Shown here: positions 1 to 64,000 of the stretch, one piece after another
Layout: every line of letters begins with the position of its first letter
Position numbering within the stretch: position 1 is the stretch's first letter
From: an uncultured Verrucomicrobiota bacterium
GTDB lineage: Bacteria; Verrucomicrobiota; Kiritimatiellia; RFP12; UBA1067
Assembly: GCA_946613265.1 (NCBI GenBank)
Contig: CAMOFK010000001.1
Location: forward strand, 22,753-86,752
Direction of reading: 5' to 3'
Length of the DNA stretch: 64,000 nucleotides
The notes under the pieces: generated by a model
What the model was told of the DNA's origin: nothing
What the model saw: the letters and a program-made list of their open reading frames with translations, nothing else
The model's database searches: none
Program-made: the position numbers and the translations under genes

Positions 1-882
1 GGCGAAAAACGCGAAATCCCACGGCGCCGGCTTAGCTATGCCGGCGGCGGCGGCGCATTCGGCGAGCGCGGCGTCTTCATCGGCCGCGATGGGCGCGGTG
101 GCGGCGTCGAGCGCGTCGATCATCTCGAATACCGCGGCGACGGAAGGAGCGCATTTCGTTGCGAGCGAGAGCTTCGCGTAGTCGTCATAGCCGAGAAGCG
201 CGGCAAGCTCGCGGCGCAGCGCGAGGATTTCCGCGATTCGCGGAGTGTTGGAAGGCGCGCGCGTCGCGCGCGCGCGGCAGAGTTTTTCGCGGACTTCGCG
301 ATCGGCGCAGTGCTTCATCGTCTGCGGGTAGTTCGCGTCGTCGATCGTGTAGGTCTTGCCGTCCTTTTCGAGCTTGAACGCTTCGGTGGCGTCGAGGACG
401 GCGTTGGAGAATTCCGTCGCCAGGCCGGCGAGGCGCGCCTGGATTTCATTGAAGCGCTTCTTCGCTTCTCCTTCGAGCGCGACGCCGGAGAGTTCGGCGG
501 CTTCCACGGTTTTCTCGAGGATTCTGCGGCGCACCGGGTTCGTCTCGGCCGGGAGGATGCGCTTGGCCGCTTCGTAGAGCGCGTGGGACTGCCCGACGCG
601 CAGCGAGAACGCCACGATCGCCGGCTGGAAATCCTCTTCGACTTTGCGCCACGCGTCGGAATTCATCACTCCGAGCATGTGCGAGATTTCCCCCCACTTG
701 CGCCAAAGCTCGCGCGTCGCATCGTCCAGACGCCATACGAGATCTTCGAAGGCGGCGACGCGCGAAGGATCGGCGGCGTCGGCCTCGAGCGCGGCGACGG
801 CGAGTTCGGCGTTTTCGAGGAGTTTGGGCAGTTCGGATGCCGCGGCATCTGGCGTGAGCGCGCGCCACTTCGGGAAGTTCAT
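1..882 (-). CDS. prlC: Oligopeptidase A (M3 family metallopeptidase), N-terminal 294 codons; continues beyond the left edge
   Basis: Not in the ORF track because there is no stop in the window. Hand translation from the ATG at 882 gives MNFPKWRALTPDAAASELPKLLENAEL...ELSGVALEGEAKKRFNEIQARLAGLATEFSNAVLDAT...ILALRRELAALLGYDDYAKLSLATK...PWDFAFFA. This is collinear with E. coli PrlC (ELSGIGLP..RYGEIATRLSELGNQYSNNVLDAT; ILALRHELAQLLGF; PWDIAYYS). The frame is open to position 1. Confidence 0.88.
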   Translation of the reverse strand, partial: MNFPKWRALTPDAAASELPKLLENAELAVAALEADAADPSRVAAFEDLVWRLDDATRELWRKWGEISHMLGVMNSDAWRKVEEDFQPAIVAFSLRVGQSHALYEAAKRILPAETNPVRRRILEKTVEAAELSGVALEGEAKKRFNEIQARLAGLATEFSNAVLDATEAFKLEKDGKTYTIDDANYPQTMKHCADREVREKLCRARATRAPSNTPRIAEILALRRELAALLGYDDYAKLSLATKCAPSVAAVFEMIDALDAATAPIAADEDAALAECAAAAGIAKPAPWDFAFFA

Positions 883-936
883 GTGTTTCGCTGGTCTTGT
901 GGATGGTTGATGCTTGTCTTTCGCAGGCGCGCGCCC

Positions 937-1941
937 TCAGACGGCGCTCCTGTCGCAAAGCGCGGAGACGAAAAGCGCTTTGATCGTGTGCATGCGGTTT
1001 TCCGATTCGTCGAAGACTTTCGAATACTTCGATTCGAATACTTCGTCGGTGACTTCGAGCGCGCCCGTCTGCTTCGTTACTTCCGTGTTGAAGTCGTGGA
1101 ACGCAGGCAGGCAGTGCAGGAACATCAGCCTGCCGTTCAGATTCCCCGTCGCCGCCATCAAATCCATATTGATCTGGTAGGGCCTGAGAAGGGCGATGCG
1201 CTCGGCCGTCTTCGCTTCTTCTCCCATCGAAACCCACACGTCCGTGTAGAGCACGTTCGCGCCTTTCACGCCCGTCTTCGCGTCGGAGAAGACGCGGATA
1301 TCGACGCCGTTGCGCTTTGCCACGGCTTCCGCCTCGGCGAGGATGGCTTCATCCGGCCAGAGTTCGCGCGGCGCGCAGCATACATAGCGAATGCCCGCCT
1401 TCGCGCAACCCATCATCAGCGAATTTGCGACGTTGTTGCGTCCGTCGCCGACGTAGGCGACGGTGCAATCGTCGAGCGAGCCGAAAGTCTCCTTGACGGT
1501 GAGCAGGTCGGCGAGGATCTGCGTAGGGTGGTAGTCGTCCGTCAAGCCGTTCCAGACGGGCACGCCGGAATATTCCGCTAGCTCTTCGCAGGTGCGCTGC
1601 GCGAAGCCGCGGAACAGTATGCCGTCGTAGATTCGGCCAAGCACGCGGGCGGTGTCCTTGACGCTTTCCTTCTTCCCGAAGTGTATGTCCGGGCGCGTGA
1701 GATATTCAGCGCCGCCGCCTTCGTCGCGCGCCGCGATGATGGATGAATTGCGCGTGCGCGTGGACGACTTTTCGAAGATGAGCGCGATGTTCTTGCGGAG
1801 CAGGAGATTGCCGCGCACGCCTGCGGCGCGGCGCGCCTTGAGCTGCCCTGCGAGATTGACGAGATCTAGCATCTCTTCGTCGGTGAACGACGCAAGGCGC
1901 ATGAGGCTCCTGCCCCTGAGGCTGTCCATCCATTCCAGCAT
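937..1941 (-). CDS. argF: Ornithine carbamoyltransferase
   Basis: 334 aa with the STRTR carbamoyl-phosphate motif, HPTQ, and the HCLP ornithine-binding motif. Length is typical. Confidence 0.95.
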   Translation of the reverse strand: MLEWMDSLRGRSLMRLASFTDEEMLDLVNLAGQLKARRAAGVRGNLLLRKNIALIFEKSSTRTRNSSIIAARDEGGGAEYLTRPDIHFGKKESVKDTARVLGRIYDGILFRGFAQRTCEELAEYSGVPVWNGLTDDYHPTQILADLLTVKETFGSLDDCTVAYVGDGRNNVANSLMMGCAKAGIRYVCCAPRELWPDEAILAEAEAVAKRNGVDIRVFSDAKTGVKGANVLYTDVWVSMGEEAKTAERIALLRPYQINMDLMAATGNLNGRLMFLHCLPAFHDFNTEVTKQTGALEVTDEVFESKYSKVFDESENRMHTIKALFVSALCDRSAV

Positions 1942-2143
1942 TGTCTTTTCCGTCCTTTCGCTTTATGCAAACCGGGAAACCGCAGAAATCCATTCGCAAT
2001 CCGGCGTCTGCGCGGCGTCGCGTACAATCGCAATCGTTTCCAGATAGTACGAGCCTTGCCGCCGTGGCGGTTTTCACGCCGTTCGCGCGTTGCCTTTTGC
2101 CTTGTTTCTGCCGTAAACCGAAGTCGTGTCTATTGATTAGAAT

Positions 2144-2152
2144 ATTATACCA
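2144..2152 (-). promoter_or_regulatory. Extended -10 promoter element (TGGTATAAT) inside AAATATGGTATAATA, upstream of argF
   Basis: The reverse complement reads gcgAAATATGGTATAATAttc. It is the same 15-nt motif seen at 15 other intergenic sites. It lies about 200 nt upstream of the argF ATG. Confidence 0.65.
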
Positions 2153-2257
2153 TATTTCGCCGCGGCCACGCCCCGGCATGAATGATTCATTTACGCGCCG
2201 GAAATTGCAAAATCGAGCGTCCGGCGGCGTTGAAGGCGGGCAGGCGCCGCGCTCTGC

Positions 2258-3880
2258 CTACCACGCGCCCATCGTGAGATACGGGAGGATGAGCGTCTGC
2301 AATGTGACGTCGAGATCGAAAAGCGCGACGCCGGCGAGCCCGTACTTGCGCGCGAGCATCGCCTGCTCGATGACCTGGCGGGCATCCAGGCGCGATTCGT
2401 TGGCGGTCACGCCTATCCCTGCGATCGTCCTGCGCGCGCGCGTCTTTTTCGACGCATGCTGTTCGAGGAAGGATGTGTAGAGGGCGGTGTTTTCCGTGTA
2501 GTCCATTGGGACGGCGAAATCGATCAGATTGAGGTCTATCCAGCTTTGCCAGTCCTGACCGACCGACGCGATGCAGACAGGGTATTTCCCCAGCACTGCG
2601 GCGGTGAGCCATTTCGGCTTCTTCACGTGCCTGCGGACGGAGGCGACGAATTTCGTTATCGTCGCGGCGGCGTCTTTCGGCTTGGCGGCGCGTTCGTACC
2701 ATCTGACGAAGTCGAGATGTATGCCATCGACTTTGTAGCGCGCGGTTATTTCGTCGATCGCCTTCAGCAGATGCTCGCGAACGGCGGGATTGGATGGATC
2801 GAGATATTCGGTGAGCGCGCCATCGCGCGCCTTCAAGCGCCACCCGAGCTTTTCGAAGTTTTTCAAGCGTTCGGGAGTCGCGCGCGTGGCGGTGAAGCAG
2901 AGTATCCAGGCGTGCACTCTTATGCCTGTCCCCTTGGCGGCGGCGAGACACGCCTTGAGCTGGTCGCCCTCTTCTTCGAAGGTGCGCGAGCGCGGCAGTA
3001 CGTCGGATGGATAGTGCGCGAAGCCGGCCCCTGCCACATTGACGAAGAGGTCGGTGATCTTGCCGGCTTTCAAGACCGCGAAAGTGCGCTTCCAGTCTCC
3101 CGGATAAAGCCCGCATCCCGAATGATCCCAGACGGCATGGATTTCGCCGGGTTTCGGAGTTTGCGCGAGCGCGTACTTCGCGAGCGCCGCGCGCTTCGTG
3201 GCGTCTCTGGCGTCGGCGGACGCCGCGTTCCAGAGCCGCGGATCGGCGTTGCCGGCGAGCGCGGCGAGCAGGCGCGCTTTGAGGGCTTCATCGCCGTCCG
3301 CGAGCAGAACGTGGGTCATCCAGAAGCCGGCGTCGGATGCGATCCATGCAGGCTCACCCGAGCCTTTGCCTTTGCGGTCCACCCAGCGCGCGATCGTCCG
3401 CGCACGCCCGGGAATCGGCCGCGAGCTTTGGAGGACGGTGGAAGTCTGGCGGATCGAGCGGGGAATCCCCGCAATGTTCGCGGCGGCCTTGAGGTCGAAA
3501 TCCATTTTGCTCCATTGGCCCGGATACGCCGCCTTCTTGTACGCCACGACCTTTACGCCCATCATGGACGCGAGCGCCGGCGAGGACGAGTAGAAGACGA
3601 CGAGCTTGCCGCCGCGCGCGCGAAACGCCTTGAGAGTCGCGAGTTCCGCGGCGTCGGGCTTGTCGAAGCCTACGAGGAATGCGATTTTCGCTCCTTCCAG
3701 AGCCTTGCCGAGTTCCGCGACGGGATGCGTCTTCGCCTCGATTCCCTGCTGGCCGAGCCAGCGCTGCGCGTGGCGCGCGAGCGACGTGTAGTATCCAGGA
3801 TCGTGGGCGACCACCGGAACGGCGGCGGAGGCGCAGCACGCCAGCGCCGCCGTGAGGATCGACATTGCCGCTTTCTTCAT
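2258..3880 (-). CDS. Secreted glycoside-hydrolase-like family 10 (GHL10/DUF187, YngK-like) protein
   Basis: 540 aa. N-terminal signal peptide MKKAAMSILTAALACCASAAVP. The C-terminal half has a TIM-barrel-like pattern (VDGIHLDFVRW, WLTAAV, DFAVPMDY) typical of GHL10. Confidence 0.65.
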   Translation of the reverse strand: MKKAAMSILTAALACCASAAVPVVAHDPGYYTSLARHAQRWLGQQGIEAKTHPVAELGKALEGAKIAFLVGFDKPDAAELATLKAFRARGGKLVVFYSSSPALASMMGVKVVAYKKAAYPGQWSKMDFDLKAAANIAGIPRSIRQTSTVLQSSRPIPGRARTIARWVDRKGKGSGEPAWIASDAGFWMTHVLLADGDEALKARLLAALAGNADPRLWNAASADARDATKRAALAKYALAQTPKPGEIHAVWDHSGCGLYPGDWKRTFAVLKAGKITDLFVNVAGAGFAHYPSDVLPRSRTFEEEGDQLKACLAAAKGTGIRVHAWILCFTATRATPERLKNFEKLGWRLKARDGALTEYLDPSNPAVREHLLKAIDEITARYKVDGIHLDFVRWYERAAKPKDAAATITKFVASVRRHVKKPKWLTAAVLGKYPVCIASVGQDWQSWIDLNLIDFAVPMDYTENTALYTSFLEQHASKKTRARRTIAGIGVTANESRLDARQVIEQAMLARKYGLAGVALFDLDVTLQTLILPYLTMGAW

Positions 3881-3890
3881 TGCCGCGATT

Positions 3891-4505
3891 TCACAATTCG
3901 ACTTTCTGCTTCTTGCCTGCCGCCGTCCACTTTGAATTGGAAGGCTCGCAAACGACTTTCACCGGCTTGCCGTCGTGGAGCGCGCGTACGATCACCCCCA
4001 TTAGGCGCGTGCCCGACTTCGTGGAGTGCGTGCCGCCGCCTCCGCCGCCGCGCCTCCTGCGGCGCTGGAAAGTCTTTGTCGTTTCCGTCGTCTGCACGAT
4101 CGTCGGCGAAGAGAAGGAGAATTTCTGCGTTGCCGGCAGGTCTTTGCGAAATTCGTATTTGCCGATTTCGATGCGGCCGGCGATTTCATCCTTCGCGCCT
4201 TTGGCGCCGATGTCGCGCGTGATGAAATACGCTTCCACGGTTATTGCGATGGTCTCGTCGCCATGCGGTGTGCATCCGACTTTCCCTTCGTAGTCGTAGT
4301 CGGTTCGCTTCGTCTCGATCTCCGTTCGGGCGCGTCGCGTTTTCTTGCCGTCCGTCTTGGACTTGGAATTCGATGCATCCGGGCGCTCGACTTTGAGGCT
4401 GACGGACATGGGGGCGTCCGACGCGCGCGCCGGCGTCGCCGCGAAAGGCGCGAAGGCCGCGAAAATGGCCGCGCATAGCGCGATGGCTGTACTTGTGTGT
4501 TTCAT
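3891..4505 (-). CDS. Hypothetical secreted protein with an R5-G6 low-complexity tract
   Basis: 204 aa. Signal peptide MKHTSTAIALCAAIFAAFAPFAATPARA. Tightly packed between eda and the GHL10 gene, with its stop 10 nt before the next start. No family recognised. Confidence 0.55.
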   Translation of the reverse strand: MKHTSTAIALCAAIFAAFAPFAATPARASDAPMSVSLKVERPDASNSKSKTDGKKTRRARTEIETKRTDYDYEGKVGCTPHGDETIAITVEAYFITRDIGAKGAKDEIAGRIEIGKYEFRKDLPATQKFSFSSPTIVQTTETTKTFQRRRRRGGGGGGTHSTKSGTRLMGVIVRALHDGKPVKVVCEPSNSKWTAAGKKQKVEL

Positions 4506-4566
4506 GGCGGTGATTGCATTTTCTGGGTCGCGTGGTGTTCCGGCCGGCGGGCGGTTTCCCCTCCGG

Positions 4567-5199
4567 CTAGCGCGCCTTCAAGGCCGCGGCTTCGCTGGCG
4601 AGGCGCTCGATCGCCGCCCAGTCGCCTGCCGCCACGGCATCCTTCGGCGCGATCCACGTGCCGCCGCAGCATATTATCTCCGGCACGGCGAGATAGTCGC
4701 GGACGTTCGCGGGCTTTACGCCGCCCGTCGGCATGAATTTCACCCCCGTCCAGCGGAATGCGCCAAGCAGATCCTTTATATATTTGACTCCGCCGGCGGA
4801 TTCGGCGGGGAAAAATTTCACGAGCCGGCAGCCAAGCGAAAGCGCCTGCGAAAGTTCCGACGCCGTGGCGACGCCAGGACAGAACGGCATGCCTAGACGA
4901 TTGGCGGCTTTGACGATTTCCGGGTCGAAGCCGGGCGCGACGCACGCTTGCGCGCCGGCCGCTTTCGCGGCGCAGAGCTGTTCGAGCGTAAGCACCGTCC
5001 CTGCGATAGTCGTCGCGCCTTCGACTTCGCGGTTGATTTTCGCGATCGCCTCCGCGGCGCAGGACGTGCGGAAAGTGATTTCGAGAACTGGCAGGCCGCC
5101 TTTGACGAGCGCGCGCGCGAGCGGCACGGCTTTCTCGATGTCTTCGATCACGATGACAGGAATTATTCCCGCCGCCCCCAAAGTGTCAATCATGTCCAT
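4567..5199 (-). CDS. eda: KDPG / 4-hydroxy-2-oxoglutarate aldolase
   Basis: The internal start MDMIDTLGAAGIIPVIVIED at 5199 is preceded by AGGAGA. About 210 aa with GGLPVLEITFRT and KFFPAE..GG..Y...L...F....FMPTGGV, typical of Eda. The 117-codon upstream extension in the ORF track is Arg-rich junk. Confidence 0.9.
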   Translation of the reverse strand: MDMIDTLGAAGIIPVIVIEDIEKAVPLARALVKGGLPVLEITFRTSCAAEAIAKINREVEGATTIAGTVLTLEQLCAAKAAGAQACVAPGFDPEIVKAANRLGMPFCPGVATASELSQALSLGCRLVKFFPAESAGGVKYIKDLLGAFRWTGVKFMPTGGVKPANVRDYLAVPEIICCGGTWIAPKDAVAAGDWAAIERLASEAAALKAR

Positions 5200-5237
5200 T
5201 CCGATTTTCTCCTGTTTGCAAATCAAGCGCCGGCGCG

Positions 5238-5711
5238 TCAGAGCGCCAGCAGGTCTTCGCGTGTGAAGGCGCAAGGCGCGTTCGTCGCCGCCGGATCGGC
5301 GGCGATCTTCTCCGGCTTCGCGGCCGCCTGCGAATGCGGCAGCGGCGTGTACGGGAAATCCACGTCGCCCTGCCTGACGACGCCGCGCCGTTCGCCGATT
5401 TGCGCGACGCATCCCGTTTCGCGGGGTATTGCGCCGAGCGAAAGATCGGCGCGCAGGGCGGACATGCCGTCGCGCGCGGTTTTTATCGAGGCGCGCGCCG
5501 CCTGCACTGCGGCGTCCGCTTGCTCGTCCGGAAGCGAAATGAACGCGCACGAGGCGCGCGCGCTTTCCGCCGGGGCTTCGCGCGCCTTGAAAGCTAGCGC
5601 GGCGTACGGGAACGCCGCCGCTATGCCGAGAGGCGCGGCGAGTACGAGCGCCAGCGAGTAGATTTCGTTGCGCAGATGGCGCTTCGGCTTGTATAGATGC
5701 GTTTCCGCCAT
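5238..5711 (-). CDS. Hypothetical membrane-anchored protein downstream of exbD
   Basis: 157 aa with a single N-terminal TM (IYSLALVLAAPLGIAAAFPYAALAF). It occupies the position where TonB/TolA-like partners usually sit, but no TonB C-terminal signature is recognised. Confidence 0.45.
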   Translation of the reverse strand: MAETHLYKPKRHLRNEIYSLALVLAAPLGIAAAFPYAALAFKAREAPAESARASCAFISLPDEQADAAVQAARASIKTARDGMSALRADLSLGAIPRETGCVAQIGERRGVVRQGDVDFPYTPLPHSQAAAKPEKIAADPAATNAPCAFTREDLLAL

Positions 5712-5775
5712 GGTGGAAGGGGCGCCGGGGCCTGGCTTCGCAGAGTGCGCGAGCCGTTGCCGCCAGCCGTGGTTT

Positions 5776-6252
5776 TCAGGTTTCGTCGTGGTGGCGCTGG
5801 GCGAAGAGTATCCGCTTGATCCCGCCTGCGCGCGCCGTCGCCGCGAAATTCATCAGTTCTCCGGCGGAAACCCGCCTGTCCGCAAGCACCAGGAGAGCAT
5901 CTTCTTTCAATTTCGCGGCGCGCTCGCCGAGCTGCTCGCGAAACGCCTCCATCGATTGATCGTCGCCAAGCAGAAAACGCGCGTCGTCGAAAAACACCAG
6001 CGTCTCGCGCGAGGTCGGCAAGAGAAGCGCGACGAGCGAAGTCTGCTCGCCGTCGGCGAATTCGCGTTCCGGGAGATCGAAGAGCACGCCTTCGGCGATC
6101 GAGAGCGTGCCGCCGAGCAGATAAAGTGTCACGACCAGCATGCAGAGCGTCAGCCACGGCGCCGCGGCGACGAATGGCCGCAGCCATGCGATGTCATGGC
6201 CGCGCAGCGCGCCGGCGTCGCGCACGCTCCAGCCCCAGCCGCGCTGCGTCAT
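5776..6252 (-). CDS. exbD: Biopolymer transport protein ExbD/TolR
   Basis: 158 aa, one TM, then the ExbD-type periplasmic domain (LVLADRRVSAGELMNFAATARAGGIKRILFA). Its ATG overlaps the exbB stop (ATGA). Confidence 0.85.
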   Translation of the reverse strand: MTQRGWGWSVRDAGALRGHDIAWLRPFVAAAPWLTLCMLVVTLYLLGGTLSIAEGVLFDLPEREFADGEQTSLVALLLPTSRETLVFFDDARFLLGDDQSMEAFREQLGERAAKLKEDALLVLADRRVSAGELMNFAATARAGGIKRILFAQRHHDET

Positions 6253-6878
6253 CGCGCCTCCTCCGCGGCAGGCGCGCCTTGGCGGGCCTGCGCGCCGATG
6301 AAGCCCACGATGCTCGTGGCGGCGGCTTCAAGTTCGACGACTATTCTTTCCATGCGTATTCTCAGCGAGCCGTGCATGACCGCCAGCGGAATCGCCACCG
6401 CCAGGCCGAGCGCGGCGGGAATGAGCGCTTCCATCGCCGCATTCATCAGGGCGGTCTTTGTGGCGAGCGCCCCGGAGTTCGCGAGCATTACTGCTTTGAT
6501 CATGCCGATGAAGGCGCCGAGCAGCCCGAGGAGCGGGGCGATCTGCCCCATGATCGCGAGCGACGCAAGGCGGCGGTCGAGACGCCCGATCTCCGCGCGG
6601 CCCTGCGCATCGACGGCGTCGCGAAGGGCGCGTTCGCCGCCTTCGCGATGGCGGATGGCCGTGGCGACGACGTTGGCTACCGGCACGGCGGTGTCTTCGC
6701 AGATCGCGAGCGCTTCGTCGATATTGCCGCGCGAGAGGATGTTGACCACGCCCTTGACGAAATCCTGCCAATCGATCTGCGCCCTGCGAAGTTCGAGAAA
6801 GCGCTCGAAGAACACGACAGCCGCCGCGACCGCGAGAGCGAGAAGGATCCAGAATACGGGTCCGCCGGTTAGCGTCAT
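6249..6878 (-). CDS. exbB: MotA/TolQ/ExbB proton-channel protein
   Basis: 209 aa. Three TMs and the conserved LASLAIMGQIAPLLGLLGAFIGMI segment of ExbB/TolQ. Confidence 0.9.
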   Translation of the reverse strand: MTLTGGPVFWILLALAVAAAVVFFERFLELRRAQIDWQDFVKGVVNILSRGNIDEALAICEDTAVPVANVVATAIRHREGGERALRDAVDAQGRAEIGRLDRRLASLAIMGQIAPLLGLLGAFIGMIKAVMLANSGALATKTALMNAAMEALIPAALGLAVAIPLAVMHGSLRIRMERIVVELEAAATSIVGFIGAQARQGAPAAEEAR

Positions 6879-9055
6879 AGGAATTTTCCTTTCGTCTGAA
6901 TGCGGTCCAGCCGCTTTTCGGCTTCGTCTGCCGCGGGTACGTCGGAGGCGATGACGAGTTCGAGGATGTGCATCGCCTGGAAATCCTTGCCGCGGCTCTC
7001 GTATTCGTCGGCGAGGCGGAAGGCGGCGCGCGAAAACGCCGCGCGCGCTTCATCGTCGAAAGCGATGCCGCGGAGGCGTGCTTCGCGGTATGCGAGGACG
7101 ACGCCGGTGTAGTATTGGTCGATAGCTTCGTCGATGCGTTTGAGCTTTTCGAGCACTCTGCCCATCTTGAAGGAGATCGCAAGGCGCAGGCCCGGCGGGA
7201 GGGATTCGCCGAGGCGTAGCGCGCGGTATGCGTCGAGCGCTTCGCGGTATCTAGCGGGGTTGTCGGCGCCCATCGCGAAGAGCGCATCGGCTTTGAGGAC
7301 TTCGGCCTTGAGGCGTTCGGCGGCACCGACGCCATTCTCCATCAGCGCTCTTTCGATCACGAGAAGGGCTTCTTCGTAGCGTCCGAGTTCGACGAGCGCT
7401 TCGCCTTGCAGAGTGTATGCGGCGGCGCGTTCCGGCGCGGCCGGGTATTTCTCCACGAGTTCCGTCACTGTCCTGATCGCCTTGGGGAAATCGTTTTCGG
7501 CGAAGGCTGCGCGCGCCGCCCAGACGAGCGCGCCGGGCGCGCGTTCGGATTCCGGCGCCATTTCCGCGAATGTGAAGAAAAGCGAGCAGCTTTGCTCCCA
7601 GCGGCGGGAGTTGTAGGCGAGTTTCGCCAGCCACAACGTCGCCTCCGCCTTGACTTTCAAGTCGGATGCGTTCGCGGCGATCTTCGCGGCCATTTCCTCC
7701 GCTTCCCTGTCGAGACCCTGCGCATACATGCAGAGCGCCTGCATCAACTCGGCGCGCGCGGCGTTCTCCTGGTCTTCGGAAGCGATTTCTGCGAAAATCT
7801 TCTGCGCCTCCGCAAAGCGATAGTCGTTGTAGAGTTCGCGGCCTTGCGCTTCTAGTTCGCGGCGCTTTACGACTTTGCCGAGCTTTTCCGCGGCCGGCGA
7901 CTTCGGGAATTTCTCCAGCACGAGGCGGTATTTCGCCATTGCTTCGTCGCCCTTGCCGGATTCCGCGAGGATGTCGCCCTGCTCGAGGATGGCCATGGCT
8001 TTTTCATCGTCTCCGGACGCTACGTCTTCTGCGCGCGAAAACGCTTCGAGGGCTTCTTCGCTGCGGCCGAGTTTGCGCAGCGCCCATCCTCTCGCCTCCT
8101 GCACGGAGAAGCGGTTCTTCGCGTCCAGCCAGATTTCCAGCACGCTTTTGAAAGCATCGGCGGCTTCCGCCCACTGTTCGCGCGCGAGCAGCGCGTCGGC
8201 AAGCGCGATGGCCGCGTCCATCGCGCCTTCGGAATCGGGAGCGTCTTTGATGATGGCGCGAATGGTCTTTTCGCCTTCGTCGAACGTCGCTTTGTCTTCG
8301 AGGAGTATGCGGCCGAGCCGCAGGCCGGCGAAGCGCCGCGTCTTGGCGTCGGCGGCGTTTTCCGCGCCCGCGCGCAGCAGCGCGACGTCTGCGAGATTGG
8401 CGGCGGCGATGGCGTACGCACGTGTCGTCACGTTCGAAGGGATGGCGATTTCCCGCCAGATTTTCTCCGCCGCTGCGCGGTCACCCGAAGACGCGAGGAT
8501 GGATGCGGCCGCCATTTTCGCTTCCGTGCCGGCAGCCTCGAAACCGCTTTCGCGCACGAGCTTCAAGGCGAGCGCGCTGTCGCCTGCATCGGCGGCGAGG
8601 CGTGCGCGCAGGCGTGTCGCGAGGTCGCGGTATTCCTGCGTCTCGAAAGAGGCGGCGGCGAGCGCCGCGGAGGCTTTTTCTTTCTCGCCTTTTTCCGCGA
8701 GCGCCAGCGCGCCGTAGTAGGTGAGCATTTCCGCGGACGCCGGCTTTTCGGAAGAAGCGGCGTCTTCCGCCTGCCACGCCGCGACAGCGCCGGCGATCTC
8801 GTCCCAGGCGCCTTCTTTCGCCCAGCTTTCGAGAATGATGGCGCGCGCGGCTTCGCCGCCCGCCTTTTCGGCGTGTTCGCGCGCTACGTTCCAGAGACCG
8901 TCCCGCAGAGCTTCGCGGGCGATTTCCAGCTCGCCGCCGCGCGCGGCGGTCGCGACGATTGGCGCGGCCAGCAGGCAGACGCGCGCTGCCTGGCGCGCGC
9001 ATTCGCGCAGGCACGCGTAGTGGAAAACGCCTTTGAAAGCCGCATTGCAATTCAT
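6875..9055 (-). CDS. Large tetratricopeptide-repeat (TPR) protein co-transcribed with exbBD
   Basis: About 726 aa, Ala/Glu/Leu-rich, with many 34-aa TPR-like units (e.g. EALEAFSRAEDV, EAMAKYRLVLEKFPKSP, AIRTVTELVEKYPAAPE). The start is taken at 9055 (MNCNAAFKG, GGAG 10 nt upstream); an alternative ATG lies at 9118. The 1215-aa ORF in the track runs through era and is not real upstream of this point. Confidence 0.7.
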   Translation of the reverse strand: MNCNAAFKGVFHYACLRECARQAARVCLLAAPIVATAARGGELEIAREALRDGLWNVAREHAEKAGGEAARAIILESWAKEGAWDEIAGAVAAWQAEDAASSEKPASAEMLTYYGALALAEKGEKEKASAALAAASFETQEYRDLATRLRARLAADAGDSALALKLVRESGFEAAGTEAKMAAASILASSGDRAAAEKIWREIAIPSNVTTRAYAIAAANLADVALLRAGAENAADAKTRRFAGLRLGRILLEDKATFDEGEKTIRAIIKDAPDSEGAMDAAIALADALLAREQWAEAADAFKSVLEIWLDAKNRFSVQEARGWALRKLGRSEEALEAFSRAEDVASGDDEKAMAILEQGDILAESGKGDEAMAKYRLVLEKFPKSPAAEKLGKVVKRRELEAQGRELYNDYRFAEAQKIFAEIASEDQENAARAELMQALCMYAQGLDREAEEMAAKIAANASDLKVKAEATLWLAKLAYNSRRWEQSCSLFFTFAEMAPESERAPGALVWAARAAFAENDFPKAIRTVTELVEKYPAAPERAAAYTLQGEALVELGRYEEALLVIERALMENGVGAAERLKAEVLKADALFAMGADNPARYREALDAYRALRLGESLPPGLRLAISFKMGRVLEKLKRIDEAIDQYYTGVVLAYREARLRGIAFDDEARAAFSRAAFRLADEYESRGKDFQAMHILELVIASDVPAADEAEKRLDRIQTKGKFL

Positions 9056-9126
9056 TTTGCCCAGTCTCCGAAAGTTTTCGCCCGTGCGAGAAACATGTAT
9101 TCCGCAGGTGGACGCCATGCAGGCGT

Positions 9127-10062
9127 TTACAGGTAGCCCATTCTTGCGAGGAGTTGCTTGTTCTTCATCCAGTCCGGTTCCACGCGAACCCAGAGCTCGA
9201 GCGCGACTTTTACGTCGAAAAGCTCTTTCAATTCGCGCTCCGCAGCTTTGCGCGCTTTCTTTATTATCTCCGCGCCGCGCCCGATCACGATTGGCTTTTG
9301 GGAAGGGCGGTTGACGAGGATTTCCGCCGCTACGTCCCAGCGCTCCGGCGTTTCGCGAAGCTCCTTCACGTATATCCCCAGCTCGTGCGGGACTTCCTGG
9401 TGCAGATGGCGCAGAAACTTCTCGCGTATCGAATCGGCGATCGCCAGGCGCTTCGGGTAGTCGGTCACGATGTCCTCCGGGAACAAGCGCTCGCCTTCGT
9501 CGGCCATCTCGAACAGCGCGTCGAGGACTTCCTTCTCGCCGCCTTCGACGGTGGAGACGGCCTTCACCCAGCGCACCGTCTGCGGGCCGTCCTCCCGTCC
9601 GGCTTGTGCATCCGCATCTTCCGCTTGCGCCGGCGTCTCGGCTTTCACGCGCTCGAATTCGGCAAGGAATTCGCTTGCGCATGTCGGCTCTTTGTCCGTC
9701 TTGTTCAATACGAAGAGCACTCTGCCGGTGTGCTCGCGCACGATGCGCTGCATCCATCCGATGTCTTCGAGCTGCGGCATGACGGAGGCGTCGAAAAGCA
9801 CGCAGAGGATATCCGCGCCGGCCGCAGAGCGGCGCGCCGTCCTGTTGAGAAGCCTGCCAAGTTCGCCGACGGCCTTGTGCAATCCCGGCGTATCGAGGAG
9901 GACGAGCTGTCCGCGCGCGTCCTCCACGATCCCACGGACCATGTTTCGCGTCGTCTGCTCGACCGGGGAGACGATCGAGACCTTCTCGCCGACGAGACGG
10001 TTTACGAGCGTGGATTTGCCCGCATTCGTCCTTCCGACAACCGCTACTACAGCGCTTTTCAT
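9127..10062 (-). CDS. era: GTPase Era
   Basis: 311 aa. G1 GRTNAGKST, G3 DTPG, G4 NKTD, and a C-terminal KH domain (IVIGRGAEIIKKARKAAERELKELF). It has a roughly 25-aa acidic insertion. Confidence 0.95.
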   Translation of the reverse strand: MKSAVVAVVGRTNAGKSTLVNRLVGEKVSIVSPVEQTTRNMVRGIVEDARGQLVLLDTPGLHKAVGELGRLLNRTARRSAAGADILCVLFDASVMPQLEDIGWMQRIVREHTGRVLFVLNKTDKEPTCASEFLAEFERVKAETPAQAEDADAQAGREDGPQTVRWVKAVSTVEGGEKEVLDALFEMADEGERLFPEDIVTDYPKRLAIADSIREKFLRHLHQEVPHELGIYVKELRETPERWDVAAEILVNRPSQKPIVIGRGAEIIKKARKAAERELKELFDVKVALELWVRVEPDWMKNKQLLARMGYL

Positions 10063-10089
10063 CGCGTGACGGCCGGTGCGGGGATTTGC

Positions 10090-11769
10090 CTAGGGAACCG
10101 GGAAGCCCAGCGCGAGGGCTTTCGCTTCGCGCTTCACGCGCTCCTGGATGGAAGTGTCGGCGATGTTGTCGAGCACATCGGCGATCCACGTACCGATCTT
10201 GATCATCTCCGGCTCTTTCATTCCGCGCGTCGTGACGGATGCGGTGCCCACGCGGATGCCGCTCGTCTTGAAAGGCGATTCGGTGTCGTAGGGGATGGTG
10301 TTCTTGTTCACGACGATGCCGGCGGCGTCGAGCGCGGCCGCCGCATCCTTGCCGGTTATCCCTTTCGTCGTCTTCACATCGACGAGGAAGAGGTGGTTGT
10401 CCGTGCCTCCGGAGACGATGCGATAGCCGCGATCCTGCACCGTCTTGCAGAGGACCGCGCAGTTCTTCACTACTTGCGCGGCGTAGTCCTTCTTCTCCGG
10501 CTGCATCCATTCGCGGAAGCATACCGCCTTTGCGGCGATGATGTTTTCGAGCGGCCCGCCTTGCATGCCGGGGAAGACGGCGGAATCCAGCGCCTTCGCG
10601 TACTGCGCCTTGCAGAGGACCATGCCGCCGCGCGGCCCGCCGAGAGTTTTGTGCGTCGTGGTGGTGACGAAATCAGCGTAGGGGACGGGCGAAGGATGCG
10701 CGCCGCCCGCGACAAGCCCTGCGATGTGCGCCATGTCGACGACCATCAGGCAGCCGGCCTTGTCGCAGATTTCCCGTATTCTCTTGAAGTCGAGCGTGCG
10801 CGGATATGCGGAGGCTCCCGTCAGGAGAATCTTCGGCTTTACTTCGAGCGCCTGCGCTTCGAGGGCGTCGTAGTCGAGCATCTCCGTCTTGCGATCCACG
10901 GTGTACGGGACGATGTTGTAGATCTTGCCGGAGAAATTGACCGGGCTGCCGTGCGAAAGGTGCCCGCCCTGATCGAGCGAAAGCGAGAGGATCGTATCGC
11001 CCGGCTTGATCGTCGCGAAATACACCGCCATGTTCGCGGCGGAGCCGCAATGCGGCTGGACATTCGCGTGCTCGGCGCCGAAAAGACGGCAGGCGCGCGT
11101 GCGCGCGAGCTCCTCGGCCGCGTCCACCGGGAGGCACCCGGAGTACCACCGCTTGCCCGGATAGCCCTCGGCGTACTTGTTCATCAGCACGCTTCCGGCA
11201 GCCTCGCGGCACGCGCGGCTCGAAAAATTCTCCGACGCGATTAGGTTGATTTCCGTATCCTCCTGCTCGGTCTGCGCGACGATCGCAGCGAAAATCTCCG
11301 GGTCGGCCTTGGCGAGCCCCGATGCGTCGCTCAAGCGGCCTGCGCGCTCGTTGAGCCAGCGCCTCCTGACATGGCGCTCGCTGGCGTCCGCAGGCGTCGC
11401 GATGAATGCGGATGCGATTTCCGCCGCGTAGTCCGCGGAGACGGAATTGGCGCCGAGGCAGAGGATGTTGGCATCGTTGTGCTGGCGCGCCATGACGGCG
11501 GCGTCAACGGTGGCGCAAAGCGCCGCGCGGACATTCTGGAAGCGGTTGGCCGACATCGACATGCCCACGCCGGACGTGCAAACGAGTATCCCGAAATCGA
11601 CTTCGCCTTTCGCGACCGCAAGCGCGACGGCTCTGGCGTACTCTGGATAATCGCAGGATTCGCGCGTGTCCGTGCCTGCGTCGATCATCGTCGCCTTGGC
11701 TCCGAGCGAACTCAAAAGCACGCACTTCATGGCATACCCGCCGTGGTCTGCACCGATAGCAATCTTCAT
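10090..11769 (-). CDS. glyA: Fusion protein: ribose-5-phosphate isomerase B (RpiB/LacAB) N-terminal domain plus serine hydroxymethyltransferase
   Basis: 559 aa. Residues 1-~145 read [15 protein letters not shown]...[16 protein letters not shown]...NILCLGA (RpiB). Residues ~160-559 carry [21 protein letters not shown] and [14 protein letters not shown] (the PLP lysine motif of SHMT). The frame is open and uninterrupted. Confidence 0.9.
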
Positions 11770-11799
11770 CTTTTCTCCTTGGAGGATTTACACCCCTAT

Positions 11800-11808
11800 A
11801 TTATATCA
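11800..11808 (-). promoter_or_regulatory. Extended -10 promoter (TGATATAAT) for rpiB-glyA
   Basis: The reverse complement reads ggAAAATATGATATAATAtagg. It lies about 30 nt upstream of the ATG at 11769, which has an AAGGAGAAAAG ribosome-binding site. Confidence 0.7.
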
Positions 11809-11852
11809 TATTTTCCTTGATGCGCGGCGCCGGGCAGTCTCCTCGCGCCCGA

Positions 11853-11882
11853 TTGACGCCACGGCGTACGGAATGCTATAAT
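11853..11882 (+). promoter_or_regulatory. Sigma-70-type promoter (TTGACG, 18-nt spacer, TGCTATAAT) for the kinase gene
   Basis: The -35 TTGACG lies at 11853-11858 and the extended -10 TGCTATAAT at 11874-11882. It diverges from the rpiB-glyA promoter. Confidence 0.7.
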
Positions 11883-11939
11883 ATGCGCAGACTTGATCCT
11901 GCAAACCCTTGTGTATTCCGCAAAAGGCTTGTCGATGCG

Positions 11940-14900
11940 ATGGATTTTGAAGACAGCGAGTTTCTAACGCCCGGCGAAACGTTCGGGAGTTTTGTCGTGG
12001 AGCGGCTCCTCGGCAAAGGCGGCATGGGGAGAGTCTATCTCATGACCGAGCGCTCCACTGGCCGGAAATATGCCGTCAAAGTGATGAAGCCGCCGGACGG
12101 CCCGACGAGGCATGCATGGAGAAAGCGCTTTGCCAACGAGGCCGCATTCGCGAAGAAGGTGCATCACCGCAATCTCGTCCGCGTGCATGACATAGGCGAA
12201 GATCCCGAGACGCAGCTCTGCTATATAATAATGGATTACATGCCTGGCGGGACACTCGCGGATTTGCTCAAGCGGCAAGGCCGCCTTGGGATCGCGGACG
12301 CCACGGCCATCGCCATACAGGTTGCAGAGGGACTGGCGGCGGCGCATGACGCCGGAATAATCCATCGCGATGTAAAACCCGACAACGTAATGTTCGATGC
12401 CGGCGGCGTCGTGCATGTCGTGGATCTCGGCGTGGCCAAGCCGACGGCGTCGGCAGGCGCCGAAACGATAACGCAGACTGGGATGATCGTCGGCACGCCC
12501 GCCTATATGGCGCCGGAGCAGATAATCGATTCCCGCAGGGTGGATGTGCGCTCGGATATCTATTCTCTCGGAATATTGCTTTTCGAGATGCTGACCGGCA
12601 CGAGGCCGTACGCGAAGCTTTCGATGCTCGAGATGCTCGCCAAGGCGATAGACGGCGAGGCGATCTGCGATGTCCGCCAATATCGCAAAAGCGTGCCTTC
12701 CGGACTCGCGCATGCGATAGCGAAGTTCTGCGCGCCGTCATTGGACGAACGCGTGCAGACGGCGCACGAGGCGGCGCGGATGCTCAAAGCGACGCTGGAT
12801 CGTCCCCGGCGCGCGAAGCGGTTGCAGCAGGCGTTGTGCATAGGCGCGACGGCACTGATCGTCGCAGGCAGCATTGCGACGATCCTCTTTTCGCGCAGCT
12901 CTGGGGGCATTGAGGAGGGCGCGCTCCGCGAGGCCGTGGCTGGCGGCAGGACGTGGCGCTATCGCGTCGAGAACGGCGAAGCGGTGCTTAGCTGCGCGGA
13001 GAGCGTCGGCGGCACGCTGGCTTGCGTATCCGGTGCGCCTGCGGGAGAGCTAGAGATTCCCGCGAGCCTTGACGGCTTGCGCGTGGCGGCGATAGGCGAA
13101 CGCGCGTTTTCCGGCTCGTCCGGAGGGGGCGTGTTTTCGCGGGTGTCGATTCCCGAGGGCTTGCGGGAGATTCACGGCTGCGCATTCATAGATTGCTCCG
13201 CGCTGGAAGAAGTGAAACTGCCCTCGAGCGTGCGGAAGGTCGGCGCGCGCGCATTCGCTGCATGCCTATCGCTGCGGCGCTTCAATGCCGCGATGTGCGA
13301 AAGCATCGACGGCTCCGCTTTCATAGATTGCCCGCAGCTTGCCGAAATCCAAGTCGATGACGCCAACAGTGCGTTTGCGGCGCGCGATGGCGCGCTCTAT
13401 ACTAAAGATTGCAGCAAGCTTGTCGCATTCCCGAAGACGCGCGAGGCGGGCGGCTTGCGCTTCGCGCGATCGCTCGAGCGAATCGGCGCTTCGGCATTCG
13501 CGTCATGTTGCTTCGAGGCGTTGCGGCTGCCTGCAGGCGTGGCGGCGATCGAGAAAGGTGCGTTCCGCAACTGCCGGCGTCTTGCATTGCTTGAACTTCC
13601 CGACGGAGTGAGAGAGTTGCAAGATGATATTTTCGATGGCTGCGAAAGCCTCGTCAAGCTCGTCTTCGACGGCGATGCACCCGCGGATGCCGCCCCTGGC
13701 GTCTTCAACGGCGCCCCCGAGACGCTGGTTATCGAGGTCGGGGAAAATGCAAAGGGCTGGGGCGGCGGGCAGGCGTTTTCGCAATTCTGGCCGGCGGATG
13801 GATATAGCGACGGTCAAAGCGGGGCGCACGCGCCGGCGGGGCGCAGAGTGCGCCGCACCGGCGAAAAGAAAGACTCCGGAGATGTGCGCGCGGCGCGCGG
13901 CGGCGCGATCCCCGCGCCTGTGCGCCTCGAGGCTGAAGGCCGCGTCTGGATGTGCCGTGAAGCGCGCGCTGGGGAGCGCGACAGGCTGGTGCTGATGGAT
14001 GTCGAGCCTGCGCCGGCCGATGGATTTGCCATTCCCGCTGCGATAGGCGGAAGGCGGATCGAGGTCGTGGAGGGCGCGCTTTTCGCGCGTTGCGCAAGAG
14101 TGACGCGATTGTCGCTTGGCGAAGGAATAGCGGCGATCCATGGCGCGGCGGCGTTCGGGGCCTGCAAGGAACTTGAGACGGTCGAGCTGCCGGCCAGCAT
14201 GAGAAAGTTGGGCGAGCGCGCTTTCGCGGGATGCGAAAAGCTCAAAGAGATTCGCGTAGCCGGCGGAAGCGGGGCTTTCAAATCTTTCGGAGGATTGTTG
14301 TACAGCGGCGATGGCACGCGCCTCGTGGCATGCCCTGCCTCGCGCGACGAAATCACTCTCGAAAAAGGAGTCGCGAAAATCGAGCCTGGCGCGTTTGCCG
14401 GTTGCCGCTGCCGGAGCATTTCTTTCGGTGAAGGCGTCTGCGACGTAGGCGCGGGGGCGTTCGAGGACTGCCGCTTGCTTCGCCGGCTAGAGTTTCCCGC
14501 GGTGCTGCGAAGTCTGGGCGAGCGGGCTTTCAAGGGTTGCACGGCGCTGGAAACAATTCGCTTCAACGGCGATGCGCCCGAATGCGGCCCCGAGGTTCTG
14601 GCGGGATGCGCGAGCACGGTAATCGTCGAAGTTATGCCTGGTTCGAAAGGCTGGATGGGCGCGGCGATCCACCGCGGAGACGCAGCGCGAATCGCGCTTC
14701 CCGATTACTGGCCGGAGAATGCAGGAGAACATTCGCGCGAAATCCGCTTGGTTGGCGAGAGCGCGGAAAACGCAGCGCTTCGCCGCGGCACGGCGTTTCT
14801 CAGAAGCGGCATGCAGCGCGGCGTCCGCGAGGCATACGACGGCATGTCCGCGTGGTTTTACAAGCCGCAGGAAGCGAAAGCCTCCGGGCCGGCGTGTTCG

Positions 14901-16466
14901 CTGGAGTCGCCGGATGGCGCGCATCCATGCGTGTGGCCGCGCAGCGTGGGCCGCATTGCGCTTCCCGTGGAGCTGGAAGGGCGGAAGGTGCGCGCAATCG
15001 GCGCGCGCGCGTTTGCGGACTGTCGCTCGCTCACGAATGTAGCGTTTCCCGAAGGGCTGGAGGAGATTCGCGCGCCTGGCGCGTTTCGCGATTGCACAAG
15101 TCTCGCGGAAATCGCCTTTCCCATATCACTGAAGAAGGTCGAGGGGGATGCCTTCATGGGTTGCAGGACGCTTGCGAAAGTCGATATCGCGCTTTGCGCT
15201 TCGCTCTCCGGAGCGGCCTTTCGCGGATGCGGCGCGCTCGCTGCGTTCGCCGTGGCGCCGCAGAATGCTGCGTATGAAATTCGCGAAGGCGCGCTTTGCG
15301 CCGCCGGCGGCAAGACGGTCATCGCGTTCCCGCGCACGGAGCGCGCAGCGCGAATCCCCGCCGACGCCGCCGTCATCGGCGAGTATGCGGCGTCGCACGC
15401 ATCGTTTTCCGGAAGGCTCGCGGTGCCTGCCGGCGTGGCGGACATCCAACGCGGCGCTTTCGAGGCCTGCACTGCGCTTGGCGGCGTGGAGTTCTTCGCG
15501 AAGACTCTGAAGCTCGGCGCGGCGGTCTTCGCCGGCTGCGAGAATCTCCAATACGCAGTCTTCCACGGCGATGCGCCGGTCGCCGCCGCCGATGTTTTCG
15601 CCGGCACGCCGCCTGGACTCGTCGTTTACGTTCCGCGCGATTCGAGAGGCTGGACGAAGCCAGGCTCCAGACGTCTCCCGGCGCGTTGGCCTGCGGGCGC
15701 AGGCGAAAATGCACGAGAAATCCGCTTCGCAGGCGAGAGCGCCGATGAAGCGCGTGCGCGCAGACTGGCCGACGATGCCGCGCGCAGCGATGAAGCGCGC
15801 ATCAGGACGTTCGCGACCGGCAGGCGGACTTGGTTCTATTCGCTCGACGAGGGCAACGCCGTCCTCGGCGCAGGCGGAACGCAGCCGTGCGTCTCGCCTG
15901 CTCCCAGCGGGCGGCTTGCAATACCTTCGGAAATCGACGGGCATACCGTCGTGGCGCTGGGCGATGGGGCTTTCGCAGGGTGCGGAAATCTCTCGGTGGT
16001 CGGCCTGCCCGCGACGCTGGAGAGAATCGGCGCGCGCGCATTTTCCGGCTGCCATTCGCTTCGCGCCGTCGAACTGCCGCCTGCATGCAAAAGCATCGGC
16101 GAGCGCGCGTTCGCCGAATGCGGCAAATTGAAGAAGGTGCGGCTGTCGATGTGCGAAGAGCTTGCGGGCGAGGCGGTCTTCGCCTATTGCCCGGCGCTTC
16201 GCGAGTTCAGCGTCGCGCGCGGCAATCCATCGTTCACAATTCTCGACGGCTCGCTGTATTCGCGCGACGCGAAATGCCTTATAGCCGCGGCCGTGCCGAA
16301 AGACGGCCGCTTCCGCGTGCGGCCGGGCGTGACGGAAATTGCGCCGTATGCGTTTTGCGGTTCCGGCGTCGTCGATGTCAAGCTTGCAAAGAGCGTCGAG
16401 AAGATAGGCGAGAATGCTTTCAAAGATGCCCGGAGCCTGCGCAGGATTCCGCAAATCGGCGAGTGA
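11940..16466 (+). CDS. Transmembrane Ser/Thr protein kinase with four extracytoplasmic BspA-type leucine-rich-repeat modules
   Basis: Hanks kinase motifs: GKGGMGRVY, AVKV, HRDVKPDN, DLGVA, GTPAYMAPE. A TM segment (ALCIGATALIVAGSIATILFS) follows. Then come four modules of about 300-330 aa starting near 12945, 13928, 14832 and 15816. Each contains repeated IP..V..IG..AF..C..L units and ends in a G..GW...WP tail. The start is chosen at 11940 (MDFEDSEF), downstream of the promoter; the ORF track begins at 11817. Confidence 0.85.
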   Translation: MDFEDSEFLTPGETFGSFVVERLLGKGGMGRVYLMTERSTGRKYAVKVMKPPDGPTRHAWRKRFANEAAFAKKVHHRNLVRVHDIGEDPETQLCYIIMDYMPGGTLADLLKRQGRLGIADATAIAIQVAEGLAAAHDAGIIHRDVKPDNVMFDAGGVVHVVDLGVAKPTASAGAETITQTGMIVGTPAYMAPEQIIDSRRVDVRSDIYSLGILLFEMLTGTRPYAKLSMLEMLAKAIDGEAICDVRQYRKSVPSGLAHAIAKFCAPSLDERVQTAHEAARMLKATLDRPRRAKRLQQALCIGATALIVAGSIATILFSRSSGGIEEGALREAVAGGRTWRYRVENGEAVLSCAESVGGTLACVSGAPAGELEIPASLDGLRVAAIGERAFSGSSGGGVFSRVSIPEGLREIHGCAFIDCSALEEVKLPSSVRKVGARAFAACLSLRRFNAAMCESIDGSAFIDCPQLAEIQVDDANSAFAARDGALYTKDCSKLVAFPKTREAGGLRFARSLERIGASAFASCCFEALRLPAGVAAIEKGAFRNCRRLALLELPDGVRELQDDIFDGCESLVKLVFDGDAPADAAPGVFNGAPETLVIEVGENAKGWGGGQAFSQFWPADGYSDGQSGAHAPAGRRVRRTGEKKDSGDVRAARGGAIPAPVRLEAEGRVWMCREARAGERDRLVLMDVEPAPADGFAIPAAIGGRRIEVVEGALFARCARVTRLSLGEGIAAIHGAAAFGACKELETVELPASMRKLGERAFAGCEKLKEIRVAGGSGAFKSFGGLLYSGDGTRLVACPASRDEITLEKGVAKIEPGAFAGCRCRSISFGEGVCDVGAGAFEDCRLLRRLEFPAVLRSLGERAFKGCTALETIRFNGDAPECGPEVLAGCASTVIVEVMPGSKGWMGAAIHRGDAARIALPDYWPENAGEHSREIRLVGESAENAALRRGTAFLRSGMQRGVREAYDGMSAWFYKPQEAKASGPACSLESPDGAHPCVWPRSVGRIALPVELEGRKVRAIGARAFADCRSLTNVAFPEGLEEIRAPGAFRDCTSLAEIAFPISLKKVEGDAFMGCRTLAKVDIALCASLSGAAFRGCGALAAFAVAPQNAAYEIREGALCAAGGKTVIAFPRTERAARIPADAAVIGEYAASHASFSGRLAVPAGVADIQRGAFEACTALGGVEFFAKTLKLGAAVFAGCENLQYAVFHGDAPVAAADVFAGTPPGLVVYVPRDSRGWTKPGSRRLPARWPAGAGENAREIRFAGESADEARARRLADDAARSDEARIRTFATGRRTWFYSLDEGNAVLGAGGTQPCVSPAPSGRLAIPSEIDGHTVVALGDGAFAGCGNLSVVGLPATLERIGARAFSGCHSLRAVELPPACKSIGERAFAECGKLKKVRLSMCEELAGEAVFAYCPALREFSVARGNPSFTILDGSLYSRDAKCLIAAAVPKDGRFRVRPGVTEIAPYAFCGSGVVDVKLAKSVEKIGENAFKDARSLRRIPQIGE

Positions 16467-16485
16467 ACTATCCGCGGGGCAAATA

Positions 16486-16494
16486 TGGTATAAT
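16486..16494 (+). promoter_or_regulatory. Extended -10 promoter (TGGTATAAT)
   Basis: gcAAATATGGTATAATAcacg, followed by a 26-nt leader with AAGGAGGAG before the ATG at 16521. Confidence 0.7.
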
Positions 16495-16520
16495 ACACGC
16501 CAAAACCCCAAGGAGGAGCG

Positions 16521-17201
16521 ATGGCACTTAATATTGTGGAGAAGATCGACGGCCGCGTCGCCGTCAAAAACGTCCTGATGAGCGTGAGCGACAAGACGGG
16601 ACTCGATGAATTCGTTGAAGGACTCGTCGCCGCGTGCCCCGGAGTGAAGATTTATTCGACCGGCGGCACGTATGCGAAAGTCGCGGAAATCCTCGGCGAC
16701 CGCGCCAAGGATATCCTCGTCGCGGTGAGCGACTACACAGGCCAGCCGGAGATGCAGGGCGGGCTGGTCAAGACGCTCGATTTCAAAATCTATCTTGGCC
16801 TTCTCAGCGAGACCTACAACGATGCCCACCAGGCCGATCTCGCCAGACTCTCGGCAAAGCCGATCGATATGGTCGTCGTCAATCTCTATCCATTCCAGGC
16901 CACGGTGGCCAAGCCGGGCGTGACGCCGGAAATGGCGCGCACGAATATCGATATCGGCGGCCCTTGCATGGTTCGCGCATCTGCGAAGAACTACCTTCGC
17001 GTCGCTTCCGTGACGGATCCGCTGGACTACGCCAGCATCGCCCGCGAGCTGGCGATGAATGGCGGCACGATCGGTCTCGATACGCGCTTCAAGCTGATGA
17101 AGAAGGCGTTTGCGCATACTGCGCAGTACGACGCGGCTATCGCGGAATTCTTCACCTCCCGCCCCTGGGACGAGGTCAAGAATACCTATAGCATCCAGTA
17201 G
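16521..17201 (+). CDS. purH: Stand-alone IMP cyclohydrolase (MGS-like N-terminal domain of PurH); no AICAR formyltransferase domain
   Basis: 226 aa. VLMSVSDKTGL, STGGT, VVVNLYPF, NIDIGGPCMVRASAKNY and AFAHTAQYDAAIAEFF match PurH residues 1-~215. A stop follows, and an unrelated gene starts 50 nt later. Confidence 0.85.
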   Translation: MALNIVEKIDGRVAVKNVLMSVSDKTGLDEFVEGLVAACPGVKIYSTGGTYAKVAEILGDRAKDILVAVSDYTGQPEMQGGLVKTLDFKIYLGLLSETYNDAHQADLARLSAKPIDMVVVNLYPFQATVAKPGVTPEMARTNIDIGGPCMVRASAKNYLRVASVTDPLDYASIARELAMNGGTIGLDTRFKLMKKAFAHTAQYDAAIAEFFTSRPWDEVKNTYSIQ

Positions 17202-17252
17202 CGCGGCGATGCCGTCCGCATCTTCCATGGATTTCGCAACCGGGCAAGATTG

Positions 17253-18254
17253 ATGAACAAGCGCGCAAAGCACATTCTCCGGCGGCCGTTTGAATGGCTG
17301 GGAATAGCGTTGGCGCTCGCGATCATCGCCTTTCTGCCGCGCCGCGCGATGCTGGCAGTGGCGGATTTCGCGTCTGCGATCATGTACGCGTTTGATGCGA
17401 AAGGGCGCAAGCACGCAATCGTCAATCTCAAGATAATCAAGCCTTCGCTTTTCAACGGCCGGGGCGAAGGGATTCCGCGCGCGGCGAAGTCGATCGTCCG
17501 CCGCAGCTACCGGAACATGGCGCGCGCCGTCGCGCATGCTTTCTGGACGATGCGGAGCGCGAAGCGCCGCGTCGCGGAAGCCGGCGAGATGTCCGCCCGC
17601 GGCAAGGCGTTTCTCGCTGCGCACCATCCGGCGATCACCGTCTCCGCGCATCTCGGCTGTTGGGAAATCCTTTCGCAACTCGCATTCCTCGAAGGCCATG
17701 TGATGATGTCCGTCGCCAAGGACATAGGCTCGGAGAGGATGACGAAGCTGCTGATGCGCGCGCGCAAATCGATCGGCCAGGAAATAGTGCGCGCGGATGG
17801 CGCGTTCCGTCCGCTGATGAAGGGCCTGAAGGAAGGCAAGTCGCTCGGACTGCTCGTCGATCAGCCCGTGCGCCCCGAAGACGGCGGTATGTGGGTGCGG
17901 TTTTTCGGCCGCCCGTATCCCGTGTCGGTGGCGCCGGCGTTTTTCGCCGCGAAAGGGAAGGCGGCGATCGGCGTGGCGTGGTCGCGGCCGCTCAGGGACG
18001 GGCGCTACCGCTGCGAAGTCCTTGCGGAAATCGCCCCCGGCGAGGCGCGCGACATTTGGCAGACTACGCAGCGCATCCTCGAGATTCTAGAGAGGGTCAT
18101 CGCGCGCCATCCATCTTGCTGGGTGCTGAATTACAATGCGTTCCGCAAGCATATCAAGCCTGCGGAATTGGAGAAACTCTGCGCCAACGAAAGCAAAGCG
18201 CGCAATGCGCAAGGCGGGCGGCAGCGCGCGGATTTCGGCGACGGATCGAGATGA
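17253..18254 (+). CDS. Lipid A biosynthesis (Kdo)2-lipid IVA acyltransferase family protein (LpxL/HtrB-like)
   Basis: About 333 aa. N-terminal TM, the HX4E acyltransferase motif HLGCWE, and LLVDQ further on. Confidence 0.8.
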   Translation: MNKRAKHILRRPFEWLGIALALAIIAFLPRRAMLAVADFASAIMYAFDAKGRKHAIVNLKIIKPSLFNGRGEGIPRAAKSIVRRSYRNMARAVAHAFWTMRSAKRRVAEAGEMSARGKAFLAAHHPAITVSAHLGCWEILSQLAFLEGHVMMSVAKDIGSERMTKLLMRARKSIGQEIVRADGAFRPLMKGLKEGKSLGLLVDQPVRPEDGGMWVRFFGRPYPVSVAPAFFAAKGKAAIGVAWSRPLRDGRYRCEVLAEIAPGEARDIWQTTQRILEILERVIARHPSCWVLNYNAFRKHIKPAELEKLCANESKARNAQGGRQRADFGDGSR

Positions 18255-19381
18255 AAGTCATGCAGCTAGTGCCTGCGATGGAGCAGGGGGGCGTCGAGCG
18301 CGGCGTCGTCGAGATGAACAGAGCGTTCGCCGCCGCCGGCTGGCGCAATGTCGTCGTCTCCGCCGGCGGGAGGCTGGCGCAGCGCATCGTTGACGATGGC
18401 CAGCGCCATGTCGAGCTTGATGTGAAGAGCAAGAATCCTCTCACGTATTTTTCGCGCGTCCGCGCGCTCGCCAAGCTCGTCGCGGCCGAGCGTCCGGATG
18501 TCGTGTGCGCCCATTCCCGCGTCCCGGCGTGGTTGTATGCGGGCGTTCTTGCGCGCCGGCGCGCGCCGCGGATTCCGTGGATCACATTCGCTCATGGGGC
18601 CAATTCCATTTCGGCGTATTCGCGGATAATGACGCGCGGCGATTTGACGGTCACGCCCAGCCGGTATATTACCGACTACCTGATCGATGCGTACGGCATA
18701 GCCGAAGACAGGATTCGCACGATCCCGCGCGCAATCGACCGCGAGCGCTTCGACCCCGCGCGTCTCGATGCCGCGTTCATCGCCGCGAAGCGCGAAGAGT
18801 GGAAAACCGCCTCGCGCAAAGTCGTCATGGGTGTCGGCAGGATAACGCAGCTCAAGGGCTATGACGTGCTCATGCGCGCCGTGGCGCTCCTGCCGGAGAA
18901 TTTCATGCTCGTGATCGTTGGCGAAGCCGAGGAATTGCGCAGCGGCGTGGAAGACGGGTTGCGCGCGCTCGCGGCGGAGCTTTCGCTCGGCGGGCGCGTT
19001 GTATTCGCCGGCAATCAGCAGAAGATAGCCGAATGCCTCGCGATCGCCGATGTCGTCGTCTCATCGAACATCCGCAAGCCAGAGGCCTTCGGGCGCTCCA
19101 TGGCCGAAGCGCTCGCGATGGACAGACCCGTCGTGGCCAAGGCTTTCGGCGGCGCGCTCGATATTATAGAGCCTGGCGTCAATGGCGAGTTCGCGGACGG
19201 GGATTCTCCGGAGGATTTCGAGCGGGCGATCGAAGCGGCCGCGACAGCAGGCTACCGCGGAATGCGCGAGGCGGCGCTGGAGAAATTTTCGTTCGAGCGC
19301 ATGGTCGCCTCGTCGTTGGCGGTGTACCGCGAACTGGCCGGCGGCGATGCCGGAAATGCGACAATCGCAAATCCCGGCTGA
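18251..19381 (+). CDS. GT4 (GT-B fold) glycosyltransferase
   Basis: MKVMQLVPAMEQGGVERGV... with the C-terminal EAFGRSMAEALAMDRPVV (the E-X7-E region). Its ATG overlaps the upstream stop (ATGA). This fits an LPS-core-type context next to the LpxL-like gene. Confidence 0.85.
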   Translation: MKVMQLVPAMEQGGVERGVVEMNRAFAAAGWRNVVVSAGGRLAQRIVDDGQRHVELDVKSKNPLTYFSRVRALAKLVAAERPDVVCAHSRVPAWLYAGVLARRRAPRIPWITFAHGANSISAYSRIMTRGDLTVTPSRYITDYLIDAYGIAEDRIRTIPRAIDRERFDPARLDAAFIAAKREEWKTASRKVVMGVGRITQLKGYDVLMRAVALLPENFMLVIVGEAEELRSGVEDGLRALAAELSLGGRVVFAGNQQKIAECLAIADVVVSSNIRKPEAFGRSMAEALAMDRPVVAKAFGGALDIIEPGVNGEFADGDSPEDFERAIEAAATAGYRGMREAALEKFSFERMVASSLAVYRELAGGDAGNATIANPG

Positions 19382-19415
19382 ATGGAAAAGCGCATGCGCC
19401 GGGTGCGTGGAAATA

Positions 19416-19424
19416 TGCTATAAT
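19416..19424 (+). promoter_or_regulatory. Extended -10 promoter (TGCTATAAT) for argG
   Basis: ggAAATATGCTATAATAtgagg, 35 nt before the ATG at 19460. Confidence 0.7.
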
Positions 19425-19459
19425 ATGAGGCTGTTTTCGATGAGAAAGGAAATTGGAAG

Positions 19460-20692
19460 ATGAAACTGGAAGATTTGTCTGGCAAGACGGTCGGCGTCTG
19501 CGTAAGCGGAGGCTTGGATTCAAAGACGATTTGCTGTGTTTTGCAGGATGCCGGCGTGAAAGTCAAGGCGTTTTCTGCGAACGTCGGCCAGCCTGACGAA
19601 GTCGATATCAACGACATCAAGAAGAAGATGGCGCCTACCGGCGTCGATACCGTCATTGTCGATGTGACAAAGGAAATGGCGGAGATTTGCTTCGAGACGG
19701 TGAAGTGCCAGGCGATGTACGACGGTGGCTACTGGAATTCCACCGGTATCGCGCGCGCCGTCACTGTGAAGGCGCTGCTGCCGGCGATGAAGGCGGCGGG
19801 ATGCGTGGCGCTCGTGCATGGCGCGACAGGCCGCGGCAACGACCAGATGCGTTTCGAGCGCTATACGAACGTGCTCGATCCCGACTTCGGGGTGTATGCG
19901 CCGTGGCGCGACGCCGAGCTTCTGAAGCGTTTCCCCGGGCGCACTCAGATGGTGGATTTCCTCGCGCAGCGCGGCATCGTCGCGTTTGCCGGCACGAAGA
20001 AGAAATATTCGACCGACGCCAATCTCGCAGGCCTTTCCCATGAAGCCGAAGATCTCGAATCGATGGAGACGTCGATGAGGATCGTCAAGCCTACGATGGG
20101 CGTGTGGCCGGAGCAGGCGCCTGACGCCGTCGAGAAGATCATCCTCAAGTTCGAGAAGGGCAGATGCGTGGCGATCAACGGCAAGGCGCTCTCGCCCTAC
20201 GAAGTCATGCTGGAAGCGAACAAGATCGGCGGGCGCAACGGGATCGGCATGAAGCATGCGCTTGAAAACCGCATCATCGGCACAAAGTCGCGCGGCGTTT
20301 ACGAAGCGCCGGGAATGGAAGTGCTATCCTGGGGTTTGAAGTACATCTACGAAGGCATCATGGATCGCCGCTCCACGCTCCTGTTCCAGCAGCTCTCTAA
20401 GCTCGTGGCCGACCAGATCTACGATGGCCGCTGGTTCGATCCCGCCACGCAGGCGGCACGCGCCGCGATCCAGGTCTGGGCGGACAAGGCAACTGCCGAA
20501 GTCACGCTCGGCCTCTACAAGGGCAATATCTTCTTCGAGAGCCTCAAGGGCCTGAAAGCGACAATCTACAACGAGGCGGATTCTTCCATGGAGGCTTCCG
20601 ACGGACTCAATCCGCACTCCTCGCAAGGCTTTGCGGAAATACAGTCTGTCGAAGCGAAGATGCTCGCGAAGGCTGGTCAGATCAAGGGTTGA
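19460..20692 (+). CDS. argG: Argininosuccinate synthase
   Basis: 410 aa. ATP-PPase motif VCVSGGLDS, then HGATGRGNDQMRFE and ENRIIGTKSRGVYE. Confidence 0.95.
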   Translation: MKLEDLSGKTVGVCVSGGLDSKTICCVLQDAGVKVKAFSANVGQPDEVDINDIKKKMAPTGVDTVIVDVTKEMAEICFETVKCQAMYDGGYWNSTGIARAVTVKALLPAMKAAGCVALVHGATGRGNDQMRFERYTNVLDPDFGVYAPWRDAELLKRFPGRTQMVDFLAQRGIVAFAGTKKKYSTDANLAGLSHEAEDLESMETSMRIVKPTMGVWPEQAPDAVEKIILKFEKGRCVAINGKALSPYEVMLEANKIGGRNGIGMKHALENRIIGTKSRGVYEAPGMEVLSWGLKYIYEGIMDRRSTLLFQQLSKLVADQIYDGRWFDPATQAARAAIQVWADKATAEVTLGLYKGNIFFESLKGLKATIYNEADSSMEASDGLNPHSSQGFAEIQSVEAKMLAKAGQIKG

Positions 20693-20817
20693 GCCGCCGT
20701 TCCGGCGGCGCGGCGCGTCTTCCCCTCCGCAGGACGGCGCGCCACGCCATCGAATCCCGGTGCGCGGATGCGAGAGGTTGGTTTTTGAAAGCGATGCGAT
20801 TTTGGCGCAGGAAGAAA

Positions 20818-21465
20818 ATGGAAGAAGAAAAGATTAAAGACGCAGCGGCGGAGAATGCCGGCGAGGCGGCTCCTGCCGCAGGCGAAGCTCCAGGAAATCC
20901 CCCCGGGGAAGCGAAGACAGCCGAATCCGGCGGCGAAGCGGCGGCGGAAAATGATGCCGCCGGCACCGGCCAGGAGCAGGGAACGAACGCCGCCGCCAAG
21001 CGGCAAAAGCCGGAGCAGGCCGCAGCCGAAGCGCCGGCCGCGCCCGATTGGAAAGACTTGTACGCGCGGCTCATGGCGGACTTCGACAATTTCAAGAAAC
21101 GCACGGCACGCGACCGCGAAGAGACGTATCGTTTCGCCGAGGCGGATATCATCGGCGATATTCTCCCTTCCGTCGATAATCTTGCACTCGCTCTCGACAA
21201 GGCCGGGAACAAGGAAGATCCGTTTGTGAAGGGCGTGCAGCTGGTTTACGATACGCTTCTCAAGTCTCTCAAGGATCATGGCGCGGAGCCGTTTGATTCC
21301 GTAGGTCTCGAACTCGATACCGGGAAGATGGAGGCGATCGCCACGCTGCCCTCGGATACTGTTGCCGAGGGCAAAGTGTCGATAGAGTCGAAGAAAGGCT
21401 GGATGCTGAAGGACAAGGTCCTGCGCGCCGCGCAGGTCGTCGTCTCTTCCGGCAAGCAGGCGTAG
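20818..21465 (+). CDS. grpE: Nucleotide exchange factor GrpE
   Basis: Start at MEEEKIKD (AGGAAGAAA upstream). An acidic, Ala-rich N-terminus is followed by [18 protein letters not shown]...[12 protein letters not shown]...G..FD...MEA. Confidence 0.9.
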
Positions 21466-21505
21466 AAACAATAGGACGCGCGCGCTTTGGCGCGTCGCAA
21501 AGAAG

Positions 21506-22687
21506 ATGGCAGAAAAGCGAGATTATTACGAGGTCCTGGGCGTGGCGAAGACGGCCACGGCGGATGAAATCAAGTCCGCCTACCGCAAACTCGCCATGAA
21601 GTACCATCCAGACCGCAACCCCGGCGACAAGGTCGCCGAGGAGAAGTTCAAGGAAGCCGCGGAAGCCTACGACGTCCTTCACGATGCCGAGAAACGCCAG
21701 CGCTACGATCAATTCGGCCATAAAGCTTTCGAGGGCGGCGCAGGCGGCGGATATGGCGCAGGCGGCATGAGCATGGACGACATCTTCTCCATGTTCGGCG
21801 ATTTGTTCGGCGGCAGGGGCGGCGGCGGTTTTGAAGATTTCTTCGGCGGCGGGCGCGCGAATCGTCGCGAAGATCCCAACGCTCCGCAGCGCGGCGACGA
21901 CATGACTTTCCGCCTCGATATCGATTTCGACGAGGCGGTCTTCGGCTCCGAACGCACGATTGACATTACTTTGCCGGCGCAGTGTGATGAATGCGGCGGC
22001 ACGGGCGCTGCGAAAGGATCGCGCCGCACCACATGCCCCACCTGCCATGGCACGGGAGCGGTGATTTCCGGCGGCGGCTTTTTCCAGATTCGCCAGTCTT
22101 GCCCGCGGTGCGGTGGCGAAGGTACGATCATTGAAAAGCCGTGCAGGAAATGCCGCGGCACGGGGCATGTCACCAAGCCCCAGCATATCGCGCTCAAGAT
22201 TCCGCAAGGCGTCGATTCCGGTTCGCGTCTTCGCTTGACAGGCAAAGGCGGCGGCGGAGTGCGCGGCGGCGAACCCGGCGACCTCTATGTCTTGATCGGC
22301 GTTCGCGAGAGCGAGATATTCAATCGCCAGGGACTGGATCTCGGTGTCGATGTGCCCGTCTCGCCGATAACCGCGGCGCTCGGCGGCACGGTCGATGTCC
22401 CTACGCCGGACGGCATGGCGCAGTTGAAGCTTCCCGCAGGCACGCCGAACGGCAAGGTCTTCCGGCTGCGCGGCAAGGGCGTGAAGTCTTTCCGCGGCGG
22501 CGTCGGCGATCTGGCCGCGCGCATCGTTTTCGAGGTGCCCGTCTCTCTTGGCAAGCATCAGCGCGAGCTTCTCGAGCAGTTCCAGGCGAGCGTGGATTCG
22601 GCCTCATTCCCGCAAGCGCAGGATTTTGCGCGCAGGGCGCGCACGTTTTTCGCTCACAAGGAAAAGCTTGAAGCGAAGAAAGGGTAG
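21506..22687 (+). CDS. dnaJ: Molecular chaperone DnaJ
   Basis: J domain with [10 protein letters not shown], a G/F-rich linker, and four CxxCxGxG zinc-finger repeats ([32 protein letters not shown]). Confidence 0.96.
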
Positions 22688-22710
22688 GAGGGAATCAGAA
22701 TTTGTCCGAC

Positions 22711-22794
22711 GCACCCGTGGTGAAATGGCAGACACGCCGGATTTAGGTTCCGGTGCCGCGAGGCGTGAGGGTTCGAGTCCCTCCGGGTGCACCA
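22711..22794 (+). tRNA. tRNA-Leu (anticodon UAG), CCA encoded
   Basis: Acceptor GCACCCG/CGGGTGC. Anticodon arm CCGGA-TTTAGGT-TCCGG. Long variable arm (TGCCGCGAGGCGTGA). T arm GAGGG-TTCGAGT-CCCTC. Terminal ACCA. Confidence 0.93.
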
Positions 22795-22924
22795 ATCGAT
22801 GACTGCGACGAATGCGCGTGCGAAGATTTGCCGTCTGCCGAATCCATGCACGCGCTTCAGGCGGCGGCGCGATGGCGCGCTTTCCCCCCAGTCTCCACAG
22901 CGAATCGAAAACCGGCAGGGTAAA

Positions 22925-23197
22925 ATGGAAAAGGCGATAATTACAGTAGTGGGCAAGGATGCAGTTGGCATTCTCGCGAAAACCTGCACGTATCTCGCGG
23001 AGGAGAGGATCAATATTCTCGACATCTCCCAGACGGTCGTGCAGGATTATTTCAACATGATGATGATCGTGGATCTGGCGAAGTCGGCCGTCCCGTTCGC
23101 AAAGATAGCGCAGGATCTCTCTCGCCTTGCAGGCAGGCTCGGCATGGAAATCCGGATTCAGAAGTCTGAAATCTTCGAGAAGATGCATCGCGTATGA
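22925..23197 (+). CDS. ACT-domain protein (UPF0237 family)
   Basis: 90 aa, [37 protein letters not shown]. It overlaps the downstream UPF0210 gene (ATGA), which is the conserved UPF0237/UPF0210 pairing. Confidence 0.85.
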
Positions 23198-24558
23198 TTA
23201 CGATCGGCGAGGTTCTGGAAACGAACAAGATGATTCTCGAAGAGAATCTCGATGTTCGCACTATCACGATGGGCATAAGCCTCCTCGATTGTGCGCGCGG
23301 CACGGTCGCCGAGACTTGCGAAATGATCTACGCAAAGCTCATGCGCCTTGCGGAAAATCTCGTGAAAACCGGCGATGATATCGGCAGCGAGTTCGGCGTC
23401 CCCGTCATCAACAAGCGGATATCCGTCACGCCGATCGCCATCGTCGGCGCGGGCTGCTGCAAGAAGCCGGCGGATTTCGTGCGCATAGCGAAGACGCTGG
23501 ACAAGGCGGCGAAGAAGCTTGGCGTCAATTTCATCGGCGGATATTCCGCGATCGTCTCGAAGGGGATGACGAAGGCAGACGCCTTGCTCATTCGCTCCAT
23601 TCCCGAAGCGCTCGCCGCCACGGAACACATTTGCTCTTCCGTCGTCGTCGGCTCCACAAAGACCGGCATCGACATGGACGCCGTGAGAATGATGGGCGAA
23701 ATCGTCAAGGCGACGGCTGAGCGCACGGCCGCGAAGGATTCGCTGGGCTGCGCCAAGCTCGTCGTCCTCTGCAATGCGCCGGACGACAATCCATTCATGG
23801 CCGGCGCGTTCCACGGCGTCAGCGAAGCGGATGCCATAATCAACGTTGGAGTATCCGGCCCCGGAGTGGTCAACCACGTTCTGAAGTCGATCCGCGGCGC
23901 AGACTTCGAGACGCTGTGCGAGACGATAAAGAGAACGGCGTTCAAGATTACGCGCGTCGGCCAGCTCGTCGCGCAGGAAGCCGCCAAGCGTCTTGGAGTG
24001 CCGTTTGGCATAATCGATCTTTCGCTCGCGCCTACGCCCGCAGTCGGCGATTCCGTTGCCGATATTCTCCGCGAGATCGGCCTCGAGCATCCCGGCGCGC
24101 CGGGCACGACCGCCGCGCTCGCGCTCCTCAATGACCAGGTGAAGAAGGGCGGCGTCATGGCGACGAGCTATGTCGGCGGGCTTTCCGGCGCTTTCATACC
24201 CGTCAGCGAAGACCAGGGAATGATAGATGCAGTGGACGCCGGCGCGTTGACGATCGAGAAGCTGGAAGCGATGACGTGCGTATGTTCCGTCGGACTCGAC
24301 ATGATCGCCATACCCGGCGACACCCCCGCATCGGCGATTTCCGGGATCATTGCCGACGAAGCGGCGATAGGCATGGTGAATCAGAAGACGACGGCCGTGC
24401 GCGTTATTCCCGTCATCGGGAAAACAGTCGGCGACACGGTGGAATTCGGCGGCCTGCTTGGCCATGCGCCGGTAATGGCCGTGAACAAGTTTTCTTGCGA
24501 GGCTTTCGTGTCGCGGCGAGGCCGCATTCCCGCTCCAATTCACTCCTTCAAGAATTGA
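23194..24558 (+). CDS. UPF0210 (DUF711) family protein
   Basis: 454 aa. N-terminal [20 protein letters not shown] and overall length are typical of UPF0210. Confidence 0.88.
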
Positions 24559-24565
24559 TTGCGCG

Positions 24566-25054
24566 ATGAAGCCTACGTTTGCAGTTCTCGCGATCTCCGC
24601 GCTTGTGGCGTCAGCCGCTTTCCCTTCCACGCCAGAATACGGCGGCGCGGATTTCTTCGCGCTTGATCGCTGGTTCTGCGGCGCGGCCGGTTCGCTCGCG
24701 CTTCCGCAAGGCGGCGCGGAGCCGCGGCGCGCCGGCGGCGGTGCCGTTCGCGCAGGCTACTATCTGAACGAGTTCTGGGCGTTGGAGGCGGAAGGCTCGC
24801 TTCTGGAAAACCAGCAGGTTCTCGGGGGCGATGTCCTCTGGCACTGGTGGGGCTACGAGAGGCTGGATCCTTTCTTTACGTTCGGCGCGCGCTGCTGGAT
24901 CGGCGCGGATTCCGGCCCGTCAGGCGGTTTGGGGACTTTCTACCATCTCGACGATCACTGGTCGCTTAGATTCGATGTGCATTCGACGCTTGGCGTCGAA
25001 TCCGGCGCTTCGATGATATACCAGTTCTCTTTCGGCGTCCAGCGCAGTTGGTGA
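24566..25054 (+). CDS. Small outer-membrane beta-barrel-like protein
   Basis: 162 aa. Signal peptide MKPTFAVLAISALVASAAF, alternating aromatic/Gly-rich strands, and a C-terminal YQFSFGVQRSW aromatic terminus. Confidence 0.55.
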   Translation: MKPTFAVLAISALVASAAFPSTPEYGGADFFALDRWFCGAAGSLALPQGGAEPRRAGGGAVRAGYYLNEFWALEAEGSLLENQQVLGGDVLWHWWGYERLDPFFTFGARCWIGADSGPSGGLGTFYHLDDHWSLRFDVHSTLGVESGASMIYQFSFGVQRSW

Positions 25055-25079
25055 GTCTATCGAGGGAGCGTTGTTTCAC

Positions 25080-25862
25080 ATGAAAGCTCTGGAAGAAATT
25101 CTTGATGAAGTACGCGGGAAAATCGCGGCTGCGGCGCATCGCGCCGGACGCGATCCTTCCGAAATCGAAATCATCGCCGTGACGAAGACGCATGGCGAGG
25201 ATGTCGTGCGCGAAGCTCGCGATGCCGGCCTTTCGATCGTCGGCGAAAACAAAGTCCAGGAAGCGATGTGGAAGAAGGCGCAGTCTCCCGGCGGCATCGA
25301 ATGGCATCTGATAGGCCATTTGCAGAGCAACAAAGTGCGGCATGCCCTCGAGACTTTCGACTTCATCCATTCGGTCGATTCCATCAAGCTCGCCGATCGC
25401 ATTCAGTCCGTCGCCGAGGCGATGGGTGCGCGCGTCCGCATTCTCCTCGAAGTCAATGTCTCCGGCGAAAAATCGAAGAGCGGGATGGCGCCCGGCGCGG
25501 TTGGCGCCGCGATCCGCCATATCACGGAGCGATGCCCGCGCATTACTCTCGAAGGCTTTATGACGATGGCGCCTTTTTCGGAGAATCCCGAAGATGCGCG
25601 CCCGTATTTCCGCGCCCTTCGCGAATTGCGCGATGCGATGGAGCGCGAATTCGGCGCGCACTTCCCGCGCCTTTCCATGGGCATGAGCGGCGACTACGAA
25701 ACAGCGGTCGAAGAGGGCGCAACGTGGGTACGTTTGGGCACCGTCCTTTTCGGCGAGAGGCCGCGCATCAAAACCGTGCGCGCCCAAGCCGATGACGATC
25801 CAATCGGCGGCGGGCTGGATTCATATTCCGGCGCCGGCCCGACAGTGCGCATCCTCGATTGA
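25080..25862 (+). CDS. yggS: YggS-family pyridoxal-phosphate homeostasis protein
   Basis: IIAVTKTH (PLP lysine), FGENKVQE-like VGENKVQE, WHLIGHLQSNK, LSMGMSGDY. It has a C-terminal extension of about 30 aa. A TTG at 25071 is an alternative start. Confidence 0.9.
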   Translation: MKALEEILDEVRGKIAAAAHRAGRDPSEIEIIAVTKTHGEDVVREARDAGLSIVGENKVQEAMWKKAQSPGGIEWHLIGHLQSNKVRHALETFDFIHSVDSIKLADRIQSVAEAMGARVRILLEVNVSGEKSKSGMAPGAVGAAIRHITERCPRITLEGFMTMAPFSENPEDARPYFRALRELRDAMEREFGAHFPRLSMGMSGDYETAVEEGATWVRLGTVLFGERPRIKTVRAQADDDPIGGGLDSYSGAGPTVRILD

Positions 25863-25939
25863 CCCTAAACCGAAGGCTCTCCCGATGTCTTGCGGGCGCG
25901 GGGAGGAGCGGTAAAACCTCGAAGGTGTCGCCTTTTCAA

Positions 25940-26085
25940 GTGATACCTATCGCCCTTGCAAGTGATACCTATCGCCCCTGCAAGTGATACCTATCGCCTC
26001 ATCAAGCGATACCTATCGCCTCATCAAGCGATAGGTATCGCTTCGTCGAGCGATAGGTATCGGTCAGGGAGGGGATAGGTATCGG
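25940..26085. repeat. Array A: seven 22-bp-phased units, each a 14-bp palindrome G(T/C)GATA-CC/GG-TATCG(C/G) plus an 8-bp spacer
   Basis: The GATACCTATCG cores start at 25942, 25964, 25986 and 26008. The GATAGGTATCG cores start at 26030, 26052 and 26074. The period is exactly 22 bp. The array is intergenic. Confidence 0.95.
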
Positions 26086-26283
26086 TTTAATGGGCGACGC
26101 CTGTCACGACGCCGCCGGTACCTGCCGTTTTAATGATTCTTTCTGGCTGTTATGTCTAAAAATCAGCGGGAAGGAGCTGCACTTTTCCCCCTTTAGACGC
26201 GCAAGGCGAGCGGCCGTGCCGAGACAAGTCAAAAAACGGGCAAACTCTAGTATTTTCCCCCATGGAAGGGGGAACGCTGGTTA

Positions 26284-26292
26284 TGGTATAAT
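26284..26292 (+). promoter_or_regulatory. Extended -10 promoter (TGGTATAAT) upstream of the LMW-PTP gene
   Basis: gttATGGTATAATAcgc. It is followed by an AT-rich leader of about 115 nt before the ATG at 26415. Confidence 0.65.
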
Positions 26293-26414
26293 ACGCATTG
26301 ATGCCAAAGTATGCGTTTCATAAGGAGAAATAAAGGAAGTGTCTTCCGAAATGTTGCGACACTACATATCGTGCGAAACCCAAATAATACACATTTTGAA
26401 ATACTCCACAAAAA

Positions 26415-26870
26415 ATGAAAATACTTTTTGTTTGCCACGGGAACATATGCCGCTCGCCGATGGCCGAGTTTGTCTGCCGGCATATTCTCGCCCGCGAAGG
26501 CGTGGATGATGTGCAGGTGGAATCGGCCGCCTTGCACAATGATGAAATCGGCAATGACACCGACTCGCGGACATTGCGCATATTGCGTCGCGAGGGCATT
26601 CCTTTCTCGCCGCGCAGAGCATGGCGTCTCACAAGGGCAAAGGCTCTTGATTACGATTTGATTGTCGGCATGGACGGCGAGAATATGCGCGACCTGCGAA
26701 ATATTTTGAGCGAGGCCGATCCGCCGCGCGTCTGCACGATGCTGTCGTTTCTCGGTCGTCCCGGGGAGTCTGTCGCCGATCCTTGGTACACCGGCGATTT
26801 CGAACTGACGTACAGGCAGATCGCCGCTGCATGCGAGGCGCTCGTCCGCCAACTCTGCGCCAAGCCATAA
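26415..26870 (+). CDS. Low-molecular-weight protein-tyrosine (or arginine) phosphatase
   Basis: 151 aa. The P-loop VCHGNICRSPMAE (CX5R-S) is at the N-terminus and the DP motif (ADPWY) is near the C-terminus. Confidence 0.9.
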   Translation: MKILFVCHGNICRSPMAEFVCRHILAREGVDDVQVESAALHNDEIGNDTDSRTLRILRREGIPFSPRRAWRLTRAKALDYDLIVGMDGENMRDLRNILSEADPPRVCTMLSFLGRPGESVADPWYTGDFELTYRQIAAACEALVRQLCAKP

Positions 26871-26871
26871 G

Positions 26872-26898
26872 CCGTTCGCACTCCGAACGGCGTTTGCG
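26872..26898 (+). terminator. Hairpin terminator candidate between convergent genes
   Basis: GCCGTTCG-cactc-CGAACGGC followed by GTTTGCG. The U-tract is weak, so confidence is only moderate. Confidence 0.5.
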
Positions 26899-26988
26899 TC
26901 TGCAAAGGCAAGGCTTCCCATCCGCGCATGGATAAGCCATTGTCAAAGCCAGTTGCCTTCAGAAGCCCCGGCAAGGCGCTGCGCGATG

Positions 26989-27807
26989 TTACGGCTGCTT
27001 TATTTTCATCGTGTAGCCGTTGAATTCGTGGGTGTTGTAGAGCGGGGCGGAATCATCCACGCCCAATCCCATTGCCTTGCGAATCTTCAAGAAATCCTTG
27101 ACGCCTTTCTCGCCGACTTGCTGAACGCGAGCGCCATGCCCGGAGGCAAGCAGCAAAACCTGACAATAGGCGTCTGCATTCTCCGCGAACCATTCCGCTT
27201 CTTCGATATCGCGACCGCCGCAGACAATGCCATGATTCTCCATAAAGACTACATTTCCCTTTTTCGCGGCTTCTGCGACGCTTTCGGCCACTTCATCCGT
27301 GCCAGGCGTCGCGTACGGCGCGATCGGAATCTGGTTCAGGAAGATATCCGCTTCGGGATTGATGCCGTTGGGCGGCACGATGCCGGCGAAGACGAACGCA
27401 TTGCAATGCGGCGGGTGGCAGTGCATGCAGGCGTTCATCCCAGTGGCTTTCATCATCGCAATATGGACTTTGACTTCGCTTGTGCGCGGGCGGTAGCCGC
27501 AGAGTTGTCCGGCGTTGAAATCGACTAGGCATATATCTTCCGGCTTCATGAAGCCCTTGCAGCAAAGCGTCGGCGAGCAGAGAACGAGATCTTCGCCGAC
27601 GCGCACGGATAGATTTCCGCCATTGCCGTCGGTGTAGCCCTTGTTGTATATGCGCCGCCCCATCTCGCATATCTGTTCTTTGACTTTGGCGATTTCGGGA
27701 GAGGCAAAAAATGCGTCAAGCTCTTCGCGCGTCTTGGGTTGCGGGCCGTTTTTCCAATCGTAGGCGCGATCGACGAGCGGCGGGTTGATGTAAAGTGTGC
27801 TGTCCAT
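26989..27807 (-). CDS. Class II aldolase/adducin-family protein (fuculose/rhamnulose-1-phosphate aldolase-like)
   Basis: 272 aa. NGGNLSVR, TSEVKVH and CMHCHPPH are zinc-ligand His-type motifs of class II aldolases. It sits adjacent to the GH95 fucosidase. Confidence 0.82.
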   Translation of the reverse strand: MDSTLYINPPLVDRAYDWKNGPQPKTREELDAFFASPEIAKVKEQICEMGRRIYNKGYTDGNGGNLSVRVGEDLVLCSPTLCCKGFMKPEDICLVDFNAGQLCGYRPRTSEVKVHIAMMKATGMNACMHCHPPHCNAFVFAGIVPPNGINPEADIFLNQIPIAPYATPGTDEVAESVAEAAKKGNVVFMENHGIVCGGRDIEEAEWFAENADAYCQVLLLASGHGARVQQVGEKGVKDFLKIRKAMGLGVDDSAPLYNTHEFNGYTMKIKQP

Positions 27808-27813
27808 GGAAGT

Positions 27814-27822
27814 ATTATATCA
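27814..27822 (-). promoter_or_regulatory. Extended -10 promoter (TGATATAAT) 6 nt from the aldolase ATG (leaderless configuration)
   Basis: The reverse complement reads cataAATATGATATAATacttccATG. Confidence 0.7.
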
Positions 27823-27929
27823 TATTTATGCGCGGTCATGCCGTGCGAGTTGGTGTGTGCGACCTATTGGCGAGATTCGGCCGGCCATGATGCCGGTGAA
27901 GCACGAAGAGGCATAGTGCCGGCAGGCGA

Positions 27930-30101
27930 TCAGTCGTTCTTGCCGCCGGCAAGGATGACGAGGGAATCCTTGTCGGCATTATGGAGTTTGTACGAGACAA
28001 GACGCCCGCCTGCCCATTTCAAATCTACGGCGCCGCCGCCGCGAATTCGCAATCCTCTGACCTCGCCATCCGGCCAAACCGATGGAAGGGCGGGGAGCAG
28101 GCGGACGATGGTTTTGCCTTCCGGCGTCCTTTCATGACTCTGCACAAGCATTTCGCATACGGCGGCTGTCATGCCGAGATTTCCGTCGATCTGGAATGGC
28201 GGGTGCGTGGCCAGAAGGTTTGGAAGGGTGTTGAAGCGCAGCAGCCCCTCGAGCATTGCGGCGGCACGGTCGGCATCTCCCAGACGCGCCCATATCGCCG
28301 CGCGCCACGGCCAAGTCCACGAGCGGCGGGAATCTTTCTGTGTCGTCCGGCCTACCGAGAGGGATATGGCGGCGGCCTTTGCCAATTCCGGCGTGGCGGA
28401 TTTGGAAATTGTCGAGCCGGGATAGACGGCGAAGAGGTGGGAAGTGTGGCGGTGGTTGTCGTGTTTGACATCGATATCCTCCTGCCACTCCTGAAGCTGG
28501 CCCCACGAGCCTATCTTGTCTCCGCCAAGACGCGAAAGGATTTTTCGGGCATTCTCGGCGATCGAAGGCTTGGCTTTGACAAGCGCGGCGGCTTGCGCGA
28601 CGCATTGGAGAAGCTCGCGCATCATTTGCTGGTCGTGCATCACGCCATCGGCTACCGGGCCGTGTTCCGGACTCCAGCCGTCTTTGACGAGCAGAGTGCC
28701 TTCCGGGCCTTCTACGAGATGGGTGGAGATGAACGTATAGCTGTTCAGCAGCAGCGGCCACGCCGTCTCGCGCAAGAATTTGTCGTCGCGCGTGAACAGG
28801 AAGTGGTCCCACGCCATGATCGCCATCCATGGCGCGCCGGCGAAATTCCATTTCCATCCGCCTCCGCCGAAAGCGTTCAGCGAGGTCCTATAGGCGACGC
28901 CATTGGAGCCGGGAAATGCGAGCGCGGTTTCTTTCGCGGCCGTTCTCCCTGCGGCGACGAGCCAGCGCGCGAGTGGTTGCCAAGTCGCGGAGATATTGGC
29001 GGTATCCGCCGCCCAGTAGTTCATCTGGAGATTGATATTGGTGTGGTAGTCCGAATGCCACGAGGGGTTGTTCTCCGCATTCCACAGTCCTTGAAGATTT
29101 GCGGGAAGGGCAGAAGGGCCGCGAGATGATGAAAGCAGCAAGTATCGCCCGAGATTTACTTGCGTTTCGATGAGGTCGGCAAATGCCGCGGCGAGCGGTG
29201 GATACTCGGGCTGCTCGCGGCCGGCGCGAACGTAATCAAGGCGCGCCCGCGTCGGCAGCGCGTCCCATGCCGGGGAGCGCGGCTTCGCGAGATTGATCGC
29301 GAATTTGCCGCTGGCGGATTTCCACTCTGCGGCGTGGCGGGCTTTCAGACGCTCGAAATCGCCTTTGAAAGGCTCGGCGTATTGCGGGCAAGGCAAGCCG
29401 AGGCCGAAATCTTCGCGCGTGAGATCGTAGGCGGTCTTTGCGCGCAGCCAGACGACGAGATTAGTGCCGCCGTTCATCTGCCAATCTACGCGCGCGGCGT
29501 ACGCGAGCGCATTGGAGAGAGTGCCGGCGAAGCCGAGGGAATTGGCGCCGAGCCGAGAGGGCGTCTCGGAATGCGCGCCCGTCAAAGAGATGCGTGCATC
29601 GAAAGGCGCAGAGGAAACGAAGCGCAAGGCAATGACATCGTCGGCGGCGCTCGCGAAAGCTTCGCGAAGGATGAAGCTGCCGTCGGCGCGCCTGATTTCG
29701 ACGCGATGGATTGCGTTTGCGAGATCGAGTATGCGCGAATAGCCAGAGATGGCAGGTGCGGCGCCCGAGCGATCAATCAGCTCTATCGCCAGTTCGCCGA
29801 AGTTCTGATAATCGCCTACGGTACGGTCGGTGGCGGCGCTTTTTTTGTCGCCTGAGGTTCCCGAGAAATTGAAGTCGCCCGTCCAGAGGGAATCGCAGTT
29901 GAATTGCACCGACTCTTTGTGCACTCCGCCGGTGAGCATCGCGCCGATTCTGCCATTGCCTATCGGATAGCGTTGCGATTGCCAGAATTCCGGCGCTTCT
30001 TGCGCGGGGCGATCGTCGAAAATGATTTCGCCGGAAAAGCAGCTTCCGGGGATGGCGAAAGCAGTCAGAAAAGCGATTGCGGGGAGTCCGGGTGTTTTCA
30101 T
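27930..30101 (-). CDS. GH95 alpha-L-fucosidase-like glycoside hydrolase
   Basis: Start at MKTPGLPAIAFLTAFAIPGSCFS (signal peptide). The N-terminal YPIGNGRIGAMLTGG motif, NLQGLWN and the roughly 720-aa length are typical of GH95. The upstream 112 codons of the ORF track overlap the neighbouring gene. Confidence 0.85.
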   Translation of the reverse strand: MKTPGLPAIAFLTAFAIPGSCFSGEIIFDDRPAQEAPEFWQSQRYPIGNGRIGAMLTGGVHKESVQFNCDSLWTGDFNFSGTSGDKKSAATDRTVGDYQNFGELAIELIDRSGAAPAISGYSRILDLANAIHRVEIRRADGSFILREAFASAADDVIALRFVSSAPFDARISLTGAHSETPSRLGANSLGFAGTLSNALAYAARVDWQMNGGTNLVVWLRAKTAYDLTREDFGLGLPCPQYAEPFKGDFERLKARHAAEWKSASGKFAINLAKPRSPAWDALPTRARLDYVRAGREQPEYPPLAAAFADLIETQVNLGRYLLLSSSRGPSALPANLQGLWNAENNPSWHSDYHTNINLQMNYWAADTANISATWQPLARWLVAAGRTAAKETALAFPGSNGVAYRTSLNAFGGGGWKWNFAGAPWMAIMAWDHFLFTRDDKFLRETAWPLLLNSYTFISTHLVEGPEGTLLVKDGWSPEHGPVADGVMHDQQMMRELLQCVAQAAALVKAKPSIAENARKILSRLGGDKIGSWGQLQEWQEDIDVKHDNHRHTSHLFAVYPGSTISKSATPELAKAAAISLSVGRTTQKDSRRSWTWPWRAAIWARLGDADRAAAMLEGLLRFNTLPNLLATHPPFQIDGNLGMTAAVCEMLVQSHERTPEGKTIVRLLPALPSVWPDGEVRGLRIRGGGAVDLKWAGGRLVSYKLHNADKDSLVILAGGKND

Positions 30102-30126
30102 CTGTCGTCGGTTTTGTTGGCTTATT

Positions 30127-32250
30127 CTATATTTTGCGAGGCGGTATGCCGTGGTGTTTTTCCGAAGGGGCCGTGCGTCTGCGGGCGGCGAAGAAATCTG
30201 CGATTCGATGCACTCCGGCGGCGTCTTCGCCGTGCGGATGGTGGCCGCGGTTTTCGTGCACTGTGAGATAGAGCTTACCGCCAGCGGCGGCGAAGCGTTG
30301 CGCGAAGGGTTCCGCATTGCATTGTGGAGGAACGACTTCGTCTTTGCCGCCGTAGATGAGTTTGACAGGAATGCCGGCTTCGGCGAGTTTTTCCGCCATG
30401 TTGAGAGGCATGCGAGGATCGTTCGACCAAATGCCATCAGGCGGCACTGAGTCTTTCCATGGGCCGATCGCCTTTCCCGGATTGTCGCGAAATTTCTTCA
30501 GTCCCGAGAAACCGTCGAAATTCAATAGCGGCGCGTCGAGATACATGCGCTCCACGGCGTCAGGGTGCGCGCAGGCGTAGCGAACGGAAAAAAAGCCGCC
30601 CCAGCTCAGCCCCACGAGATTGGCGCGCTCCGCGAATGAAAGATCGCTGGAGAGGAATCGTTGGAAGGCGCGGCTCGCGTCCAGACCTTTCTCATCCATT
30701 CTGTTGCTGAATGTGTCCAGTGTCACGTGGTGCCAGCCGTTGGAGAGCAGTTCGAGGACGCCGGTGCGCTCGACGAATGCATCGGCCCATTGCATCGTCC
30801 ATGTCCACGGGCGTCCATCGGCAGGTTCCCCGCGAGGCTCTGCGATCCATGCGCGATGCCCATCGAAAATGAACTGGGTGCGCCGGAATCCATGCCACGT
30901 GTCGCTGCCGGTTATGCGGTATTTGACGGCAATCTTCGCCGCGAGCGGCGAAGAAGCTGTTTCGCCATTGACGAGACGTGCGCGCAGATCGTCCCAGCGC
31001 ACAAAGCCCCCCGCGACCGTCTCGAGTCCGCGCACGCGAGTCTCGCGCTCGTTGAAGAGAATCTTTACAAGTACGTCGCCAGCGTTGTTGCGGTAGAAAA
31101 CGAGCTGGAGATTTGCAGCCATCGGCATGCAGTTCGCGAGCGCCGCGTCATCGCAGAGTTTGGCGCAAGGAATCTTGTCGCCGGCGCCTTCAAGACCGAT
31201 ATAGGCTGCAAGCGCCCACAGGCCCAAATCGTGCGCGAAGCGCAAATCGGCGGCGACTTCGCCTGTGGCGATCGCTTGATCTGCGCGCACGGCGATGTCC
31301 ATTGCGGCTGGATGCGCAGAGTTTGCGACCGCATAGCCGAATTCTACGCTGCCGCCCATCATCATGTACCACTTTGCACGGACGACACGCGAGATCGAGG
31401 CAAGCTCTTCTGGCTCGAACCAGTCGAAGAGTTGCAAACCGCCCAGCTCTTCATCTATCGGCAGACAGCCGGCGACGAGATGGAAAAGATCGTGCGCGAA
31501 TCTGTAAGGATCGGTTATGACAGCGCGCGCGGCCGCTTCGTCCTTGAAGACGAGGTGTTTGAAATGCTCGAGCTTCAGTATGTCGGCGGCGAGAAGACGC
31601 GCGGCCTCGCGTAGCGGCATTTCTTGCGCAGAGCGTTCTTCAGGTTCGTTCACGAGTTTGTCGAGAATCCTTTCGCCAGTCTCGAAATCGAATGCGAGCG
31701 ACGGCGCGGCGCCTTTCAATTCGACGGCGAAATTCGCCATGCTCGCCAGGCAACGCGGTACAGGGGTGGATTGGCAACGCACGAATCTGCCTTCGCTTTC
31801 GAAAACCTGCGCGAAGCGCGCGTGCATGCGCCGGGCCAGCAACTTCTGCTCTCGCGCGCCGCGCGCGGAAAGTTCGCCGTACCTGCCTTCGTGGGCGGCG
31901 GCGATGAACTGGAGCGCCGCGGCGAGTTCTTCGCCTTTCGGCGTCAGCAAGCCGTCTTTCGCCGCGCGCGCGAATACTCTTGCGGCATCGCAGCGCTTCT
32001 TCTCAGTCTGGAAACGGCTCCCATGCCGCCCGTAGTGGCTGATGTAGAAAGGACGGTAGCCCGCCGGCGGCGGGACGTCCTTTATGTCCTCGAAGGTATA
32101 TGGGCGCATATTGCCGGCGGAGCTGGCTGGATTCGCCGCCACGGCATCTTCGAAAGCGCCTGCAAAGACGCAATGCGAAACGATTGCAAAAACCGCAAGC
32201 AGGGCCAGCACCGGCGCCGATCTTTTCAGCCTTGATATTTCCATCGACAT
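30127..32250 (-). CDS. Secreted fusion protein: histidine acid phosphatase (branch 2) domain plus C-terminal alpha/beta-hydrolase (esterase) domain
   Basis: 707 aa with a signal peptide. RHGSRF (RHGxRxP-type) lies near residue 75 and a later HD motif (FAHDLG) is present. The C-terminal roughly 230 aa carry the nucleophile elbow GLSWGG, the acidic GGKDEVV and GHHPHG. Confidence 0.72.
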   Translation of the reverse strand: MSMEISRLKRSAPVLALLAVFAIVSHCVFAGAFEDAVAANPASSAGNMRPYTFEDIKDVPPPAGYRPFYISHYGRHGSRFQTEKKRCDAARVFARAAKDGLLTPKGEELAAALQFIAAAHEGRYGELSARGAREQKLLARRMHARFAQVFESEGRFVRCQSTPVPRCLASMANFAVELKGAAPSLAFDFETGERILDKLVNEPEERSAQEMPLREAARLLAADILKLEHFKHLVFKDEAAARAVITDPYRFAHDLFHLVAGCLPIDEELGGLQLFDWFEPEELASISRVVRAKWYMMMGGSVEFGYAVANSAHPAAMDIAVRADQAIATGEVAADLRFAHDLGLWALAAYIGLEGAGDKIPCAKLCDDAALANCMPMAANLQLVFYRNNAGDVLVKILFNERETRVRGLETVAGGFVRWDDLRARLVNGETASSPLAAKIAVKYRITGSDTWHGFRRTQFIFDGHRAWIAEPRGEPADGRPWTWTMQWADAFVERTGVLELLSNGWHHVTLDTFSNRMDEKGLDASRAFQRFLSSDLSFAERANLVGLSWGGFFSVRYACAHPDAVERMYLDAPLLNFDGFSGLKKFRDNPGKAIGPWKDSVPPDGIWSNDPRMPLNMAEKLAEAGIPVKLIYGGKDEVVPPQCNAEPFAQRFAAAGGKLYLTVHENRGHHPHGEDAAGVHRIADFFAARRRTAPSEKHHGIPPRKI

Positions 32251-32281
32251 AGATTCCTTGTTGCGAGAAGGCAGGTATTGC

Positions 32282-33223
32282 CTAGCTGATCCTGTCGCCC
32301 CAGAAGCCGACGGAAATATCTGGACAGTTCGCCAAGGCCGGCGGCATGGCGCGGTTGATATGCCACTTGTGCGCTCTGCCTTTAGTTTGCTTGTGCCCCA
32401 ACTCCCAGAGATGGCCGAATACGACGCGCTTGGGGTGTATTCTACGCATGGCGTCGGCTATATCCAGTCCGGACATCGGAAATAGAAGCCATAGATCGGG
32501 CGCGCCCCATTTGACGGCGAGTTTGTCGTTGGACGGCCTGCAATCGCCAGTGTGCAACAGCCTGAAGCCGCCTATGGCGATTTCGAATGCCGTCGTGAAA
32601 TCTATGCCCCATGGCTCTGAGGCGTGATCGACGCTGAATGTCCGTATCGAAATGTCCTTTATGTGAAGGATGTTTTCGCCTTTCATCAACCCCGATACTT
32701 CCGCGCCGTTGTTGGCGTGGAAGTTGGAGACGATCTTTTTGCCCGCGCTGTCCATCGCGCGCAAGAAATCTCCATCGAAGTGATCGCCGTGGGCGTGGGT
32801 GCAAAGAGCGAAATCCAGCAGCGGCGCAAATTCCTTCGCGCGGCGATGTTTCAGGTCGATCGAGAAAGTCGCATGTCGCGTCTTTACGATATACCCCATG
32901 TTGTATATGCTCCAGACCGCGGGCGCGTCGCTTCCCACTATCGTCTCTGCGACTTCGCGCTTCACTTTGTCAAAGGCGTGTTCAAGCGCTTTCAGCGCGG
33001 CGAAATTCCGCGTGTCGCCGTCTTTGTAGTAGGCCTTGTAATCTTCAGGCGCGACGAGCATTGTCGCATCGTTCCAGCGATCTACTAACGCCGCTTGGCG
33101 CTCGGCGCTGCGGCGTTGAGGCGTTGCGCTCGCTTTGCCGGCGGCGAAGGCGTGCGCGGCGGTTGAAGATGCGAAAGCCGCCGCGCCCAATATGAATTCT
33201 CTGCGCTTCATTTGCATCGTCAT
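32282..33223 (-). CDS. Tat-exported MBL-fold metallo-hydrolase
   Basis: Twin-arginine signal MKRREFILGAAAFASS...AFA. It carries the metallo-beta-lactamase motif THAHGDHFD. Confidence 0.8.
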   Translation of the reverse strand: MTMQMKRREFILGAAAFASSTAAHAFAAGKASATPQRRSAERQAALVDRWNDATMLVAPEDYKAYYKDGDTRNFAALKALEHAFDKVKREVAETIVGSDAPAVWSIYNMGYIVKTRHATFSIDLKHRRAKEFAPLLDFALCTHAHGDHFDGDFLRAMDSAGKKIVSNFHANNGAEVSGLMKGENILHIKDISIRTFSVDHASEPWGIDFTTAFEIAIGGFRLLHTGDCRPSNDKLAVKWGAPDLWLLFPMSGLDIADAMRRIHPKRVVFGHLWELGHKQTKGRAHKWHINRAMPPALANCPDISVGFWGDRIS

Positions 33224-34863
33224 GCCGGTTCTTCTTCGAAGATTGATTTTGATTTGTCGAAATCCGCATTCGAGAGCGACGACAGGTCGATTATCGTGTT
33301 GATCGCGTCCTCGAGATTATAGGCGTCTTTCGGATGGCGTTTGCGGATGTCCGGGCGCGCCTTGTCGTATTCTTTGCTTGACCAGAGCATGAATGGAACG
33401 CTCGTCATCGGGATGTTGGCAAGCTGCGAATGCCCGAGGACTTTGTTTCCTGGCGTATCGTATATATCCTCGCCATGGTCGCTGAAGTAGAGGAGGTAGG
33501 AGATTCCGGAGCGCTTGGCGAGGATGGAAGTGAATTGCGTTATCACCCAGTCGGTATAGCGGATGGAGTCGTCGTATGCATTCACCATCTGCGTCTGCAT
33601 GGCGTTGAGCGCTTCCTTGCCGGGCGCGGCGCCCTGGAAATGGACGAATTCCGACGGGTAGCGGTTCACATACGCAGAGTGGCTTCCGATCATGTGGAGG
33701 AAAACGACTTTCTTCGCCGCCGTATCGCGGAGGGCCTTTTCGAGTTCTGGCAGCAGCGAGCCGTCCACGCTTCTTTCGAAACGTTTCAAGTCCGAATAGC
33801 AGATGCACTTGCAGACGTCGGCATGGGAGGCGAGCGCCGTAAGGGGCGTATTGTCGTCCAGCGCGTACTGGTTGGAAATCCAGAATGTCTTGAAGCCCGC
33901 TTCCTTGAAGTAATCGATAATCGAGCCGCGCGTGCGGAGCTTCTCCGGTTCCTTGCGCGTTGCGAAAGTCAGCACTTTTTCCAGCACGGGCAGCGTCTGC
34001 GCGAACGGCGAGCGGACGCCGCGAATGCGCAGAATCGAATTGCCCAGCGCGTCGGTGAATTCATTCGTCGCCCGCTTGTATCCGCAGTACGAGTGGTGCA
34101 TGGAGTTGGCGCTTTCGCCGATGCAGATTACGTATGTCTGCGCGGTTTCTGCGGGTAGCGAAGACGATATGGCCGCGAAAGGCGGCGCGCTGTGCGCGGC
34201 GATTTCTTTCGCCAGCATGGCGTACGATTTCTTGAATTGGAAGTAGTGGAAGGCAAAGCTCGAATATGGATTGAGAATATAGCCGATCTTAAAGCGCGCA
34301 GCTTTCTTGGTGAGGTTTCGCGGGAAGGGGAGGAAGGCGGCGAAGAGCAGCGCGCAGGCAATCGCGCGCGTCGTCGCTGGGAGCGCCGGCGCGCGCGGAA
34401 TCAGAGGAATCAGCGCGAACGGGACGATGTATATCGCGGCGACGACGACCCAATTCCAGAACGTGACGGTCTGACGGCAATATTCCTTGAATTCCTGCAT
34501 ATTCGTCGCGAACAGCGAATAGAAGGTGTTGATTCCTACGCGCGAACCGAATTGCCTGATGTGTGCAATCTCGAGAATGAATAGCGGCGCGAATACGGCA
34601 TGTATCGCGAGAGCGTACCACTTCGCGGCGCAAGGCGCCGCCACTGCCGGAATCCACACGAGAGCCGTCATGGGGAATGTTCGCAGCAGATCCTTGCCGA
34701 CCGCGCGCGCGAATGTGGCGTTCCGCCAGCGACCGCCTGCCGCAGCCTTGGCCGATGAATACACGACCGGCGCATACGCGACAAACGCCAGATAGCCCAA
34801 TACCCAGTAGAGTCCTTCAAAGTTCATGGCTGCCAAATATTCAGTGTCTTCGCGTCGCGGCAT
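33220..34863 (-). CDS. Phosphoethanolamine-transferase / sulfatase-superfamily membrane protein (EptA/CptA-like)
   Basis: About five N-terminal TMs, then an alkaline-phosphatase-superfamily domain (VICIGESANS, FLHMIGSH, YFSDHGE). An alternative start lies at 34827 (MNFEGLY). Confidence 0.72.
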   Translation of the reverse strand: MPRREDTEYLAAMNFEGLYWVLGYLAFVAYAPVVYSSAKAAAGGRWRNATFARAVGKDLLRTFPMTALVWIPAVAAPCAAKWYALAIHAVFAPLFILEIAHIRQFGSRVGINTFYSLFATNMQEFKEYCRQTVTFWNWVVVAAIYIVPFALIPLIPRAPALPATTRAIACALLFAAFLPFPRNLTKKAARFKIGYILNPYSSFAFHYFQFKKSYAMLAKEIAAHSAPPFAAISSSLPAETAQTYVICIGESANSMHHSYCGYKRATNEFTDALGNSILRIRGVRSPFAQTLPVLEKVLTFATRKEPEKLRTRGSIIDYFKEAGFKTFWISNQYALDDNTPLTALASHADVCKCICYSDLKRFERSVDGSLLPELEKALRDTAAKKVVFLHMIGSHSAYVNRYPSEFVHFQGAAPGKEALNAMQTQMVNAYDDSIRYTDWVITQFTSILAKRSGISYLLYFSDHGEDIYDTPGNKVLGHSQLANIPMTSVPFMLWSSKEYDKARPDIRKRHPKDAYNLEDAINTIIDLSSLSNADFDKSKSIFEEEPA

Positions 34864-34883
34864 CTGCCGCGCGCGTCACGGAT

Positions 34884-34892
34884 ATTATAACA
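34884..34892 (-). promoter_or_regulatory. Extended -10 promoter (TGTTATAAT)
   Basis: The reverse complement reads ggatttaTGTTATAATatcc. It lies 20 nt upstream of the ATG at 34863. Confidence 0.6.
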
Positions 34893-34938
34893 TAAATCCT
34901 GCCTGCGCACCGGAGGCGCCGGCGCGGAGAAAGATCGC

Positions 34939-35496
34939 TCATCCATCGATGCGCCGCCATATCGCCAAGCGTGATTTTCCGTATGTGCGATCGCGTACGA
35001 GTTCCCATCCCGGCGGAGTTTCCGGCGATTGCTCCGAAGTCGTCTCGGCAGCGAAAACGCCACCCACGCGGATTACGCCGTTCTCCGCAAGCGCGCCAAG
35101 GAAATCCGCATAGCCGCGCTCTTGGCCGAGCGCGTACGGCGGATCTGCAAACGCGATGTCGAAGGCTTCCGCGCGGTATGCGGCAATCCAGCGATACGCA
35201 TCGGCGCGAACGAGCTGCGGCATGGGCGACGGGGCCAGCGCCGCGATATTTTTCCTGATGCACTCTATATGCTTGGGATTGCGCTCGACAAAGACGGCGA
35301 GCGCGGCTCCGCGCGAAAGCGCCTCCAGCCCGACGGCGCCGCTGCCGGCGAAAAGATCGAGGAACCGCGCACCCGTTATGCAGTCGCCAAGCATCGAGAA
35401 AAGCGCTTCGCGCACGCGATCTTGCGTGGGGCGGATTTCCCCTGTCTTCGGGGTCGCCAGCGTCCTTCCGCCGTATATTCCGCTTGTTATGCGCAT
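34939..35496 (-). CDS. rsmD: 16S rRNA (guanine966-N2)-methyltransferase RsmD
   Basis: 185 aa. RPTQDRVREALF, the SAM motif LDLFAGSGAVGLEALSRGA, and the catalytic DPPY. Confidence 0.9.
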   Translation of the reverse strand: MRITSGIYGGRTLATPKTGEIRPTQDRVREALFSMLGDCITGARFLDLFAGSGAVGLEALSRGAALAVFVERNPKHIECIRKNIAALAPSPMPQLVRADAYRWIAAYRAEAFDIAFADPPYALGQERGYADFLGALAENGVIRVGGVFAAETTSEQSPETPPGWELVRDRTYGKSRLAIWRRIDG

Positions 35497-35568
35497 AGCC
35501 GCGGTTTGATTGCAGTCAATGAAGCGGCATTGCCGCGGGGGTGCCGAAGGCTCGCGCCGCGCTCCATT

Positions 35569-35991
35569 TCATATTCCGTTGTTTTCCTGCCTGTACTCTG
35601 CGGAGCTGTCGGCCGTTTCCCAGACGCGAACGGCAACGAGACCCGGCAGACGGACTTTCAGCGCGTCAAAGAACAGATTCGCCAGATTCTCCGCGGTCGA
35701 GCGGAAAGGTATGGCGACAGTGCGCATGCCGTGACGCTTGACCACTTCCGCGATTTCGCATTCGCCTTCCGACGCGGTGGAGTATATGAAGGCGTGGTCG
35801 AAGCGCTCGCATATCGTCTCGTTCGCGATCTTTTTCAGTTCCTTGAAGTCGATGACCATGTCGCGCTCGCCGTCGCCGGCTACGGACACATCGACTCTGT
35901 AAGTGTGGCCGTGGAGATTGCGGCACAGCCCCTCGTGGTTGGTGAGAATGTGCGCGGCGTCGAAACGCACCGTCTTCGTCACAATAGTCAT
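35569..35991 (-). CDS. queD: 6-carboxy-5,6,7,8-tetrahydropterin synthase (PTPS family)
   Basis: 140 aa, starting MTIVTKTVRFDAAHIL...LHGHTY with GGAGGAGAAA upstream. It has the typical PTPS His triad. Confidence 0.88.
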   Translation of the reverse strand: MTIVTKTVRFDAAHILTNHEGLCRNLHGHTYRVDVSVAGDGERDMVIDFKELKKIANETICERFDHAFIYSTASEGECEIAEVVKRHGMRTVAIPFRSTAENLANLFFDALKVRLPGLVAVRVWETADSSAEYRQENNGI

Positions 35992-36410
35992 TTCTCCTCC
36001 TGCGCGCCATCTTCGGAAAGCATGGCGACGAATCTTTCTGGCGGCGGACACGGACGGAATGTATCGAGCGATACGAAAGCATGGCGCGTGAAGCCGCTGG
36101 CGAGAATATCTTCGGAGCCCTTGCGCCTGACTTCGCAGCCGATTTCGATACGCACGCCTTTCATGCCGCGCACGAAAGCAGTGATTTCGAGGAGGTCGTC
36201 GTATTTGGCGCTTCTTCTGCAATCCAGCTCCGCGTGCGTGACCGGCAGTCCCCAGCCTTCGGATTCGCATTCTTTGTAGGTATAGCCGCACGCGCGCATG
36301 AGTTCGTTGCGTGCGCGCTCGAAATACACGAGATAGTTGGCGTAGTACACGACTCCCATCATATCGGTGTCGGCATACGGAACACGGTATTCCAGCGTGA
36401 TCGTTTTCAT
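35988..36410 (-). CDS. YbgC/FadM-family acyl-CoA thioesterase (hotdog fold)
   Basis: 140 aa. VPYADTDMMGVVYYANYLVYFERAR is the canonical 4HBT-class motif. Confidence 0.85.
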   Translation of the reverse strand: MKTITLEYRVPYADTDMMGVVYYANYLVYFERARNELMRACGYTYKECESEGWGLPVTHAELDCRRSAKYDDLLEITAFVRGMKGVRIEIGCEVRRKGSEDILASGFTRHAFVSLDTFRPCPPPERFVAMLSEDGAQEEK

Positions 36411-36428
36411 TTGCGGATTTGCCCTTGG

Positions 36429-37091
36429 TCAGTCGATAGAGTTGGCAAGCTCCTTGAGGAGATTGGCGGCGGCGGCGCATTCCGCTTCATGCCGCGAATG
36501 CGCCGTCGCGTCGGCCCAGCCGAAACCGGCGATTTCCACGCGCACTTTGTGAAGCGGGGCGTGCGCGCTGCCTTCGACGGAAAGCAGGCTGTATTGCGGG
36601 CGGCATCCAGGGCGGAAGCGCAATGCCGCCTTCTGCAACTCGCCTTTCGGGTTGGCGCCCCACGCGCCGTCAAGCGAGTGTTCGCCGAGTGCGTATGCGG
36701 CGAAAATCTTCTTGGCCGCTTCCAGGCCGCCGTCAAGCCAGGCGGCGCCGAGAATGGCTTCCATGGCATCGGCGAGGAAATGCTCGTCTCCGCGAACCGG
36801 CGCGGCGCCCTTGTTGCGGCGCAACAGCGTCGCGAGGCCGAGGCGGCGCGCGGCCGCGCAGAGCGCCGCCGTGGAAACCATGCGCGTGCGGCGCTCTGTC
36901 AGTTCGCCTTCTTGCGAAGAGGCGAATTCCCGGTAGAGTGAATCAGCGGCCAGAAGACCCAGCACGGCGTCGCCAAGGAATTCCAGACGCTGATTGTCGG
37001 CCGCGCCGGGCGTCGTCATTCTGAAGGATGGCGTGGTGAGCGCGTTTTCCAGCAGCTCCGGACGCCGGAATGTGTAGCCGAAGATTTCCAT
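36429..37091 (-). CDS. rnc: Ribonuclease III
   Basis: 220 aa. RNase III signature NQRLEFLGDAVLG and a C-terminal dsRBD (GSAHAPLHKVRVEI...EAECAAAANLL). Confidence 0.95.
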   Translation of the reverse strand: MEIFGYTFRRPELLENALTTPSFRMTTPGAADNQRLEFLGDAVLGLLAADSLYREFASSQEGELTERRTRMVSTAALCAAARRLGLATLLRRNKGAAPVRGDEHFLADAMEAILGAAWLDGGLEAAKKIFAAYALGEHSLDGAWGANPKGELQKAALRFRPGCRPQYSLLSVEGSAHAPLHKVRVEIAGFGWADATAHSRHEAECAAAANLLKELANSID

Positions 37092-37119
37092 GTGCCGGAA
37101 GATACCCTTCGCTTCGGTG

Positions 37120-38544
37120 TCACTTCTCCATCGAGACGTCTTTCCCGGACCAGCAGTATGTGCAAAGCTTGCAGGCGGGAATGCCGATTGCGTTGATGAG
37201 ATCGTCTAGGCGCTGAAATTGCAACGAGGTCAGATTGAGCTTTTCGCGGATGAACTCCACCATCGCCTTGTATTCGCTGCTGTCAGGGTCGGTGTATTTA
37301 TCGAGTCCGGCGTTCTGGCCTTCGTGACCGCGGATGTAGCGGCGCGTTATCAGGTCGTATTCCGAGCGCGACCGCGAGAAGTTGATGAACGGGCACGGGA
37401 AGACGAGCGGCGGGCAGGCGATGCGCATGTGCGTTTCTTTGCAACCGTCCGCATACAGGCGGGCGGCTTGCTTGCCGAGCTGCGTGCCGCGTACGATGGA
37501 ATCGTCGCAGAATACGAGCTTGCGATCCTTGATCAGCCCCGGTATCGGAATCAGCTTCATGGAGGCGACGTGTTCGCGCTGGCGCTGATCCTGCGGCATG
37601 AAGCTCCTCGCCCATGTCGGCGTGTATTTCACGAAGGGGCGGGCGTATTTCACGCCGGCCTCGTGGGCATAGCCGAGCGCGTGGCTCGTCCCGGAATCCG
37701 GGATGCCGCATGCGGCATCGACGCGGACATTGTCGCGGCGTGCGAGCGCGGCGCCGCAGCGGTAGCGCGCCATTTCGACGTTCCTGCCTTCGTAGCTGGA
37801 TGCCGGATAGCCGTAGTACACCCATAGGAAGGAGCAGATCGCCATCTTCTCGCCAGGCTCTATCAGCGTCTCGATCGTGCCGTCTGCGGAAATAGCGACC
37901 ATTTCGCCTGGCCCCAGATCGCGCACGTATTCATAGCCGAGATTCGGCAGCGCGCAACTTTCTTGCACCACGATCGTCGCGCCTTCCTTGCGCCCGATTA
38001 TGGCTGGCGTGCGCCCGTAGCGGTCGCGCGCCGCGTAGAGCGTGCCTTTTTCATCTACCAGAAGGATAGTGCAGCTGCCGCGAACCTTCTGCTGTACGTA
38101 GCGAACGCCGTCTGTGATGGAATCTTGGGTGGCGATGAGCGCGGAGACGACTTCTGTAGGCCCGACCATGCCGCTCGTCGTGGAGAATTGGAGTTGCGCC
38201 GCATTGTCGGTGAACAACTCCTTCTTCAAATCTTCTATATTCGAGATTAGCCCGACTGTTGCAATGGCGAATGTGCCGAGGTGCGAACACATCACGAGCG
38301 GCTGCGGATCCGTATCGCTTATTACGCCAATGCCGCAGTGTCCGGAGAATCTTTGCAAATCATGCTCGAACTTCGAGCGAAAGGGGGCGTTCTGGATATT
38401 GTGGATGGAACGCTGGAAAGCTCCATCGTCGCCAAGGATGGCGAGGCCTCCACGATGTGTGCCGAGATGGGAGTGGTAGTCGGTTCCAAAGAAAAGATCG
38501 GTCGTGCAATCGTCTTTGGATATCACGCCGCAAAGTCCGCCCAT
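37120..38544 (-). CDS. purF: Amidophosphoribosyltransferase (class II glutamine amidotransferase plus PRTase)
   Basis: 474 aa. N-terminal MGGLCGV with the catalytic Cys, the PRPP-binding loop LVFCDDSIVRGTQ, and C-terminal Cys residues consistent with the Fe-S type. Confidence 0.88.
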   Translation of the reverse strand: MGGLCGVISKDDCTTDLFFGTDYHSHLGTHRGGLAILGDDGAFQRSIHNIQNAPFRSKFEHDLQRFSGHCGIGVISDTDPQPLVMCSHLGTFAIATVGLISNIEDLKKELFTDNAAQLQFSTTSGMVGPTEVVSALIATQDSITDGVRYVQQKVRGSCTILLVDEKGTLYAARDRYGRTPAIIGRKEGATIVVQESCALPNLGYEYVRDLGPGEMVAISADGTIETLIEPGEKMAICSFLWVYYGYPASSYEGRNVEMARYRCGAALARRDNVRVDAACGIPDSGTSHALGYAHEAGVKYARPFVKYTPTWARSFMPQDQRQREHVASMKLIPIPGLIKDRKLVFCDDSIVRGTQLGKQAARLYADGCKETHMRIACPPLVFPCPFINFSRSRSEYDLITRRYIRGHEGQNAGLDKYTDPDSSEYKAMVEFIREKLNLTSLQFQRLDDLINAIGIPACKLCTYCWSGKDVSMEK

Positions 38545-38576
38545 GTTTCGCTCCTTCTATTGTCTTGTAGAAGAAT

Positions 38577-38585
38577 ATTATACCA
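38577..38585 (-). promoter_or_regulatory. Extended -10 promoter (TGGTATAAT) for purF
   Basis: The reverse complement reads ccgAAATATGGTATAATAttc. The leader is about 30 nt and carries GAAGGAG. Confidence 0.7.
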
Positions 38586-38838
38586 TATTTCGGCTTGCCG
38601 CCGCGCATGCCCGAGTCAGATTTCCATGCAAGGCGGCGAATCGGCATCCGGAACGGCGTTGGATGCCGTCGTGAAAATCTGCATCACGGGCTGCGTGGAC
38701 ACGGCGCTTATCGTATGCGAGGAGACGAAAACCACAAAGGACGCGCGTGCGCGTAGATGTGGGCGGGATTTGCATATGCTCTATTTTTAGCGCCTTTCCG
38801 CTGTTAAATTAGCTCATATTGCAGAAATCTGCCATATT

Positions 38839-38847
38839 TGGTATAAT
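38839..38847 (+). promoter_or_regulatory. Extended -10 promoter (TGGTATAAT) 6 nt from the gspE-like ATG (leaderless configuration)
   Basis: ccATATTTGGTATAATagtggcATG. Confidence 0.72.
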
Positions 38848-38853
38848 AGTGGC

Positions 38854-40545
38854 ATGAGTGAAAAGGGTGCATTGGCCAAAATGGTCTTGCAGGCGTCCGG
38901 GGCATATTCGGACTCGCAAATTGACAGTATCTTCCGGAGGCGCGCGGAAAACCCCGGCATGGGGCTTTGCGAGGCCGTCGTGAAGTTTGGCGGCGTGAAG
39001 GAAAAAGATTTTCTTTCCGCCGTCGGCAAAGTATTGGGTCTTGAGGTCGTTTCTTTGGAGGAGCGCCAGCCGGACGCCGATGCGATAACTGCAATTCCGC
39101 CTAGCGCCGTCAATCAGTATGGCGTGCTGCCGTTCAGGAAAGACGATACGACGCTGACGATCGCGTCTTCCGATCCTTTCGATTTCAAGGCGGCGGATGG
39201 ACTTAGGCTGCTTTCCGGCCTGCGCGTCAAATCCGTGCTTGCGCCGAAGGAAGAGATCGAGAAAGCGATCAAGAAGTACTACGGCGTCGGCGCGGATGCG
39301 ATCGAGAAGATGATCGATGACGGCCGCTATTCCGTCGATGACGACATTGGCGCGATGACGAAGATCGATGTCAATGAAATGGGCGAGGAGGCATCCATCG
39401 TCCGCTTCGTTAACCAGATTATCGCCGAGGCTGATCGCGAAGGCGCTACGGATATTCATATCGAGCCGCAGGAGACGGAGTTGCGCATACGCTACCGCAT
39501 CGACGGCATGCTTCACAAAGTCGATGTTCCGCCGCAGCTCAACCGTTTGAAGTCCGCGATAATCTCGCGTATCAAGGTCATGGCCAATCTCGATATCGCC
39601 GAGAAGCGTTTGCCTATGGATGGCCGTATTGGCATTCGCATCGCCGGCCAGGATATCGACATTCGCGTTTCGACCATGCCGGCTGCCTACGGCGAGTCGA
39701 TTTCGCTGCGCTTGCTTGCGAAGAGCGGCAATTTCGTGAAGATGCAGGATCTCGGCTTCAACGACAGAGATTTCCATGTCGTCGAAAAGATCATCCATCG
39801 CCCCAACGGCATCTTTCTCGTGACGGGGCCTACGGGCTCCGGAAAATCCACGTCGCTCTATTCCTTCCTTTCGGAAGTCAATACGATTGACGTGCGAATC
39901 ATGACGGCGGAAGATCCTATAGAATATCACATGGCAGGCATCAACCAGGTGCAGATGCAGGCGGATATCGGCATGAACTTCGCGCGCGCCCTGCGCGCCT
40001 TCCTTCGTCAGGACCCGGATATTATAATGGTCGGCGAAATTCGCGACCGCGAAACGGCGGAGATTGCGATCAACGCTTCGCTTACCGGCCACATGGTGTT
40101 TTCGACATTGCACACCAACGACGCCGCAGGCGCATTCCCGCGTTTGATCGATATGGGCGTGGAGCCGTTCTTGATTGCATCCGCTGTCGCCGGCGTCATG
40201 GGCCAGCGGTTGTGCCGGCGCCTTTGCCCGAAGTGCAAGCGCGAAGTGCCGATAGACATGAAATACTACAATCTCGCCTATCCGCCTGCGAAGCAAACGG
40301 TTTTCGAGCCGGTCGGCTGCGACAACTGCGCGCGTTCCGGCTACAAGGGGCGGCGCGCGCTTTTCGAAGTCCTCGAAGTCGATGAGGATATAGAAGGGGC
40401 GATCGTCAGGCGCGAGAATGCAACTCAGATCCGGAATATGTCTCTCGCCAAAGGCATGAAAACTCTTCGCGAAGACGGCTGGGCAAAGGTCTTCGCCGGC
40501 GTGACTTCCGTAAAAGAGGTCATGCGCGTTACTGAAGAGACCTGA
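38854..40545 (+). CDS. GspE/PilB-family secretion ATPase (type II secretion / type IV pilus assembly)
   Basis: 563 aa. N-terminal MshEN/T2SSE_N-like domain, Walker A GPTGSGKST, the Asp box, Walker B IIMVGEIRD, the His box, and a CxxC..CxxC tetracysteine (CPKC...CDNC). Confidence 0.9.
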   Translation: MSEKGALAKMVLQASGAYSDSQIDSIFRRRAENPGMGLCEAVVKFGGVKEKDFLSAVGKVLGLEVVSLEERQPDADAITAIPPSAVNQYGVLPFRKDDTTLTIASSDPFDFKAADGLRLLSGLRVKSVLAPKEEIEKAIKKYYGVGADAIEKMIDDGRYSVDDDIGAMTKIDVNEMGEEASIVRFVNQIIAEADREGATDIHIEPQETELRIRYRIDGMLHKVDVPPQLNRLKSAIISRIKVMANLDIAEKRLPMDGRIGIRIAGQDIDIRVSTMPAAYGESISLRLLAKSGNFVKMQDLGFNDRDFHVVEKIIHRPNGIFLVTGPTGSGKSTSLYSFLSEVNTIDVRIMTAEDPIEYHMAGINQVQMQADIGMNFARALRAFLRQDPDIIMVGEIRDRETAEIAINASLTGHMVFSTLHTNDAAGAFPRLIDMGVEPFLIASAVAGVMGQRLCRRLCPKCKREVPIDMKYYNLAYPPAKQTVFEPVGCDNCARSGYKGRRALFEVLEVDEDIEGAIVRRENATQIRNMSLAKGMKTLREDGWAKVFAGVTSVKEVMRVTEET

Positions 40546-40631
40546 TATTCCAAATGGCCGCCGCGCTGGCGCCGCAAGAGAAACGCCGCTTCCGGCATTG
40601 CGCGCCATGCAGCGACGAGGTGGAGACTCTG

Positions 40632-41534
40632 ATGAACGAAACAAAATTGATTCTGGCGGCGGTCAAGCGTCTTTTATGGAAAGACCGTTGGCTGGAGCGC
40701 TTTATCTGGTTGACGGTGACATTTTCGTTTTTGCGGTATGTCGTATCCAATCTCGCCACCGCACTTCTTGGGCAATCGGCGGCAAGCGTGTTCGATCGCG
40801 TCGCCGCCGTCAGGGATCTCGAGGCGCTCAAGCAGATTCTGGCAGACTCTGCCCTTGTACACTCGCTTGTCATCGCCGCTGGCTTGTCGCTATTCATCTC
40901 TGCATTGATGGGCGCGATAACGTCGTTCGGGTTGGCCAGAGCGCGCCTGAACGCCGTAGAGAGCATTGATACGCAGCTCGTTACAGGCGGTGCCGCGCCT
41001 GGCAACATCGGGTGGCAGCGCGGCGTCTGGGGAGGTTTTCGCGATCCTTTCGGAATGCTCATGCTTGCAATCCTTCATGGGATTGCGGTTTATTGGCCGT
41101 GCGCGATAGCCGCGGCGCTGGCGACGCTGCTTGCGCCCGGTGTATCGCTCATTGGCGCCGCATGGCCGCTTTCGCTTGCTCTTGCCTGCCTGTCGATACC
41201 GCGCTTTTATCGCTACAGGATGGCATGGCTCGAGAAAGCGTCCGATCCGTCGCTCGGCGCGCTCGAATGCCTGCGGCGTAGCGCCGCGCGCATGCGCGGC
41301 AACATCGGCAAGTGCTTTCGTCTCGATTGCGCCATGTGGAAGGAGATAAGCGCGCTTCTCGCGGTGTTTATGCTGCTTGTCGCGGTTTGCATTTTTGGCA
41401 CGCCCGTCGTCGCCGCAATCTGCGCTTTGTTGTATCTCGTCGTGCTAGTGTACGTCGAAATCTATGTTTCGCTGGCGCAGACCGTTTTCTACTGCATCCG
41501 CCTGAAGGCGCCGGCGCCATCTAACGAAGCGTGA
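40632..41534 (+). CDS. Hypothetical polytopic membrane protein
   Basis: About 300 aa with 5-6 predicted TMs. It follows the ATPase gene directly. The start is uncertain (40554 or 40632). No PilC/GspF signature is recognised. Confidence 0.5.
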   Translation: MNETKLILAAVKRLLWKDRWLERFIWLTVTFSFLRYVVSNLATALLGQSAASVFDRVAAVRDLEALKQILADSALVHSLVIAAGLSLFISALMGAITSFGLARARLNAVESIDTQLVTGGAAPGNIGWQRGVWGGFRDPFGMLMLAILHGIAVYWPCAIAAALATLLAPGVSLIGAAWPLSLALACLSIPRFYRYRMAWLEKASDPSLGALECLRRSAARMRGNIGKCFRLDCAMWKEISALLAVFMLLVAVCIFGTPVVAAICALLYLVVLVYVEIYVSLAQTVFYCIRLKAPAPSNEA

Positions 41535-42699
41535 CGGCCAGCCCGCCTCCCGAAGTCTCTCTATAGAGCGAAGGGAGATCGTGGCCGGTGCGCAGCATGG
41601 TCGCGACGACGTCATCGAACGAGACGCGGTGGCGGCCATCGGAGAGCAATGCCATTTCAGCCGCGACAATGGCGCGGTTGGCGGCGAGCGCATTGCGCTC
41701 TATGCACGGTATCTGAACGAGGCCCATGACAGGGTCGCACGTCAGACCGAGGAAGTGTTCCAAACCGATTTCCGCCGCTGTTTCGCATTGCGGAGTGGTC
41801 CCGCCGTAAAGATAGGCGGCTGCTGCAGCGGCCATTGCGCACGCCACGCCTATCTCGCCCTGGCACCCGACTTCCGCGCCGGAGATCGAGCCATTGCGCT
41901 TCACAGTATTGCCTACGAGACCGGCGGTTTCCAGCGCGTGTACGAGTTCGCGGCGGTCGCAGCCGAGCGATTCCGCCAGATACCTTAGAACGGCTGGAAT
42001 GACGCCGGCAGAGCCGCATGTGGGAGCTGTCGCTACTATCCCGAGAGATGCGTTTTCTTCGGCTACAGCCGTTGCATAGGCGGCGACGAGTCCCGTGCGG
42101 CGGAATTCCGGCTGCAGGAAGCGCGCCTTCTGGTAGATGGAGCGCGCGCGCCTCTGGAGATGGAGTCCGCCGGGCAGAACGCCATCGTGCTTCAAGCCGG
42201 CGTCGATCGACGCATACATCGCATCGAGCACGGAAGAGAGATAATCGGCTATCTGAGGGCCTTCGGCATCTTCGACAAGTTGCCAGACCGGCACGCCGTC
42301 GCGCTCGCATTTGGCGAGTATTTCCGCCATGTTGGCAAAAGAATAGACTTCCTGAGCGAGCTCGCGCCCGCCTTCCTCGCGCAGCGCGCCGCCGCCGACG
42401 GAATACACAATCCATGGTTCTACGCCAGGCGTCTCGAATTTCATCGCGTTAGGATGGCCGGCAAGAGATTCGGCGGCATTCCAGACGATTTTCGTACGGT
42501 TTTCGCCGAGCACTTTGCAAAGCGCCTTGTCCGTGAAATGGCCTGCGCCCGTCGCCGCGAGCGATCCATAGAGCGTTACGGTGAAAGATGCAGCTCCGGG
42601 GTTGCGGGCAAGGAACAGTTCGGCGGCTTTCGCCGGTCCCATCGTGTGGCTGGATGACGGCCCGAAGCCGATTCTATAAAGCTCGCGAAGCGAATACAT
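41521..42699 (-). CDS. sdaA: L-serine ammonia-lyase (iron-sulfur dependent, single chain)
   Basis: 392 aa. N-terminal FGPSSSHTMGP, then TCGSAGVIPAVL and GAEVGCQGEIGVACAMAA. Confidence 0.9.
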   Translation of the reverse strand: MYSLRELYRIGFGPSSSHTMGPAKAAELFLARNPGAASFTVTLYGSLAATGAGHFTDKALCKVLGENRTKIVWNAAESLAGHPNAMKFETPGVEPWIVYSVGGGALREEGGRELAQEVYSFANMAEILAKCERDGVPVWQLVEDAEGPQIADYLSSVLDAMYASIDAGLKHDGVLPGGLHLQRRARSIYQKARFLQPEFRRTGLVAAYATAVAEENASLGIVATAPTCGSAGVIPAVLRYLAESLGCDRRELVHALETAGLVGNTVKRNGSISGAEVGCQGEIGVACAMAAAAAAYLYGGTTPQCETAAEIGLEHFLGLTCDPVMGLVQIPCIERNALAANRAIVAAEMALLSDGRHRVSFDDVVATMLRTGHDLPSLYRETSGGGLAVTLR

Positions 42700-42829
42700 G
42701 GCAGTAGTTGCCTGCGGTGTGCGCAGGCTATGTTCTTCGTTGGCGGTTGGCGAGAGAGAAATCCATCTCCGCTTTTGCCGGCGTCGATGCGCATTGCGGC
42801 TGCAAAAGGGGGATGGATTCCCTGCAAGG

Positions 42830-47231
<4,402 letters not shown>

Positions 47232-47235
<4 letters not shown>

Positions 47236-48059
47236 GTGCTTTTTCCTTTGTTTGCCAGATAGACCGCGCCCACGGACAGGCGTTCGAACACAACGCCGGC
47301 GAACAAGACCGGATGGCGGAGAATCTTGCGCCATTTCCCGTTTTCGATGAATACGCCGATGAAGCGGTAGAAGGGGGAGAATTGCTTTTTCACGGCCGGA
47401 TGCCCCGGCCATTTCGCTTTGTATGCAGCGAAGCTTTTCGTATAGTACGCCTTCTTCGCGAGCATCTTCGAGTATGTGAGCGCCTTTTCGTTGTGCACGA
47501 GATTGTGCTCCAGCACGGCGCAGCGCGCGCCTGTCGCGAGAATTCGGATGTCAAGCTCCCAGTCTTCGGGGCCGGCGATGAGATTTTCGTCGTAGCCGCC
47601 CGTCGCCTCCAGCACGTCCTTGCGGAAAAGGCGCAGCGCGTCGATGCATGTGCCGTCGTAGAAAGAGCGCTCGAAATTTCTTGCCTTGACGCGAAAGCCC
47701 GTCCCTGTGCGGACTTCGGGAATCCAGTACGCGCAGACGTCCTCGGAGGAGGCGGTCTTCGCGAGAATTTCGCGGATCGTCGCTTCCGGCAGAATCATGT
47801 CTGCATCGAGGACGACCACCCAGCGCGCCTTGGCGGTGCGCCAGCCTAGATTGCGCTGCGCGGAGCGCTCTGGGCCTTTGTCGTAAACTGCGGCGCCGAG
47901 CGATGCGGCTATTTCCTTCGTCTTGTCGGTGGAAGAATTATCGACGACGATGATTTCCACGCTGTCGCGGAAAGCGGCGAAAGCGTTTATGCAGTTGGCG
48001 ATGTTGGCTTCTTCGTTGCGGGTCGTCACGATCGCGCTCAATGCAGGCGTTGTTTCCAT
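47232..48059 (-). CDS. GT2 glycosyltransferase (polyprenyl-phosphate sugar synthase-like)
   Basis: 275 aa. SAIVTTRNEEANI, IIVVDNSSTD and VLDADM (DxD) are typical of the GT-A fold of small GT2 enzymes such as Dpm1, ArnC and GtrB. Confidence 0.82.
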
Positions 48060-48071
48060 GTCGATAAATCC

Positions 48072-49214
48072 TTACTGGCCGGCGTTTGGCGCGGCGTGCG
48101 CGGCGCGCTCTGCGTTGTATCCGTCCCACGTTTCGCCGCCGAGCGCGGCGGCGGCGCGATCTGCGGAATCGTCGTTGAATTTCCAAGGCAGCGCGAAATA
48201 CGCCGCGTCGTCTCTGAAGGGGTGGCGGGCGGCGCGCGCTTTGTCTTGCGGAAGCTGCCGCAGCATGGCGAAGGCGCAAAGCGGCAGCGCGATTTGCAGC
48301 GCCGCGAGAAAGGCGAATTCGCGTCGCGAAGGAAGCGCGCCAGCGCATCCGATTGCGAGATAGGCGAAAAGAAGCGTCGGCAGCAGGAATGTCGCCTGGT
48401 CGGGAACGAAATAACGAATGAAAAAGAGCGCGTTTATCGCCAGCAGCGCGCATAGCCATGGCGAAGGCTTGCGCCGGAGGCGACGCGCCGCGAGGATCGC
48501 CGGAACGGCGAAAGAAAGCGCGGCGAGCGCGAGATTGAATGTCGCGAGCTTCCAATCGGCCGGCAGGACGCCGGCGACTTTGTCGCCGTATGCGCCCACC
48601 AGAACGTCGCGAGGGCCGCGGCGGACAAGCTCGAAAAGCCATGGCGCCGCACCGCATGCAAATGCGGCGCCGGCGCATATGGCGTCGCGAAGAGGTAGTT
48701 TCCTTGCTATCGCTGCTGCGGCATATACGGGGAGAAGGAGCGTCGCGAAGTTGTGGATGTTCAGTTGTACGCCGGCGACGAACATTGCACAACCGAACCA
48801 GAAAGCTCCGCGACCGTCGAGCCAATTCAAGAATGCGCATGCGCCTAGCGCCGTCGCGGCGATGTTCATCGTCTGGACTTCGGCGACGCATGAAAGCCAC
48901 CAGACCATGTGCGAGAGGCCAAAGAGTGTCGCGAGCGCCGAGCTGCGCGTCGCCGATGCCACCAGCGCGACGGCGAGTGCGCCGAAAAACGCAGAGCATA
49001 GCGTGACGGCGTATGGCGTATGCGCGAAGATCCGCGCCACGGCGAGATAAAGCGGATGAAGCGTGGCAAAGCCGCAGCCGGCGGATGCGCCGGCTCCATC
49101 GAGAACCCAATGCTGGAAGAGCCCGGAATCTCCCCAGCCTAGTCCGCGCTGCGCAGTCAATGCATACAGTGCGAAGAAGACGGGGAAAATCCAGAATCGT
49201 CTAAGCCGTTCCAT
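48072..49214 (-). CDS. Polytopic membrane protein, probable GT-C-fold glycosyltransferase (DUF2723/TMEM260-like)
   Basis: 380 aa with about 10 TMs. An early loop motif, GLGWGDSGLF, resembles the acidic first-loop motif of GT-C / DUF2723 proteins. The assignment is by pattern only. Confidence 0.5.
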   Translation of the reverse strand: MERLRRFWIFPVFFALYALTAQRGLGWGDSGLFQHWVLDGAGASAGCGFATLHPLYLAVARIFAHTPYAVTLCSAFFGALAVALVASATRSSALATLFGLSHMVWWLSCVAEVQTMNIAATALGACAFLNWLDGRGAFWFGCAMFVAGVQLNIHNFATLLLPVYAAAAIARKLPLRDAICAGAAFACGAAPWLFELVRRGPRDVLVGAYGDKVAGVLPADWKLATFNLALAALSFAVPAILAARRLRRKPSPWLCALLAINALFFIRYFVPDQATFLLPTLLFAYLAIGCAGALPSRREFAFLAALQIALPLCAFAMLRQLPQDKARAARHPFRDDAAYFALPWKFNDDSADRAAAALGGETWDGYNAERAAHAAPNAGQ

Positions 49215-49274
49215 TTATTCCCGTGATGTGCGAGTTGCGGCGAAGAAACATGGGCGCGGCAAGGGCGGCGACGT

Positions 49275-49982
49275 TCACTCCGTCGTCTCCGCCTTCGCTG
49301 TCTTTTCTGCGGCTTTCGCCGCAGCCTTTTCGGCTGCCTTCGCAGCCTTGGCGGCTTTTTCTTCTTTGATGCGGATGAAGTATTCGGAGCAGGTTTCCTT
49401 CGTGGGTCCTTCGCGCTCGAATTTGTTGTCGCCCTTCAACGAGAGATGGCGCGGGCAGAATTCGTTCGTCGTCAAATCGGCAAGCTCAAGTTTTTTTTCG
49501 TTGTCTCTGGCCGCTTCCGACCACTCTTCAAGCACGCAACCGGGGCACTTCGCCATCCCGCAAGAGTGCTTGAGGCAGTATTTGCCTTTGTACAAGCGGT
49601 CGCGGTCGCACGCCATGATGCATAGGATCTCGTCTGGATTCTTCCCGACGAGCAGATTCCGCGTGGTATCGTTTTTGATGCGCGGCATCACTCTGCCGCA
49701 GGCGTGCTTGGGGCAGTGCTTCCACACTATCTTCGTCGGAACTTCCGGCGCCGTCGCGCCGCCCTGCATCCACGGCGCGGATTTGTTCGCCTTGCCGGCG
49801 GCCCACCCGGGAATCCCGCCGATCTTCACGCCATTGTAGCAGCCTTCGGTGTGGCAGGTGTGCCGTTCGCAAAACTGGGATTTCTCCATCGCCGGCTCTT
49901 TGCATGTCGGCATTTTGCAGTTCGCGGCATGCACAAACCCGGCGCATGCGACAGCCAGCGTGACGATTGATAGCTTTTTCAT
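49275..49982 (-). CDS. Secreted cysteine-rich protein with four [FYH]-C-x-[RK]-H-x-C repeats and a Lys/Ala/Glu tail
   Basis: Start MKKLSIVTLAVACAGFVHA (signal peptide), preceded by AAAGGAGGAAAA. Motifs are FCERHTC, HCPKHAC, YCLKHSC and FCPRH. The C-terminus reads KEEKAAKAAKAAEKAAAKAAEKTAKAETTE. Confidence 0.62.
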   Translation of the reverse strand: MKKLSIVTLAVACAGFVHAANCKMPTCKEPAMEKSQFCERHTCHTEGCYNGVKIGGIPGWAAGKANKSAPWMQGGATAPEVPTKIVWKHCPKHACGRVMPRIKNDTTRNLLVGKNPDEILCIMACDRDRLYKGKYCLKHSCGMAKCPGCVLEEWSEAARDNEKKLELADLTTNEFCPRHLSLKGDNKFEREGPTKETCSEYFIRIKEEKAAKAAKAAEKAAAKAAEKTAKAETTE

Positions 49983-50049
49983 TTTATTTTCCTCCTTTGT
50001 CAAGCTCGACGCCGCGGAATGGCTCCGCGTATGCAAAACGACGCGGCTC

Positions 50050-50829
50050 TTACCGCGTCGGATTCTTCGCCATGAACTCCCACGCAAAAGCTTTGTAGGC
50101 TTCCGCGCCTTTGGAGCGGGGGTCGAAAAATACGACCGGCGTGCCCATAGATGGCGCTTCGGAGACGCGGACGTTGCGGGGGATCGTCGTCTCGTAAACC
50201 TTCTCGCCGAAATGCTCGCGCACTTCGTTCATCACGTCCTGCGTGAGGCGCGCGGACATGTTCACCATCGTGAAGACTATGCCGCCAAGCTCCAGCGCCG
50301 GATTCACCGTCTTGATGCGCTCTATGGAATTGGTGATGAGCGCCAGCCCGTCCATCGCCAGAAATTCCGCTTGGATCGGGATAAGCACGCTGTCGGCGGC
50401 CGCGAGCGCCGAGGCCATGACGACGCCGAGCGATGGCGGGCAGTCTATGATGATATAGTCGAAAACGCCGGCGTCTTTGACTGGCTTCACGGCGTTGCGG
50501 ATCATTTCCAGGCGGTCTTCGCGCATGCTGAACTCAAGCTCCGCGCCGGCGAGATTCACTTCCGATGGAATGACATTGAGATTGTTCCACTTCGTAGGCT
50601 GGATCGTCTCGTCGATCGCGCGCTCGCCAGCCAGCACTCCGTACAGCGAATAGCCTGGCGTCTTCTCCAGACCGAGCGCCAGCGTCGCGTGCGCTTGCGG
50701 ATCGAGATCGACTACCAGCACCGTGCGGTGGCGCTGCGAAAGCGCCGCGGCGAGATTGACGGCGGTTGTCGTCTTGCCGACGCCGCCTTTTTGGTTGGCG
50801 ATCGCGATTGTCTTCGTCTTGATTTCCAT
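50050..50829 (-). CDS. ParA/Soj/MinD-family P-loop ATPase (orphan; no ParB adjacent)
   Basis: 259 aa. Deviant Walker A NQKGGVGKTTT, then DLDPQ and IIDCPPSLG. The start is taken at MEIKTKTIAIA (50829). Confidence 0.9.
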   Translation of the reverse strand: MEIKTKTIAIANQKGGVGKTTTAVNLAAALSQRHRTVLVVDLDPQAHATLALGLEKTPGYSLYGVLAGERAIDETIQPTKWNNLNVIPSEVNLAGAELEFSMREDRLEMIRNAVKPVKDAGVFDYIIIDCPPSLGVVMASALAAADSVLIPIQAEFLAMDGLALITNSIERIKTVNPALELGGIVFTMVNMSARLTQDVMNEVREHFGEKVYETTIPRNVRVSEAPSMGTPVVFFDPRSKGAEAYKAFAWEFMAKNPTR

Positions 50830-50833
50830 AGCT

Positions 50834-51355
50834 TCACCCGAGGAGATTTTTGCTTGCAAGTTCGCGGATGTTATGCTCGGCGGAACGCTCGACTTCGCGC
50901 CGCCAAAGCTCCACAAGCGCTATTTCCCACGGCTCGTCCACGCCGGTGAGGACGGCAGAGAAGCGGTCTCCGCTGGCGAGGACGCCGGCTTTTACGCGCC
51001 CGGCGATTTCGTCGATCGAGCCTGTAACGATCTGTTCGGAAAAGTTGTCGGATTTCAACCTGTAGCCGTAGCGCAGGATTCTCATGTTGTCGCGCAGGAA
51101 TTCCAGGTATTCGCGGGCGTCTTCTCCAAGCCCCTCCACCGTGATTTCATTGAAGTCCGGCACGATCACACGCGGCTGGTGAGCCTCCAGGCGGCCTTCG
51201 CGGATGCGTATTTTGCTGGGCGCGTCGGGCAGCTCCGAGACGAGATGGTAGTTGAGCAGCGTAGAACCGAACGTCTCGAGTTCCTGCGAAGGATAGACGA
51301 GGATCTTGACATTGCGCGCGGCATGCCAGCGATCGAAATTCGGGTCTGAACTCAT
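50834..51355 (-). CDS. Hypothetical cytoplasmic protein immediately upstream of parA-like gene
   Basis: 173 aa, acidic, with no TM or signal peptide. Its stop lies 4 nt before the ParA-like start. No family recognised. Confidence 0.55.
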   Translation of the reverse strand: MSSDPNFDRWHAARNVKILVYPSQELETFGSTLLNYHLVSELPDAPSKIRIREGRLEAHQPRVIVPDFNEITVEGLGEDAREYLEFLRDNMRILRYGYRLKSDNFSEQIVTGSIDEIAGRVKAGVLASGDRFSAVLTGVDEPWEIALVELWRREVERSAEHNIRELASKNLLG

Positions 51356-51412
51356 AGTGTGTGCGGTTGGTGGCGGGTGGGTGCGGGAAGGGCGGCGCGC
51401 TTTTGCGGCGCG

Positions 51413-52075
51413 TCAGTTGCCGAATTCTTTTTTGAAGTCGAATTCTTTGAGATCGTGTACTAGCCAGGTCTGGCCCGTGTAGATTTGCGGGATGTCGCTA
51501 TGGCGGGCGAGCGCGATTACCTTCATGCCGGCCGCCACGCCAGACTGCACGCCGACGCTGGAGTCCTCGACCACGACGCAATCCTCGGGGAATACGCCGA
51601 GAATCTCCGCGGCCTTCAAATATCCGTCGGGCGCAGGTTTGCCATGCTCGTATTCACCGGCGCCAAGCACGAAAGCGGTGTCTTCCGCGAGCCCGCAGAG
51701 CGAGATCAGCGCGGCGACATCTTCGCGCGGCGAGCCGGTCACGATGGCGCATGGCGCTATCGTCGCGGCGCGATGGTAGAACTCGATGGACGAGTTTATG
51801 CGCATTGCGCGTTTGTCGTCGGCGACACGTCTGTTGTAGTGTTTGCGAAGCTCGATCGCGTCGTGCATTGGCGTCGATTCGCCGAGGCACGGGAAGTTCT
51901 GGTGCAGCCAGCGGTCGATATCCAGCCAGTTGCGTCCCATCACGCAAGGCAGGATTTTGCGAAACGTGGCGCGGCCGCCGTGCGAAACGATCATATCGAC
52001 GATCGCGCGCGCCCATACGGCCTCTGTATCCATCAAAGTGCCGTCGAAATCGAAAAGGAAGGCTTTGGGAATCAT
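51413..52075 (-). CDS. HAD-superfamily hydrolase (beta-phosphoglucomutase/phosphatase-like)
   Basis: Start [17 protein letters not shown] (motif I DxDGT), with [17 protein letters not shown] (motif IV). Its ATG overlaps the ychJ stop (ATGA). Confidence 0.85.
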
Positions 52076-52578
52076 GCCTGTCCTTTGCCGCAGCACTTTT
52101 TGAACTTCTTCCCGCTTCCGCACGGGCAGGGATCGTTGCGCCCGACTTTCGGCGTTTCCCTGACGAGGGGCTTTTCGCCCACGAGGTGGCCGTCGTCGAA
52201 TTTCCAGCCGTCCGGTTCGCGGACGAAATTGGAGACTTCGTGGTGGTTGCAGAATTCCCCGTTGGCGGTGTACGTCGCGCGGAATTCAACGACGCCTGTA
52301 TCGTCGTTTTCGCCGCCGCCTTCGGTGGAGAGTATTTCAAGGCCGTGCCAGCGCGCCGCACGACTCCACGCGCGCGACGACCTTTCGTCGAACTCCGCTT
52401 TTACGGGAGCGGTGGAACTGTCGCGGAGAAAGAGAATATCGCCGCTGACATACGAAGAGTAGCGCGCGCGCATGAGCGCTTCCGCGGTCGGAGCTTTCAC
52501 TTCGCCGCTGATAATTTTCTGGCAACAATCGCCAAAGCTTTTTCCAGAGCCGCAAGGGCATTCGTCATCTTTGTTCAT
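52072..52578 (-). CDS. ychJ: YchJ-family (UPF0225) protein with two SEC-C zinc motifs
   Basis: 168 aa. N-terminal [13 protein letters not shown] and C-terminal [13 protein letters not shown] flank an NTF2-like core. Confidence 0.85.
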
Positions 52579-52588
52579 GGCTGCGGGT

Positions 52589-52597
52589 ATTTTACCA
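52589..52597 (-). promoter_or_regulatory. Extended -10-like element (TGGTAAAAT) 10 nt from the ychJ ATG
   Basis: The reverse complement reads ggAAAATGGTAAAATacccgcagccATG. Confidence 0.55.
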
Positions 52598-52873
52598 TTT
52601 TCCTTCGTCCCTTTGCAATAGACACGGATGCGATTTTTCGCCCACGTTCTGCACGGCCGGGGACCCTGGGAAAAGAACTCTGCGTCCGCACCATATCGAC
52701 GTGGCGGTTTTTCTTTGCCCGGTAGAACTTCCGGAGCCCGGGCTTCGATGCGAGAAGGGCGTCTGGGCGGGTTTTTGCTGCGTTCATGCCATACGGGGTT
52801 CAATAGAACAACCGTGGCGTGAAACAAGTGCGCAATCCGGGCACGCTCGCATTATGCCGGAAGGGGGGAGAGA

Positions 52874-52950
52874 TGGTGGACCCGGCGGGACTTGAACCCA
52901 CGACCCGGAGATTATGAGTCACCTGCTCTGACCGACTGAGCTACGGGTCC
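52874..52950 (-). tRNA. tRNA with CAU anticodon (elongator Met or Ile2), CCA encoded
   Basis: Minus-strand sequence GGACCCG-TA-GCTC-AGTCGGTCA-GAGC-A-GGTGA-CTCATAA-TCTCC-GGGTC-GTGGG-TTCAAGT-CCCGC-CGGGTCC-A-CCA. The first acceptor pair is a normal G1-C72 and the anticodon stem lacks the three G-C pairs of an initiator tRNA. Confidence 0.88.
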
Positions 52951-52966
52951 ACGGAAAACGCCGCAT

Positions 52967-52975
52967 ATTTTACCA
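52967..52975 (-). promoter_or_regulatory. Extended -10-like element (TGGTAAAAT) upstream of tRNA(CAU)
   Basis: The reverse complement reads ggAAATATGGTAAAATatgcggcg. It lies 16 nt before the mature 5' end. Confidence 0.6.
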
Positions 52976-53034
52976 TATTTCCTTCGCCGCGAGAAGGGGG
53001 TGCGGGACGATATTTTCGATTTTTGCGCGGCGCA

Positions 53035-55497
53035 TCAGATTTCGAAAGACATCTGACCGGGGAGTTCGGAAAGGCGGCGGCGGGGTTTGCGGACGGCGCG
53101 GGCGCCGCCTCCCGGATCGATTTCGGCGTCTTCGAGGTTTTTGAGGATGTCGGAAGCGCGCGCGACGACTTCGCGCGGCAGGCCGGCCATCGCGCCGACA
53201 TTGATGCCGAAACTCCGCTCGGCGATGCCCGGGACGATGCGGCGAAGGAAGATGACGCGGCCGTTTTCCTCTTTGACTTTGACGGTGTAGTTCTTCACGC
53301 CTTGGAGCGCGTCTGCGAGGTCGGTAAGCTCGTGGTAGTGTGTGGCGAAGAGGGTCTTCGCTTTGCACGAGGCCTTGCCGTGCAGATATTCGGCGACCGC
53401 CCAGGCGATGGAAATGCCGTCGAACGTCGAAGTGCCGCGGCCGATTTCGTCGAGGACGATGAGCGAGCGTGGCGTCGCGTTGTTCAGGATGTTCGCGGTC
53501 TCCTGCATTTCGACGAGGAATGTGGAGCGGCCGCGCGCGAGATCGTCGCCGGCGCCGATGCGCGTGAATACGCGGTCGAGCGCGCCGGTGCGCATTGAGG
53601 CTGCCGGCACGAAAGAGCCCATGTGCGCCATGACGGCGATGACGGCGACCTGGCGGATGTATGTGGATTTTCCCGCCATGTTAGGCCCGGTGATCAATAT
53701 TATCTGATTGGCGGTGCAGTCGAGAAAAGCGGAGTTCGGCACGAACGGCTCGGCGTCCGGGAGCTGTTCGACTATCGGGTGGCGGCCGTCCACGATTTCC
53801 AGCACGTCGCTTTCATCCACCACAGGGCGGACGTAGCCGGCGGCGAGCGCGCGGTCGGCGAGCGAAAGGATCGCGTCGAGGCGGCCGAGCGCGCCGGCGG
53901 TGGATTGGATTTCCGGGGAACGCGCGGTGACGGCTTCGATGATTTCGCGGAAGAGGCGCTGCTCGATCGCCACGGCGCGGTCTTGCGCGCCTAGGACTCT
54001 GCGTTCGTGTTCCTTGAGTTCTTCGGTGACGTAGCGTTCGCCGGTCGTCAGCGTCTGGCGGCGCGTGTAGTCCGAAGGGACGCGGGACGAGAAGGATTTC
54101 GGCACTTCGATCAGGAAGCCGAAGGCGGGCACGTGCTTGACTTTGAGTTTGGGGATTCCCGTGCGCTCCTGTTCGCGCGCCTGGTAGTCGGCCATCCAGC
54201 GGTGGGCCTCGGTGGCGTCGCGGCGGCATTCGTCGAGTTCGGCGTCGAAGCCCTGCGCGATGAAGCCGCCGTCCGCCATGAGCGCCGGCGGATCGTCGGC
54301 GATCGCGCGCGCGAGCATATCGACAAGCGCGTCCTGCGGCTTGAGGGCGGCGGCCAGCTCCGCGATTTTCGCGGAGGACGCCGAAGCCTCGAGCGTCACG
54401 CGCTTTATTTCCGGCAGCGGCGCCAAGGAAGCGGCCAGCGCCTTCAGATCGCGAGGATTGGCGCGCAGCGAATCGACTTTCGCGACAAGCCTTTCGAGGT
54501 CGCGGACGCCGCCGAGCAGCTGGCGCAGCGAAGTCAGCGCGTAGCGGTCTTCGACAAACGCGCCGACGGCGTCGAGGCGGGCGTTTATCGCGGCGGCCGA
54601 AGCGAGGGGCGCCTGTATCCAGGAGCGCAGCGTGCGCGCGCCCATCGCCGTCTTCGTGGCGTCGAGGATGCCGAGGAGCGAAGCTGCTTTCGCGACTTCG
54701 CCGCCCGGCAGCAGCTGGAGATGGCGGAGCGTCGCGGCGTCCAGGACGAGCGAATCTGAAGTGCTGCGCAGCGTGATCCGCCGGACGTGGTCAATATTAT
54801 GTCTCAGGGTAGTGTGGACGTAGTGGAGAAGCGCGCCGGCGGCCGAGACGACTTCGGTGCGTCCTGCGAGGCCGAAACCATCGAGGCTGGCGACTTTGAA
54901 GTGGCGCAAGAGGGTGTCCAGCGCCGCATCGTACATGAACGTCCACTCGGCGTCGGGGGAAGGCTGGAGGATTTCCGCCGGCCTGTAGCGCTCGAGCGCT
55001 TCATCGAGCGCGGCGCGTCCGGGATGTTCTTCGGCGAAGAATTCTCCTGTCGAGAGGTCGAGCATCGCGAGCGCGTGGGTGGCGGAGGCCGTGCTTTTTT
55101 TCGCCTCGAATGGATATACGGCGGCGACGAAAGTGTTGGCGTCGTCGGCGAGCAGGCCGTCTTCCGTCACTGTTCCGGGAGTGACGATTCGCGTGATTTC
55201 GCGGCGGACGAGGCCTTTGGCGGTTTTGGGGTCTTCGACTTGATCGCAGAGCGCGGCCGTCTTGCCGGCGCGGATGAGCTTTGCGAGGTAGGAGTCGAGC
55301 GCGTGATAGGGCACGCCGCACATCGGCACGCCGTTGCGCTGCGTCAGCGTCGCGCCGAGAATGGGCGAGGCGATGGCGGCGTCTTCGCCGAACATTTCGT
55401 AGAAATCGCCCAGCCTGAACATCAAGATCGCGCCGGCGGGGATGTCGCGCTTCATCGCCATGTACTGGCGCATCATCGGTGTCAATTCGTTCGCCAT
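53035..55497 (-). CDS. mutS: DNA mismatch repair protein MutS
   Basis: 820 aa. N-terminal TPMMRQYMAMK...GDFYEMF mismatch-binding motif, Walker A GPNMAGKST, then DEIGRGTSTFDG. Confidence 0.96.
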   Translation of the reverse strand: MANELTPMMRQYMAMKRDIPAGAILMFRLGDFYEMFGEDAAIASPILGATLTQRNGVPMCGVPYHALDSYLAKLIRAGKTAALCDQVEDPKTAKGLVRREITRIVTPGTVTEDGLLADDANTFVAAVYPFEAKKSTASATHALAMLDLSTGEFFAEEHPGRAALDEALERYRPAEILQPSPDAEWTFMYDAALDTLLRHFKVASLDGFGLAGRTEVVSAAGALLHYVHTTLRHNIDHVRRITLRSTSDSLVLDAATLRHLQLLPGGEVAKAASLLGILDATKTAMGARTLRSWIQAPLASAAAINARLDAVGAFVEDRYALTSLRQLLGGVRDLERLVAKVDSLRANPRDLKALAASLAPLPEIKRVTLEASASSAKIAELAAALKPQDALVDMLARAIADDPPALMADGGFIAQGFDAELDECRRDATEAHRWMADYQAREQERTGIPKLKVKHVPAFGFLIEVPKSFSSRVPSDYTRRQTLTTGERYVTEELKEHERRVLGAQDRAVAIEQRLFREIIEAVTARSPEIQSTAGALGRLDAILSLADRALAAGYVRPVVDESDVLEIVDGRHPIVEQLPDAEPFVPNSAFLDCTANQIILITGPNMAGKSTYIRQVAVIAVMAHMGSFVPAASMRTGALDRVFTRIGAGDDLARGRSTFLVEMQETANILNNATPRSLIVLDEIGRGTSTFDGISIAWAVAEYLHGKASCKAKTLFATHYHELTDLADALQGVKNYTVKVKEENGRVIFLRRIVPGIAERSFGINVGAMAGLPREVVARASDILKNLEDAEIDPGGGARAVRKPRRRLSELPGQMSFEI

Positions 55498-55555
55498 GGG
55501 GAAAGGATCTGGTTTGCGGGTTTTGCGGATTGTTTGCCTGGCGCGGCGTCCGCGC

Positions 55556-56278
55556 TCACGCCGTCGCGGAATCGGCCGCCCAGCGCACCGCGTAGAGGAA
55601 GAGTGAAACGAGCGATGCGTAGGCGTGGACGGTGCGATGGATTATGAAGCCGCCGAGTTCGCTGAATGCAAGGCGCGTCGTGCAGCACAGCCAGACGAGT
55701 ACGATGAGGATGTTTACTATGTATATGAACGTCCAGGAAAAGAGTCTGCCGTATTGCGCGATGTCCGGCTGTCGCACCGTCAGAGTCTGGAAAGTGAAGA
55801 GGATGTGGAACGCCCACGTGAAGCCGATCCCGAACATCCACGCGGCAAGACACGGCAGCGGACGGATGAAATACGCCGTCACAAGCGCCGCGATGATTAC
55901 TGTAAAGGTATAAAAGGGGAAGAAGTACGGCGCAAGGGTGATGAGGAAATTCGAGCGCGTCAGCTGGACGCTGCCGCCGTTTTCGCCGACTTTGAGGCGC
56001 GAAGGGCGCGCGAAGAATATCAGCCCCCACAGCACGTGCGTCAATTCGTGGCCTAGCACGTACGTCTTCACCGGATGCGGCATGAAGCTCCAGAAAAGCG
56101 AAAACGCCGCCATGCCGCCCAGCAGCGCGAGGCTTTCGATCGACAGGCCCCCGATGAGACCGACCGAACGGAACAGCGCGTCGATGAATACACGCGTCGC
56201 CGCCCAGCACGCCGGCAGCATCGCCAGCGCGAGCAGGAAGCGCGTCAAGCCTGCGAAAATCCGGCCGCGTTCCTTCAC
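55556..56278 (-). CDS. Polytopic membrane protein with an HExxH motif (putative intramembrane/zincin-like metalloprotease)
   Basis: 240 aa with about 6 TMs and LGHELTHVLWG. Its GTG start overlaps the upstream stop (GTGA). Confidence 0.6.
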   Translation of the reverse strand: MKERGRIFAGLTRFLLALAMLPACWAATRVFIDALFRSVGLIGGLSIESLALLGGMAAFSLFWSFMPHPVKTYVLGHELTHVLWGLIFFARPSRLKVGENGGSVQLTRSNFLITLAPYFFPFYTFTVIIAALVTAYFIRPLPCLAAWMFGIGFTWAFHILFTFQTLTVRQPDIAQYGRLFSWTFIYIVNILIVLVWLCCTTRLAFSELGGFIIHRTVHAYASLVSLFLYAVRWAADSATA

Positions 56279-56574
56279 CGCCCGGCCTCGCCTTCGAATA
56301 TGAACACGAGTTCGCCCGGGAAAACGCGCTTGTTCTGGCGCGCAATCGCTTCAACGAATTCGGAATCGGTCTTGAAGCGCTGCTGATATTCCTTCAAACG
56401 GGCTATCTCGCGCTTCTTTTCTTCGATTTCCGCGCTCAAGCGGGTGTCGCGGCGCTTCAGCGCGCAAGAGCGCAGATACGCCGGCCACGCCGAAGCCGCG
56501 CCGCCTGCGATGACAACTATGACGATGAGCGCTACAAACGTCTTCGTCAGTTTCTCTCCTATCGTTCTTTTCAC
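56275..56574 (-). CDS. FtsB/DivIC-like septum formation initiator
   Basis: About 99 aa from the GTG at 56574. A single TM (FVALIVIVVIAGGAASAW) is followed by a coiled coil (LSAEIEEKKREIARLKEYQQRFKTDSEFVEAIAR). The longer ORF reaching 56814 collides with the plus-strand CBM48 gene and its own promoter. Confidence 0.6.
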   Translation of the reverse strand: MKRTIGEKLTKTFVALIVIVVIAGGAASAWPAYLRSCALKRRDTRLSAEIEEKKREIARLKEYQQRFKTDSEFVEAIARQNKRVFPGELVFIFEGEAGR

Positions 56575-56581
56575 GCCGCAG

Positions 56582-56590
56582 ATTATACCA
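56582..56590 (-). promoter_or_regulatory. Extended -10 promoter (TGGTATAAT) 7 nt from the GTG of the ftsB-like gene (leaderless configuration)
   Basis: The reverse complement reads aaaAATTTGGTATAATctgcggcGTG. Confidence 0.62.
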
Positions 56591-56694
56591 AATTTTTTCT
56601 TACCTTTGTCTATTGACAACGCGAAAAAATATGAGAAAATATACGCCGTTCTCTGCTGAATAGGCGGAGAGCGTTCAAGTATAAGGAAAAATAC

Positions 56695-57048
56695 ATGAGA
56701 ATCAAGGCCACCAAAACGAACGCGGCTCAGGTGGTCGTCTCCAAGAAGACGACTCCCACCGCCGCGAAGAAGGCAAGAAAGACCGAAACTCGCGAGGTCG
56801 TTTTCACTGTTCATGCCGAACGCGGCAAGAACGTGTTCGTCGCCGGCGAGTTCAACAACTGGGATCCTACGGCAAAGAAGATGGCTTTCAAGGTCAGGGA
56901 AGGCATCTACACCGCTTCCATGAAGCTCGCCCCCGGCGACTACCAGTACAAGTTCGTCATCGACGGAACCTGGTGCGCGGATCCGGAGAATGTGAACTCC
57001 GTCGCCAACGACCAGGGCACCTTCAACTCCGTCATCACGGTCAAGTAA
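56695..57048 (+). CDS. Small CBM48 / AMPK-beta-type glycogen-binding-domain protein
   Basis: 117 aa. VFVAGEFNNWDP....M......G.Y...M.L.PG.YQYKFVIDG.W..DP is the canonical CBM48 pattern. Confidence 0.8.
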   Translation: MRIKATKTNAAQVVVSKKTTPTAAKKARKTETREVVFTVHAERGKNVFVAGEFNNWDPTAKKMAFKVREGIYTASMKLAPGDYQYKFVIDGTWCADPENVNSVANDQGTFNSVITVK

Positions 57049-57064
57049 TCGTGGCGCGCGCCGC

Positions 57065-57090
57065 GCGCATGTTTGCCATGCGCTCGTTTT
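57065..57090 (+). terminator. Rho-independent terminator of the CBM48 gene
   Basis: GCGCATG-tttgc-CATGCGC followed by TCGTTTT, 17 nt after the stop. Confidence 0.7.
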
Positions 57091-57220
57091 GCGCCCCTCT
57101 ATAGGTGGTTCTCCACTCGCAAAGCGGCACTGAACGGCCTTGATGGTTGTCCAGTGTCGTTTGCTATTGTTTTTGCGCCCCTTCGTGCAAAAACTCTACA
57201 CTTCAGAATCCGACGCTCCC

Positions 57221-57240
57221 CCCGGCAAAGCCGGGTTTTG
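57221..57240 (+). terminator. Second terminator-like hairpin
   Basis: CCCGGC-aaa-GCCGGG followed by TTTTG. With the first terminator it brackets about 130 nt of sequence with no convincing ORF. Confidence 0.5.
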
Positions 57241-57286
57241 TACCCCGCAGGATCGGCCACGTTCGCGACTTTTGTCGTATGCTCTG

Positions 57287-57432
57287 GCGACTGGAGTCGC
57301 CCGTGCTGGCGACCCTAGTCGCCTTTGCAAGCGACTGGAGTCGCCTTTGCAAGCGACTAGAGTCGCTTTGGCTCGCGACTGGAGTCGCCTTCGCAAGCGA
57401 CTAGAGTCGCCTTCGCTCGCGACTGGAGTCGC
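57287..57432. repeat. Array B: seven 22-bp-phased units, each a 14-bp palindrome GCGACT-GG-AGTCGC (variants) plus an 8-bp spacer
   Basis: Palindromes start at 57287, 57309, 57331, 57353, 57375, 57397 and 57419, a period of exactly 22. Spacers are ccgtgctg, ctttgcaa, ctttgcaa, tttggctc, cttcgcaa and cttcgctc. Confidence 0.95.
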
Positions 57433-57517
57433 CCCGGCGCGCAACCCACATCAGGAGGGACGCGCTCCCGCGCGTCCACCGGCCGCGCCGGAGCGCGTTC
57501 CTCCGCCGTTCGTGCGG

Positions 57518-58240
57518 TGGTGTAGCGCAAAGCCCCGAATGGGGCGACATATATATAGCCGGGGGTGGAGCATGCGAAGCATGCGGAACCCCCGGTATCG
57601 GCGCAAAAGTGAATCGAACCCCGAAGGGGTGGCACAATGGGTGTTCCGATGGCGTCGGAATAATTGTGCCACCCCTTCGGGGTTTGTGCGTTCTTCGAAC
57701 GCATTCCGGGGGTTGCGCGCGCGTTGCGCGCTCCACCCCCGGCTATATATGTGTCGCCCCTTCGGGGCTTTGCGGGCGTGCGATGGTGTAGCGCAAAGCC
57801 CCGAATGGGGCTTTTTTCGGTCGCGCGATGGTGTAGCGCAAAGCCCCGAATGGGGCTTTTCTCGGTCGCGCGGTGGTGTAGCGCAAAGCCCCGAATGGGG
57901 CGACACATAAATAGCCGGGGGTGGAGCATGCGAAGCATGCGGAACCCCCGGAACAAGCACGAAAGTAAATCGAACCCCGAAGGGGTGGCACAATGGGTCA
58001 CAGCGGGTGTTTCAACATCGTCGGAGCAATTGTGCCACCCCTTCGGGGTTCGATTCAATATTGCGCCTATTCCGGGGGTTGCGCGGGCTTCGCCCGCTCA
58101 CCCCCGGCTATAAATGTGCCGCCCCTTCGGGGCTTGTTTCAATATTGCGCCGATACCGGGGGGGGTGGAGCATACGAAGCATGCGGAACCCCCGGAACAA
58201 GCGCGAAAGTAAAACGAACCCCGAAGGGGTGGCACAATGC
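57518..58240. repeat. Five copies of a roughly 100-125-nt composite hairpin element in alternating orientation, plus a 45-bp triplication of its 5' module
   Basis: E1 57518-57640 (+), E2 57661-57780 (-), E3 57872-57997 (+), E4 58028-58135 (-), E5 58141-58238 (+, 5'-truncated). Shared modules are GTAGCGCAAAGCCCCGAATGGGGC, CCGGGGGTGGA[hairpin]GGAACCCCCGG and CGAACCCCGAAGGGGTGGCACAAT. Confidence 0.9.
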
Positions 58241-58270
58241 CGTGAAGGGCGATAGCTGCCCCGGGGCGCT

Positions 58271-59209
58271 TCAGACGCGATAGCCGGCGCGGCGTGCGAG
58301 TTCGCGATCATCGGCGAAAATCGCGCCTGGCGTGGTGAGAAGAGCGCCGGCTATCCCTGCGGATATGCCGACATAGATGCACTTTTCGGCTGTTTCGTCG
58401 GACATGTCTCTGCGGCCGCCCGCGAAGCGCAAATGGGTCGCGGGGTTGACAAGGCGCAGAAGGGCGATGGAATCGACCACTCGTTCTGGATCGAGAATGG
58501 GTCGAGCGCCGAGCGGCGTGCCTTCTATAGGATGAAGGACGTTGACGGGGATGGAGTCCGGCGCAATCTCCTTGAGCGTGAAAGCGAATTCGACGAGCTG
58601 TTCGTCCGTCTCGCCCATGCCGATGATGCCGCCGCAGCAGATTTCCAGGCCGAGGCGGCGGGCGGCGCGAAGCGTCGCGAGCTTGTCGGCGATAGTGTGC
58701 GTAGAGCAAAGGCGCGGGAAGAGCGATGGCGCGGTCTCGATATTGCAATGCACTCTCGACAACCCGGCGGCTTTGAGTTTGGCGAGGTCGTCTTCGGAGA
58801 GGAGCCCGAGAGACGCGCAGAGAGAGATGGAGCCATGCTCGCGCATCTTGCGCAGCGCGGCGCACACATTCTCGATTTCGCCGGGAGAGAGCGTGCGGCC
58901 GGATGTGACGATGCCGATGCGCCGCACGCCGTTGGCCTCGGCATCGGCGGCGGCGCGCGCGCATTCGTCTTCGCCGATCCAGCCATGTGCGGCGCAAGAG
59001 GTTTTCCAGTGCGCGGATTGCGCGCACCATTTGCAATCCTCGGTGCAGCGCCCGCAGCGGGCGTTGATTATCGAACAAAAGTCGAAAGTCTTTTCCACGC
59101 ACGCGAGCGTGACGGCGTGGGCGCGCTCGCGCAGTTCGGCGCGGCGCTCCGGCGCCAGCAGCGCCAGCGCTTCTTCGCGCGTTATTCCTTCTGCATCTGT
59201 TTTCCGCAT
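58271..59209 (-). CDS. bioB: Biotin synthase (radical SAM)
   Basis: Start MRKTDAEGITREEAL at 59209. Radical-SAM cluster motif CGRCTEDCKWCAQS, then HCNIET and CCGGIIGMGET. Confidence 0.9.
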   Translation of the reverse strand: MRKTDAEGITREEALALLAPERRAELRERAHAVTLACVEKTFDFCSIINARCGRCTEDCKWCAQSAHWKTSCAAHGWIGEDECARAAADAEANGVRRIGIVTSGRTLSPGEIENVCAALRKMREHGSISLCASLGLLSEDDLAKLKAAGLSRVHCNIETAPSLFPRLCSTHTIADKLATLRAARRLGLEICCGGIIGMGETDEQLVEFAFTLKEIAPDSIPVNVLHPIEGTPLGARPILDPERVVDSIALLRLVNPATHLRFAGGRRDMSDETAEKCIYVGISAGIAGALLTTPGAIFADDRELARRAGYRV

Positions 59210-59229
59210 ATTCGTGGTGCTGTTCCGGG

Positions 59230-60711
59230 CTAGGCGTTTCTGTTTTCGAGCGCCTTGGCGGCGCGATGGAAGATTTCGCGATTCTTTTCGATGAGCTGCG
59301 GCTTCTTTTTGAAGGACGCGCAAAGCGCTTCTTCGAGCGAAGCATCCGCAAGACCCGTCGCCTTGCAAACCTTCAGCGCGGCGAGCATCATCGTATTCGC
59401 GGCTTTCGGGACGCCGAATTCCTCCGCCATCGCGATCGCCGGCACGCGGCGCAGGCGCACGCCTTCCGGCGGCTCCTTCGCGACAGGCACGGTTTCATCT
59501 ACTATCACGAGACCGCCTGGCTTGACATCTGCGGCGAAGCGCTCGTACGAGGGCTGGTTCATGCAGACGAGGACGTCGGGATGCTCCACCGAGGGCGCGC
59601 CTATGCGCTGCGGGCTTACCACGACTGAGCAGGAGGCAGAGCCGCCGCGCTGCTCCGGACCGTACGACGGGAACCAAAGCGTGTGCAGATTCTCGAGGCG
59701 CGCGGCTTCCGCCACGCAAAGCCCGAGCGAGAGAATTCCCTGACCGCCATAGCCCGCGAATTTGAAGCGCAGTTCCTTGGAAAGCCGCGCCATGCCGGCG
59801 CCGCGCTCCGGCGCTCCATCGGCGGCTTGCGCGCCGGCGGAAGCGCTGAAGAGCTCTGCGCAGGAATTGAAGCGCGGCACTGGGCGCACGGCGAGTGCGG
59901 AGCCTTGCGCGGGCGCCGCCGCGCTTTCTTCGCCGCCGGCTTGCGCGGAACGGTCGCGAAAAACGCCGAGCGGGAATTCGCGCTCCATTTCGTCGATGCA
60001 GAAGCGCGCGGCCTTCTGCGCGTCCATCCTGAAATTCGTTGGGCACGGCGCGAGGATTTCCAGCATCGCGTAGCCTTTGCCGTCGCGCTGAAGCTCGAAG
60101 ACTTTGCGGATCGCGGCCTTCGCCTGCATGATGCGTTTAGTGTCTGCCACGGAGACGCGCGCGATGTAGAAGGGCGCCTGAAGCTGGTTGAAAACTTCGC
60201 AGACGTGCAGAGGGTGGCCGGTCAGCGCGGGATCGCGCCCGTAGGGAGTGGTCGTCGTCGTTTCGCCTTCGAGCGTGGTGGGCGCCATCTGCCCGCCGGT
60301 CATGCCGTAGAGCGAGTTGTTGATGAATATGCAGCCGAAGCGCTCGCCGCGCGATGCCGCCTGGAAGGCGTTGTTGAAGCCGATCGCGCCGAGATCGCCG
60401 TCGCCCTGGTAGGCGATGGTCACGGCGCCGGGGCGCGCGCGCGCCACGCCCGTGGCGGCGGCGGATGCGCGGCCGTGCGCCGCCGAAATGTGCGCGGCGT
60501 CCCAATAATAATAGGTGAACACGCCGCAGCCGACGGGATCGACGAATATCGTGCGGTCCTGCAAGCCGAGTTCGGCGCAGGCCTCCGCAACGAGCTTGTT
60601 GACGATTCCATGGCCGCATCCGGGGCAATAGTGGGTCGTGCGCGCGTGCGGCTTGCCGCAGCGCGGAAACTCCCGGTACATTCCTTTCTGCTCGATGGTT
60701 TTCATTCTCAA
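59230..60711 (-). CDS. korB: 2-oxoacid:ferredoxin oxidoreductase, fused beta (TPP-binding) and gamma subunits
   Basis: 493 aa. The N-terminal 270 aa carry CPGCGHG and the TPP motif YQGDGDLGAIGFN...INNSLYGMTGGQ. After a low-complexity linker, the C-terminal roughly 190 aa read FAGYGGQGILSLG...FPSYGPEQRGG (gamma subunit). Confidence 0.85.
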   Translation of the reverse strand: MRMKTIEQKGMYREFPRCGKPHARTTHYCPGCGHGIVNKLVAEACAELGLQDRTIFVDPVGCGVFTYYYWDAAHISAAHGRASAAATGVARARPGAVTIAYQGDGDLGAIGFNNAFQAASRGERFGCIFINNSLYGMTGGQMAPTTLEGETTTTTPYGRDPALTGHPLHVCEVFNQLQAPFYIARVSVADTKRIMQAKAAIRKVFELQRDGKGYAMLEILAPCPTNFRMDAQKAARFCIDEMEREFPLGVFRDRSAQAGGEESAAAPAQGSALAVRPVPRFNSCAELFSASAGAQAADGAPERGAGMARLSKELRFKFAGYGGQGILSLGLCVAEAARLENLHTLWFPSYGPEQRGGSASCSVVVSPQRIGAPSVEHPDVLVCMNQPSYERFAADVKPGGLVIVDETVPVAKEPPEGVRLRRVPAIAMAEEFGVPKAANTMMLAALKVCKATGLADASLEEALCASFKKKPQLIEKNREIFHRAAKALENRNA

Positions 60712-60794
60712 ATCCAGAAACTCTGTTGTGTGCTTGCAATGTTGGATCGCCCCGGCGGACGCCGCCGCGCGGCTCTGCTCGCCGGGGCGGCGCG

Positions 60795-61856
60795 CTATTT
60801 CGCCAGATGCGCTTTGGCCGCCGCCACCGCGTCTTCTACGGCGACGACTTCGCCGCCCATGCGATGGACCATCGCGACATCCGCCGCCTGCGCGCCCAGC
60901 CCCGCCTTCGCGAGATTCAGGCGTATGTCGTCGGCGAATTGCCCGGCGTCAAGCTCTATCGCGAGGACTTTCCTGCCGCGCACGGCATCGGCGAGCTGCG
61001 CGCGCGGGAACGGGTTCAGGGTGACCGGGCGGAATACGCCGGCCGCGATCCCCTGCGCGCGCAGCTCCTCCGCCACGGTGCGCGCGATGCGGCTCGAGAT
61101 TCCGTAGCCGCAAAGCACGAGTTCGGCGTCTTCGCAGAGATACGTCTCGGCGCGCGCGTCCTCCTGCATGCGAGCGTACTTCTCCTGCAAATGGATGTTG
61201 AACTCCTCCTGCTGCGCGGCGTCCAGATAGATCGACTTGACGAGATTGCCGCGCGTCGCCGCGACGCCTTCCGCCGCCCACGACGAGAAATCCGGCGCCG
61301 GGGTTTCGTTTTCCGGAAGCTCCACTGTCTCCATCATCTGGCCTTGCAGACCATCGACAAGCACTATCGCCGGTGTGCGCCATTTCGCCGCCATGGCGAA
61401 CGCGAGCATCGTAAAGTCGCACATCTCCTGCGCAGACGCCGGCGCGAGCGTGAAGACCTGGTAGTTGCCGTGGCCGCCGCCTTTCACTGCCGGCGTGTAG
61501 TCGCCCTGCTCGGGATACACGTTGCCAAGCCCGGGGCCCGCGCGCATGACATCGACGACGACCGCAGGCAGTTCCGCGCCCGCCAGATACGAAAGCCCCT
61601 CCTGCATGAGCGAGAAGCCGGGGCCGCTCGTCGCCGTCATGCAGAGCTTCCCCGCGCCTGCCGCGCCGAACATCATATTGATCGACGCCGTCTCGCACTC
61701 CGCCTGCACGAACGTCCTGCCAAGCATCGGAAACCACTTCGCCGCGCCGTGCGCGATTTCGCTCGCCGGCGTTATCGGGTAGCCGAAATAAAGCTCGCAG
61801 CCAGCGTAGAGCGCGCCCATCACGACCGCTTCGTTGCCTTTGACAAATTGCGTCAT
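60795..61856 (-). CDS. korA: 2-oxoacid:ferredoxin oxidoreductase alpha subunit
   Basis: 353 aa from [34 protein letters not shown]. Its ATG overlaps the delta-subunit stop (ATGA). Confidence 0.9.
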
Positions 61857-62080
61857 GCCTTCACCACCTTTATTGCGTACGGTTCCGGGCAGTTGTAGAA
61901 GCATATTCCGCAACCTACGCAGCCTTCGCCCTTGTAGGCGACGCTGCGAATGCCGGCGTTGTTCAGCGCGTGCGAGATTTCGAGGCATTTGCGCGGACAC
62001 GCCTCCACGCACCTGCCGCACCCCTTGCACGAGTCCGCCTCGATTTCGGGATGGCTGGCTATAGTTCCTTCTGAGTCCAT
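61853..62080 (-). CDS. korD: 2-oxoacid:ferredoxin oxidoreductase delta subunit (2x[4Fe-4S] ferredoxin)
   Basis: 75 aa with two CxxCxxCxxxCP motifs ([24 protein letters not shown]). Confidence 0.85.
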
Positions 62081-62088
62081 GGATATAT

Positions 62089-62097
62089 ATTATAGCA
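62089..62097 (-). promoter_or_regulatory. Extended -10 promoter (TGCTATAAT) 8 nt from the korD ATG (leaderless configuration)
   Basis: The reverse complement reads gaaAAAATGCTATAATatatatccATG. Confidence 0.7.
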
Positions 62098-62191
62098 TTT
62101 TTTCTCGCCTGCGGAGCCTCCAGGACGCAATGCGCAAAGAAAACGCTTTTTGCGGAAAAATCCCTGCTCTCCGCACGCCCGGCGGAAATTA

Positions 62192-62200
62192 TGGTATAAT
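62192..62200 (+). promoter_or_regulatory. Extended -10 promoter (TGGTATAAT) 8 nt from the ATG at 62209 (leaderless configuration)
   Basis: ggAAATTATGGTATAATaccgccatATG. Confidence 0.7.
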
Positions 62201-62208
62201 ACCGCCAT

Positions 62209-64000
62209 ATGTTTGAAAAAGGGCAGAGCCGTACCATGACGCCGTATCTCACGATACTGGGCGCGCTTGCATTGTCTTTCGGCTATGCCGTGGGATGGGG
62301 GGCGTTCGTCCTCCCGGGGAAACTCTTCCTCAAGAGCGCGGGACCGCTGGGCACGGTGATCGGCATGTCGCTCGGAGCGCTCGCCATGGGCGTCTTCGCA
62401 TGGTGCTACCATATAATGGTTCGCGAAGAGACCGGCTCTGGAGGCAGCTTCGCGTTCGCGCGCCGCGTGTTCGGCCACGACCACGCCTTCCTCGTCGCGT
62501 GGGCGCTCTGTTTGACGTACATCGCGATATTGTGGGCGAACGCCACGGCGCTTAAACTTGTCGTTCGCTACACGCTTGGCGATCTTCTCCAATTCGGCTT
62601 TCATTACCAAGTAGCAGGCTTCGACGTCTATGGCGGCGAAGTCTTGCTTTCCGTATCGGCTATCGCGATCTGCACGCTCCTCTGCTACTTCCGGAGGCGC
62701 TTGACGGCCAATACGCAAATCGCGCTCGCGCTGGTGTTTTTCCTCGGCGTGCTCGCCGTGGCGGCGGCGGCGCTGATCTACCGCGTCCGCGCCGGCGGCG
62801 CCGCCGCGCCTGTCGGGCCGGCGTTCTCCCCGCTCGTGGAGCGCGAAGGCGTTTCGCAGATTTTCCGGATTCTCGCGATGGCGCCGTGGGCGTTCGTCGG
62901 CTTCGAGGCGATCGTCAATTCATCCGGCGAATTCGCCTTCCACCGGAAGAAGGCCTTCGCGATAATGGCCGTTTCTCTCGCCGTCTCCGTGTTCGTGTAT
63001 ATCGCGCTGGGGATGCTGCCGGCGCTCGCGCTGCCCGCCGGCTGGGCGTCCTGGCCGGATTACATCGGCGAAATCGACAAGCTCGAGGGCATAGCGTCAA
63101 TGCCCGTCTTCGCGGCGGCGCACCGCGCGCTCGGCGCTCCCGGCATAGGAATAGTCGTCGTCACGATGGTGGCGGCGCTCTTCACAGGGATTATCGCCTC
63201 GATCGTCGCGCTCAGCCGCCAGATGCACGCGATGGCGCAGGACGAAATCCTACCCGAATGGTTCGGCGCGCTCACGCGCGACAGGACGCCGGGCAATGCG
63301 ATTCTCTTCATCGGCGTGCTCTCGGCGGCGATACCGTTCTTCGGGCGCTCGGTGATCGATTGGCCTATCGACGTCTCGAGCATCGGCGCGGCCGTCGCCT
63401 ACGGCTACACGGCCGCGGCTGCCGCCAGGCTCGCGGGAGAGCGCGGCTGGAAGGCAACGCGCGCCGTCGGCGCGCTCGGTGTCGTGCTTTCGGTGGTCTT
63501 CAGCCTTCTTCTCCTCGTGCCGAACTATCTCTCCGGCTCGGTGTTCGCGGCGGAATCGTATCTTCTTCTCGCGGTGTGGTGCGTGGCGGGCTTCCTCTTC
63601 TACCGCCACCTCTTCCGCAAAGACCGCCAGCAGCGCTACGGCAGCTCGACTATCGCGTGGGTCGGCTTGATAATGATGATTTTCTTCTCTTCCGCGATGT
63701 GGATACGCCAGACCACGTACAACATCACAGGCGAGGTTTACGGCAACGTCGTCACGAGCGCCGGCGGCTTGAAGGTGCTGAGGCTGGAGATGGACCGCCT
63801 GAACGACTCCACCCACGGCCACACGATCATCGAAATCGCGCTTCTCGTCGTCTCGCTCCTGATCATGTTCAGCCTCTTCAGGATACTGCGGCGCCGCGAG
63901 CAGTTGATCGCGATCGAGAAAGCCAAGGCGGAGGACTTGAACAAATCCAAGAGCTACTTCTTCTCGACGATCAGCCACGATATCCGCACGCCGCTCAACG
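62209..64000 (+). CDS. APC-superfamily permease-like domain fused to a sensor histidine kinase; 3' end beyond the window
   Basis: Absent from the ORF track because there is no stop in the window. Hand translation gives MFEKGQSRTMTPYLTILGALALSFGYAVGWGAFVLPG...GGSFAFARRVFGHDHAFLVAWALCLTYIAILWANATAL, followed by about 12 TMs. After two further TMs come a coiled coil (REQLIAIEKAKAEDLNKSKSYF) and the HisKA H-box FSTISHDIRTPLN at the window edge. Confidence 0.8.
   Translation, partial: MFEKGQSRTMTPYLTILGALALSFGYAVGWGAFVLPGKLFLKSAGPLGTVIGMSLGALAMGVFAWCYHIMVREETGSGGSFAFARRVFGHDHAFLVAWALCLTYIAILWANATALKLVVRYTLGDLLQFGFHYQVAGFDVYGGEVLLSVSAIAICTLLCYFRRRLTANTQIALALVFFLGVLAVAAAALIYRVRAGGAAAPVGPAFSPLVEREGVSQIFRILAMAPWAFVGFEAIVNSSGEFAFHRKKAFAIMAVSLAVSVFVYIALGMLPALALPAGWASWPDYIGEIDKLEGIASMPVFAAAHRALGAPGIGIVVVTMVAALFTGIIASIVALSRQMHAMAQDEILPEWFGALTRDRTPGNAILFIGVLSAAIPFFGRSVIDWPIDVSSIGAAVAYGYTAAAAARLAGERGWKATRAVGALGVVLSVVFSLLLLVPNYLSGSVFAAESYLLLAVWCVAGFLFYRHLFRKDRQQRYGSSTIAWVGLIMMIFFSSAMWIRQTTYNITGEVYGNVVTSAGGLKVLRLEMDRLNDSTHGHTIIEIALLVVSLLIMFSLFRILRRREQLIAIEKAKAEDLNKSKSYFFSTISHDIRTPLN

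Follow-up and report, generated by a model that had tools for sequence, protein, structure and literature searches.

An uncultured bacterium of the sheep rumen carries, between two of its housekeeping genes, a row of short palindromic cores at an exact period of 22 bp (here termed array A). The locus raises the question of what such a row is: a set of sites for a protein, an element that folds back on itself, a product of slippage, or part of an origin or partition site. A preliminary description of this DNA had reported two related arrays and had regarded them as shaped by selection on dyad symmetry, either as hairpins or as dimer-binding sites of changed specificity. Here, we analysed the complete stretch of 64,000 nucleotides (the window) and compared it with strains, relatives and metagenome sequences. 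As a whole, the earlier observation of array A was confirmed, and the interpretation attached to it is supported in part.

Architecture of array A and its genomic neighbourhood

The seven cores described before were recovered with starts at 25940, 25962, 25984, 26006, 26028, 26050 and 26072, at an exact 22-bp period and within an intergenic gap (25863-26414) that indeed measures 552 bp. Each unit is composed of a 14-bp core, with 6-bp arms and a free 2-bp centre, and of an 8-bp linker whose length is kept but whose sequence is not. The term "14-bp palindrome" fits these cores in part: every core contains a 6-bp inverted repeat, but the CC or GG centre is non-palindromic. In addition, the outermost core pairs are imperfect in several units (T2.G13 in units 1-3, G.G in units 6-7). 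The linkers agree with those listed earlier and read ccttgcaa, ccctgcaa, ctcatcaa and ctcatcaa in units 1-4 and ttcgtcga, tcagggag and tttaatgg in units 5-7, the right-half linkers being complementary in part to the left-half ones (ccctg versus caggg). Degenerate units in the same register flank these cores on the left (cTCGAaGGTgTCGC at 25918) and on the right (GCGACGCCTGTCAC at 26094), and array A thus comprises nine units, five in the left and four in the right half. Since units 5-7 repeat units 1-4 as their reverse complement, its ~190 bp make up one long imperfect palindrome. An inverted-repeat search detected 70 nt with 74% complementarity (25950-26019 versus 26028-26097) and showed that AGGTGTCGCC of unit 0 pairs with GGCGACGCCT at the right end. 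The features of the locus, together with a second array (array B) and a ParA-like gene, are as follows.

25080..25862, forward strand: upstream gene, YggS-like PLP-binding protein (Pfam Ala_racemase_N, 1.2e-23)
25918..26107, no strand: array A as a whole, nine in-register 22-bp units with the linker 26020-26027 as symmetry centre
25918..25939, forward strand: unit 0, degenerate left end, cTCGAaGGTgTCGC plus cttttcaa in the 22-bp register
25940..26027, forward strand: units 1-4 in CC orientation, G(T/C)GATA-CC-TATCGC
26006..26041, no strand: centre of symmetry, two perfect inverted 14-bp cores around the linker ctcatcaa (14-8-14), 0 mismatches
26028..26093, forward strand: units 5-7 in GG orientation, G(C/G)GATA-GG-TATCG(C/G)
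26094..26107, forward strand: unit 8, degenerate right end, GCGACGCCTGTCAC
26136..26180, no strand: AT-richer stretch, 44% G+C versus ~61% in the surrounding 2-kb windows, ~30 bp beyond array A
26284..26292, forward strand: promoter-like extended -10 motif TGgTATAAT ahead of the phosphatase gene, in the neighbourhood of array A and not part of it
26415..26870, forward strand: downstream gene, low-molecular-weight protein tyrosine phosphatase (Pfam LMWPc, 3.8e-31)
50050-50916: orphan ParA-like gene, 6 kb from array B and 24 kb from array A, with no ParB partner
57265..57440, forward strand: array B, one degenerate and seven intact 22-bp units, GCGACT-(GG/AG)-AGTCGC plus 8-bp linker

Tandem Repeats Finder placed array A at 25928-26062 with a period of 22, 6.1 copies, 86% matches and a score of 149. 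Searching the 64-kb window for the core pattern with up to two mismatches gave eight matches versus 1.9 expected, seven of them belonging to array A, and eight matches were reached in none of 100 shuffles. When the same 64 kb were scanned for phased palindromes of the 6+2+6 type, runs of at least four units were confined to arrays A and B. No ORF of at least 50 aa lies over array A, except for the start of a 77-aa ORF at the last degenerate unit.

The stop codon of the YggS-like gene is located 56 bp ahead of unit 0; the exact sequence of the encoded protein is already present in databases. On the other side, the promoter position given in the preliminary description holds: TGgTATAAT starts at 26284, 199 bp beyond the last intact core. 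This element was missed by a promoter consensus scan because it has no matching -35. It falls in a block that is identical in strain L090 (~26262-26334 in estimated window coordinates), and the near-identical TTTATGGTATAATA is found ahead of a different gene in the relative L074. The neighbours of array A are DUF711, a small OMP-like protein, YggS, LMW-PTP, aldolase II and GH95, a housekeeping chromosomal context which is syntenic across all strains. Synteny does not extend to relatives whose YggS proteins are 74-82% identical, and the orthologous locus there holds no array.

Seven units of 22 bp are the format of plasmid iterons, R6K gamma with its seven 22-bp iterons being an example. Array A might accordingly be read as origin iterons, either active or a relic of an integrated element, or as a centromere-like site for a ParB- or ParR-type protein. 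It shares with iterons a row of at least three repeats of 17-22 bp at ~22-bp spacing, the AT-richer stretch of 45 bp follows it, and a ParA-like gene exists in the window. Nevertheless, we consider this reading very improbable, since the surroundings speak against it. No initiator gene adjoins or encloses array A or array B, and neither array is adjoined by a helicase, ParB or ParR gene or by a par operon. The window contains no DnaA box (TTWTNCACA), and matches to parS do not exceed chance. Furthermore, an AT-rich flank is missing from array B, BLAST searches of PLSDB revealed no plasmid similar to either array, and the housekeeping context is that of the chromosome in all strains.

Plasmid iterons are asymmetric direct repeats beside a rep gene, in contrast to array A. 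The Chlamydiae are members of the PVC superphylum, and a Chlamydia plasmid carries four 22-bp repeats; however, its repeat TTTGCAACTCTTGGTGGTAGAC shares only TTTGCAA with the linker found here (12/22 by our own alignment) and is not palindromic. The centromere sopC of F consists of 12 repeats of 43 bp, each with a 16-bp inverted repeat, and is coated by a dimeric HTH protein. Centromeres of this kind resemble array A as phased rows of dyad-symmetric sites, but array A has a period of 22 instead of 43 bp, lacks an adjoining parAB/sopAB operon and occupies a housekeeping chromosomal locus. A chromosomal origin was rejected separately on account of the missing DnaA boxes; a sign change of the GC skew near 56-60 kb is too short to interpret.

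Symmetry and phase in the two arrays

Array B sits between the convergent CBM48-domain gene and bioB, in a neighbourhood encoding MutS, a DivIC-like protein, the CBM48-domain protein and BioB. As had been proposed, both arrays have the outer arms and the linker consensus in common, and they differ at both inner pairs with the symmetry retained, which is the pattern of compensatory change; this comparison comprises two covarying pairs only. Judged from the sequence, the difference between the arms would be equally compatible with a changed specificity and with a stem that is simply retained. The cores also fit the type II recognition patterns GATN4ATC and GACN4GTC, and restriction sites would be a candidate reading.

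The claim that dyad symmetry and phase are the conserved property is borne out by the comparison of arms and linkers. The arms are near-invariant: off-consensus cells number 6 of 84 for array A and 1 of 84 for array B, whereas in the linkers they number 17 of 48 and 12 of 48, respectively (Fisher p = 7e-5 for array A and 2e-5 for array B). These numbers bear on a neutral explanation, according to which a chance palindromic 22-mer was amplified by slippage as a VNTR, with array B as an old duplicate and with symmetry and phase as mere side effects. A slippage event would duplicate cores together with their linkers, but variation is far lower in the arms than in the linkers, and the change of both inner pairs between A and B with intact symmetry is likewise not expected from it. 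Other observations are in line with slippage: array B has a higher-order period of 44 bp (85% matches versus 80% at a period of 22), and adjoining units share their linkers (ctcatcaa twice, ctttgcaa twice).

The strains add evidence on both sides. Array A has the same number of units in all strains compared, and array B has 6, 7 or 8 intact units, so the statement that such arrays have exactly seven units does not stand as a rule. This polymorphism agrees with slippage and also with a foldback element of the REP/BIME type, the copy number of REP/BIME elements being variable between strains. It had been suggested that a free variation of period and copy number would reduce the covariation to chance; the copy number does vary, while the period is constant at 22 bp in every unit of every strain seen. 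The retained property is thus the palindrome and its phase, not the unit number. Between strains, array A shows 10 substitutions in 190 bp (5.3%) versus 4.6-5.5% in the flanking non-coding DNA. Selection on array A is therefore not strong at the time scale of strains, and a divergence close to the neutral rate is what the slippage model would predict. Against this model, however, array A is free of indels in four strains, versus four indels in the adjacent spacer.

L081/L082 carry a divergent allele of array B. Here the adjoining gene shows no difference (0/354 mismatches), and identity in the upstream spacer amounts to 97.7%; most linker positions of units 3-6 are changed, and the next 118 nt gave no match by local alignment. 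The 14-bp cores including the GG centre are unchanged and exactly 22 bp apart. Cores that are kept despite changed linkers favour recognition of the sequence itself over a stem alone. Identical cores amid linkers and a flank that cannot be aligned also argue against neutral amplification, which on all these grounds, and on those from other genomes given below, appears improbable to us.

Folding potential and the wider class of arrays

The preliminary description had pointed out that the two halves of array A can pair as one long hairpin. On paper this holds: the predicted fold has -116 kcal/mol versus -72 +/- 4.5 for shuffles, corresponding to z = -9.8 on the forward strand; z is -10.0 on the reverse strand and -4.7 for array B. 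Such values favour a foldback element similar to REP/BIME, which would act as single-stranded DNA or RNA, either through stem-loops of the units or through a ~90-bp hairpin. It could serve as a two-way terminator, as a protector of mRNA 3'-ends or as a cruciform, and its maintenance or spread would be due to an enzyme that recognises hairpins, for instance a RAYT-type transposase, or to slippage at hairpins, with compensatory changes keeping the stem. The inversion of units 1-4 in units 5-7 and the mutual pairing of the degenerate terminal units suit this idea, as do arm mismatches mostly of the G.T type and assemblies that end inside arrays. On the other hand, linkers that are complementary only in part leave the long stem broken every 14 bp, the 2-nt centre could by reasoning not form a loop although the adjoining pair is conserved, and in the divergent allele of array B it is the core sequence, not pairing alone, that is retained. 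Moreover, the G.T-type mismatches show no sense-strand bias. An RNA from the sense strand was rejected as a candidate, the mismatch strand agreeing with that of the upstream gene for 10 arrays and being the other one for 21.

As clustered extragenic imperfect palindromes with regular linkers, array A conforms to one part of the REP definition. According to a section of PMC3733652 that also mentions the PVC superphylum, the stems of REP families measure 5-13 bp and their loops 2-20 nt, with frequent tandem clustering, which supports the foldback reading. An example of a REP/BIME cluster is REP325 of E. coli, in which six repeats contain two palindromic units each. REP/BIME elements have been located in 3' untranslated regions and are bound by host proteins (PMC2817692, PMC4550694, PMC3733652). 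The hallmark named in PMC3733652 is a GTAG or CGTC tetranucleotide that stays unpaired at one stem end. No unit of array A contains GTAG or CTAC, and the one CGTC is located within the linker ttcgtcga.

The clusters of Enterobacteria and Pseudomonas are similar to array A as tandem intergenic palindromic units with linkers, but their units have 20-40 nt instead of 14 nt and carry the GTAG/CGTC tag. Array A further differs in that its units do not alternate in orientation and that no RAYT was seen. In REPs, the units flank an associated RAYT (Y1 transposase) gene; a Y1-transposase domain is absent from the 50 window ORFs scanned. The many dispersed copies of REPs, usually >100, have no counterpart in 64 kb plus a further 6.7 kb: no single or paired copy of either core was found outside the arrays in the 64 kb (up to two mismatches), and neither cores nor arrays occur in the further 6.7 kb, the cores being private to their own array in ~71 kb. 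Taken with the evidence for folding, a REP/BIME-like element is to us the principal rival reading, although less likely than not. As a separate candidate, a transposon end or MITE was rejected: no target-site duplication was seen, there is no common TGT...ACA terminus, and there is no strain without the element.

Regular palindromic repeats with variable spacers of constant length and a strong predicted fold could also suggest a structured-RNA gene or a CRISPR-like array. With Rfam 15 at gathering thresholds, only two tRNAs were detected in the window and none of the matches was at array A, where at E <= 1 only miRNA-type hairpins appeared with about 1/4 to 1/3 of the gathering scores. CRISPR arrays were defined by repeats of ~23-47 nt, unique spacers of ~21-72 nt and usually cas genes. 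The repeats of 14 nt and spacers of 8 nt are far below this range, the spacers recur within the array, and no cas-type domain was found among the window ORFs scanned. Together with mismatches lacking strand bias, these results make both forms of this explanation extremely improbable.

A census of 22-bp palindrome arrays in metagenomes yielded 94 families. In this independent set, both inner pairs are complementary in 55 of the 94 families versus 25% expected (p = 6e-12), in agreement with the covariation first noted between A and B. This strong enrichment of palindromic arms across independent families also argues against neutral amplification. In a tally of single pairs, the innermost pair 6/9 is kept in 72 and pair 5/10 in 70 of the 94 families, with 50% expected; the innermost pair adjoins the 2-nt centre and, by reasoning, could not form in a single-unit hairpin. 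GACT/AGTC arms are present in 38 of the 55 palindromic families, and this prevalence suggests a sequence preference besides the structural one. Many families are multi-copy per genome, have conserved flanking inverted repeats and occur in either orientation. Convergent genes flank the arrays in 17 cases and divergent genes in 8, and positions 10-90 bp beyond a stop codon are frequent. Both the copy pattern and these sites are in favour of foldback elements.

Other searches returned less. A metagenome scan based on the linker (TCGCCNNYGCAAGYGA twice, 6 bp apart) gave 0 matches and was too strict even for the strain variants of array B. A generic genome scan for GYGA-N6-TCGC three times at 22 bp gave, among the matches listed, mostly unrelated non-palindromic 22-bp tandem repeats, as the slippage model would have it; palindromy was weakly enriched among them (6/41 arm families, p = 0.04). 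No recurrent neighbour gene emerged from an all-against-all BLAST of the flanking ORFs around ~80 arrays, and the proteins neighbouring arrays with the common core GCGACAGGAGTCGC in Terrimicrobiaceae and Anaerolineaceae are unrelated. The hosts are PVC-like bacteria without cultured members and, to judge from the contigs with matches, Bacteroidales. We found no published description of this widespread class of arrays.

Arrays of the type GAYW-N2-WRTC from gut, rumen and other metagenomes have the same period, core length, free centre and variable linkers as A and B, with which they are grouped by architecture alone. Their arms are GACT/AGTC as in array B and GATA/TATC as in array A; they are likewise intergenic, and their outer units are reverse complements of each other. 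They differ in having usually 3-5 units, often many copies per family and genome with conserved flanking inverted repeats, and weakly palindromic outer two pairs (31% Watson-Crick).

In viral DNA, the same kind of core is found at many spacings and not at 22 bp alone; with the spacing left free, intervals of 21-23 and 31-33 bp are commonest, which is close to two and three turns of the helix. A phage gene for an HTH_36 protein contains five TGACTATAGTCA palindromes at 22-23 bp (contigs L211, L226 and L240), and in L240 the DnaB helicase gene follows next. These arrays are read as origin iterons in a lambda-type layout, and they lend some support to the origin reading of array A. The sites of ori-lambda are each bound by a dimer, with a specificity that co-varies with the initiator. 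Lambdoid origins, with ori-lambda inside gene O, and the phage arrays share with array A several dyad sites of 12-19 bp at about two turns. Array A differs from lambdoid origins in being intergenic and chromosomal, in lacking a DnaA box as well as an initiator or helicase gene in its vicinity, and in having 7-9 instead of 4-5 units and inverted halves.

A proposed row of phased sites for a dimeric protein

The explanation we put first, tentatively and at somewhat less than an even chance, is that array A represents a series of phased, dyad-symmetric sites to which a dimeric protein binds in a sequence-specific manner. It has the traits of this functional class, namely inverted half-sites, a constant spacing near an integral number of turns, and a free spacer. 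In favour are the near-invariant arms beside variable linkers, the unchanged cores of the divergent allele, the constant period, the well-kept innermost pair, the prevalence of GACT/AGTC arms, the lack of a sense-strand signal in the G.T-type mismatches and, in viral DNA, the intervals close to two and three turns; the lambda-type layout of the phage arrays provides a tested precedent. With 10.5 bp per turn of the DNA helix, 22 bp correspond to about two turns, which would bring all sites onto one face of the duplex. An HTH-like protein could bind each core as a dimer, and neighbouring dimers could touch and so coat ~190 bp of duplex. Array B might be recognised by a paralogue or else by the same protein, provided that the contacts are mainly to the outer GCGA/TCGC. 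The position of array A, 56 bp past the yggS stop and 200 bp before the next promoter, suggests a structural or barrier role over a classical operator, as does the frequent location of sister arrays just past gene 3' ends. Candidate roles would be that of an insulator or roadblock separating transcription units or, in the manner of REPs, that of a landing pad for proteins. The two halves of array A may stem from an inverted duplication, with the long-hairpin potential as a by-product of the same event.

Several points count against these dimer sites. With two arm types in the same genome, a pair of binding proteins would be required, and no paralogous candidate was found in the window. The Pfam-scanned ORFs nearest either array contain no DNA-binding domain, and HTH, ribbon-helix-helix or ParB-type domains are absent from the 50 ORFs scanned of ~52 predicted in the window, where the orphan ParA-like gene is the sole partition-type gene. 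The weak strain-level constraint on array A, the REP- or MITE-like character of the wider class and the stable fold of the whole element also weigh against dimer sites, as do the varied spacings in viral DNA.

A bolder proposal, which we hold to be unlikely, would unite arrays A and B and the GAYW-N2-WRTC arrays in one undescribed system of roadblocks or insulators between transcription units, with dedicated dimeric proteins and a switchable half-site specificity. Coated arrays might then stop read-through transcription or stall forks, and arm classes might co-evolve with paralogous binding proteins. Repeated sites for a terminator factor behind eukaryotic rRNA genes offer a likeness.

For genome reconstruction, the arrays are of practical concern: they break short-read assemblies, and several contigs, including two of the MAG GCA_002363575.1, end inside or just beyond them. 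As the number of units varies by strain, the arrays bear on the contiguity of MAGs and could be used to mark strains. If array A and its relatives are REP-like hairpins only, they would extend this class to much shorter units, an exact 22-bp periodicity and new phyla. If they are coated by protein, they would constitute a chromosomal landmark missed by current annotation, in which they are neither part of Rfam nor called as REP, CRISPR or iterons, and the two specificities within one genome would represent a natural experiment.

Architecture and setting of the two arrays

The intact cores of array A read G(T/C)GATACCTATCGC in units 1-4 (starts 25940, 25962, 25984 and 26006) and G(C/G)GATAGGTATCG(C/G) in units 5-7 (starts 26028, 26050 and 26072). 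Direct reading and Tandem Repeats Finder (period 22, 6.1 copies, score 149) agree with the preliminary description on the core positions and on a period of exactly 22 bp over seven intact cores. The cores had been called 14-bp palindromes, which holds for the 6-bp arms (inverted repeat GCGATA/TATCGC) and not for the centre, which lacks self-complementarity. Units 1-4 carry CC at this centre and units 5-7 carry GG, which makes the second group the reverse complement of the first. Part of the core is identical in all seven intact units. One decayed unit lies in register at either end (25918 and 26094); these two pair mutually via AGGTGTCGCC and GGCGACGCCT, and left and right linkers are partly complementary (ccctg against caggg). 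From the decayed end units, the inverted halves and the linkers we infer an element of nine units (5 + 4) forming an imperfect palindrome of about 190 bp. Its symmetry centre is the linker 26020-26027, where a perfect 14-8-14 inverted repeat is located (26006-41).

The predicted single-strand fold of array A reaches -116 kcal/mol, compared with -72 +/- 4.5 for shuffled sequences (z = -9.8; opposite strand, z = -10.0), and the long imperfect hairpin proposed for the two inverted halves is thus supported on paper. A REP/BIME-like hairpin element, serving as terminator, mRNA 3' end or cruciform, has to be weighed here and is in our view the main rival reading, somewhat less likely than protein-binding sites. 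The yggS stop codon lies 56 bp upstream of the array start.

The core pattern of array A with up to two mismatches matched eight times in the window (1.9 expected), seven of these being the array itself. When 6+2+6 palindromes were sought across the 64 kb with the period free between 14 and 60, only two runs of at least four units were detected, array A and array B (at 57287). Array B (57265-57440) comprises one decayed and seven intact units of GCGACT-(GG/AG)-AGTCGC plus 8 bp. GCGA...TCGC, the period and the linker consensus cYTTGCAA are common to both arrays. The differences lie at positions 5/6 and 9/10, where both pairs are complementary in either array (T-A and A-T against C-G and T-A), as expected from the compensatory change claimed before. 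Inside either array, arms are near-invariant and linkers variable.

Off-consensus cells in arms and linkers (Fisher test)
Array A: arms 6/84, linkers 17/48, p = 7e-5
Array B: arms 1/84, linkers 12/48, p = 2e-5

The window is ordinary chromosome, and exact matches to its proteins were found in the sheep-rumen assemblies SHIW14 and AUXO and in MAG GCA_002363575.1. The source is an uncultured bacterium of the sheep rumen, and its gene content suggests a putative PVC-type organism. The 552-bp gap around array A and the TGgTATAAT at 26284 are both correct as described earlier, and the genes flanking array B are convergent.

Gene order and further features
Array A: GrpE, DnaJ, tRNA-Leu, ACT-domain protein, DUF711, small OMP-like protein, YggS, array A, LMW protein-tyrosine phosphatase, class II aldolase, GH95
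Array B: MutS, two small unknown proteins, CBM48-domain protein, array B with about 0.8 kb of large hairpin modules, BioB, 2-oxoacid:ferredoxin oxidoreductase
10090-11769, minus strand: single ORF with a ribose-5-phosphate isomerase B domain (residues 3-136) and a full serine hydroxymethyltransferase (residues 152-529), a fusion that looks unusual
11817-16466, plus strand: 1549-aa protein with an N-terminal Ser/Thr kinase domain and six BspA-type leucine-rich-repeat regions
26262-26334: extended -10 TGgTATAAT (26284), then hairpin ACGCATTGATGCCAAAGTATGCGT; identical in strain L090, where the spacer outside the block differs by about 5%; a near-identical TTTATGGTATAATA precedes a prs-like gene in the relative L074
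49275-50916, minus strand: Soj/ParA-type ATPase gene, followed in place of parB by a gene for a cysteine-rich, probably secreted protein with a lysine/alanine-rich repeat tail and no Pfam match

Among 50 window ORFs scanned, no DNA-binding, transposase, recombinase or cas-type domain and no RAYT were detected, and the sole partition-type gene is an orphan ParA-like gene (50050-50916). Neither a DnaA box nor parS was found in the window, which argues against oriC and parS; a replication or partition site is judged very improbable. Rfam returned two tRNAs and nothing else, ruling out a known RNA family, and at loose thresholds the arrays match generic hairpins only. CRISPR is ruled out by the 14-nt repeats with recurring 8-nt spacers, and an RNA gene or CRISPR-like array is hardly credible. 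Nothing similar occurs among the plasmids in PLSDB; the Chlamydia plasmid iteron shares TTTGCAA with the linker and nothing more, and is not palindromic.

The nearest kinds to array A are origin iterons and REP/BIME clusters; it is placed in neither, because defining features of both were looked for and not found. In contrast to classical REPs, array A carries no GTAG or CGTC tag, and the cores of both arrays are not dispersed in the 64 kb, nor does a further 6.7 kb contain an array. With the tag missing and the cores not dispersed in the DNA searched, array A is not a classical REP. The literature searched, the coverage of which is incomplete, yielded no account of 14-bp palindromes arrayed at 22 bp.

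Variation between strains

Array A was found in three more contigs (L073, L080, L090) with the same unit number and period. Over its 190 bp it differs from L090 by 10 substitutions (5.3%) and has no indels. In the adjoining non-coding DNA the substitution level is 4.6-5.5%, with four indels, and at third codon positions the difference is 2-4.6%. Six of the 10 changes fall in the outermost left units, and the inner core part of units 2-7 is unchanged. In unit 3, G13 to A restores a T-A pair, and two other changes lead to T.G. As the substitution rate is near that of the flanking non-coding DNA, constraint on point mutations in array A is weak at the strain time scale.

Array B is present in seven contigs encoding an identical CBM48 protein, with six units in L081 and L082, seven in the window and L083, and eight in L085. 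The number of "exactly seven" units is therefore not borne out; of the free variation in period and copy number that had been raised as an objection, only copy number was seen to vary, the period being 22 bp throughout. In L081/L082, the gene adjoining array B has 0/354 mismatches to the window, and identity in the upstream spacer is 97.7%. No alignment with the window is possible for the linkers of units 3-6 or for the 118 nt that follow, and the cores are letter-identical. No other evidence speaks as strongly as this allele for maintained core sequence and spacing with the rest free. A neutral minisatellite, which would fit the drift of array A and leave this allele unaccounted for, is improbable.

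Directly 3' of array B (57441-57527), 87-118 nt are swapped for unrelated sequence in L081/L082, with near-identity on the left and the hairpin modules regained on the right; array B thus borders a hot spot of recombination or replacement. The modules occupy about 0.8 kb of non-coding DNA (57450-58260) and consist of a block of about 356 bp in two to three copies, each with an imperfect palindrome of about 250 nt (e.g. 57534-57598 against 57703-57767), as well as a 45-bp unit present three times (57769-57901, 94% matches). These sequences are absent from the rest of the window, and Rfam gave sub-threshold hits only (generic miRNA-type hairpins; Acido-Lenti-1, E about 0.1). Short-read contigs stop inside or just past the arrays or in the modules (ends of L073, L084, L086, L083 and L241), including two of MAG GCA_002363575.1; arrays and modules fragment MAGs of this species.

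Similar arrays in other genomes and viruses

Both wider scans are biased by their patterns, in which the 22-bp period and the GA...TCG frame were set beforehand. Matches listed from a generic genome scan (GYGA-N6-TCGC three times at 22 bp) were mostly unrelated 22-bp tandem repeats, with palindromy weakly enriched (6/41 arm families listed, p = 0.04). A metagenome scan (GAYW-N2-WRTCG three times at 22 bp) gave at least 120 loci in 94 families among the matches listed. Both inner pairs are complementary in 55 of these 94 (25% expected, p = 6e-12). The arms of these 55 are GACT/AGTC (38, like B), GACA/TGTC (11) and GATA/TATC (6, like A).

Typically, a listed array consists of 3-5 units with variable centres, and each family has its own linkers. 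Many elements of three units have outer units that are mutual reverse complements (centres AG...CT), the same design as in array A, compared here by design rather than by descent. Individual genomes contain several copies of one family, in either orientation, with conserved flanking inverted repeats. No recurrent neighbouring gene was found around the listed arrays; by crude ORF calls, 17 lie between convergent, 23 between tandem and 8 between divergent genes, often 10-90 bp downstream of a stop codon. The upstream gene's strand does not predict where G.T-type mismatches fall (10 same, 21 opposite).

Contig L104 (LAHS01000242.1) carries three three-unit GACA-N2-TGTC arrays (547-600, 6479-6532, 11028-11081) within 11.8 kb; other LAHS01 contigs have more. 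The density in that organism is high, about one array per 4-5 kb. An Anaerolineaceae MAG contig (L031, 17-100) contains a GCGACAGGAGTCGC array, the core being 13/14 identical to that of array B and also present in a Terrimicrobiaceae MAG contig (L044); from the end of this L031 array it is about 70 bp to a TATAAT-type promoter-like sequence downstream, after which comes an apparent tRNA gene. Terriglobia and Acidobacteriota contigs (L005, L011, L015, L017, L027, L030, L034, L038, L045, L053, L058, L060, L065 and L066) have three or four 22-bp units of GTGATTSAGTTCGC + gcNNNNac. These adjoin DnaA-box-like TTTTCCACAG / CTGTGGAAAA and a conserved CCTGTAGTTATTTACCTGTAG, and the chromosomal origin of acidobacteria may include them as a conserved component.

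In viral contigs scanned without a fixed spacing, GACT-N2-AGTC triplets were seen at 12-42 bp, most commonly at 21-23 and 31-33 bp. Three of these contigs, from IMG/VR, contain five TGACTATAGTCA palindromes at 22-23 bp inside a gene for a protein of 350-363 aa with an N-terminal HTH_36 domain.

Viral TGACTATAGTCA arrays
L211: 1451-1560
L226: 7358-7460
L240: 4653-4770

In L240, a gene for a DnaB-type helicase comes next. This layout, iterons inside an HTH gene followed by a DnaB helicase gene, matches lambda-type origins, and by this analogy the three arrays are read as putative lambda-O-like origins. A similar array occurs in L230.

Duplex recognition or hairpin

What is conserved in the arrays is dyad-symmetric arms and a constant 22-bp phase; linkers and centre are free, and copy number shifts without a phase shift. 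The pair beside the 2-nt centre is kept as well as its neighbour (72 and 70 of the 94 listed families, own tally). This well-kept pair, the core sequence kept beyond mere pairing in the L081/L082 allele of array B, and the preference for GACT arms each favour duplex recognition over a unit hairpin. On sequence grounds, we tentatively read array A as a phased protein-binding array. Against it count that no binding protein was found in the window, that drift of array A between strains is close to the neutral rate, that the wider class resembles REP or MITE-type repeats in its behaviour, and that the entire element can form a very stable hairpin. The protein-binding and the REP/BIME-like readings are not exclusive; REPs are hairpins as well as protein sites. 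In a protein-binding array, the units would be sites for a sequence-specific dimer, and two helical turns between sites would place them on a single DNA face, which would let bound dimers polymerise over about 190 bp. Array B would then be recognised by a paralogue, or the same protein would bind it via the common outer GCGA/TCGC.

Follow-up and report, generated by a model that had tools for sequence, protein, structure and literature searches.

A 1.2-kb gap between the CBM48 gene and bioB of a rumen Kiritimatiellae bacterium is probably filled by a mosaic of dispersed non-coding repeats

The analyzed window, a stretch of 64,000 nucleotides of DNA, belongs to an uncultured Kiritimatiellae bacterium from sheep rumen and contains a 1.2-kb gap (57049-58270) between two convergent genes, the CBM48 gene (56695-57048, + strand) and bioB (58271-59209/59368, - strand). 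The island that occupies this gap is composed of three genome-wide repeat families (22-bp arrays, a junction motif and the E family) and is neither a gene nor a special site. The favored reading, to which a probability of roughly 0.78 was assigned, is that non-coding repeats accumulated between convergent genes to give a BIME-like mosaic, and this island would have no function specific to this locus. The gap was judged to be insertion-tolerant. From left to right, a unique, structured stretch that most likely represents the tail of the CBM48 transcript and holds two terminator-like hairpins is followed by one array of the 22-bp phased-palindrome family of this genome and by a junction hairpin formed by two inverted copies of a short dispersed motif; an E-family portion comes next and comprises two complete foldbacks of approximately 245-250 nt, a locally amplified 45-nt module in three copies and one half element.

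Composition and surroundings of the island

The original prediction had described the gap as lacking a credible open reading frame, as almost entirely self-complementary and as containing two terminators, and these three claims agree with the results obtained here. None of the seven longest ORFs of the gap (57049-58270) matched Pfam, and our own crude codon-usage gene caller selected none of the seven. A minimum free energy of -665.8 kcal/mol was calculated for the segment 57263-58245 while shuffled sequences yielded -434.7 +/- 9.4 (z = -24.6), and 74% of all bases are paired in the minimum free energy structure of the whole island. Certain peptides recur in the gap ORFs because these ORFs are translations of repeats. 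Three such peptides had been listed as encoded on both strands, which is correct for CATPSGF; HPRLYMCRP is found once, on the + strand, and RGFALHHR is found four times on the - strand only. Depth mapping against the rest of the genome identified multi-copy sequence at 57260-57440 and 57510-58240 and unique sequence at 57049-57255 and 58245-58270. Copies of dispersed repeats constitute approximately 75% of the island, and the unique sequence in the gap totals only 244 nt. No Rfam family scored above threshold in the island, miRNA matches obtained from Rfam were rejected as generic long-hairpin artefacts, and no promoter-like site was found in the gap. Approximately 50 gaps of at least 1.2 kb are present in the genome by crude gene calls, some of which are missed genes; the gap that contains the island is long, not unique.

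The segment located directly 3' of the CBM48 stop codon (57049-57262, + strand) is unique and strongly structured (z = -4.75 for its RNA fold), has no second copy in the genome and is nearly invariant across seven same-species contigs. It most likely represents the 3' UTR of the CBM48 gene. The two predicted terminators are hairpins that are each followed by a T-run. The terminator-like hairpin of the CBM48 gene (57065-57090, stem-loop 57065-57083, + strand) reads GCGCATG-TTTGC-CATGCGC followed by TCGTTTT, and the second hairpin (57221-57240, stem-loop 57221-57235, + strand) reads CCCGGC-AAA-GCCGGG followed by TTTT. No sequence that matches this segment was found after the CBM48 gene in the 16 loci of relatives that were inspected, several of which show a single terminator-like hairpin at this place. 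At the other end of the gap, a unique spacer of 30 nt (58241-58270) precedes the bioB stop codon and is 100% identical in an independent MAG contig. A terminator-like S hairpin (58218-58230, - strand; ACCCC-UUCG-GGGU followed by UCGUUUU) is found 40 nt after the bioB stop codon.

Comparisons with relatives and strains were used to delimit the inserted sequence. After the nearest CBM48 homologues (81% identity), approximately 130 nt with a single terminator precede a convergent gene. In comparison with kin, the pieces of the island would be insertions. An adjacency of CBM48 and bioB was seen neither around bioB in 18 genomes of the same genus nor around CBM48 in 80 metagenome loci, and no empty site could be reconstructed from either comparison. 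The sequence of 57049-57728 and 58114-58270 is confirmed by further assemblies of this species, and 57729-58113 is supported by the present assembly only.

Array B and the junction segment

Array B (57265-57434) starts with one degenerate unit, after which the 14-bp palindrome GCGACTNNAGTCGC occurs in seven units with an exact 22-bp period, and its tandem core (57287-57433) comprises 6.7 copies. It is one of approximately 50 such arrays in the genome, across which the spacing equals 22 in 216 of 237 cases. Between strains, the array contains 7, 8 or approximately 5 copies and the spacers differ too; comparison of loci and of strains shows a retained palindrome with drifting spacers. A search of 30 relatives detected the exact two-unit palindrome pattern in none of them. 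According to the crude gene caller, 10 of 33 arrays are located in convergent gaps, which account for 8% of all gaps (p = 0.0003). Eight arrays sit inside a larger repeat of approximately 450 nt, and this arrangement points to mobile DNA. CRISPR arrays were defined by repeats of 24-48 bp and unique spacers of similar size, a description that array B does not fit with its period of 22 bp, its 8-nt spacers and its occurrence at approximately 50 loci. Iteron-like or operator-like arrays resemble array B in their short palindromes, fixed two-turn spacing and drifting spacers, but here approximately 50 arrays are spread over the chromosome, not one of them is linked to a replication gene, and their binding protein is putative. 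A putative genome-wide protein-binding role of the 22-bp arrays is conceivable.

The junction segment (57435-57506) follows array B and contains the 15-bp-stem hairpin that had been described before, in which 57454-57468 pairs with 57490-57504. This hairpin is built from the motif GGGAGGGACGCGCTCCCGCGCG, present twice in inverted orientation, of which approximately 15 copies or half-copies were located at the edges of arrays and E clusters. The region 57284-57684 is colinear with a locus on contig C2 at 83%; within it, the junction segment shows one compensatory G-C to A-T change, and strains L044 and L046 contain other sequence in its place. Six of the 50 arrays adjoin an E cluster and approximately four would be expected if both families are confined to intergenic DNA; adjacency therefore does not support a functional link between arrays and E clusters. 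A composite mobile unit of array and E cluster was rejected, as six adjacent pairs are not clearly above this expectation.

The E family and its relationship to Acido-Lenti-1

The five elements E1-E5 of the original prediction correspond to five E units in the orientation + - + - +. Unit 1 (57529-57639, + strand) and unit 2 (57663-57771, - strand) are the U(+) and U(-) arms of the E1 foldback (57529-57771), which are placed head-to-head around a TGGCACAAT/ATTGTGCCA centre and are preceded by a GTAG leader (57507-57528). The E2 foldback (57885-58135) is formed in the same way by the U(+) arm of unit 3 (57885-57995, + strand) and the U(-) arm of unit 4 (58029-58135, - strand). Unit 5 (58161-58239, + strand) is a half element, a U(+) without the first S hairpin and without an inverted partner. 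The module of GTAG plus S hairpin (GGTGTAGCGCAAAGCCCCGAATGGGGCTTTTTT) forms a tandem of 3 x 45 nt (57769-57903, + strand, 94% matches), whose first two copies are shaped like an intrinsic terminator, while the hairpin of the third copy runs into E2 and has no T-run. The best copies elsewhere in the genome are C3:474-716 for E1 (93.8% identity) and C62:9170-9421 for E2 (96.0% identity); the two foldbacks are only 83% identical to each other. That each is closer to copies on other contigs than to the other supports the view that E1 and E2 would have been separate arrivals. The inner stem of the B hairpin is GCGGGC/GCCCGC in the U(-) arm of E2, GCGCGC/GCGCGC in the U(-) arm of E1 and GCATGC in both U(+) arms. 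A sigma-54 promoter in the TGGCACAAT centre was dismissed on visual inspection, as its GG-GC spacing does not fit, and a tRNA origin, which was suspected from a leader resembling GGTGTAGCGC, was rejected after ARAGORN found no tRNA and Rfam gave no tRNA match.

Throughout the genome, approximately 106 E units are grouped in 33 clusters of up to 1.4 kb (13.6 kb in total), and 20 of the 33 clusters are located at contig ends. Each unit consists of an S hairpin, a linker, a B hairpin with a nested inner stem, a second linker and another S hairpin (S-B-S). Units that stand alone measure approximately 111 nt and those in tandem show an 84-nt period; 24 head-to-head pairs of 237-253 nt were found in addition to tandem runs. 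The B inner stem covaries between GCATGC/GCATGC, GCGCGC/GCGCGC and GCGGGC/GCCCGC and is paired in 76-79 of 80 copies. As an alternative to selection on each copy, the three types could stem from the copying of a few master subtypes. All interior E clusters are intergenic, and the structured repeats of the island occur in both orientations genome-wide. None of the ten clusters with both flanking genes called occupies a divergent gap and four occupy a convergent gap, versus 8% of all gaps (p = 0.006), counts that rest on our own crude gene caller. Neither a target-site duplication nor an empty site was found, most copies abut other units and no two copies are more than 96% identical, which suggests that the family shows no recent activity. 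In comparison with MITEs, which have terminal inverted repeats, target-site duplications and a related autonomous IS, the whole E element is a foldback. Plasmid and phage records contained no related sequence. An exact 20-mer scan of GTDB contigs returned five matches, of which the one in Pontiella (L053) is ordinary non-repeat sequence and the other four were taken for chance.

The E family was compared to REP, BIME and REPIN sequences (PMC3733652, PMC3116915, PMC2817692), with which it shares GC-rich extragenic palindromes, the formation of larger hairpins by inverted dimers, clustering with other motifs into mosaics, a location between unidirectional or convergent ORFs downstream of genes, and specificity to a species or lineage. 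Its pairing, tandem runs and gap preference match the habits described for tagged REPs (PMC3733652). The differences concern size and, in part, the tag. An E unit spans 84-117 nt with three hairpins, not 20-40 nt. Tagged REPs carry an unpaired GTAG (or CGTC) at one end; GTAG is the commonest leader of the terminal S hairpin (17 of 41, the others being GGAA, CGAA and similar), but it is not universal in the E family and marks one arm of a pair only. The sequence GTAGCGNAAAGCCCC is present in 25 copies, and three nucleotides lie between the tag and the stem.

REP/RAYT systems have a cognate single-copy RAYT gene with the repeats at its flanks; such a gene was not found in this MAG, which is 82% complete, and nothing scored above the cut-off of PF01797. 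The sole RAYT-like ORF (C59:96-1415, 439 aa) contains HUH (MPDHVHFII) and Y (NYLRDNP) motifs and reaches 35.6 bits against NF047646, for which the cut-off is 80. No E unit lies beside it in the assembled part of its contig, which ends 95 nt downstream, and none of the four orthologues inspected is flanked by repeats. A co-occurrence of this ORF with E units was rejected, as the protein family is present in 122 of 201 genomes of the bacterial family, with or without E units, and was not found in G085. The one neighbor gene shared by the E clusters of G000 and G085 was likewise rejected as a mobilizer, with approximately 0.5 such coincidences expected by chance; by eye, we take its product to be a multi-pass membrane transporter of the EamA/DMT-like type. 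Pneumococcal BOX elements are assembled from the modules boxA, boxB and boxC, and the 45-nt boxB is repeated in tandem. The likeness to BOX (PMC3049150) extends to a modular build from separable hairpin-forming modules, the tandem amplification of one module (here the 45-nt unit in three copies) and an intergenic, likely transcribed location, but the sequences are unrelated, the phylum is another one and the modules differ.

Since 2010, Acido-Lenti-1 has stood in Rfam as an orphan family. Its model (RF01687) aligns weakly to the island at 57739-57769 (19.8 bits) and at 58094-58134 (19.3 bits), and the genome contains 36 sub-threshold matches of 15-28.6 bits that are almost all located inside E-family clusters. 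The best genomic match of 28.6 bits is below the gathering score of 37 bits, which no E unit reaches. The two-hairpin core of RF01687 is present, with the linker GGCUA..UAU..CG and a second hairpin of the C(UUCG)G type, and GGCUAuAUAUGUGUCGCCCCUUCGGGGCU aligns against GGCUAauuUAUgcCGUgCCUUCGGcACU. A covariance model (R1) built from 22 units of G000 and 2 units of G085 recovered bona fide Acido-Lenti-1 elements over all 117 positions in G023 (53.1 bits, E = 3e-11) and also matched L181, L185 and a viral-contig locus. The full-length matches (1-117) score 53.1, 48 and 40.6 bits (E values of 3e-11 to 3e-8), and the matched loci carry RF01687 matches of approximately 37-45 bits, at or near the gathering score, so that the homology to bona fide members was retrieved reciprocally. 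The distribution is patchy: R1 finds matches in 13 of the family's 141 genomes, but in the same genus only 1 of 36 other genomes is matched.

Judged by its sequence, the E unit is a divergent member of a superfamily whose 46-nt core is listed by Rfam as Acido-Lenti-1. Both share the order of a hairpin closed by CC...GG, a linker of GGCUA, an AU-rich stretch and CG, and a UUCG-loop hairpin followed by CU; both are multi-copy in Verrucomicrobiota genomes and form tandem clusters. The E unit differs in its enlarged B hairpin, whose outer stem measures 7 bp and encloses a covarying inner stem of 6 bp, and the Rfam model spans only 46 nt of its approximately 111 nt. Head-to-head foldbacks and contig-breaking clusters as seen in the E family are absent from the Rfam model and from the passages of PMC2864571 that were consulted.

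Alternative explanations and significance

The stability of the island raises the question of a functional non-coding RNA, either one large structured RNA, as had been suggested originally, or at least an sRNA from 57091-57240 that ends at the hairpin 57221-57240. Folding is very stable in the repeats (z = -24.6) as well as in the unique part (z = -4.75), a good terminator is present at 57221-57235, three strain substitutions in the hairpin 57169-57195 leave the pairing intact only by way of G-U wobbles in the + strand, and Acido-Lenti-1 itself was rated a likely RNA by Weinberg et al. 2010 (PMC2864571). All structured parts beyond 57262 are nevertheless dispersed multi-copy repeats that occur in both orientations, no match attains an Rfam threshold, the candidate sRNA lacks a promoter-like site as does the gap as a whole, and nothing homologous to its unique segment follows the CBM48 gene at the 16 loci inspected in relatives. 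A functional RNA is thus considered unlikely, and the suggestion of a large structured RNA locus was not supported in the sense of a locus-specific gene. The same fate befell the suggestion of a specialised chromosomal site for protein loading or a domain boundary, which is distinctly unlikely. Phased palindromes with a period of exactly 22 bp, or two helical turns, could serve as docking sites, and their retention among drifting spacers, between loci and between strains, is in line with such a role. The docking protein is only putative, though, and approximately 50 similar arrays, next to 33 E clusters, are scattered over the genome; there is therefore nothing special about the CBM48-bioB locus. 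The absence of the exact two-unit pattern from all 30 relatives searched and the position of eight arrays within the mobile-looking repeat of approximately 450 nt argue in the same direction.

An assembly artefact was also considered, in which near-identical repeats would have led to a false join of CBM48 to bioB and no cell would contain the island as printed. In seven other assemblies of the species, the contig breaks off 277-677 nt past the CBM48 gene, an independent MAG places the flanks on two different contigs, no relative shows the adjacency and 57729-58113 is without independent support. Against this stand the differences of at least 4% between repeat copies, which therefore provide unique k-mers, and the confirmation of both flanks well into the repeats, in agreement with the window (L046 extends to 57728, and L051, at 100% identity, begins at 58114); moreover, the breaks fall in low-coverage assemblies (3.5-4.7x, from contig names). 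An artefact is hence regarded as very unlikely. A decayed protein-coding gene is extremely improbable, since the long ORFs on both strands are translated repeats without any Pfam match and only 244 nt of the gap are unique. The remaining suggestion, a hotspot for the insertion of structured repeats, is borne out by the multi-copy pieces, by foldbacks that are 94-96% identical to copies on other contigs and 83% to each other, and by the gap of approximately 130 nt in kin.

For the repeat mosaic favored here, E units may have spread as non-autonomous hairpin elements in the REP/REPIN manner, and their mobilizer may be an HUH/Y1 enzyme that recognizes single-strand hairpins. They would persist downstream of genes because they cause no disruption there. 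GC-rich UUCG/GAA hairpins with T-runs, such as the one 40 nt after bioB, could act as terminators or 3'-end stabilisers. A more far-reaching and rather doubtful proposal is that Acido-Lenti-1 is not a free-standing sRNA and would instead represent the conserved core of a mobile element in Verrucomicrobiota that resembles REPINs, has three hairpins and measures approximately 100-117 nt; this element would be amplified in bursts in single lineages by widespread HUH/Y1 fusion proteins, and its pile-ups would serve as multi-terminator insulators between genes.

These results remove a false lead: no gene is hidden in the island, and the island is not a one-of-a-kind chromosomal device. Acido-Lenti-1, an abundant Rfam motif without assigned function, is now tied to a concrete anatomy of three-hairpin units, head-to-head foldbacks, tandem runs and patchy lineage-specific expansion. 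By analogy, this anatomy appears to be the signature of selfish or domesticated repeats of the REP/REPIN type, and the link suggests a way to test the nature of Acido-Lenti-1. The fragmentation of the MAGs of these rumen Kiritimatiellae is explained by the E clusters, 20 of 33 of which sit at contig ends, and repeat-filled gaps are flagged as spots of gene-order difference between relatives.

Composition and origin of the CBM48-bioB gap

The gap at 57049-58270 lies in a 2.23-Mb MAG (103 contigs, 62% G+C, completeness ~82%) between two convergent genes, the plus-strand gene of a 117-aa CBM48-domain protein (56695-57048) and minus-strand bioB, whose stop codon is at 58271 and whose conserved part starts from M54 of a long ORF. 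Every feature listed for the gap in the original prediction was located where it had been placed, and the absence of a credible ORF was borne out: the seven longest ORFs are all without a Pfam hit, and all were passed over by a codon-usage model trained on the genome. The suggestion that identical peptides are read from both strands held for CATPSGF but not for HPRLYMCRP and RGFALHHR, each of which is confined to one strand. The predicted self-complementarity is pronounced, with -665.8 kcal/mol for 57263-58245 compared to -434.7 +/- 9.4 kcal/mol for dinucleotide shuffles (z = -24.6), and 74% of bases are paired in the MFE structure of the whole gap.

BLAST comparison of the island with all other sequence of the genome delimited five zones. 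The outer zones (57049-57255 and 58245-58270) are unique in the genome. A repeat occupies 57260-57440, where up to ~186 segments align; 57445-57505 has few copies; and a second repeat zone, 57510-58240, reaches a depth of ~90 segments, both strands counted. Dispersed repeat therefore makes up about three quarters of the gap. Strain changes in the hairpin GTTTTTGCGC...GCGCAAAAAC (57169-57195) all retain pairing via G-U wobble on the plus strand, which hints that the CBM48 3' tail may be constrained as RNA.

The locus varies between strains. In seven further assemblies of the species the sequence is nearly identical up to 57300, and each contig stops 277-677 nt past the CBM48 gene, within array B (palindromes with a 22-bp period) or within E1, the first of two head-to-head foldbacks, E1 and E2. 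Depending on the strain, 7, 8 or about 5 array units are present, and the junction segment differs in two strains. Over 58114-59309 a contig of an independent MAG agrees at 100%, and 57729-58113 is supported by this assembly alone. The nearest CBM48 homologues (81% identity) are separated from a convergent next gene by ~130 nt that hold a single ordinary terminator. Neither at bioB in 18 same-genus genomes nor at 80 metagenome loci was the CBM48-bioB adjacency found. Judged from these comparisons, the gap is a species-specific junction filled with repeats, and the adjacency (56695-58271) is particular to the species. Because the order of genes downstream of the CBM48 gene varies even between the two closest relatives, the gap falls on a synteny breakpoint. 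After its CBM48 homologue, one relative has tandem repeats of the octamer GTTGAAAR, arranged as inverted blocks (L078, ~1540-1640).

Anatomy and copies of the repeat families

The E family comprises ~106 units in 33 clusters, 13.6 kb in total. Since 20 of the 33 clusters lie at contig ends, the family interrupts assemblies and has more copies than were counted; repeat counts in MAGs are lower bounds. The anatomy is modular: in the unit U (~111 nt) a B hairpin (CCGGGGG-TGGAGC-[inner stem]-GGAA-CCCCCGG) is flanked by two S hairpins (CCCC-GAA(G/T)-GGGG), with a linker on either side of it, the first of which is AT-rich. Head-to-head pairs centre on TGGCACAAT/ATTGTGCCA, and 24 complete E foldbacks of 237-253 nt were found; head-to-tail runs have an 84-nt period, with the S hairpin shared between units. 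The stems are maintained among the 80 copies compared, the outer ones being invariant and the inner B stem occurring as three mutually compensated types (GCATGC/GCATGC, GCGCGC/GCGCGC and GCGGGC/GCCCGC). E1 (57529-57771) is 93.8% identical to C3:474-716 and E2 (57885-58135) 96.0% identical to C62:9170-9421, compared to 83% identity between E1 and E2. Both are best read as insertions and not as local growth, and the only local amplification in the island is a 45-nt block present three times.

The array B family is represented by ~50 arrays of 3-10 units each, built on the palindrome GCGACTNNAGTCGC, and 216 of 237 spacings are exactly 22 bp. The exact two-unit pattern was absent from all 30 relatives searched. 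Eight 22-bp arrays (C3:29680, C7:39023, C12:42329, C15:21893, C17:5430, C28:28385, C58:11751 and C63:369) are enclosed by a larger repeat of ~450 nt, which is conserved for ~80 nt upstream and ~200 nt downstream of the array; its downstream part has AAAGGAGGTGAAAATCGTG, a strong Shine-Dalgarno sequence with a GTG that opens a short conserved frame. The junction hairpin is an inverted pair of GGGAGGGACGCGCTCCCGCGCG, a motif that borders arrays and E clusters in ~15 copies or half-copies. Array, junction and first E arm (57284-57684) are colinear with a locus on contig C2 (83%), where palindromes are kept, spacers diverge and the hairpin shows one compensatory change.

Relationship to Acido-Lenti-1 elements

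An Rfam search returned weak hits of Acido-Lenti-1 (RF01687) to the island. In the alignment with the E unit the order of parts is identical and most conserved letters are kept. The genome contains 36 sub-threshold hits (15-28.6 bits, gathering score 37), nearly all within E-family clusters; at or above threshold the family occurs in 8 of 151 genomes sampled from the phylum, and up to 33 matches per genome were counted at E <= 0.001. Weinberg et al. (PMC2864571) listed Acido-Lenti-1 among likely RNAs whose role is unknown. E units and Acido-Lenti-1 elements are homologous: a covariance model, R1, built from 22 units of this genome and two of G085, a genome of another genus, matches such elements across all 117 of its positions (L189, 53.1 bits, E = 3e-11; L181, 48 bits; L185, 40.6 bits; a viral-contig locus, 30 bits). 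The E unit is thus a diverged form, its B hairpin enlarged, within a superfamily that has the Rfam motif as its 46-nt core. The best match (L189, G023:C8:54400-56000, same order) lies in a cluster of several kilobases that is analogous to the island; in it, units bearing Acido-Lenti-1 follow one another at a tandem period of 153 nt. The viral-contig locus belongs to a viral or proviral contig of 23 kb and 63% G+C (L157, IMGVR_UViG_2861697045_000001), on which five hairpins of the B type, CCGGGGGTGNAGC...GAACCCCCGG, lie at 5012-12245, at least one within a full S-B-S unit.

Among 301 genomes of the order, the exact B-hairpin pattern occurred in this genome and G085; it was found in none of 109 other same-genus genomes and gave one further single hit in 400 genomes of the phylum. 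R1 relatives are present in 13 of 141 genomes of the family, in large numbers in this genome, G085 and G115, and just one of 36 other same-genus genomes had R1 hits. A mobile or selfish element that expanded in individual lineages fits this patchy distribution; a conserved housekeeping RNA does not.

Genomic placement and possible mode of spread

By our own crude gene caller, interior arrays and E clusters are all intergenic, and 85% of gaps in the genome are co-directional, 8% convergent and 7% divergent; 10 of 33 arrays lie in convergent gaps (p = 0.0003), as do 4 of the 10 E clusters for which the genes on either side were called (p = 0.006), none of these ten being in a divergent gap. Intergenic, gene-3'-side placement has likewise been described for tagged REPs, and the PVC superphylum is among the groups in which such REPs occur (PMC3733652). 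S hairpins followed by a T-run score terminator-like, including one on the minus strand 40 nt past the bioB stop, and the hairpins may serve as terminators or stabilisers.

By analogy to REP/REPIN elements and RAYT, E units may spread via hairpin-recognising single-strand transposition. The sole candidate enzyme is a 439-aa ORF (C59:96-1415, minus strand; L052) with HUH (MPDHVHFII) and Tyr (NYLRDNP) motifs, an N-terminal HUH/Y1 transposase-like domain and an unassigned C-terminal half of ~250 aa. It is given little weight as mobiliser because its match to NCBIfam NF047646 'REP-associated tyrosine transposase' (35.6 bits) is below the cut-off of 80, its multi-copy family is widespread (122 of 201 genomes of the family), none was found in G085, and four inspected orthologues had no flanking repeats. 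Orthologues of a 289-aa protein, which by eye resembles a multi-pass, EamA/DMT-like membrane transporter, adjoin U-unit clusters both here (C3:1270-2136) and in G085 (L149, C29); this is probably chance, as ~0.5 such cases are expected.

The multi-copy zones, and the closer kinship of E1 and E2 to copies on other contigs, support the first of three readings in the original prediction, a hotspot for insertion of structured repeats. With a probability of nearly four in five, the island is of an ordinary kind, REP/BIME-like repeats piled up between two convergent genes. The repeats that build it are undescribed for the lineage, and one of them connects an orphan Rfam family to repeat-element anatomy.

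Follow-up and report, generated by a model that had tools for sequence, protein, structure and literature searches.

Repeats of related design in bacteria

The extragenic palindromes of enterobacteria, REP and BIME-2, are concentrated at the 3' ends of genes and between convergent genes. REPs are imperfect palindromes of about 35 nt that occur in alternating orientation in hundreds of dispersed copies and are linked to the RAYT transposase. In the tandem clusters of BIME-2, two palindrome subtypes alternate with two spacer types, and the copy number is variable. REPs and BIMEs act as stabilisers of mRNA 3' ends and as sites for gyrase or IHF.

The gamma origin of R6K contains seven 22-bp iterons, and the palindromic iterons of the lambda type, each of which is dyad-symmetric, lie inside the O gene. 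Iterons are found in or beside their own initiator gene on a phage or plasmid, together with an AT-rich unwinding region. The centromeres of type Ib/II partition systems (parC of R1 or pSK41, parH of TP228) are short phased repeats coated cooperatively by a small dimeric protein, and they directly adjoin the parA/parM operon and the gene of the centromere-binding protein. CRISPR arrays have repeats of 23-47 bp, unique spacers of at least about 21 bp and, usually, cas genes.

The dRS3/NIME repeats of Neisseria and the STRR and HIP1 repeats of cyanobacteria are lineage-specific, short and intergenic, have no clear function and mark plastic regions. The dRS3 units are separated by segments of 50-150 bp, the STRR units are non-palindromic 7-mers, and HIP1 (GCGATCGC) is a dispersed octamer that is not arrayed; its outer bases are the same as those of the GCGA...TCGC units described below.

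In the BrickBuilt repeats of Porphyromonas gingivalis, the tandem units are 23 nt long and dyad-symmetric (Klein et al. 2015, PMC4596501). They are strictly intergenic, often lie near terminators and differ in copy number between strains. At about 19 loci, the arrays are situated inside a MITE that has a leader and a tail in common and is bounded by terminal inverted repeats of 12 bp (PMC4596501).

Structure of array B

The window, that is, the whole stretch of 64,000 nucleotides analysed here, is chromosomal DNA of a Kiritimatiellae bacterium. Its GC content is 61%, and the CBM48 protein encoded beside the array has its best-named homologues in Kiritimatiellae MAGs. The gene scan (Pfam, NCBIfam, PHROG-guided) covered about 50 ORFs whose codon composition is gene-like; the products are housekeeping and glycan-degrading proteins such as MutS, BioB, YggS, DnaJ, ArgG, SHMT, sulfatase, GH2 and GH95. 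A blastn search of plasmids and phages found no similarity. The features discussed below are listed in Table 1.

Table 1. Positions of the two arrays and of neighbouring features in the window.
Feature	Position	Strand	Description
B-type right half-unit, left edge of array A	25918-25939	.	in phase; GTCGCC at 25927 + spacer TTTTCAA(G)
Array A	25940-26085	.	seven 22-bp units; core G(C/T)GAT-A(CC/GG)T-ATCGC, i.e. GATA(CC/GG)TATC
Degenerate B-type unit, right edge of array A	26094-26107	.	in phase; GCGAC GCCT GTCAC
Orphan ParA-superfamily ATPase gene	50050-50829	-	6.4 kb from array B, 24 kb from array A
Left flanking gene of array B	56695-57048	+	117-aa glycogen-binding CBM48/AMPK1_CBM protein; stop codon 238 nt before array B
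First terminator-like hairpin	57065-57083	+	T-rich tail; 3' of the CBM48 gene
Second terminator-like hairpin	57221-57235	+	CCCGGCAAAGCCGGG then TTTTGT; 30 nt upstream of the first array unit
Degenerate leading (eighth) unit of array B	57265-57286	.	in phase; GCGACTTTTGTCGT; GCGAC TTTT GTCGT + ATGCTCTG
Array B core	57287-57432	.	seven 22-bp units, each a 14-bp palindrome GCGAC-N4-GTCGC + 8-bp spacer
Separate repeat family	57503-58260	.	nested long palindromic MITE/REPIN-like modules filling the rest of the spacer
Right flanking gene of array B	58271-59368	-	bioB-like (radical SAM + BATS domains); convergent with the CBM48 gene

Array B is situated in a spacer of 1.2 kb between the convergent CBM48 and bioB genes. 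The flanks of the array are GC-rich, and no promoter-like site was found near it. The initial annotation, made from the letters of this stretch, had described the region as gene-free and the array as neither coding nor a microsatellite, and all three statements hold. The only open frame over the array (57140-57910) is not called as a gene in any of those recovered contigs that extend past the CBM48 gene, and a protein search with the translation of the array gave no match. A coding repeat was rejected, as 22 is not a multiple of 3.

The palindromes start at 57287, 57309, 57331, 57353, 57375, 57397 and 57419. Thus seven 14-bp palindromes at a spacing of exactly 22 bp, as originally described, are confirmed both by reading the sequence and by TRF (period 22, 6.7 copies, score 175). 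TRF also assigns a stronger higher-order period of 44 bp (score 198), with alternation of TGGA and TAGA loops. The two-unit pattern GCGA-N6-TCGC-N8-GCGA-N6-TCGC has seven matches in the window, six in array B and one in array A, at an expectation of 0.01 in shuffled sequences.

The arms of array B in the window are invariant (0 of 70 positions differ), whereas 12 of 48 spacer positions differ (Fisher p = 8e-6); the loops differ at five of 28 positions. The picture is the same in the other two strain haplotypes. Thus the 8-bp spacers, which had been taken for a conserved element, are the least conserved part of the array. Invariant arms with variable bases between them would also be expected from a dimeric protein reading GCGAC half-sites. 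Each unit is able to form the 5-bp stem with a 4-nt loop that had been proposed for it. The loops are TGGA in four units, TAGA in two and CCTA in one; this rather uniform set, mostly TGGA, is more than a purely structural element would need.

The sites had also been placed on one side of the helix. In standard B-DNA, with 10.5 bp per turn, 22 bp correspond to 2.1 turns. Each unit is therefore turned by about 34 degrees relative to the one before, which adds up to about 200 degrees over array B, and the sites do not lie on a single face.

Array A and its relation to array B

A second array of like architecture and copy number had been reported 31 kb away, and indeed array A, with units starting from 25940 to 26072 at a period of 22, lies about 31.3 kb upstream of array B. 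It follows yggS and precedes the gene for a low-molecular-weight phosphatase by about 340 bp. Both arrays are downstream of + strand genes, array A of yggS and array B of the CBM48 gene.

The centres of the array A palindromes are CC in units 1-4 and GG in units 5-7. With this flip between units 4 and 5, array A consists of two inverted half-arrays and may form one hairpin of about 150 nt. The array is bracketed, in phase, by degenerate units of the B type (Table 1). Thus it is likely that the A-type core arose, and was then homogenised, inside a B-type array; old edges with a homogenised interior are a pattern typical of minisatellites. Apart from the 22-bp frame, the two arrays have in common only the unit junction motif GTCGCC-TTT(G/T)CAA-G, and a blastn comparison of their flanks revealed no leader, tail or terminal inverted repeats in common outside the unit.

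The cores of arrays A and B differ by two double changes that preserve pairing: pair 5-10 is C-G in array B and T-A in array A, and pair 6-9 is T-A in array B and A-T in array A. Among the 22 distinct units, 94% of the cells are paired, and no shuffle reached the observed covariation score; however, the units within one array are copies of each other, and thus the compensatory evidence amounts to approximately two evolutionary events.

Arrays A and B are the only ones in the 64-kb window, and no solo units were found there. Two arrays without solo copies could also represent a small dedicated set of sites.

Both arrays have strong predicted folds on both strands. For array A, the folding energy is -99.9 kcal/mol (z = -10.9) on the + strand and -93.9 kcal/mol (z = -11.2) on the - strand; for array B, the respective values are -120.6 kcal/mol (z = -6.7) and -123.9 kcal/mol (z = -7.0). 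The single-stranded array, whether RNA or DNA, is wholly self-complementary and is predicted to prefer one long hairpin over seven small ones.

Strain variation and related species

Seven contigs encoding an identical CBM48 protein were recovered from other samples, and all of them bear array B at the same place. With the leader excluded, the array consists of six units in contigs L001 and L003, seven in the window and in L002, eight in L005, and at least seven in L004 and L006, where the contig stops within the array. Units 1 and 2 are common to all strains and the degenerate leading unit at 57265 is kept in all variants, with the interior units turning over. In L001 and L003, approximately 100 nt between array B and the next repeat module are replaced by other sequence. 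The contig of MAG GCA_002363575.1 coincides exactly with the window over the full 487 nt that it includes downstream of the CBM48 gene, with the array among them. Seven of the recovered contigs stop inside the repeats or just past them.

Array A is identical in the three available strains (two besides the window), and so it is not hypervariable. This counts against the minisatellite reading given below.

The closest other species have 79-82% identity in CBM48 or YggS. They retain the gene order on the left-hand side (mutS, a gene of unknown function, a divIC-like gene, the CBM48 gene), whereas the right-hand neighbours differ and the spacers are short. The CBM48 gene is followed by bioB in the window, by a tRNA gene and then MGS/AICARFT in L024, and by a convergent gene for Tricorn protease after 103 bp in L027. 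Similarly, the right neighbour of yggS is the low-molecular-weight phosphatase gene in the window, YgjP/SprT after 19 bp in L033, and PRPP synthase after 100 bp in L034. No 22-bp palindromic array was found in about 60 kb of DNA from these relatives, where synteny ends exactly at both array sites. Thus both arrays are situated at synteny breakpoints and are features of the species. On the other side of the same comparison, the spacers of L024 are filled with tandem arrays of 7-9-bp units, some of them arranged as inverted pairs, and so repeat-rich spacers seem to be a habit of this lineage.

Similar arrays in other genomes

When genomes, one per species, were scanned for three GCGA-N6-TCGC units with a period of 22 bp, 14 loci in diverse phyla emerged, the present species not being among them. 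The palindrome reaches at least 5 bp in nine of them, the chance expectation being about one in four. Identical GCGAC....GTCGC arms are present at four loci, of which an Alloprevotella MAG has two and a Terrimicrobiaceae MAG and a Kineosporiaceae MAG have one each. The neighbours of most loci examined are unrelated housekeeping genes, with no gene in common. In Bacteroidales, three of the five arrays are situated between convergent genes; arrays were also observed at gene 3' ends. As the scan imposed both the arms and the period, these loci demonstrate recurrence of the design, but not a special status of 22 bp.

Two further scans were negative. The degenerate 22-mer of the initial annotation gave one chance match and no array in viral sequences, and in JGI metagenomes a search for two consecutive CAAG-type junctions found only two weak, non-palindromic look-alikes.

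Comparison with known systems

The arrays resemble REPs and BIMEs in their location, array B between convergent genes and array A downstream of yggS, and the alternation of palindrome subtypes in BIME-2 resembles the way in which TGGA and TAGA loops alternate over 44 bp in array B. However, the stems here are of 5-6 bp in 14-bp palindromes, and the 64 kb contain no solo copies, which speaks against a dispersed REP-like repeat. No RAYT or other Y1 transposase (IS200/IS605-like) was found among the window genes.

With its seven phased tandem units at exactly 22 bp, array B is reminiscent of origin iterons, and the initial annotation pointed to iterons and to partition centromeres as cases of the same geometry. 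This interpretation is not supported. As regards iterons, the window contains neither a Rep gene nor a DnaA box (no matches to TTWTNCACA), the context is that of a chromosome with housekeeping genes, and the copy number varies between strains. The GC skew is positive throughout the window and has no switch. Given the lack of DnaA boxes, skew switch and Rep gene in the window, a replication origin or terminus was rejected.

As regards centromeres, the nearest ParA-like gene is 6.4 kb away from array B and has no recognisable partner: neither of its neighbours, two proteins of unknown function, matched ParB, ribbon-helix-helix or helix-turn-helix domains. The canonical parS (TGTTTCACGTGAAACA) has one match in the window, with three mismatches, inside yggS, which is the chance level. 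A ParABS or plasmid centromere was rejected accordingly. Nor was the linked conserved DNA-binding gene that would go with such systems found: no recognisable DNA-binding regulator and no Rep, ParB, ribbon-helix-helix, helix-turn-helix, transposase, integrase or Cas protein was detected among the approximately 50 window genes scanned, and the look-alike arrays share no neighbour.

The conclusion that array B is not a CRISPR stands. The repeat is 14 bp long, the 8-bp spacers are interrelated, and the window contains no cas genes.

The nearest described analogue is BrickBuilt, which is not a homologue. Both are dyad-symmetric intergenic tandem units of 22-23 nt with strain-variable copy number, and both lack an Rfam match and a partner gene. 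On the other hand, the period of BrickBuilt is 23 rather than 22, the phylum is different, there is no sequence homology, and BrickBuilt arrays have common flanks. A composite MITE of the BrickBuilt type was rejected, as arrays A and B have no common leader or tail.

What remains is the generic description of a minisatellite, or VNTR: the non-coding repeats of array B, each of at least 10 bp, follow one another head to tail, their number is polymorphic between strains, and the edge units are degenerate. Since iterons, centromeres, CRISPR, REP/RAYT and the BrickBuilt-type MITE each differ from the arrays in at least one defining feature, we prefer the reading as a palindromic minisatellite. Bacterial repeats of this kind are known, and the arrays form a new family among them.

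Origin and possible role of the arrays

We estimate at about one half the probability that arrays A and B are a lineage-specific, non-coding, hairpin-forming palindromic minisatellite on the chromosome. Several observations argue for it. Firstly, the copy number of array B at the same locus is six, seven or eight among conspecific strains. Secondly, the arms are invariant against varying spacers and loops, and the differences between the A and B cores preserve pairing. Thirdly, the edges of array A are degenerate B-type units, and both strands of the whole arrays fold strongly. Fourthly, array B is situated in a convergent spacer behind two terminator-like hairpins, a setting shared with other palindromic repeat families. 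Fifthly, both arrays are at synteny breakpoints and are missing from the sampled relatives, with no signature of a partner gene, an origin or a centromere. Finally, arrays of like design occur in unrelated phyla beside unrelated housekeeping genes, and BrickBuilt provides a published analogue.

As to the mechanism, we infer slippage with templated correction. Single strands exposed at replication would fold into hairpins at the 5-6-bp inverted repeat of each unit, and the whole array may fold into one long hairpin. Such hairpins would promote replication slippage or unequal exchange, so that units would be gained or lost, often in 44-bp steps, and the interior would be homogenised. Hairpin-templated (quasipalindrome) correction, a mutational mechanism established in E. 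coli, would copy a change in one arm to the other, while the loops and spacers would drift. The same correction could swap the core in a compensatory way, from the B-type GCGAC/GTCGC to the A-type GCGAT/ATCGC. The arrays would persist where they do little harm, that is, 3' of genes, behind terminators, and at convergent or newly made intergenic junctions. They would probably have no dedicated function: the effect on the cell is probably a structural by-product, such as a barrier to read-through, a terminator or a recombination hot spot, and would require no dedicated sequence-specific partner.

If this is correct, the interest of the arrays is mostly practical and evolutionary. With array B as a ready VNTR marker, it would be possible to track the strains of this uncultured Kiritimatiellae species, which is found in digester and gut-type metagenomes, and the repeats would explain the breaks of short-read assemblies at this locus. 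Palindromes kept perfect by compensatory change, with no sign of an RNA or protein partner, would call for caution with claims based on covariation. The position of both arrays at synteny breakpoints agrees with the view that repeats able to form hairpins mark rearrangement junctions or promote them.

The alternative that survives best, which we still consider unlikely, is that the arrays are a cis-acting platform for a putative dimeric DNA-binding protein, with one dimer per 14-bp palindrome and cooperative coating, which seven sites spaced by about two helical turns would permit. The site may be centromere-like, nucleoid-structuring, insulating or iteron-like, and arrays A and B may represent two specificities, or one protein tolerant of the inner base pairs. 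The invariant GCGAC/GTCGC half-sites beside the varying central 4 bp and spacers are consistent with this, as are the exact 22-bp phasing and the seven units of both arrays, and the orphan ParA-superfamily ATPase gene, which lies 6.4 kb away from array B with two proteins of unknown function encoded on either side. A further point in its favour comes from the only viral contig with an array of this kind (L023), where the replication-initiator gene of a phage contains 4.5 units GCGAAG-NN-CTTCGC with a period of exactly 22 bp. They correspond to initiator residues 134-170 and follow directly on the conserved N-terminal domain, an arrangement like that of lambda O/ori. This is a genuine iteron array of like design, and so the argument from geometry is sound in general; however, the partner gene is missing in the window, where tblastn with the L023 initiator gave no match and no remnant of this Rep.

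The same proposal meets several other difficulties. The approximately 50 window genes include no Rep, ParB, ribbon-helix-helix or helix-turn-helix protein, and DnaA box, parS and skew switch are all lacking. Two different specificities would be needed for arrays A and B, although these are linked by compensatory changes in the arms, a pattern that is predicted by base-pairing but not by a single sequence-specific protein. The copy number varies between strains, the sampled relatives lack the arrays, which stand at synteny breakpoints, and the similar arrays in other phyla have no neighbouring gene in common. Finally, with a drift of about 34 degrees per unit there is no single helical face. 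If the protein-binding reading were nevertheless true, it would point to a new chromosome-organising system in a poorly studied phylum.

Next in rank, and improbable as well, is a role as RNA, in which the arrays would form a functional element at the 3' end of the transcript of the preceding gene, the CBM48 gene for array B and yggS for array A. By analogy with REP/BIME, read-through may give tandem stem-loops or a long duplex that may block 3' exonucleases, terminate transcription where convergent genes meet, or serve as a target of RNase III, whose gene is present in the window. Both arrays are indeed 3' of + strand genes, as the Bacteroidales look-alikes are at gene 3' ends or in convergent spacers. 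The strong predicted folds, and the conserved stems with variable loops, compensatory pairs and some G-U-compatible variants, fit an RNA structure. However, array B is preceded by two terminator-like hairpins, the folds of the two strands are equally strong, and the array is not kept in the relatives. About three of the wobble-compatible variants favour the + strand and about two the - strand, and in view of this lack of bias nothing points to RNA from one particular strand. Rfam gave only sub-threshold matches to generic hairpins (miRNA precursors) for the arrays, none above chance, and a known RNA family was rejected for this reason. UGGA loops, which could hint at a CsrA sponge, are present in four of the seven units of array B, whereas the loops of array A are ACCU or AGGU. 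When array B was compared with sRNAs of the CsrB/RsmZ type, the terminator-like hairpin was found upstream of the array and not downstream. A CsrB/RsmZ-type sponge was rejected, as GGA loops are restricted to array B and a promoter is absent.

A more elaborate version of the protein platform ranks lower again and is speculative. Here the arrays would be docking platforms for an unrecognised dimeric protein of Kiritimatiellota, the seven dyad sites would nucleate a cooperative filament, and the A and B cores would be co-evolving specificities. The filament would then work in the manner of a centromere on the chromosome, mark a domain boundary where convergent transcription units meet, or form a topological barrier.

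Very improbable, finally, is an internal minisatellite of a composite mobile element (MITE) that, by analogy with BrickBuilt, would have moved together with the palindromic modules at 57503-58260: array B does adjoin this MITE/REPIN-like cluster, the joining segment is replaced in another strain, metagenome contigs break in the region, and the unit size and dyad symmetry are those of BrickBuilt, but array A has no adjacent palindromic modules, which makes such an element unlikely, the two arrays have no common leader, tail or terminal inverted repeats, the window has no transposase gene, and no target-site duplication is evident. The repeat-filled part of the spacer also contains a 45-bp unit repeated three times in tandem (57769-57901).

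Synteny breakpoints and strain variation

Both 22-bp palindromic arrays of the window, array B between the CBM48 gene and bioB and its sister array A downstream of yggS, are situated exactly at synteny breakpoints relative to contigs from related species (L024 and L027 for the CBM48 locus, L033 and L034 for the yggS locus). On the right-hand side, the CBM48 gene and yggS have a different neighbour in each of three related genomes, while gene order on the left is conserved.

In two metagenome contigs of conspecific strains, L001 and L003, unrelated sequence replaces the approximately 100 nt between array B and the first palindromic module. Thus the 3' edge of array B is an indel or recombination hot spot at the strain level. 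The seven metagenome contigs recovered with the CBM48 gene (L001-L007) all terminate 277-677 nt downstream of this gene, with the termini falling within array B or the palindromic modules. For this organism, array B and the modules are a systematic cause of breaks in short-read assemblies.

Positions of repeats and associated features
Feature	Sequence	Positions
Breakpoint at array B	window	57049-58270
Breakpoint at array A	window	25863-26414
Replaced joining segment	window	57433-57540
Its counterpart	L001	10718-10850
Nested long palindromic modules	window	57503-58260
79-nt palindromic modules (starts)	window	57561, 57917, 58161
45-bp tandem repeat, x3	window	57769-57901
Acido-Lenti-1 matches, sub-threshold	window	57739-57769, 58094-58134
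Spacers with tandem arrays	L024	1-139, 1857-1924, 2687-2985, 4010-4139, 5924-5991
25-nt inverted repeat with core	L024	2687-2785
22-bp units in initiator gene	L023	5180-5290
ParA-superfamily ATPase gene	window	50050-50829 (-)
173-aa protein gene	window	50834-51355 (-)
235-aa protein gene	window	49275-49982 (-)
Extended -10-like element	window	26284-26292
1549-aa protein ORF	window	11817-16466 (+)

Palindromic modules beside array B

The remainder of the CBM48-bioB spacer is made up of nested long palindromic MITE/REPIN-like modules, for example the three 79-nt modules, the perfect 22-nt inverted pair AACCCCGAAGGGGTGGCACAAT / ATTGTGCCACCCCTTCGGGGTT and the 45-bp tandem repeat. No further copies of any of these were found in the rest of the 64-kb window, and Rfam yielded only sub-threshold matches to them, among which Acido-Lenti-1 reached 19-20 bits, short of the cut-off of 37.

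Repeats in other genomes

In the related Kiritimatiellae genome L024, intergenic spacers are occupied by tandem arrays of 7-9-bp units (TCCCACAA, 8.5 copies; CTCATCA, 12.7 copies; CAAACTCTT, 7.6 copies), resembling STRR repeats or invertons. Some of these arrays form inverted pairs flanking a short core. One is an inverted repeat of 25 nt built from ACGCAGAG-type 8-mers; it flanks an AT-rich core of 49 nt and is near-perfect, with 24 of the 25 bases paired.

Short arrays, with 3-5 units of 22 bp that each carry a GCGA-N6-TCGC palindrome, recur in MAGs of Bacteroidales (Porphyromonadaceae UBA7332, L008 and L019; Alloprevotella, L011 and L021; Tannerellaceae, L016) and of the PVC group (Terrimicrobiaceae, L017; Phycisphaerales, L014). 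They adjoin unrelated housekeeping genes, and of the five arrays in Bacteroidales, three are flanked by convergent genes. The half-sites GCGAAG, GCGACC and GCGATG of UBA7332 are seemingly shuffled among units. The viral contig L023 (IMGVR_UViG_3300036406_000764) contains 4.5 units of 22 bp with the palindrome GCGAAG-NN-CTTCGC, preceded by 4.5 copies of GGTATCAG. The 22-bp units fall within a gene for a replication initiator (PHROG 16167, E = 2e-48), shortly past the conserved N-terminal domain, an arrangement similar to that of lambda O/ori.

Other genes and signals

The window encodes an orphan ParA-superfamily ATPase (AAA_31, E = 1e-56) that is below every NCBIfam cut-off. The 173-aa and 235-aa proteins encoded on either side have no family match, and neither a ParB gene nor a parS site was found near the ATPase gene.

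An extended -10-like element, TGGTATAAT, is located upstream of the LMW phosphatase gene. In the relative L024, a gene and a tRNA gene have a comparable TGGTATAAT and an unextended TATAAT ahead of them, suggesting that this is the usual form of promoter in the lineage.

Finally, the 1549-aa protein has an unusual architecture, in which a Ser/Thr kinase domain occurs together with six BspA-type LRR_5 repeat regions.

Follow-up and report, generated by a model that had tools for sequence, protein, structure and literature searches.

What kind of element fills the interval between two convergent genes in the 64-kb stretch of DNA analysed here (the window) with hairpins that recur in alternating orientation, and how did it come to be there? 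The repeats, at 57523–58239, sit between the 3′ ends of a + strand gene for a 117-aa CBM48/AMPK1_CBM protein (56695–57048, assigned with Pfam), which faces the repeats with its 3′ end, and of bioB on the − strand (58271–59209, Radical_SAM and BATS domains), whose stop codon is 32 nt from the end of the last unit.

Anatomy of the repeat cluster

A covariance model of the unit, R1, was built from 17 distinct copies of the window's lineage. It matched the window exactly five times, always within 57523–58239 and nowhere else. A preliminary description of the region had proposed five units of ~120 nt in alternating orientation; the five matches bear out the number and the alternation, but one of the units is partial and lacks module 1, and two extra copies of module 1 had been missed. 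The cluster, the only one in the window, comprises four complete units of ~116 nt and one partial unit, alternating in orientation, together with two additional 45-nt copies of module 1. Six copies of the module-3 20-mer CCCCGAAGGGGTGGCACAAT and four of a module-1 24-mer are present in the window, as compared with none expected from shuffles for either, and all of these occurrences fall in the cluster.

A unit reads, in order, hairpin B1, the linker G(A/G)CA(C/T)ATAnATAG, hairpin A, a 22-nt spacer module, hairpin B2 and GGCACAAT. Hairpin B1 has the form GCCCC-GAA(T)-GGGGC and hairpin B2, which is followed directly by GGCACAAT, the form ACCCC-GAA-GGGGT, while hairpin A is a CCGGGGG...CCCCCGG stem around a 6-bp mini-hairpin. 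The three modules per unit that had been proposed earlier were recovered in the R1 units as hairpins B1, A and B2. A small hairpin with G-R-C-A-Y-A is present twice in each ~116-nt unit, as B1-GACATA and as B2-GGCACA, with the longer hairpin A between the two. The stems of B1 and B2 within a unit were the same in 38 cases, where 34.5 ± 2.6 were expected, a difference that is not significant. Rare stems of hairpins B1 and B2 do agree in single cases. Unit lengths of 108, 115, 116, 117 and 131 nt were seen.

The first unit, E1 (57523–57639, + strand), matches R1 over its full length with 135.4 bits and is supported by the alignment and by pair counts. Its hairpin B1 lies at 57532–57545 and is followed by the linker GACATATATATAG, hairpin A at 57559–57595 with the inner mini-hairpin at 57570–57584, the 22-nt spacer module, hairpin B2 at 57618–57630 and GGCACAAT at 57631–57638. 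Head-to-head with E1, across a spacer of 22 nt (57640–57661), is E2 (57662–57777, − strand; 129.6 bits), the spacer module of which folds into a small hairpin of its own, GCGTTC-GAAG-AACGC. The second head-to-head pair is formed by E3 (57879–57995, + strand; 135.7 bits) and E4 (58028–58142, − strand; 133.5 bits), with a 32-nt spacer (57996–58027) between them that was placed by the inverted repeat. These distances are close to the 20–30 nt stated earlier for the members of a pair, which could fold together into a long hairpin; for E1 and E2 this hairpin has a computed energy of −120.7 kcal/mol (z = −17.6). The partial unit E5 (58134–58239, + strand; 70.6 bits) consists of hairpin A, the spacer module and hairpin B2-GGCACAAT. 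It has no module 1 of its own, and its left side is an inverted spacer and a hairpin B that are common to E4, as seen from the inverted repeats.

Tandem Repeats Finder reports a 45-nt tandem on the + strand at 57769–57901 (period 45, 3.0 copies, 94% matches). Two of its copies are the extra copies of module 1, each made of GGTGTAGCGCAAA, hairpin B1 and a T-rich tail, with matches to the module-1 pattern at 57788 and 57833; the third copy is the start of E3. The module-1-only copies finish in a T-run. A leading GTAG had been put forward as a feature of the unit, which does not hold: GTAG is confined to the 45-nt variant, in which four module-1 copies have it in their GGTGTAGCGCAAA leader, where it stands 6 nt from the stem, and it is absent from E2 and E4, from most relatives, among them L090 and L091a, and from the cross-phylum consensus. 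Since the tag is no feature of the family, the units are not classical GTAG REPs.

The units are also not genes for proteins. They vary in length, with indels that are not multiples of three, they lie in both orientations, and the ORFs that overlap them carry no Pfam domain; for these reasons we take them to be non-coding and reject the protein-coding reading that the preliminary description had raised. At the gathering threshold, Rfam finds only two tRNAs in the whole window. Matches of the cluster to miRNA hairpin models at a permissive Rfam threshold were discarded as non-specific.

A 22-nt tandem array of 14-nt palindromes, GCGACT-NN-AGTCGC, adjoins the cluster at 57265–57447, and a hairpin with 24-nt arms, recognized as an inverted repeat at 57454–57504, links it to E1. 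The array is a separate repeat family, yet it again lies beside an E unit at a second locus, L091, where the linking hairpin is conserved as well; positions 10298–10689 of L091 match positions 57684–57284 of the window at 84% over 403 nt.

Dispersal and variation within the lineage

Further loci of the window's lineage were recovered by protein searches with a spurious ORF that covers the repeats and by scanning metagenomes with a 22-mer, which by itself gave just one same-lineage copy (L090). At least four other loci of the same Kiritimatiellae-like lineage, all in fragmentary assemblies, carry units among unrelated flanks (L090, L091, L092 and L094); copies outside the locus, the absence of which would have spoken against the preliminary description, were found in the lineage itself as well as in other phyla. 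At L091 the units lie between a hypothetical gene and a gene for a 2780-aa protease; at L092 ~1 kb of units follows an unrelated gene and includes a ~277-nt tandem of doublets; and at L094 they come directly after 5S rRNA. The clusters of the lineage begin just past stop codons or 5S rRNA, at the 3′ ends of genes. Because the family is dispersed, an origin by local duplication no longer counts against it. In a related genus, with a MutS that is 74% identical and named from a Kiritimatiellae bacterium, the 22 kb examined were not syntenic with the window and held no units.

The same units are present at the same and at other loci in independent assemblies from several samples. Short-read contigs of the MAG GCA_002363575.1 match the window with 100% identity but break off within the repeats, at positions 57535 and 58114. 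The window locus was also found in another strain (L093), in which the bioB portion shares 99.8% identity with the window. In the cluster of this strain whole cassettes are replaced: the module-1 leader differs, as do spacer modules and the two arms of the E4 mini-hairpin, so that its orthologue of E4 carries the inner hairpin GCGCGC/GCGCGC. A strain of the same species has a different variant, of 46 nt, at the site of the 45-nt tandem. Each module exists in a few alternative versions, and the 18 distinct units of the lineage are mosaics of these. Every difference seen between strains is a recombination-like replacement, with no insertion among them. Neither a transposition event nor an empty site or a target sequence could be identified. 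Comparison of strains had been proposed as a way to find individual units present in one strain and absent from another; the cluster does differ between strains, but by replacement of cassettes and not by insertion of units.

The same exchanges bear on the covariation of the inner stem. The inner mini-hairpin is GCATGC/GCATGC in E1 and E3, GCGCGC/GCGCGC in E2 and GCGGGC/GCCCGC in E4, with one mismatch in E5. Both arms change together, as had been noticed; the loop of E2 is better read as GTT between 6-bp arms. Among 17 distinct copies from the lineage, 99.2% of cells are paired, two pairs of the inner mini-hairpin switch on both sides (AU/GC; UA/CG/GC), and the covariation score is above that of all 500 shuffles. 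The covariation of the inner stem is therefore real, but it arises between strains 99.8% identical through the swapping of whole hairpin cassettes, not through stepwise compensatory mutation.

A cross-phylum family and its Y1 transposase genes

Relatives were sought with an exact 18-mer from hairpin B2 in one genome per species. This gave 79 loci, with no contig of the window's own species among them; ∼28 look like chance matches, several of these being in coding sequence. R1 matches of full length at E ≤ 1e-4 were obtained in 51 of the 79 loci, from about ten phyla; the taxa include Bacteroidota, Ignavibacteriales, Calditrichota (Calditrichaeota), Planctomycetota including Brocadiaceae, Hydrogenedentota, Chloroflexota (Anaerolineales), Acidobacteriota, Lentisphaerae, Bradymonadales and Desulfobacterota (Desulfobacteraceae). 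Many of the loci hold second units without the 18-mer. Units without a gene most commonly form head-to-head doublets, spaced by ~9–30 nt, and no protein family, DDE transposases included, is enriched near gene-less units.

Pairing is also kept across phyla. In 82 cross-phylum units, aligned by fitting to the model, 98.4% of cells are paired and changes on both sides occur in 22 of 23 pairs (155 cells); none of 500 shuffles reached the observed covariation, and slid controls collapse. Conservation of hairpin B2 is partly by construction, because most loci were found through the 18-mer taken from it. Pair counts gave 23 G-U or U-G pairs as compared with a single A-C or C-A pair, and this excess of G-T over A-C indicates that the structure matters on a single strand per unit, namely the one reading hairpin-GGCACA. 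The G-T bias and the covariation fit structure in single-stranded DNA as well as they fit structure in RNA.

Judged by its sequence and layout, part of the unit (modules 2 and 1) represents a variant form of Acido-Lenti-1, a motif in Rfam (RF01687), and the copies in the window are divergent and enlarged versions of it. Acido-Lenti-1 is listed there as an sRNA of unknown function from two phyla, Acidobacteria and Lentisphaerae, and was rated 'probably RNA' (Weinberg et al., 2010; PMC2864571). It consists of hairpin A, the linker GCUAnAUnAUGUCG and a short hairpin B, which correspond to modules 2 and 1 of the window units read on the opposite strand, and the layout of its seed is matched at 57707–57768 by CCGGGGG...CCCCCGG-CTATATATGTGTCG-CCCC-TTCG-GGGC. 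In six loci of relatives the Rfam model scores 41.6–54.7 bits inside R1 units, above the gathering score of 37. In the window it reaches 19.8 bits at 57739–57769 (E2) and 19.3 bits at 58094–58134 (E4), below that score, because hairpin A has ~23 extra nt with a nested mini-hairpin. The Rfam model differs from the unit described here in spanning 46 nt of at least ~100 nt, and in that its strand is opposite to the G-T-tolerant one. The preliminary description had overlooked this relation of modules 2 and 1.

In some of the loci a gene takes the place of the short spacer. Between inverted units in L083 and L061 lies a 150-aa ORF that matches PF01797 (Y1_Tnp) with 83 bits. The same ORF scores 61.3 bits with the NCBIfam IS200/IS605 model (cut-off 55) and 20.3 bits with REP_Tyr_transpos (cut-off 80). 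Homologues of this Y1 (HUH) protein adjoin inverted units in 12 of the 79 loci. In complete elements a + unit with its GGCACA end directed inwards is followed by the gene and then by a − unit, and in every case with both flanks read the gene is bracketed by units. The upstream unit, which probably belongs to the 5′ leader of the gene, ends 0–110 nt ahead of the start codon; the downstream unit keeps its structure on the opposite strand. Y1-adjacent units were found in Bacteroidota, Ignavibacteria, Chloroflexota and Planctomycetota; there were none in the examined loci of Acidobacteriota, Calditrichota, Hydrogenedentota and Lentisphaerae.

A reciprocal test gave the same association. Three Y1 genes picked by protein similarity alone all have R1 units directly adjacent: in Planctomycetia (L095) a unit lies directly downstream of the gene and an IS110-family transposase gene stands between the Y1 gene and the upstream unit, in Runella (L101) units lie on both sides, and in a MAG (L104) they lie upstream. 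The Y1 proteins of Planctomycetia and Runella each have one fixed gene context across samples; in these two cases, for which several contigs were read, this is as expected for a single-copy gene. The suggestion that the organization resembles that of REPs and BIMEs, with their tie to Y1 transposases, is upheld by these loci, all in other phyla, in which homologous units in inverted orientation flank PF01797 genes.

The partner enzyme is not, however, the RAYT that had been named for this role. The flanked proteins have 150–153 aa, with DH[IV]H, WQ and Y-I-x-N-Q-x-x-H-H motifs and a conserved C-terminal tail, and by motifs and length they fit the IS200-like TnpAY1 subclass 1.2; the 20 bits obtained with the REP_Tyr_transpos model fall far below its cut-off. 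Subclass 1.2 is described as low-copy, without REPs or typical IS200 ends, in Cyanobacteria and Bacteroidetes (Quentin et al., 2018; PMC6006769). In contrast to that account, the genes described here are flanked by inverted multi-hairpin units. The table of manually found REPs in the same paper has no entry for subclass 1.2 or for this hairpin. Repeats of class 3 TnpAY1 (CnGA foot, Solibacter) were considered as members of the same family and rejected, as their sequences differ. Homologues are also named from Planctomycetes and Ignavibacteria, and the protein family holds at least 8000 clusters at 90% identity, for which the sources name IS200/IS605 transposase or RayT. The window has no Y1 gene, by PF01797 among H-x-H ORFs or by a subclass-1.2 HMM, in agreement with the earlier remark that no RAYT gene is present there, and none from the window's lineage was found among the best 120 of at least 8000 protein matches.

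Origin and significance of the repeats

The units resemble REPs, REPINs and BIMEs as intergenic hairpin repeats that form inverted doublets with a long hairpin and clusters of alternating orientation, and in their dispersal to loci with unrelated neighbours. They also share with REP/RAYT systems, in other phyla, the REPtron layout, in which inverted copies of the repeat lie on either side of one small Y1/HUH gene. They differ in size, with ~100–116 nt and two or three hairpins as compared with 20–40 nt for a REP; in conserving G-R-C-A-Y-A 3′ of the small hairpin where REPs have the GT[AG]G tag; in a partner enzyme of class 1.2 (Y...Q..HH), not of class 2 (Y...NP) as for RAYTs; and in a sequence that hardly changes from phylum to phylum, while most REPs are lineage-specific.

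Resemblance to IS200/IS605 elements lies in the NCBIfam assignment of the enzyme and in the existence of gene-less derivatives (PATEs). IS200 itself is ~700 bp, as is the complete element here. In IS608 and ISDra2 the hairpins at the ends are recognized on the same strand, whereas the ends here are inverted copies of each other; further differences are that the genes look single-copy and not multi-copy, and that there is no tnpA or tnpB inside the window elements. TIRtrons offer another parallel: according to Di Nocera et al. (2013; PMC3733652), long inverted repeats take the place of REPs around their Y1 genes (TIRYT), and some of these repeats are dispersed as dimers or clusters. The TIR motif GGGGWSAS that they share fits GGGGTGAC of hairpin B-GACATA, a likeness of motif and description. 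Most TIRYTs were later placed in subclass 2.1, with ~238 aa and an HTH tail (PMC6006769).

We consider it likely that the region consists of non-autonomous DNA repeats of a REPIN-like kind, clustered as in BIMEs and mobilized by a Y1 enzyme, a Y1 transposase being the probable mobilizer of the repeat family. The spacer between E1 and E2 occupies the position that the Y1 gene has in complete elements of other phyla (L083, L007 and L011 were compared), and by this analogy E1/E2 and E3/E4 look like gene-less doublets of the REPIN type with a spacer in place of the gene, which spacers of 22–32 nt could not hold. A Y1 transposase with its gene at another place in the genome would bind the hairpins on single-stranded DNA and cut next to the conserved GRCAYA, and doublets would thus be copied or moved, as proposed for RAYT and REPINs. 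Once units are clustered, members of the family would recombine or undergo gene conversion with one another and so be reshuffled, which would account both for the mosaic modules and for hairpins in which the two arms have been replaced together.

If, instead, the units were genes for structured non-coding RNAs, or parts of them, the hairpins would be conserved for RNA function. The strong compensatory variation, the tolerance of G-U but not A-C pairs, the rating given to Acido-Lenti-1 and the probable inclusion of the upstream unit in the 5′ leader of the Y1 gene all agree with this. RNA function is hard to reconcile with head-to-head arrangement in both orientations, tandem amplification, variation between near-identical strains and broken assemblies. 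Furthermore, a single mRNA could not read the unit downstream of the Y1 gene, which is structured on the opposite strand, the window copies fall under the Rfam threshold, and no site resembling a promoter turned up in the region, a weak test outside organisms with a sigma-70 consensus. An RNA origin of the repeats is therefore improbable in our judgement.

We hold it to be just as unlikely that the units are mainly 3′-end elements in the service of the host (terminators, mRNA-stabilizing hairpins or protein-binding sites) kept by selection and not by transposition. The start of lineage clusters just after stop codons or 5S rRNA, the place of the window cluster between convergent genes, the T-run that ends module-1-only copies and the roles of this kind reported for classical REPs (PMC3733652) fit such a function. 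Nevertheless, terminator-like sites, with a GC-rich stem and a T-run, number four as compared with 2.3 ± 1.7 in shuffles, only two of them within the cluster, and a role in termination leaves both orientations, the doublets, the sequence identity across phyla and the flanking of Y1 genes unexplained. A role at 3′ ends is compatible with mobilization by a Y1 enzyme, in which case an effect on the host, such as 3′-end protection of transcripts or termination, would be secondary.

That a classical DDE transposon gave rise to the doublets as its MITEs, or that they are products of local duplication or misassembly, we regard as very improbable: the inverted-repeat doublet is MITE-like and the region is hard to assemble, but DDE transposases are not enriched near units, the gene between inverted units encodes a Y1 enzyme, no target-site duplication was noticed by eye at the cluster edges, and several samples gave the same units at the same and other loci in independent assemblies.

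As far as the window itself is concerned, the region is ordinary selfish or repeat DNA and not a gene. Units of this kind interrupt short-read assemblies, in Kiritimatiellae-like genomes as in others, and yield spurious ORF calls. For the family, we lean towards the view that the ~100-nt unit containing Acido-Lenti-1 is the cognate single-stranded DNA substrate of TnpAY1 subclass 1.2, in a REPIN–RAYT-like system of about ten phyla that conserves the small hairpin and GRCAYA almost to the letter. Within an incomplete coverage of the literature, we found no paper that makes this link between Acido-Lenti-1 and subclass 1.2. If it is true, it would explain an Rfam motif that has been without a function since 2010, and it would provide a testable DNA partner for very common, uncharacterized small Y1/HUH enzymes. 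It would also place REPIN-like systems far outside the Proteobacteria, with a unit that is much longer and far more conserved.

Y1 genes and their flanking units in other phyla

At the planctomycetial locus L095, the E unit upstream (1154-1234) is followed by an IS110-family transposase gene (1615-2859) and then by the Y1 gene (3001-3462), which encodes an IS200-like tyrosine transposase; the IS110-family gene has apparently inserted into the element. In Runella (L100-L103), the Y1 gene (3001-3462 in L101) and its flanking units separate hsdR from hsdM in a type I restriction-modification operon, a position identical in all five contigs listed, which come from several samples.

The two units that flank a single Y1 gene in L007 (1250-1349 and 1845-1945) differ in their small-hairpin stems, CCCC/GGGG as against GTCC/GGAC, while in either unit hairpin B1 has the same stem as hairpin B2. 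Rare small-hairpin stems are likewise identical within units of L049 and L077. Overall, agreement between B1 and B2 stems within units showed no excess, with 38 matches as compared with 34.5 ± 2.6 by chance.

Neighbours of E units in the window's lineage

Tandem arrays of period 22, each of ∼6-7 copies that combine a 14-nt palindrome with 8 nt of spacer, occur in the window at 57265-57447 and 25928-26062 and in L091, another locus of the lineage, at 10540-10700. The palindrome arms vary in a compensatory manner from array to array (GCGACT/AGTCGC versus GCGATA/TATCGC). An E unit adjoins two of the three arrays, linked to the array by a conserved hairpin; the window array at 25928 has no neighbouring E unit. 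In L094 (300-480), an E cluster begins ∼70 nt past a 5S rRNA gene and its T-run.

Spacers within doublets

The copied entity seems to be the whole head-to-head doublet rather than the single E unit, because the short inner spacers (57640-57661 in E1/E2 and 57996-58027 in E3/E4 of the window, and those of L092 and of L093, the window locus in another strain) are partly conserved from locus to locus; GGGTCACAGCGGGTGTTTCAACATCGTCGGAGC, for instance, is common to the spacers of E3/E4, L092 and L093.
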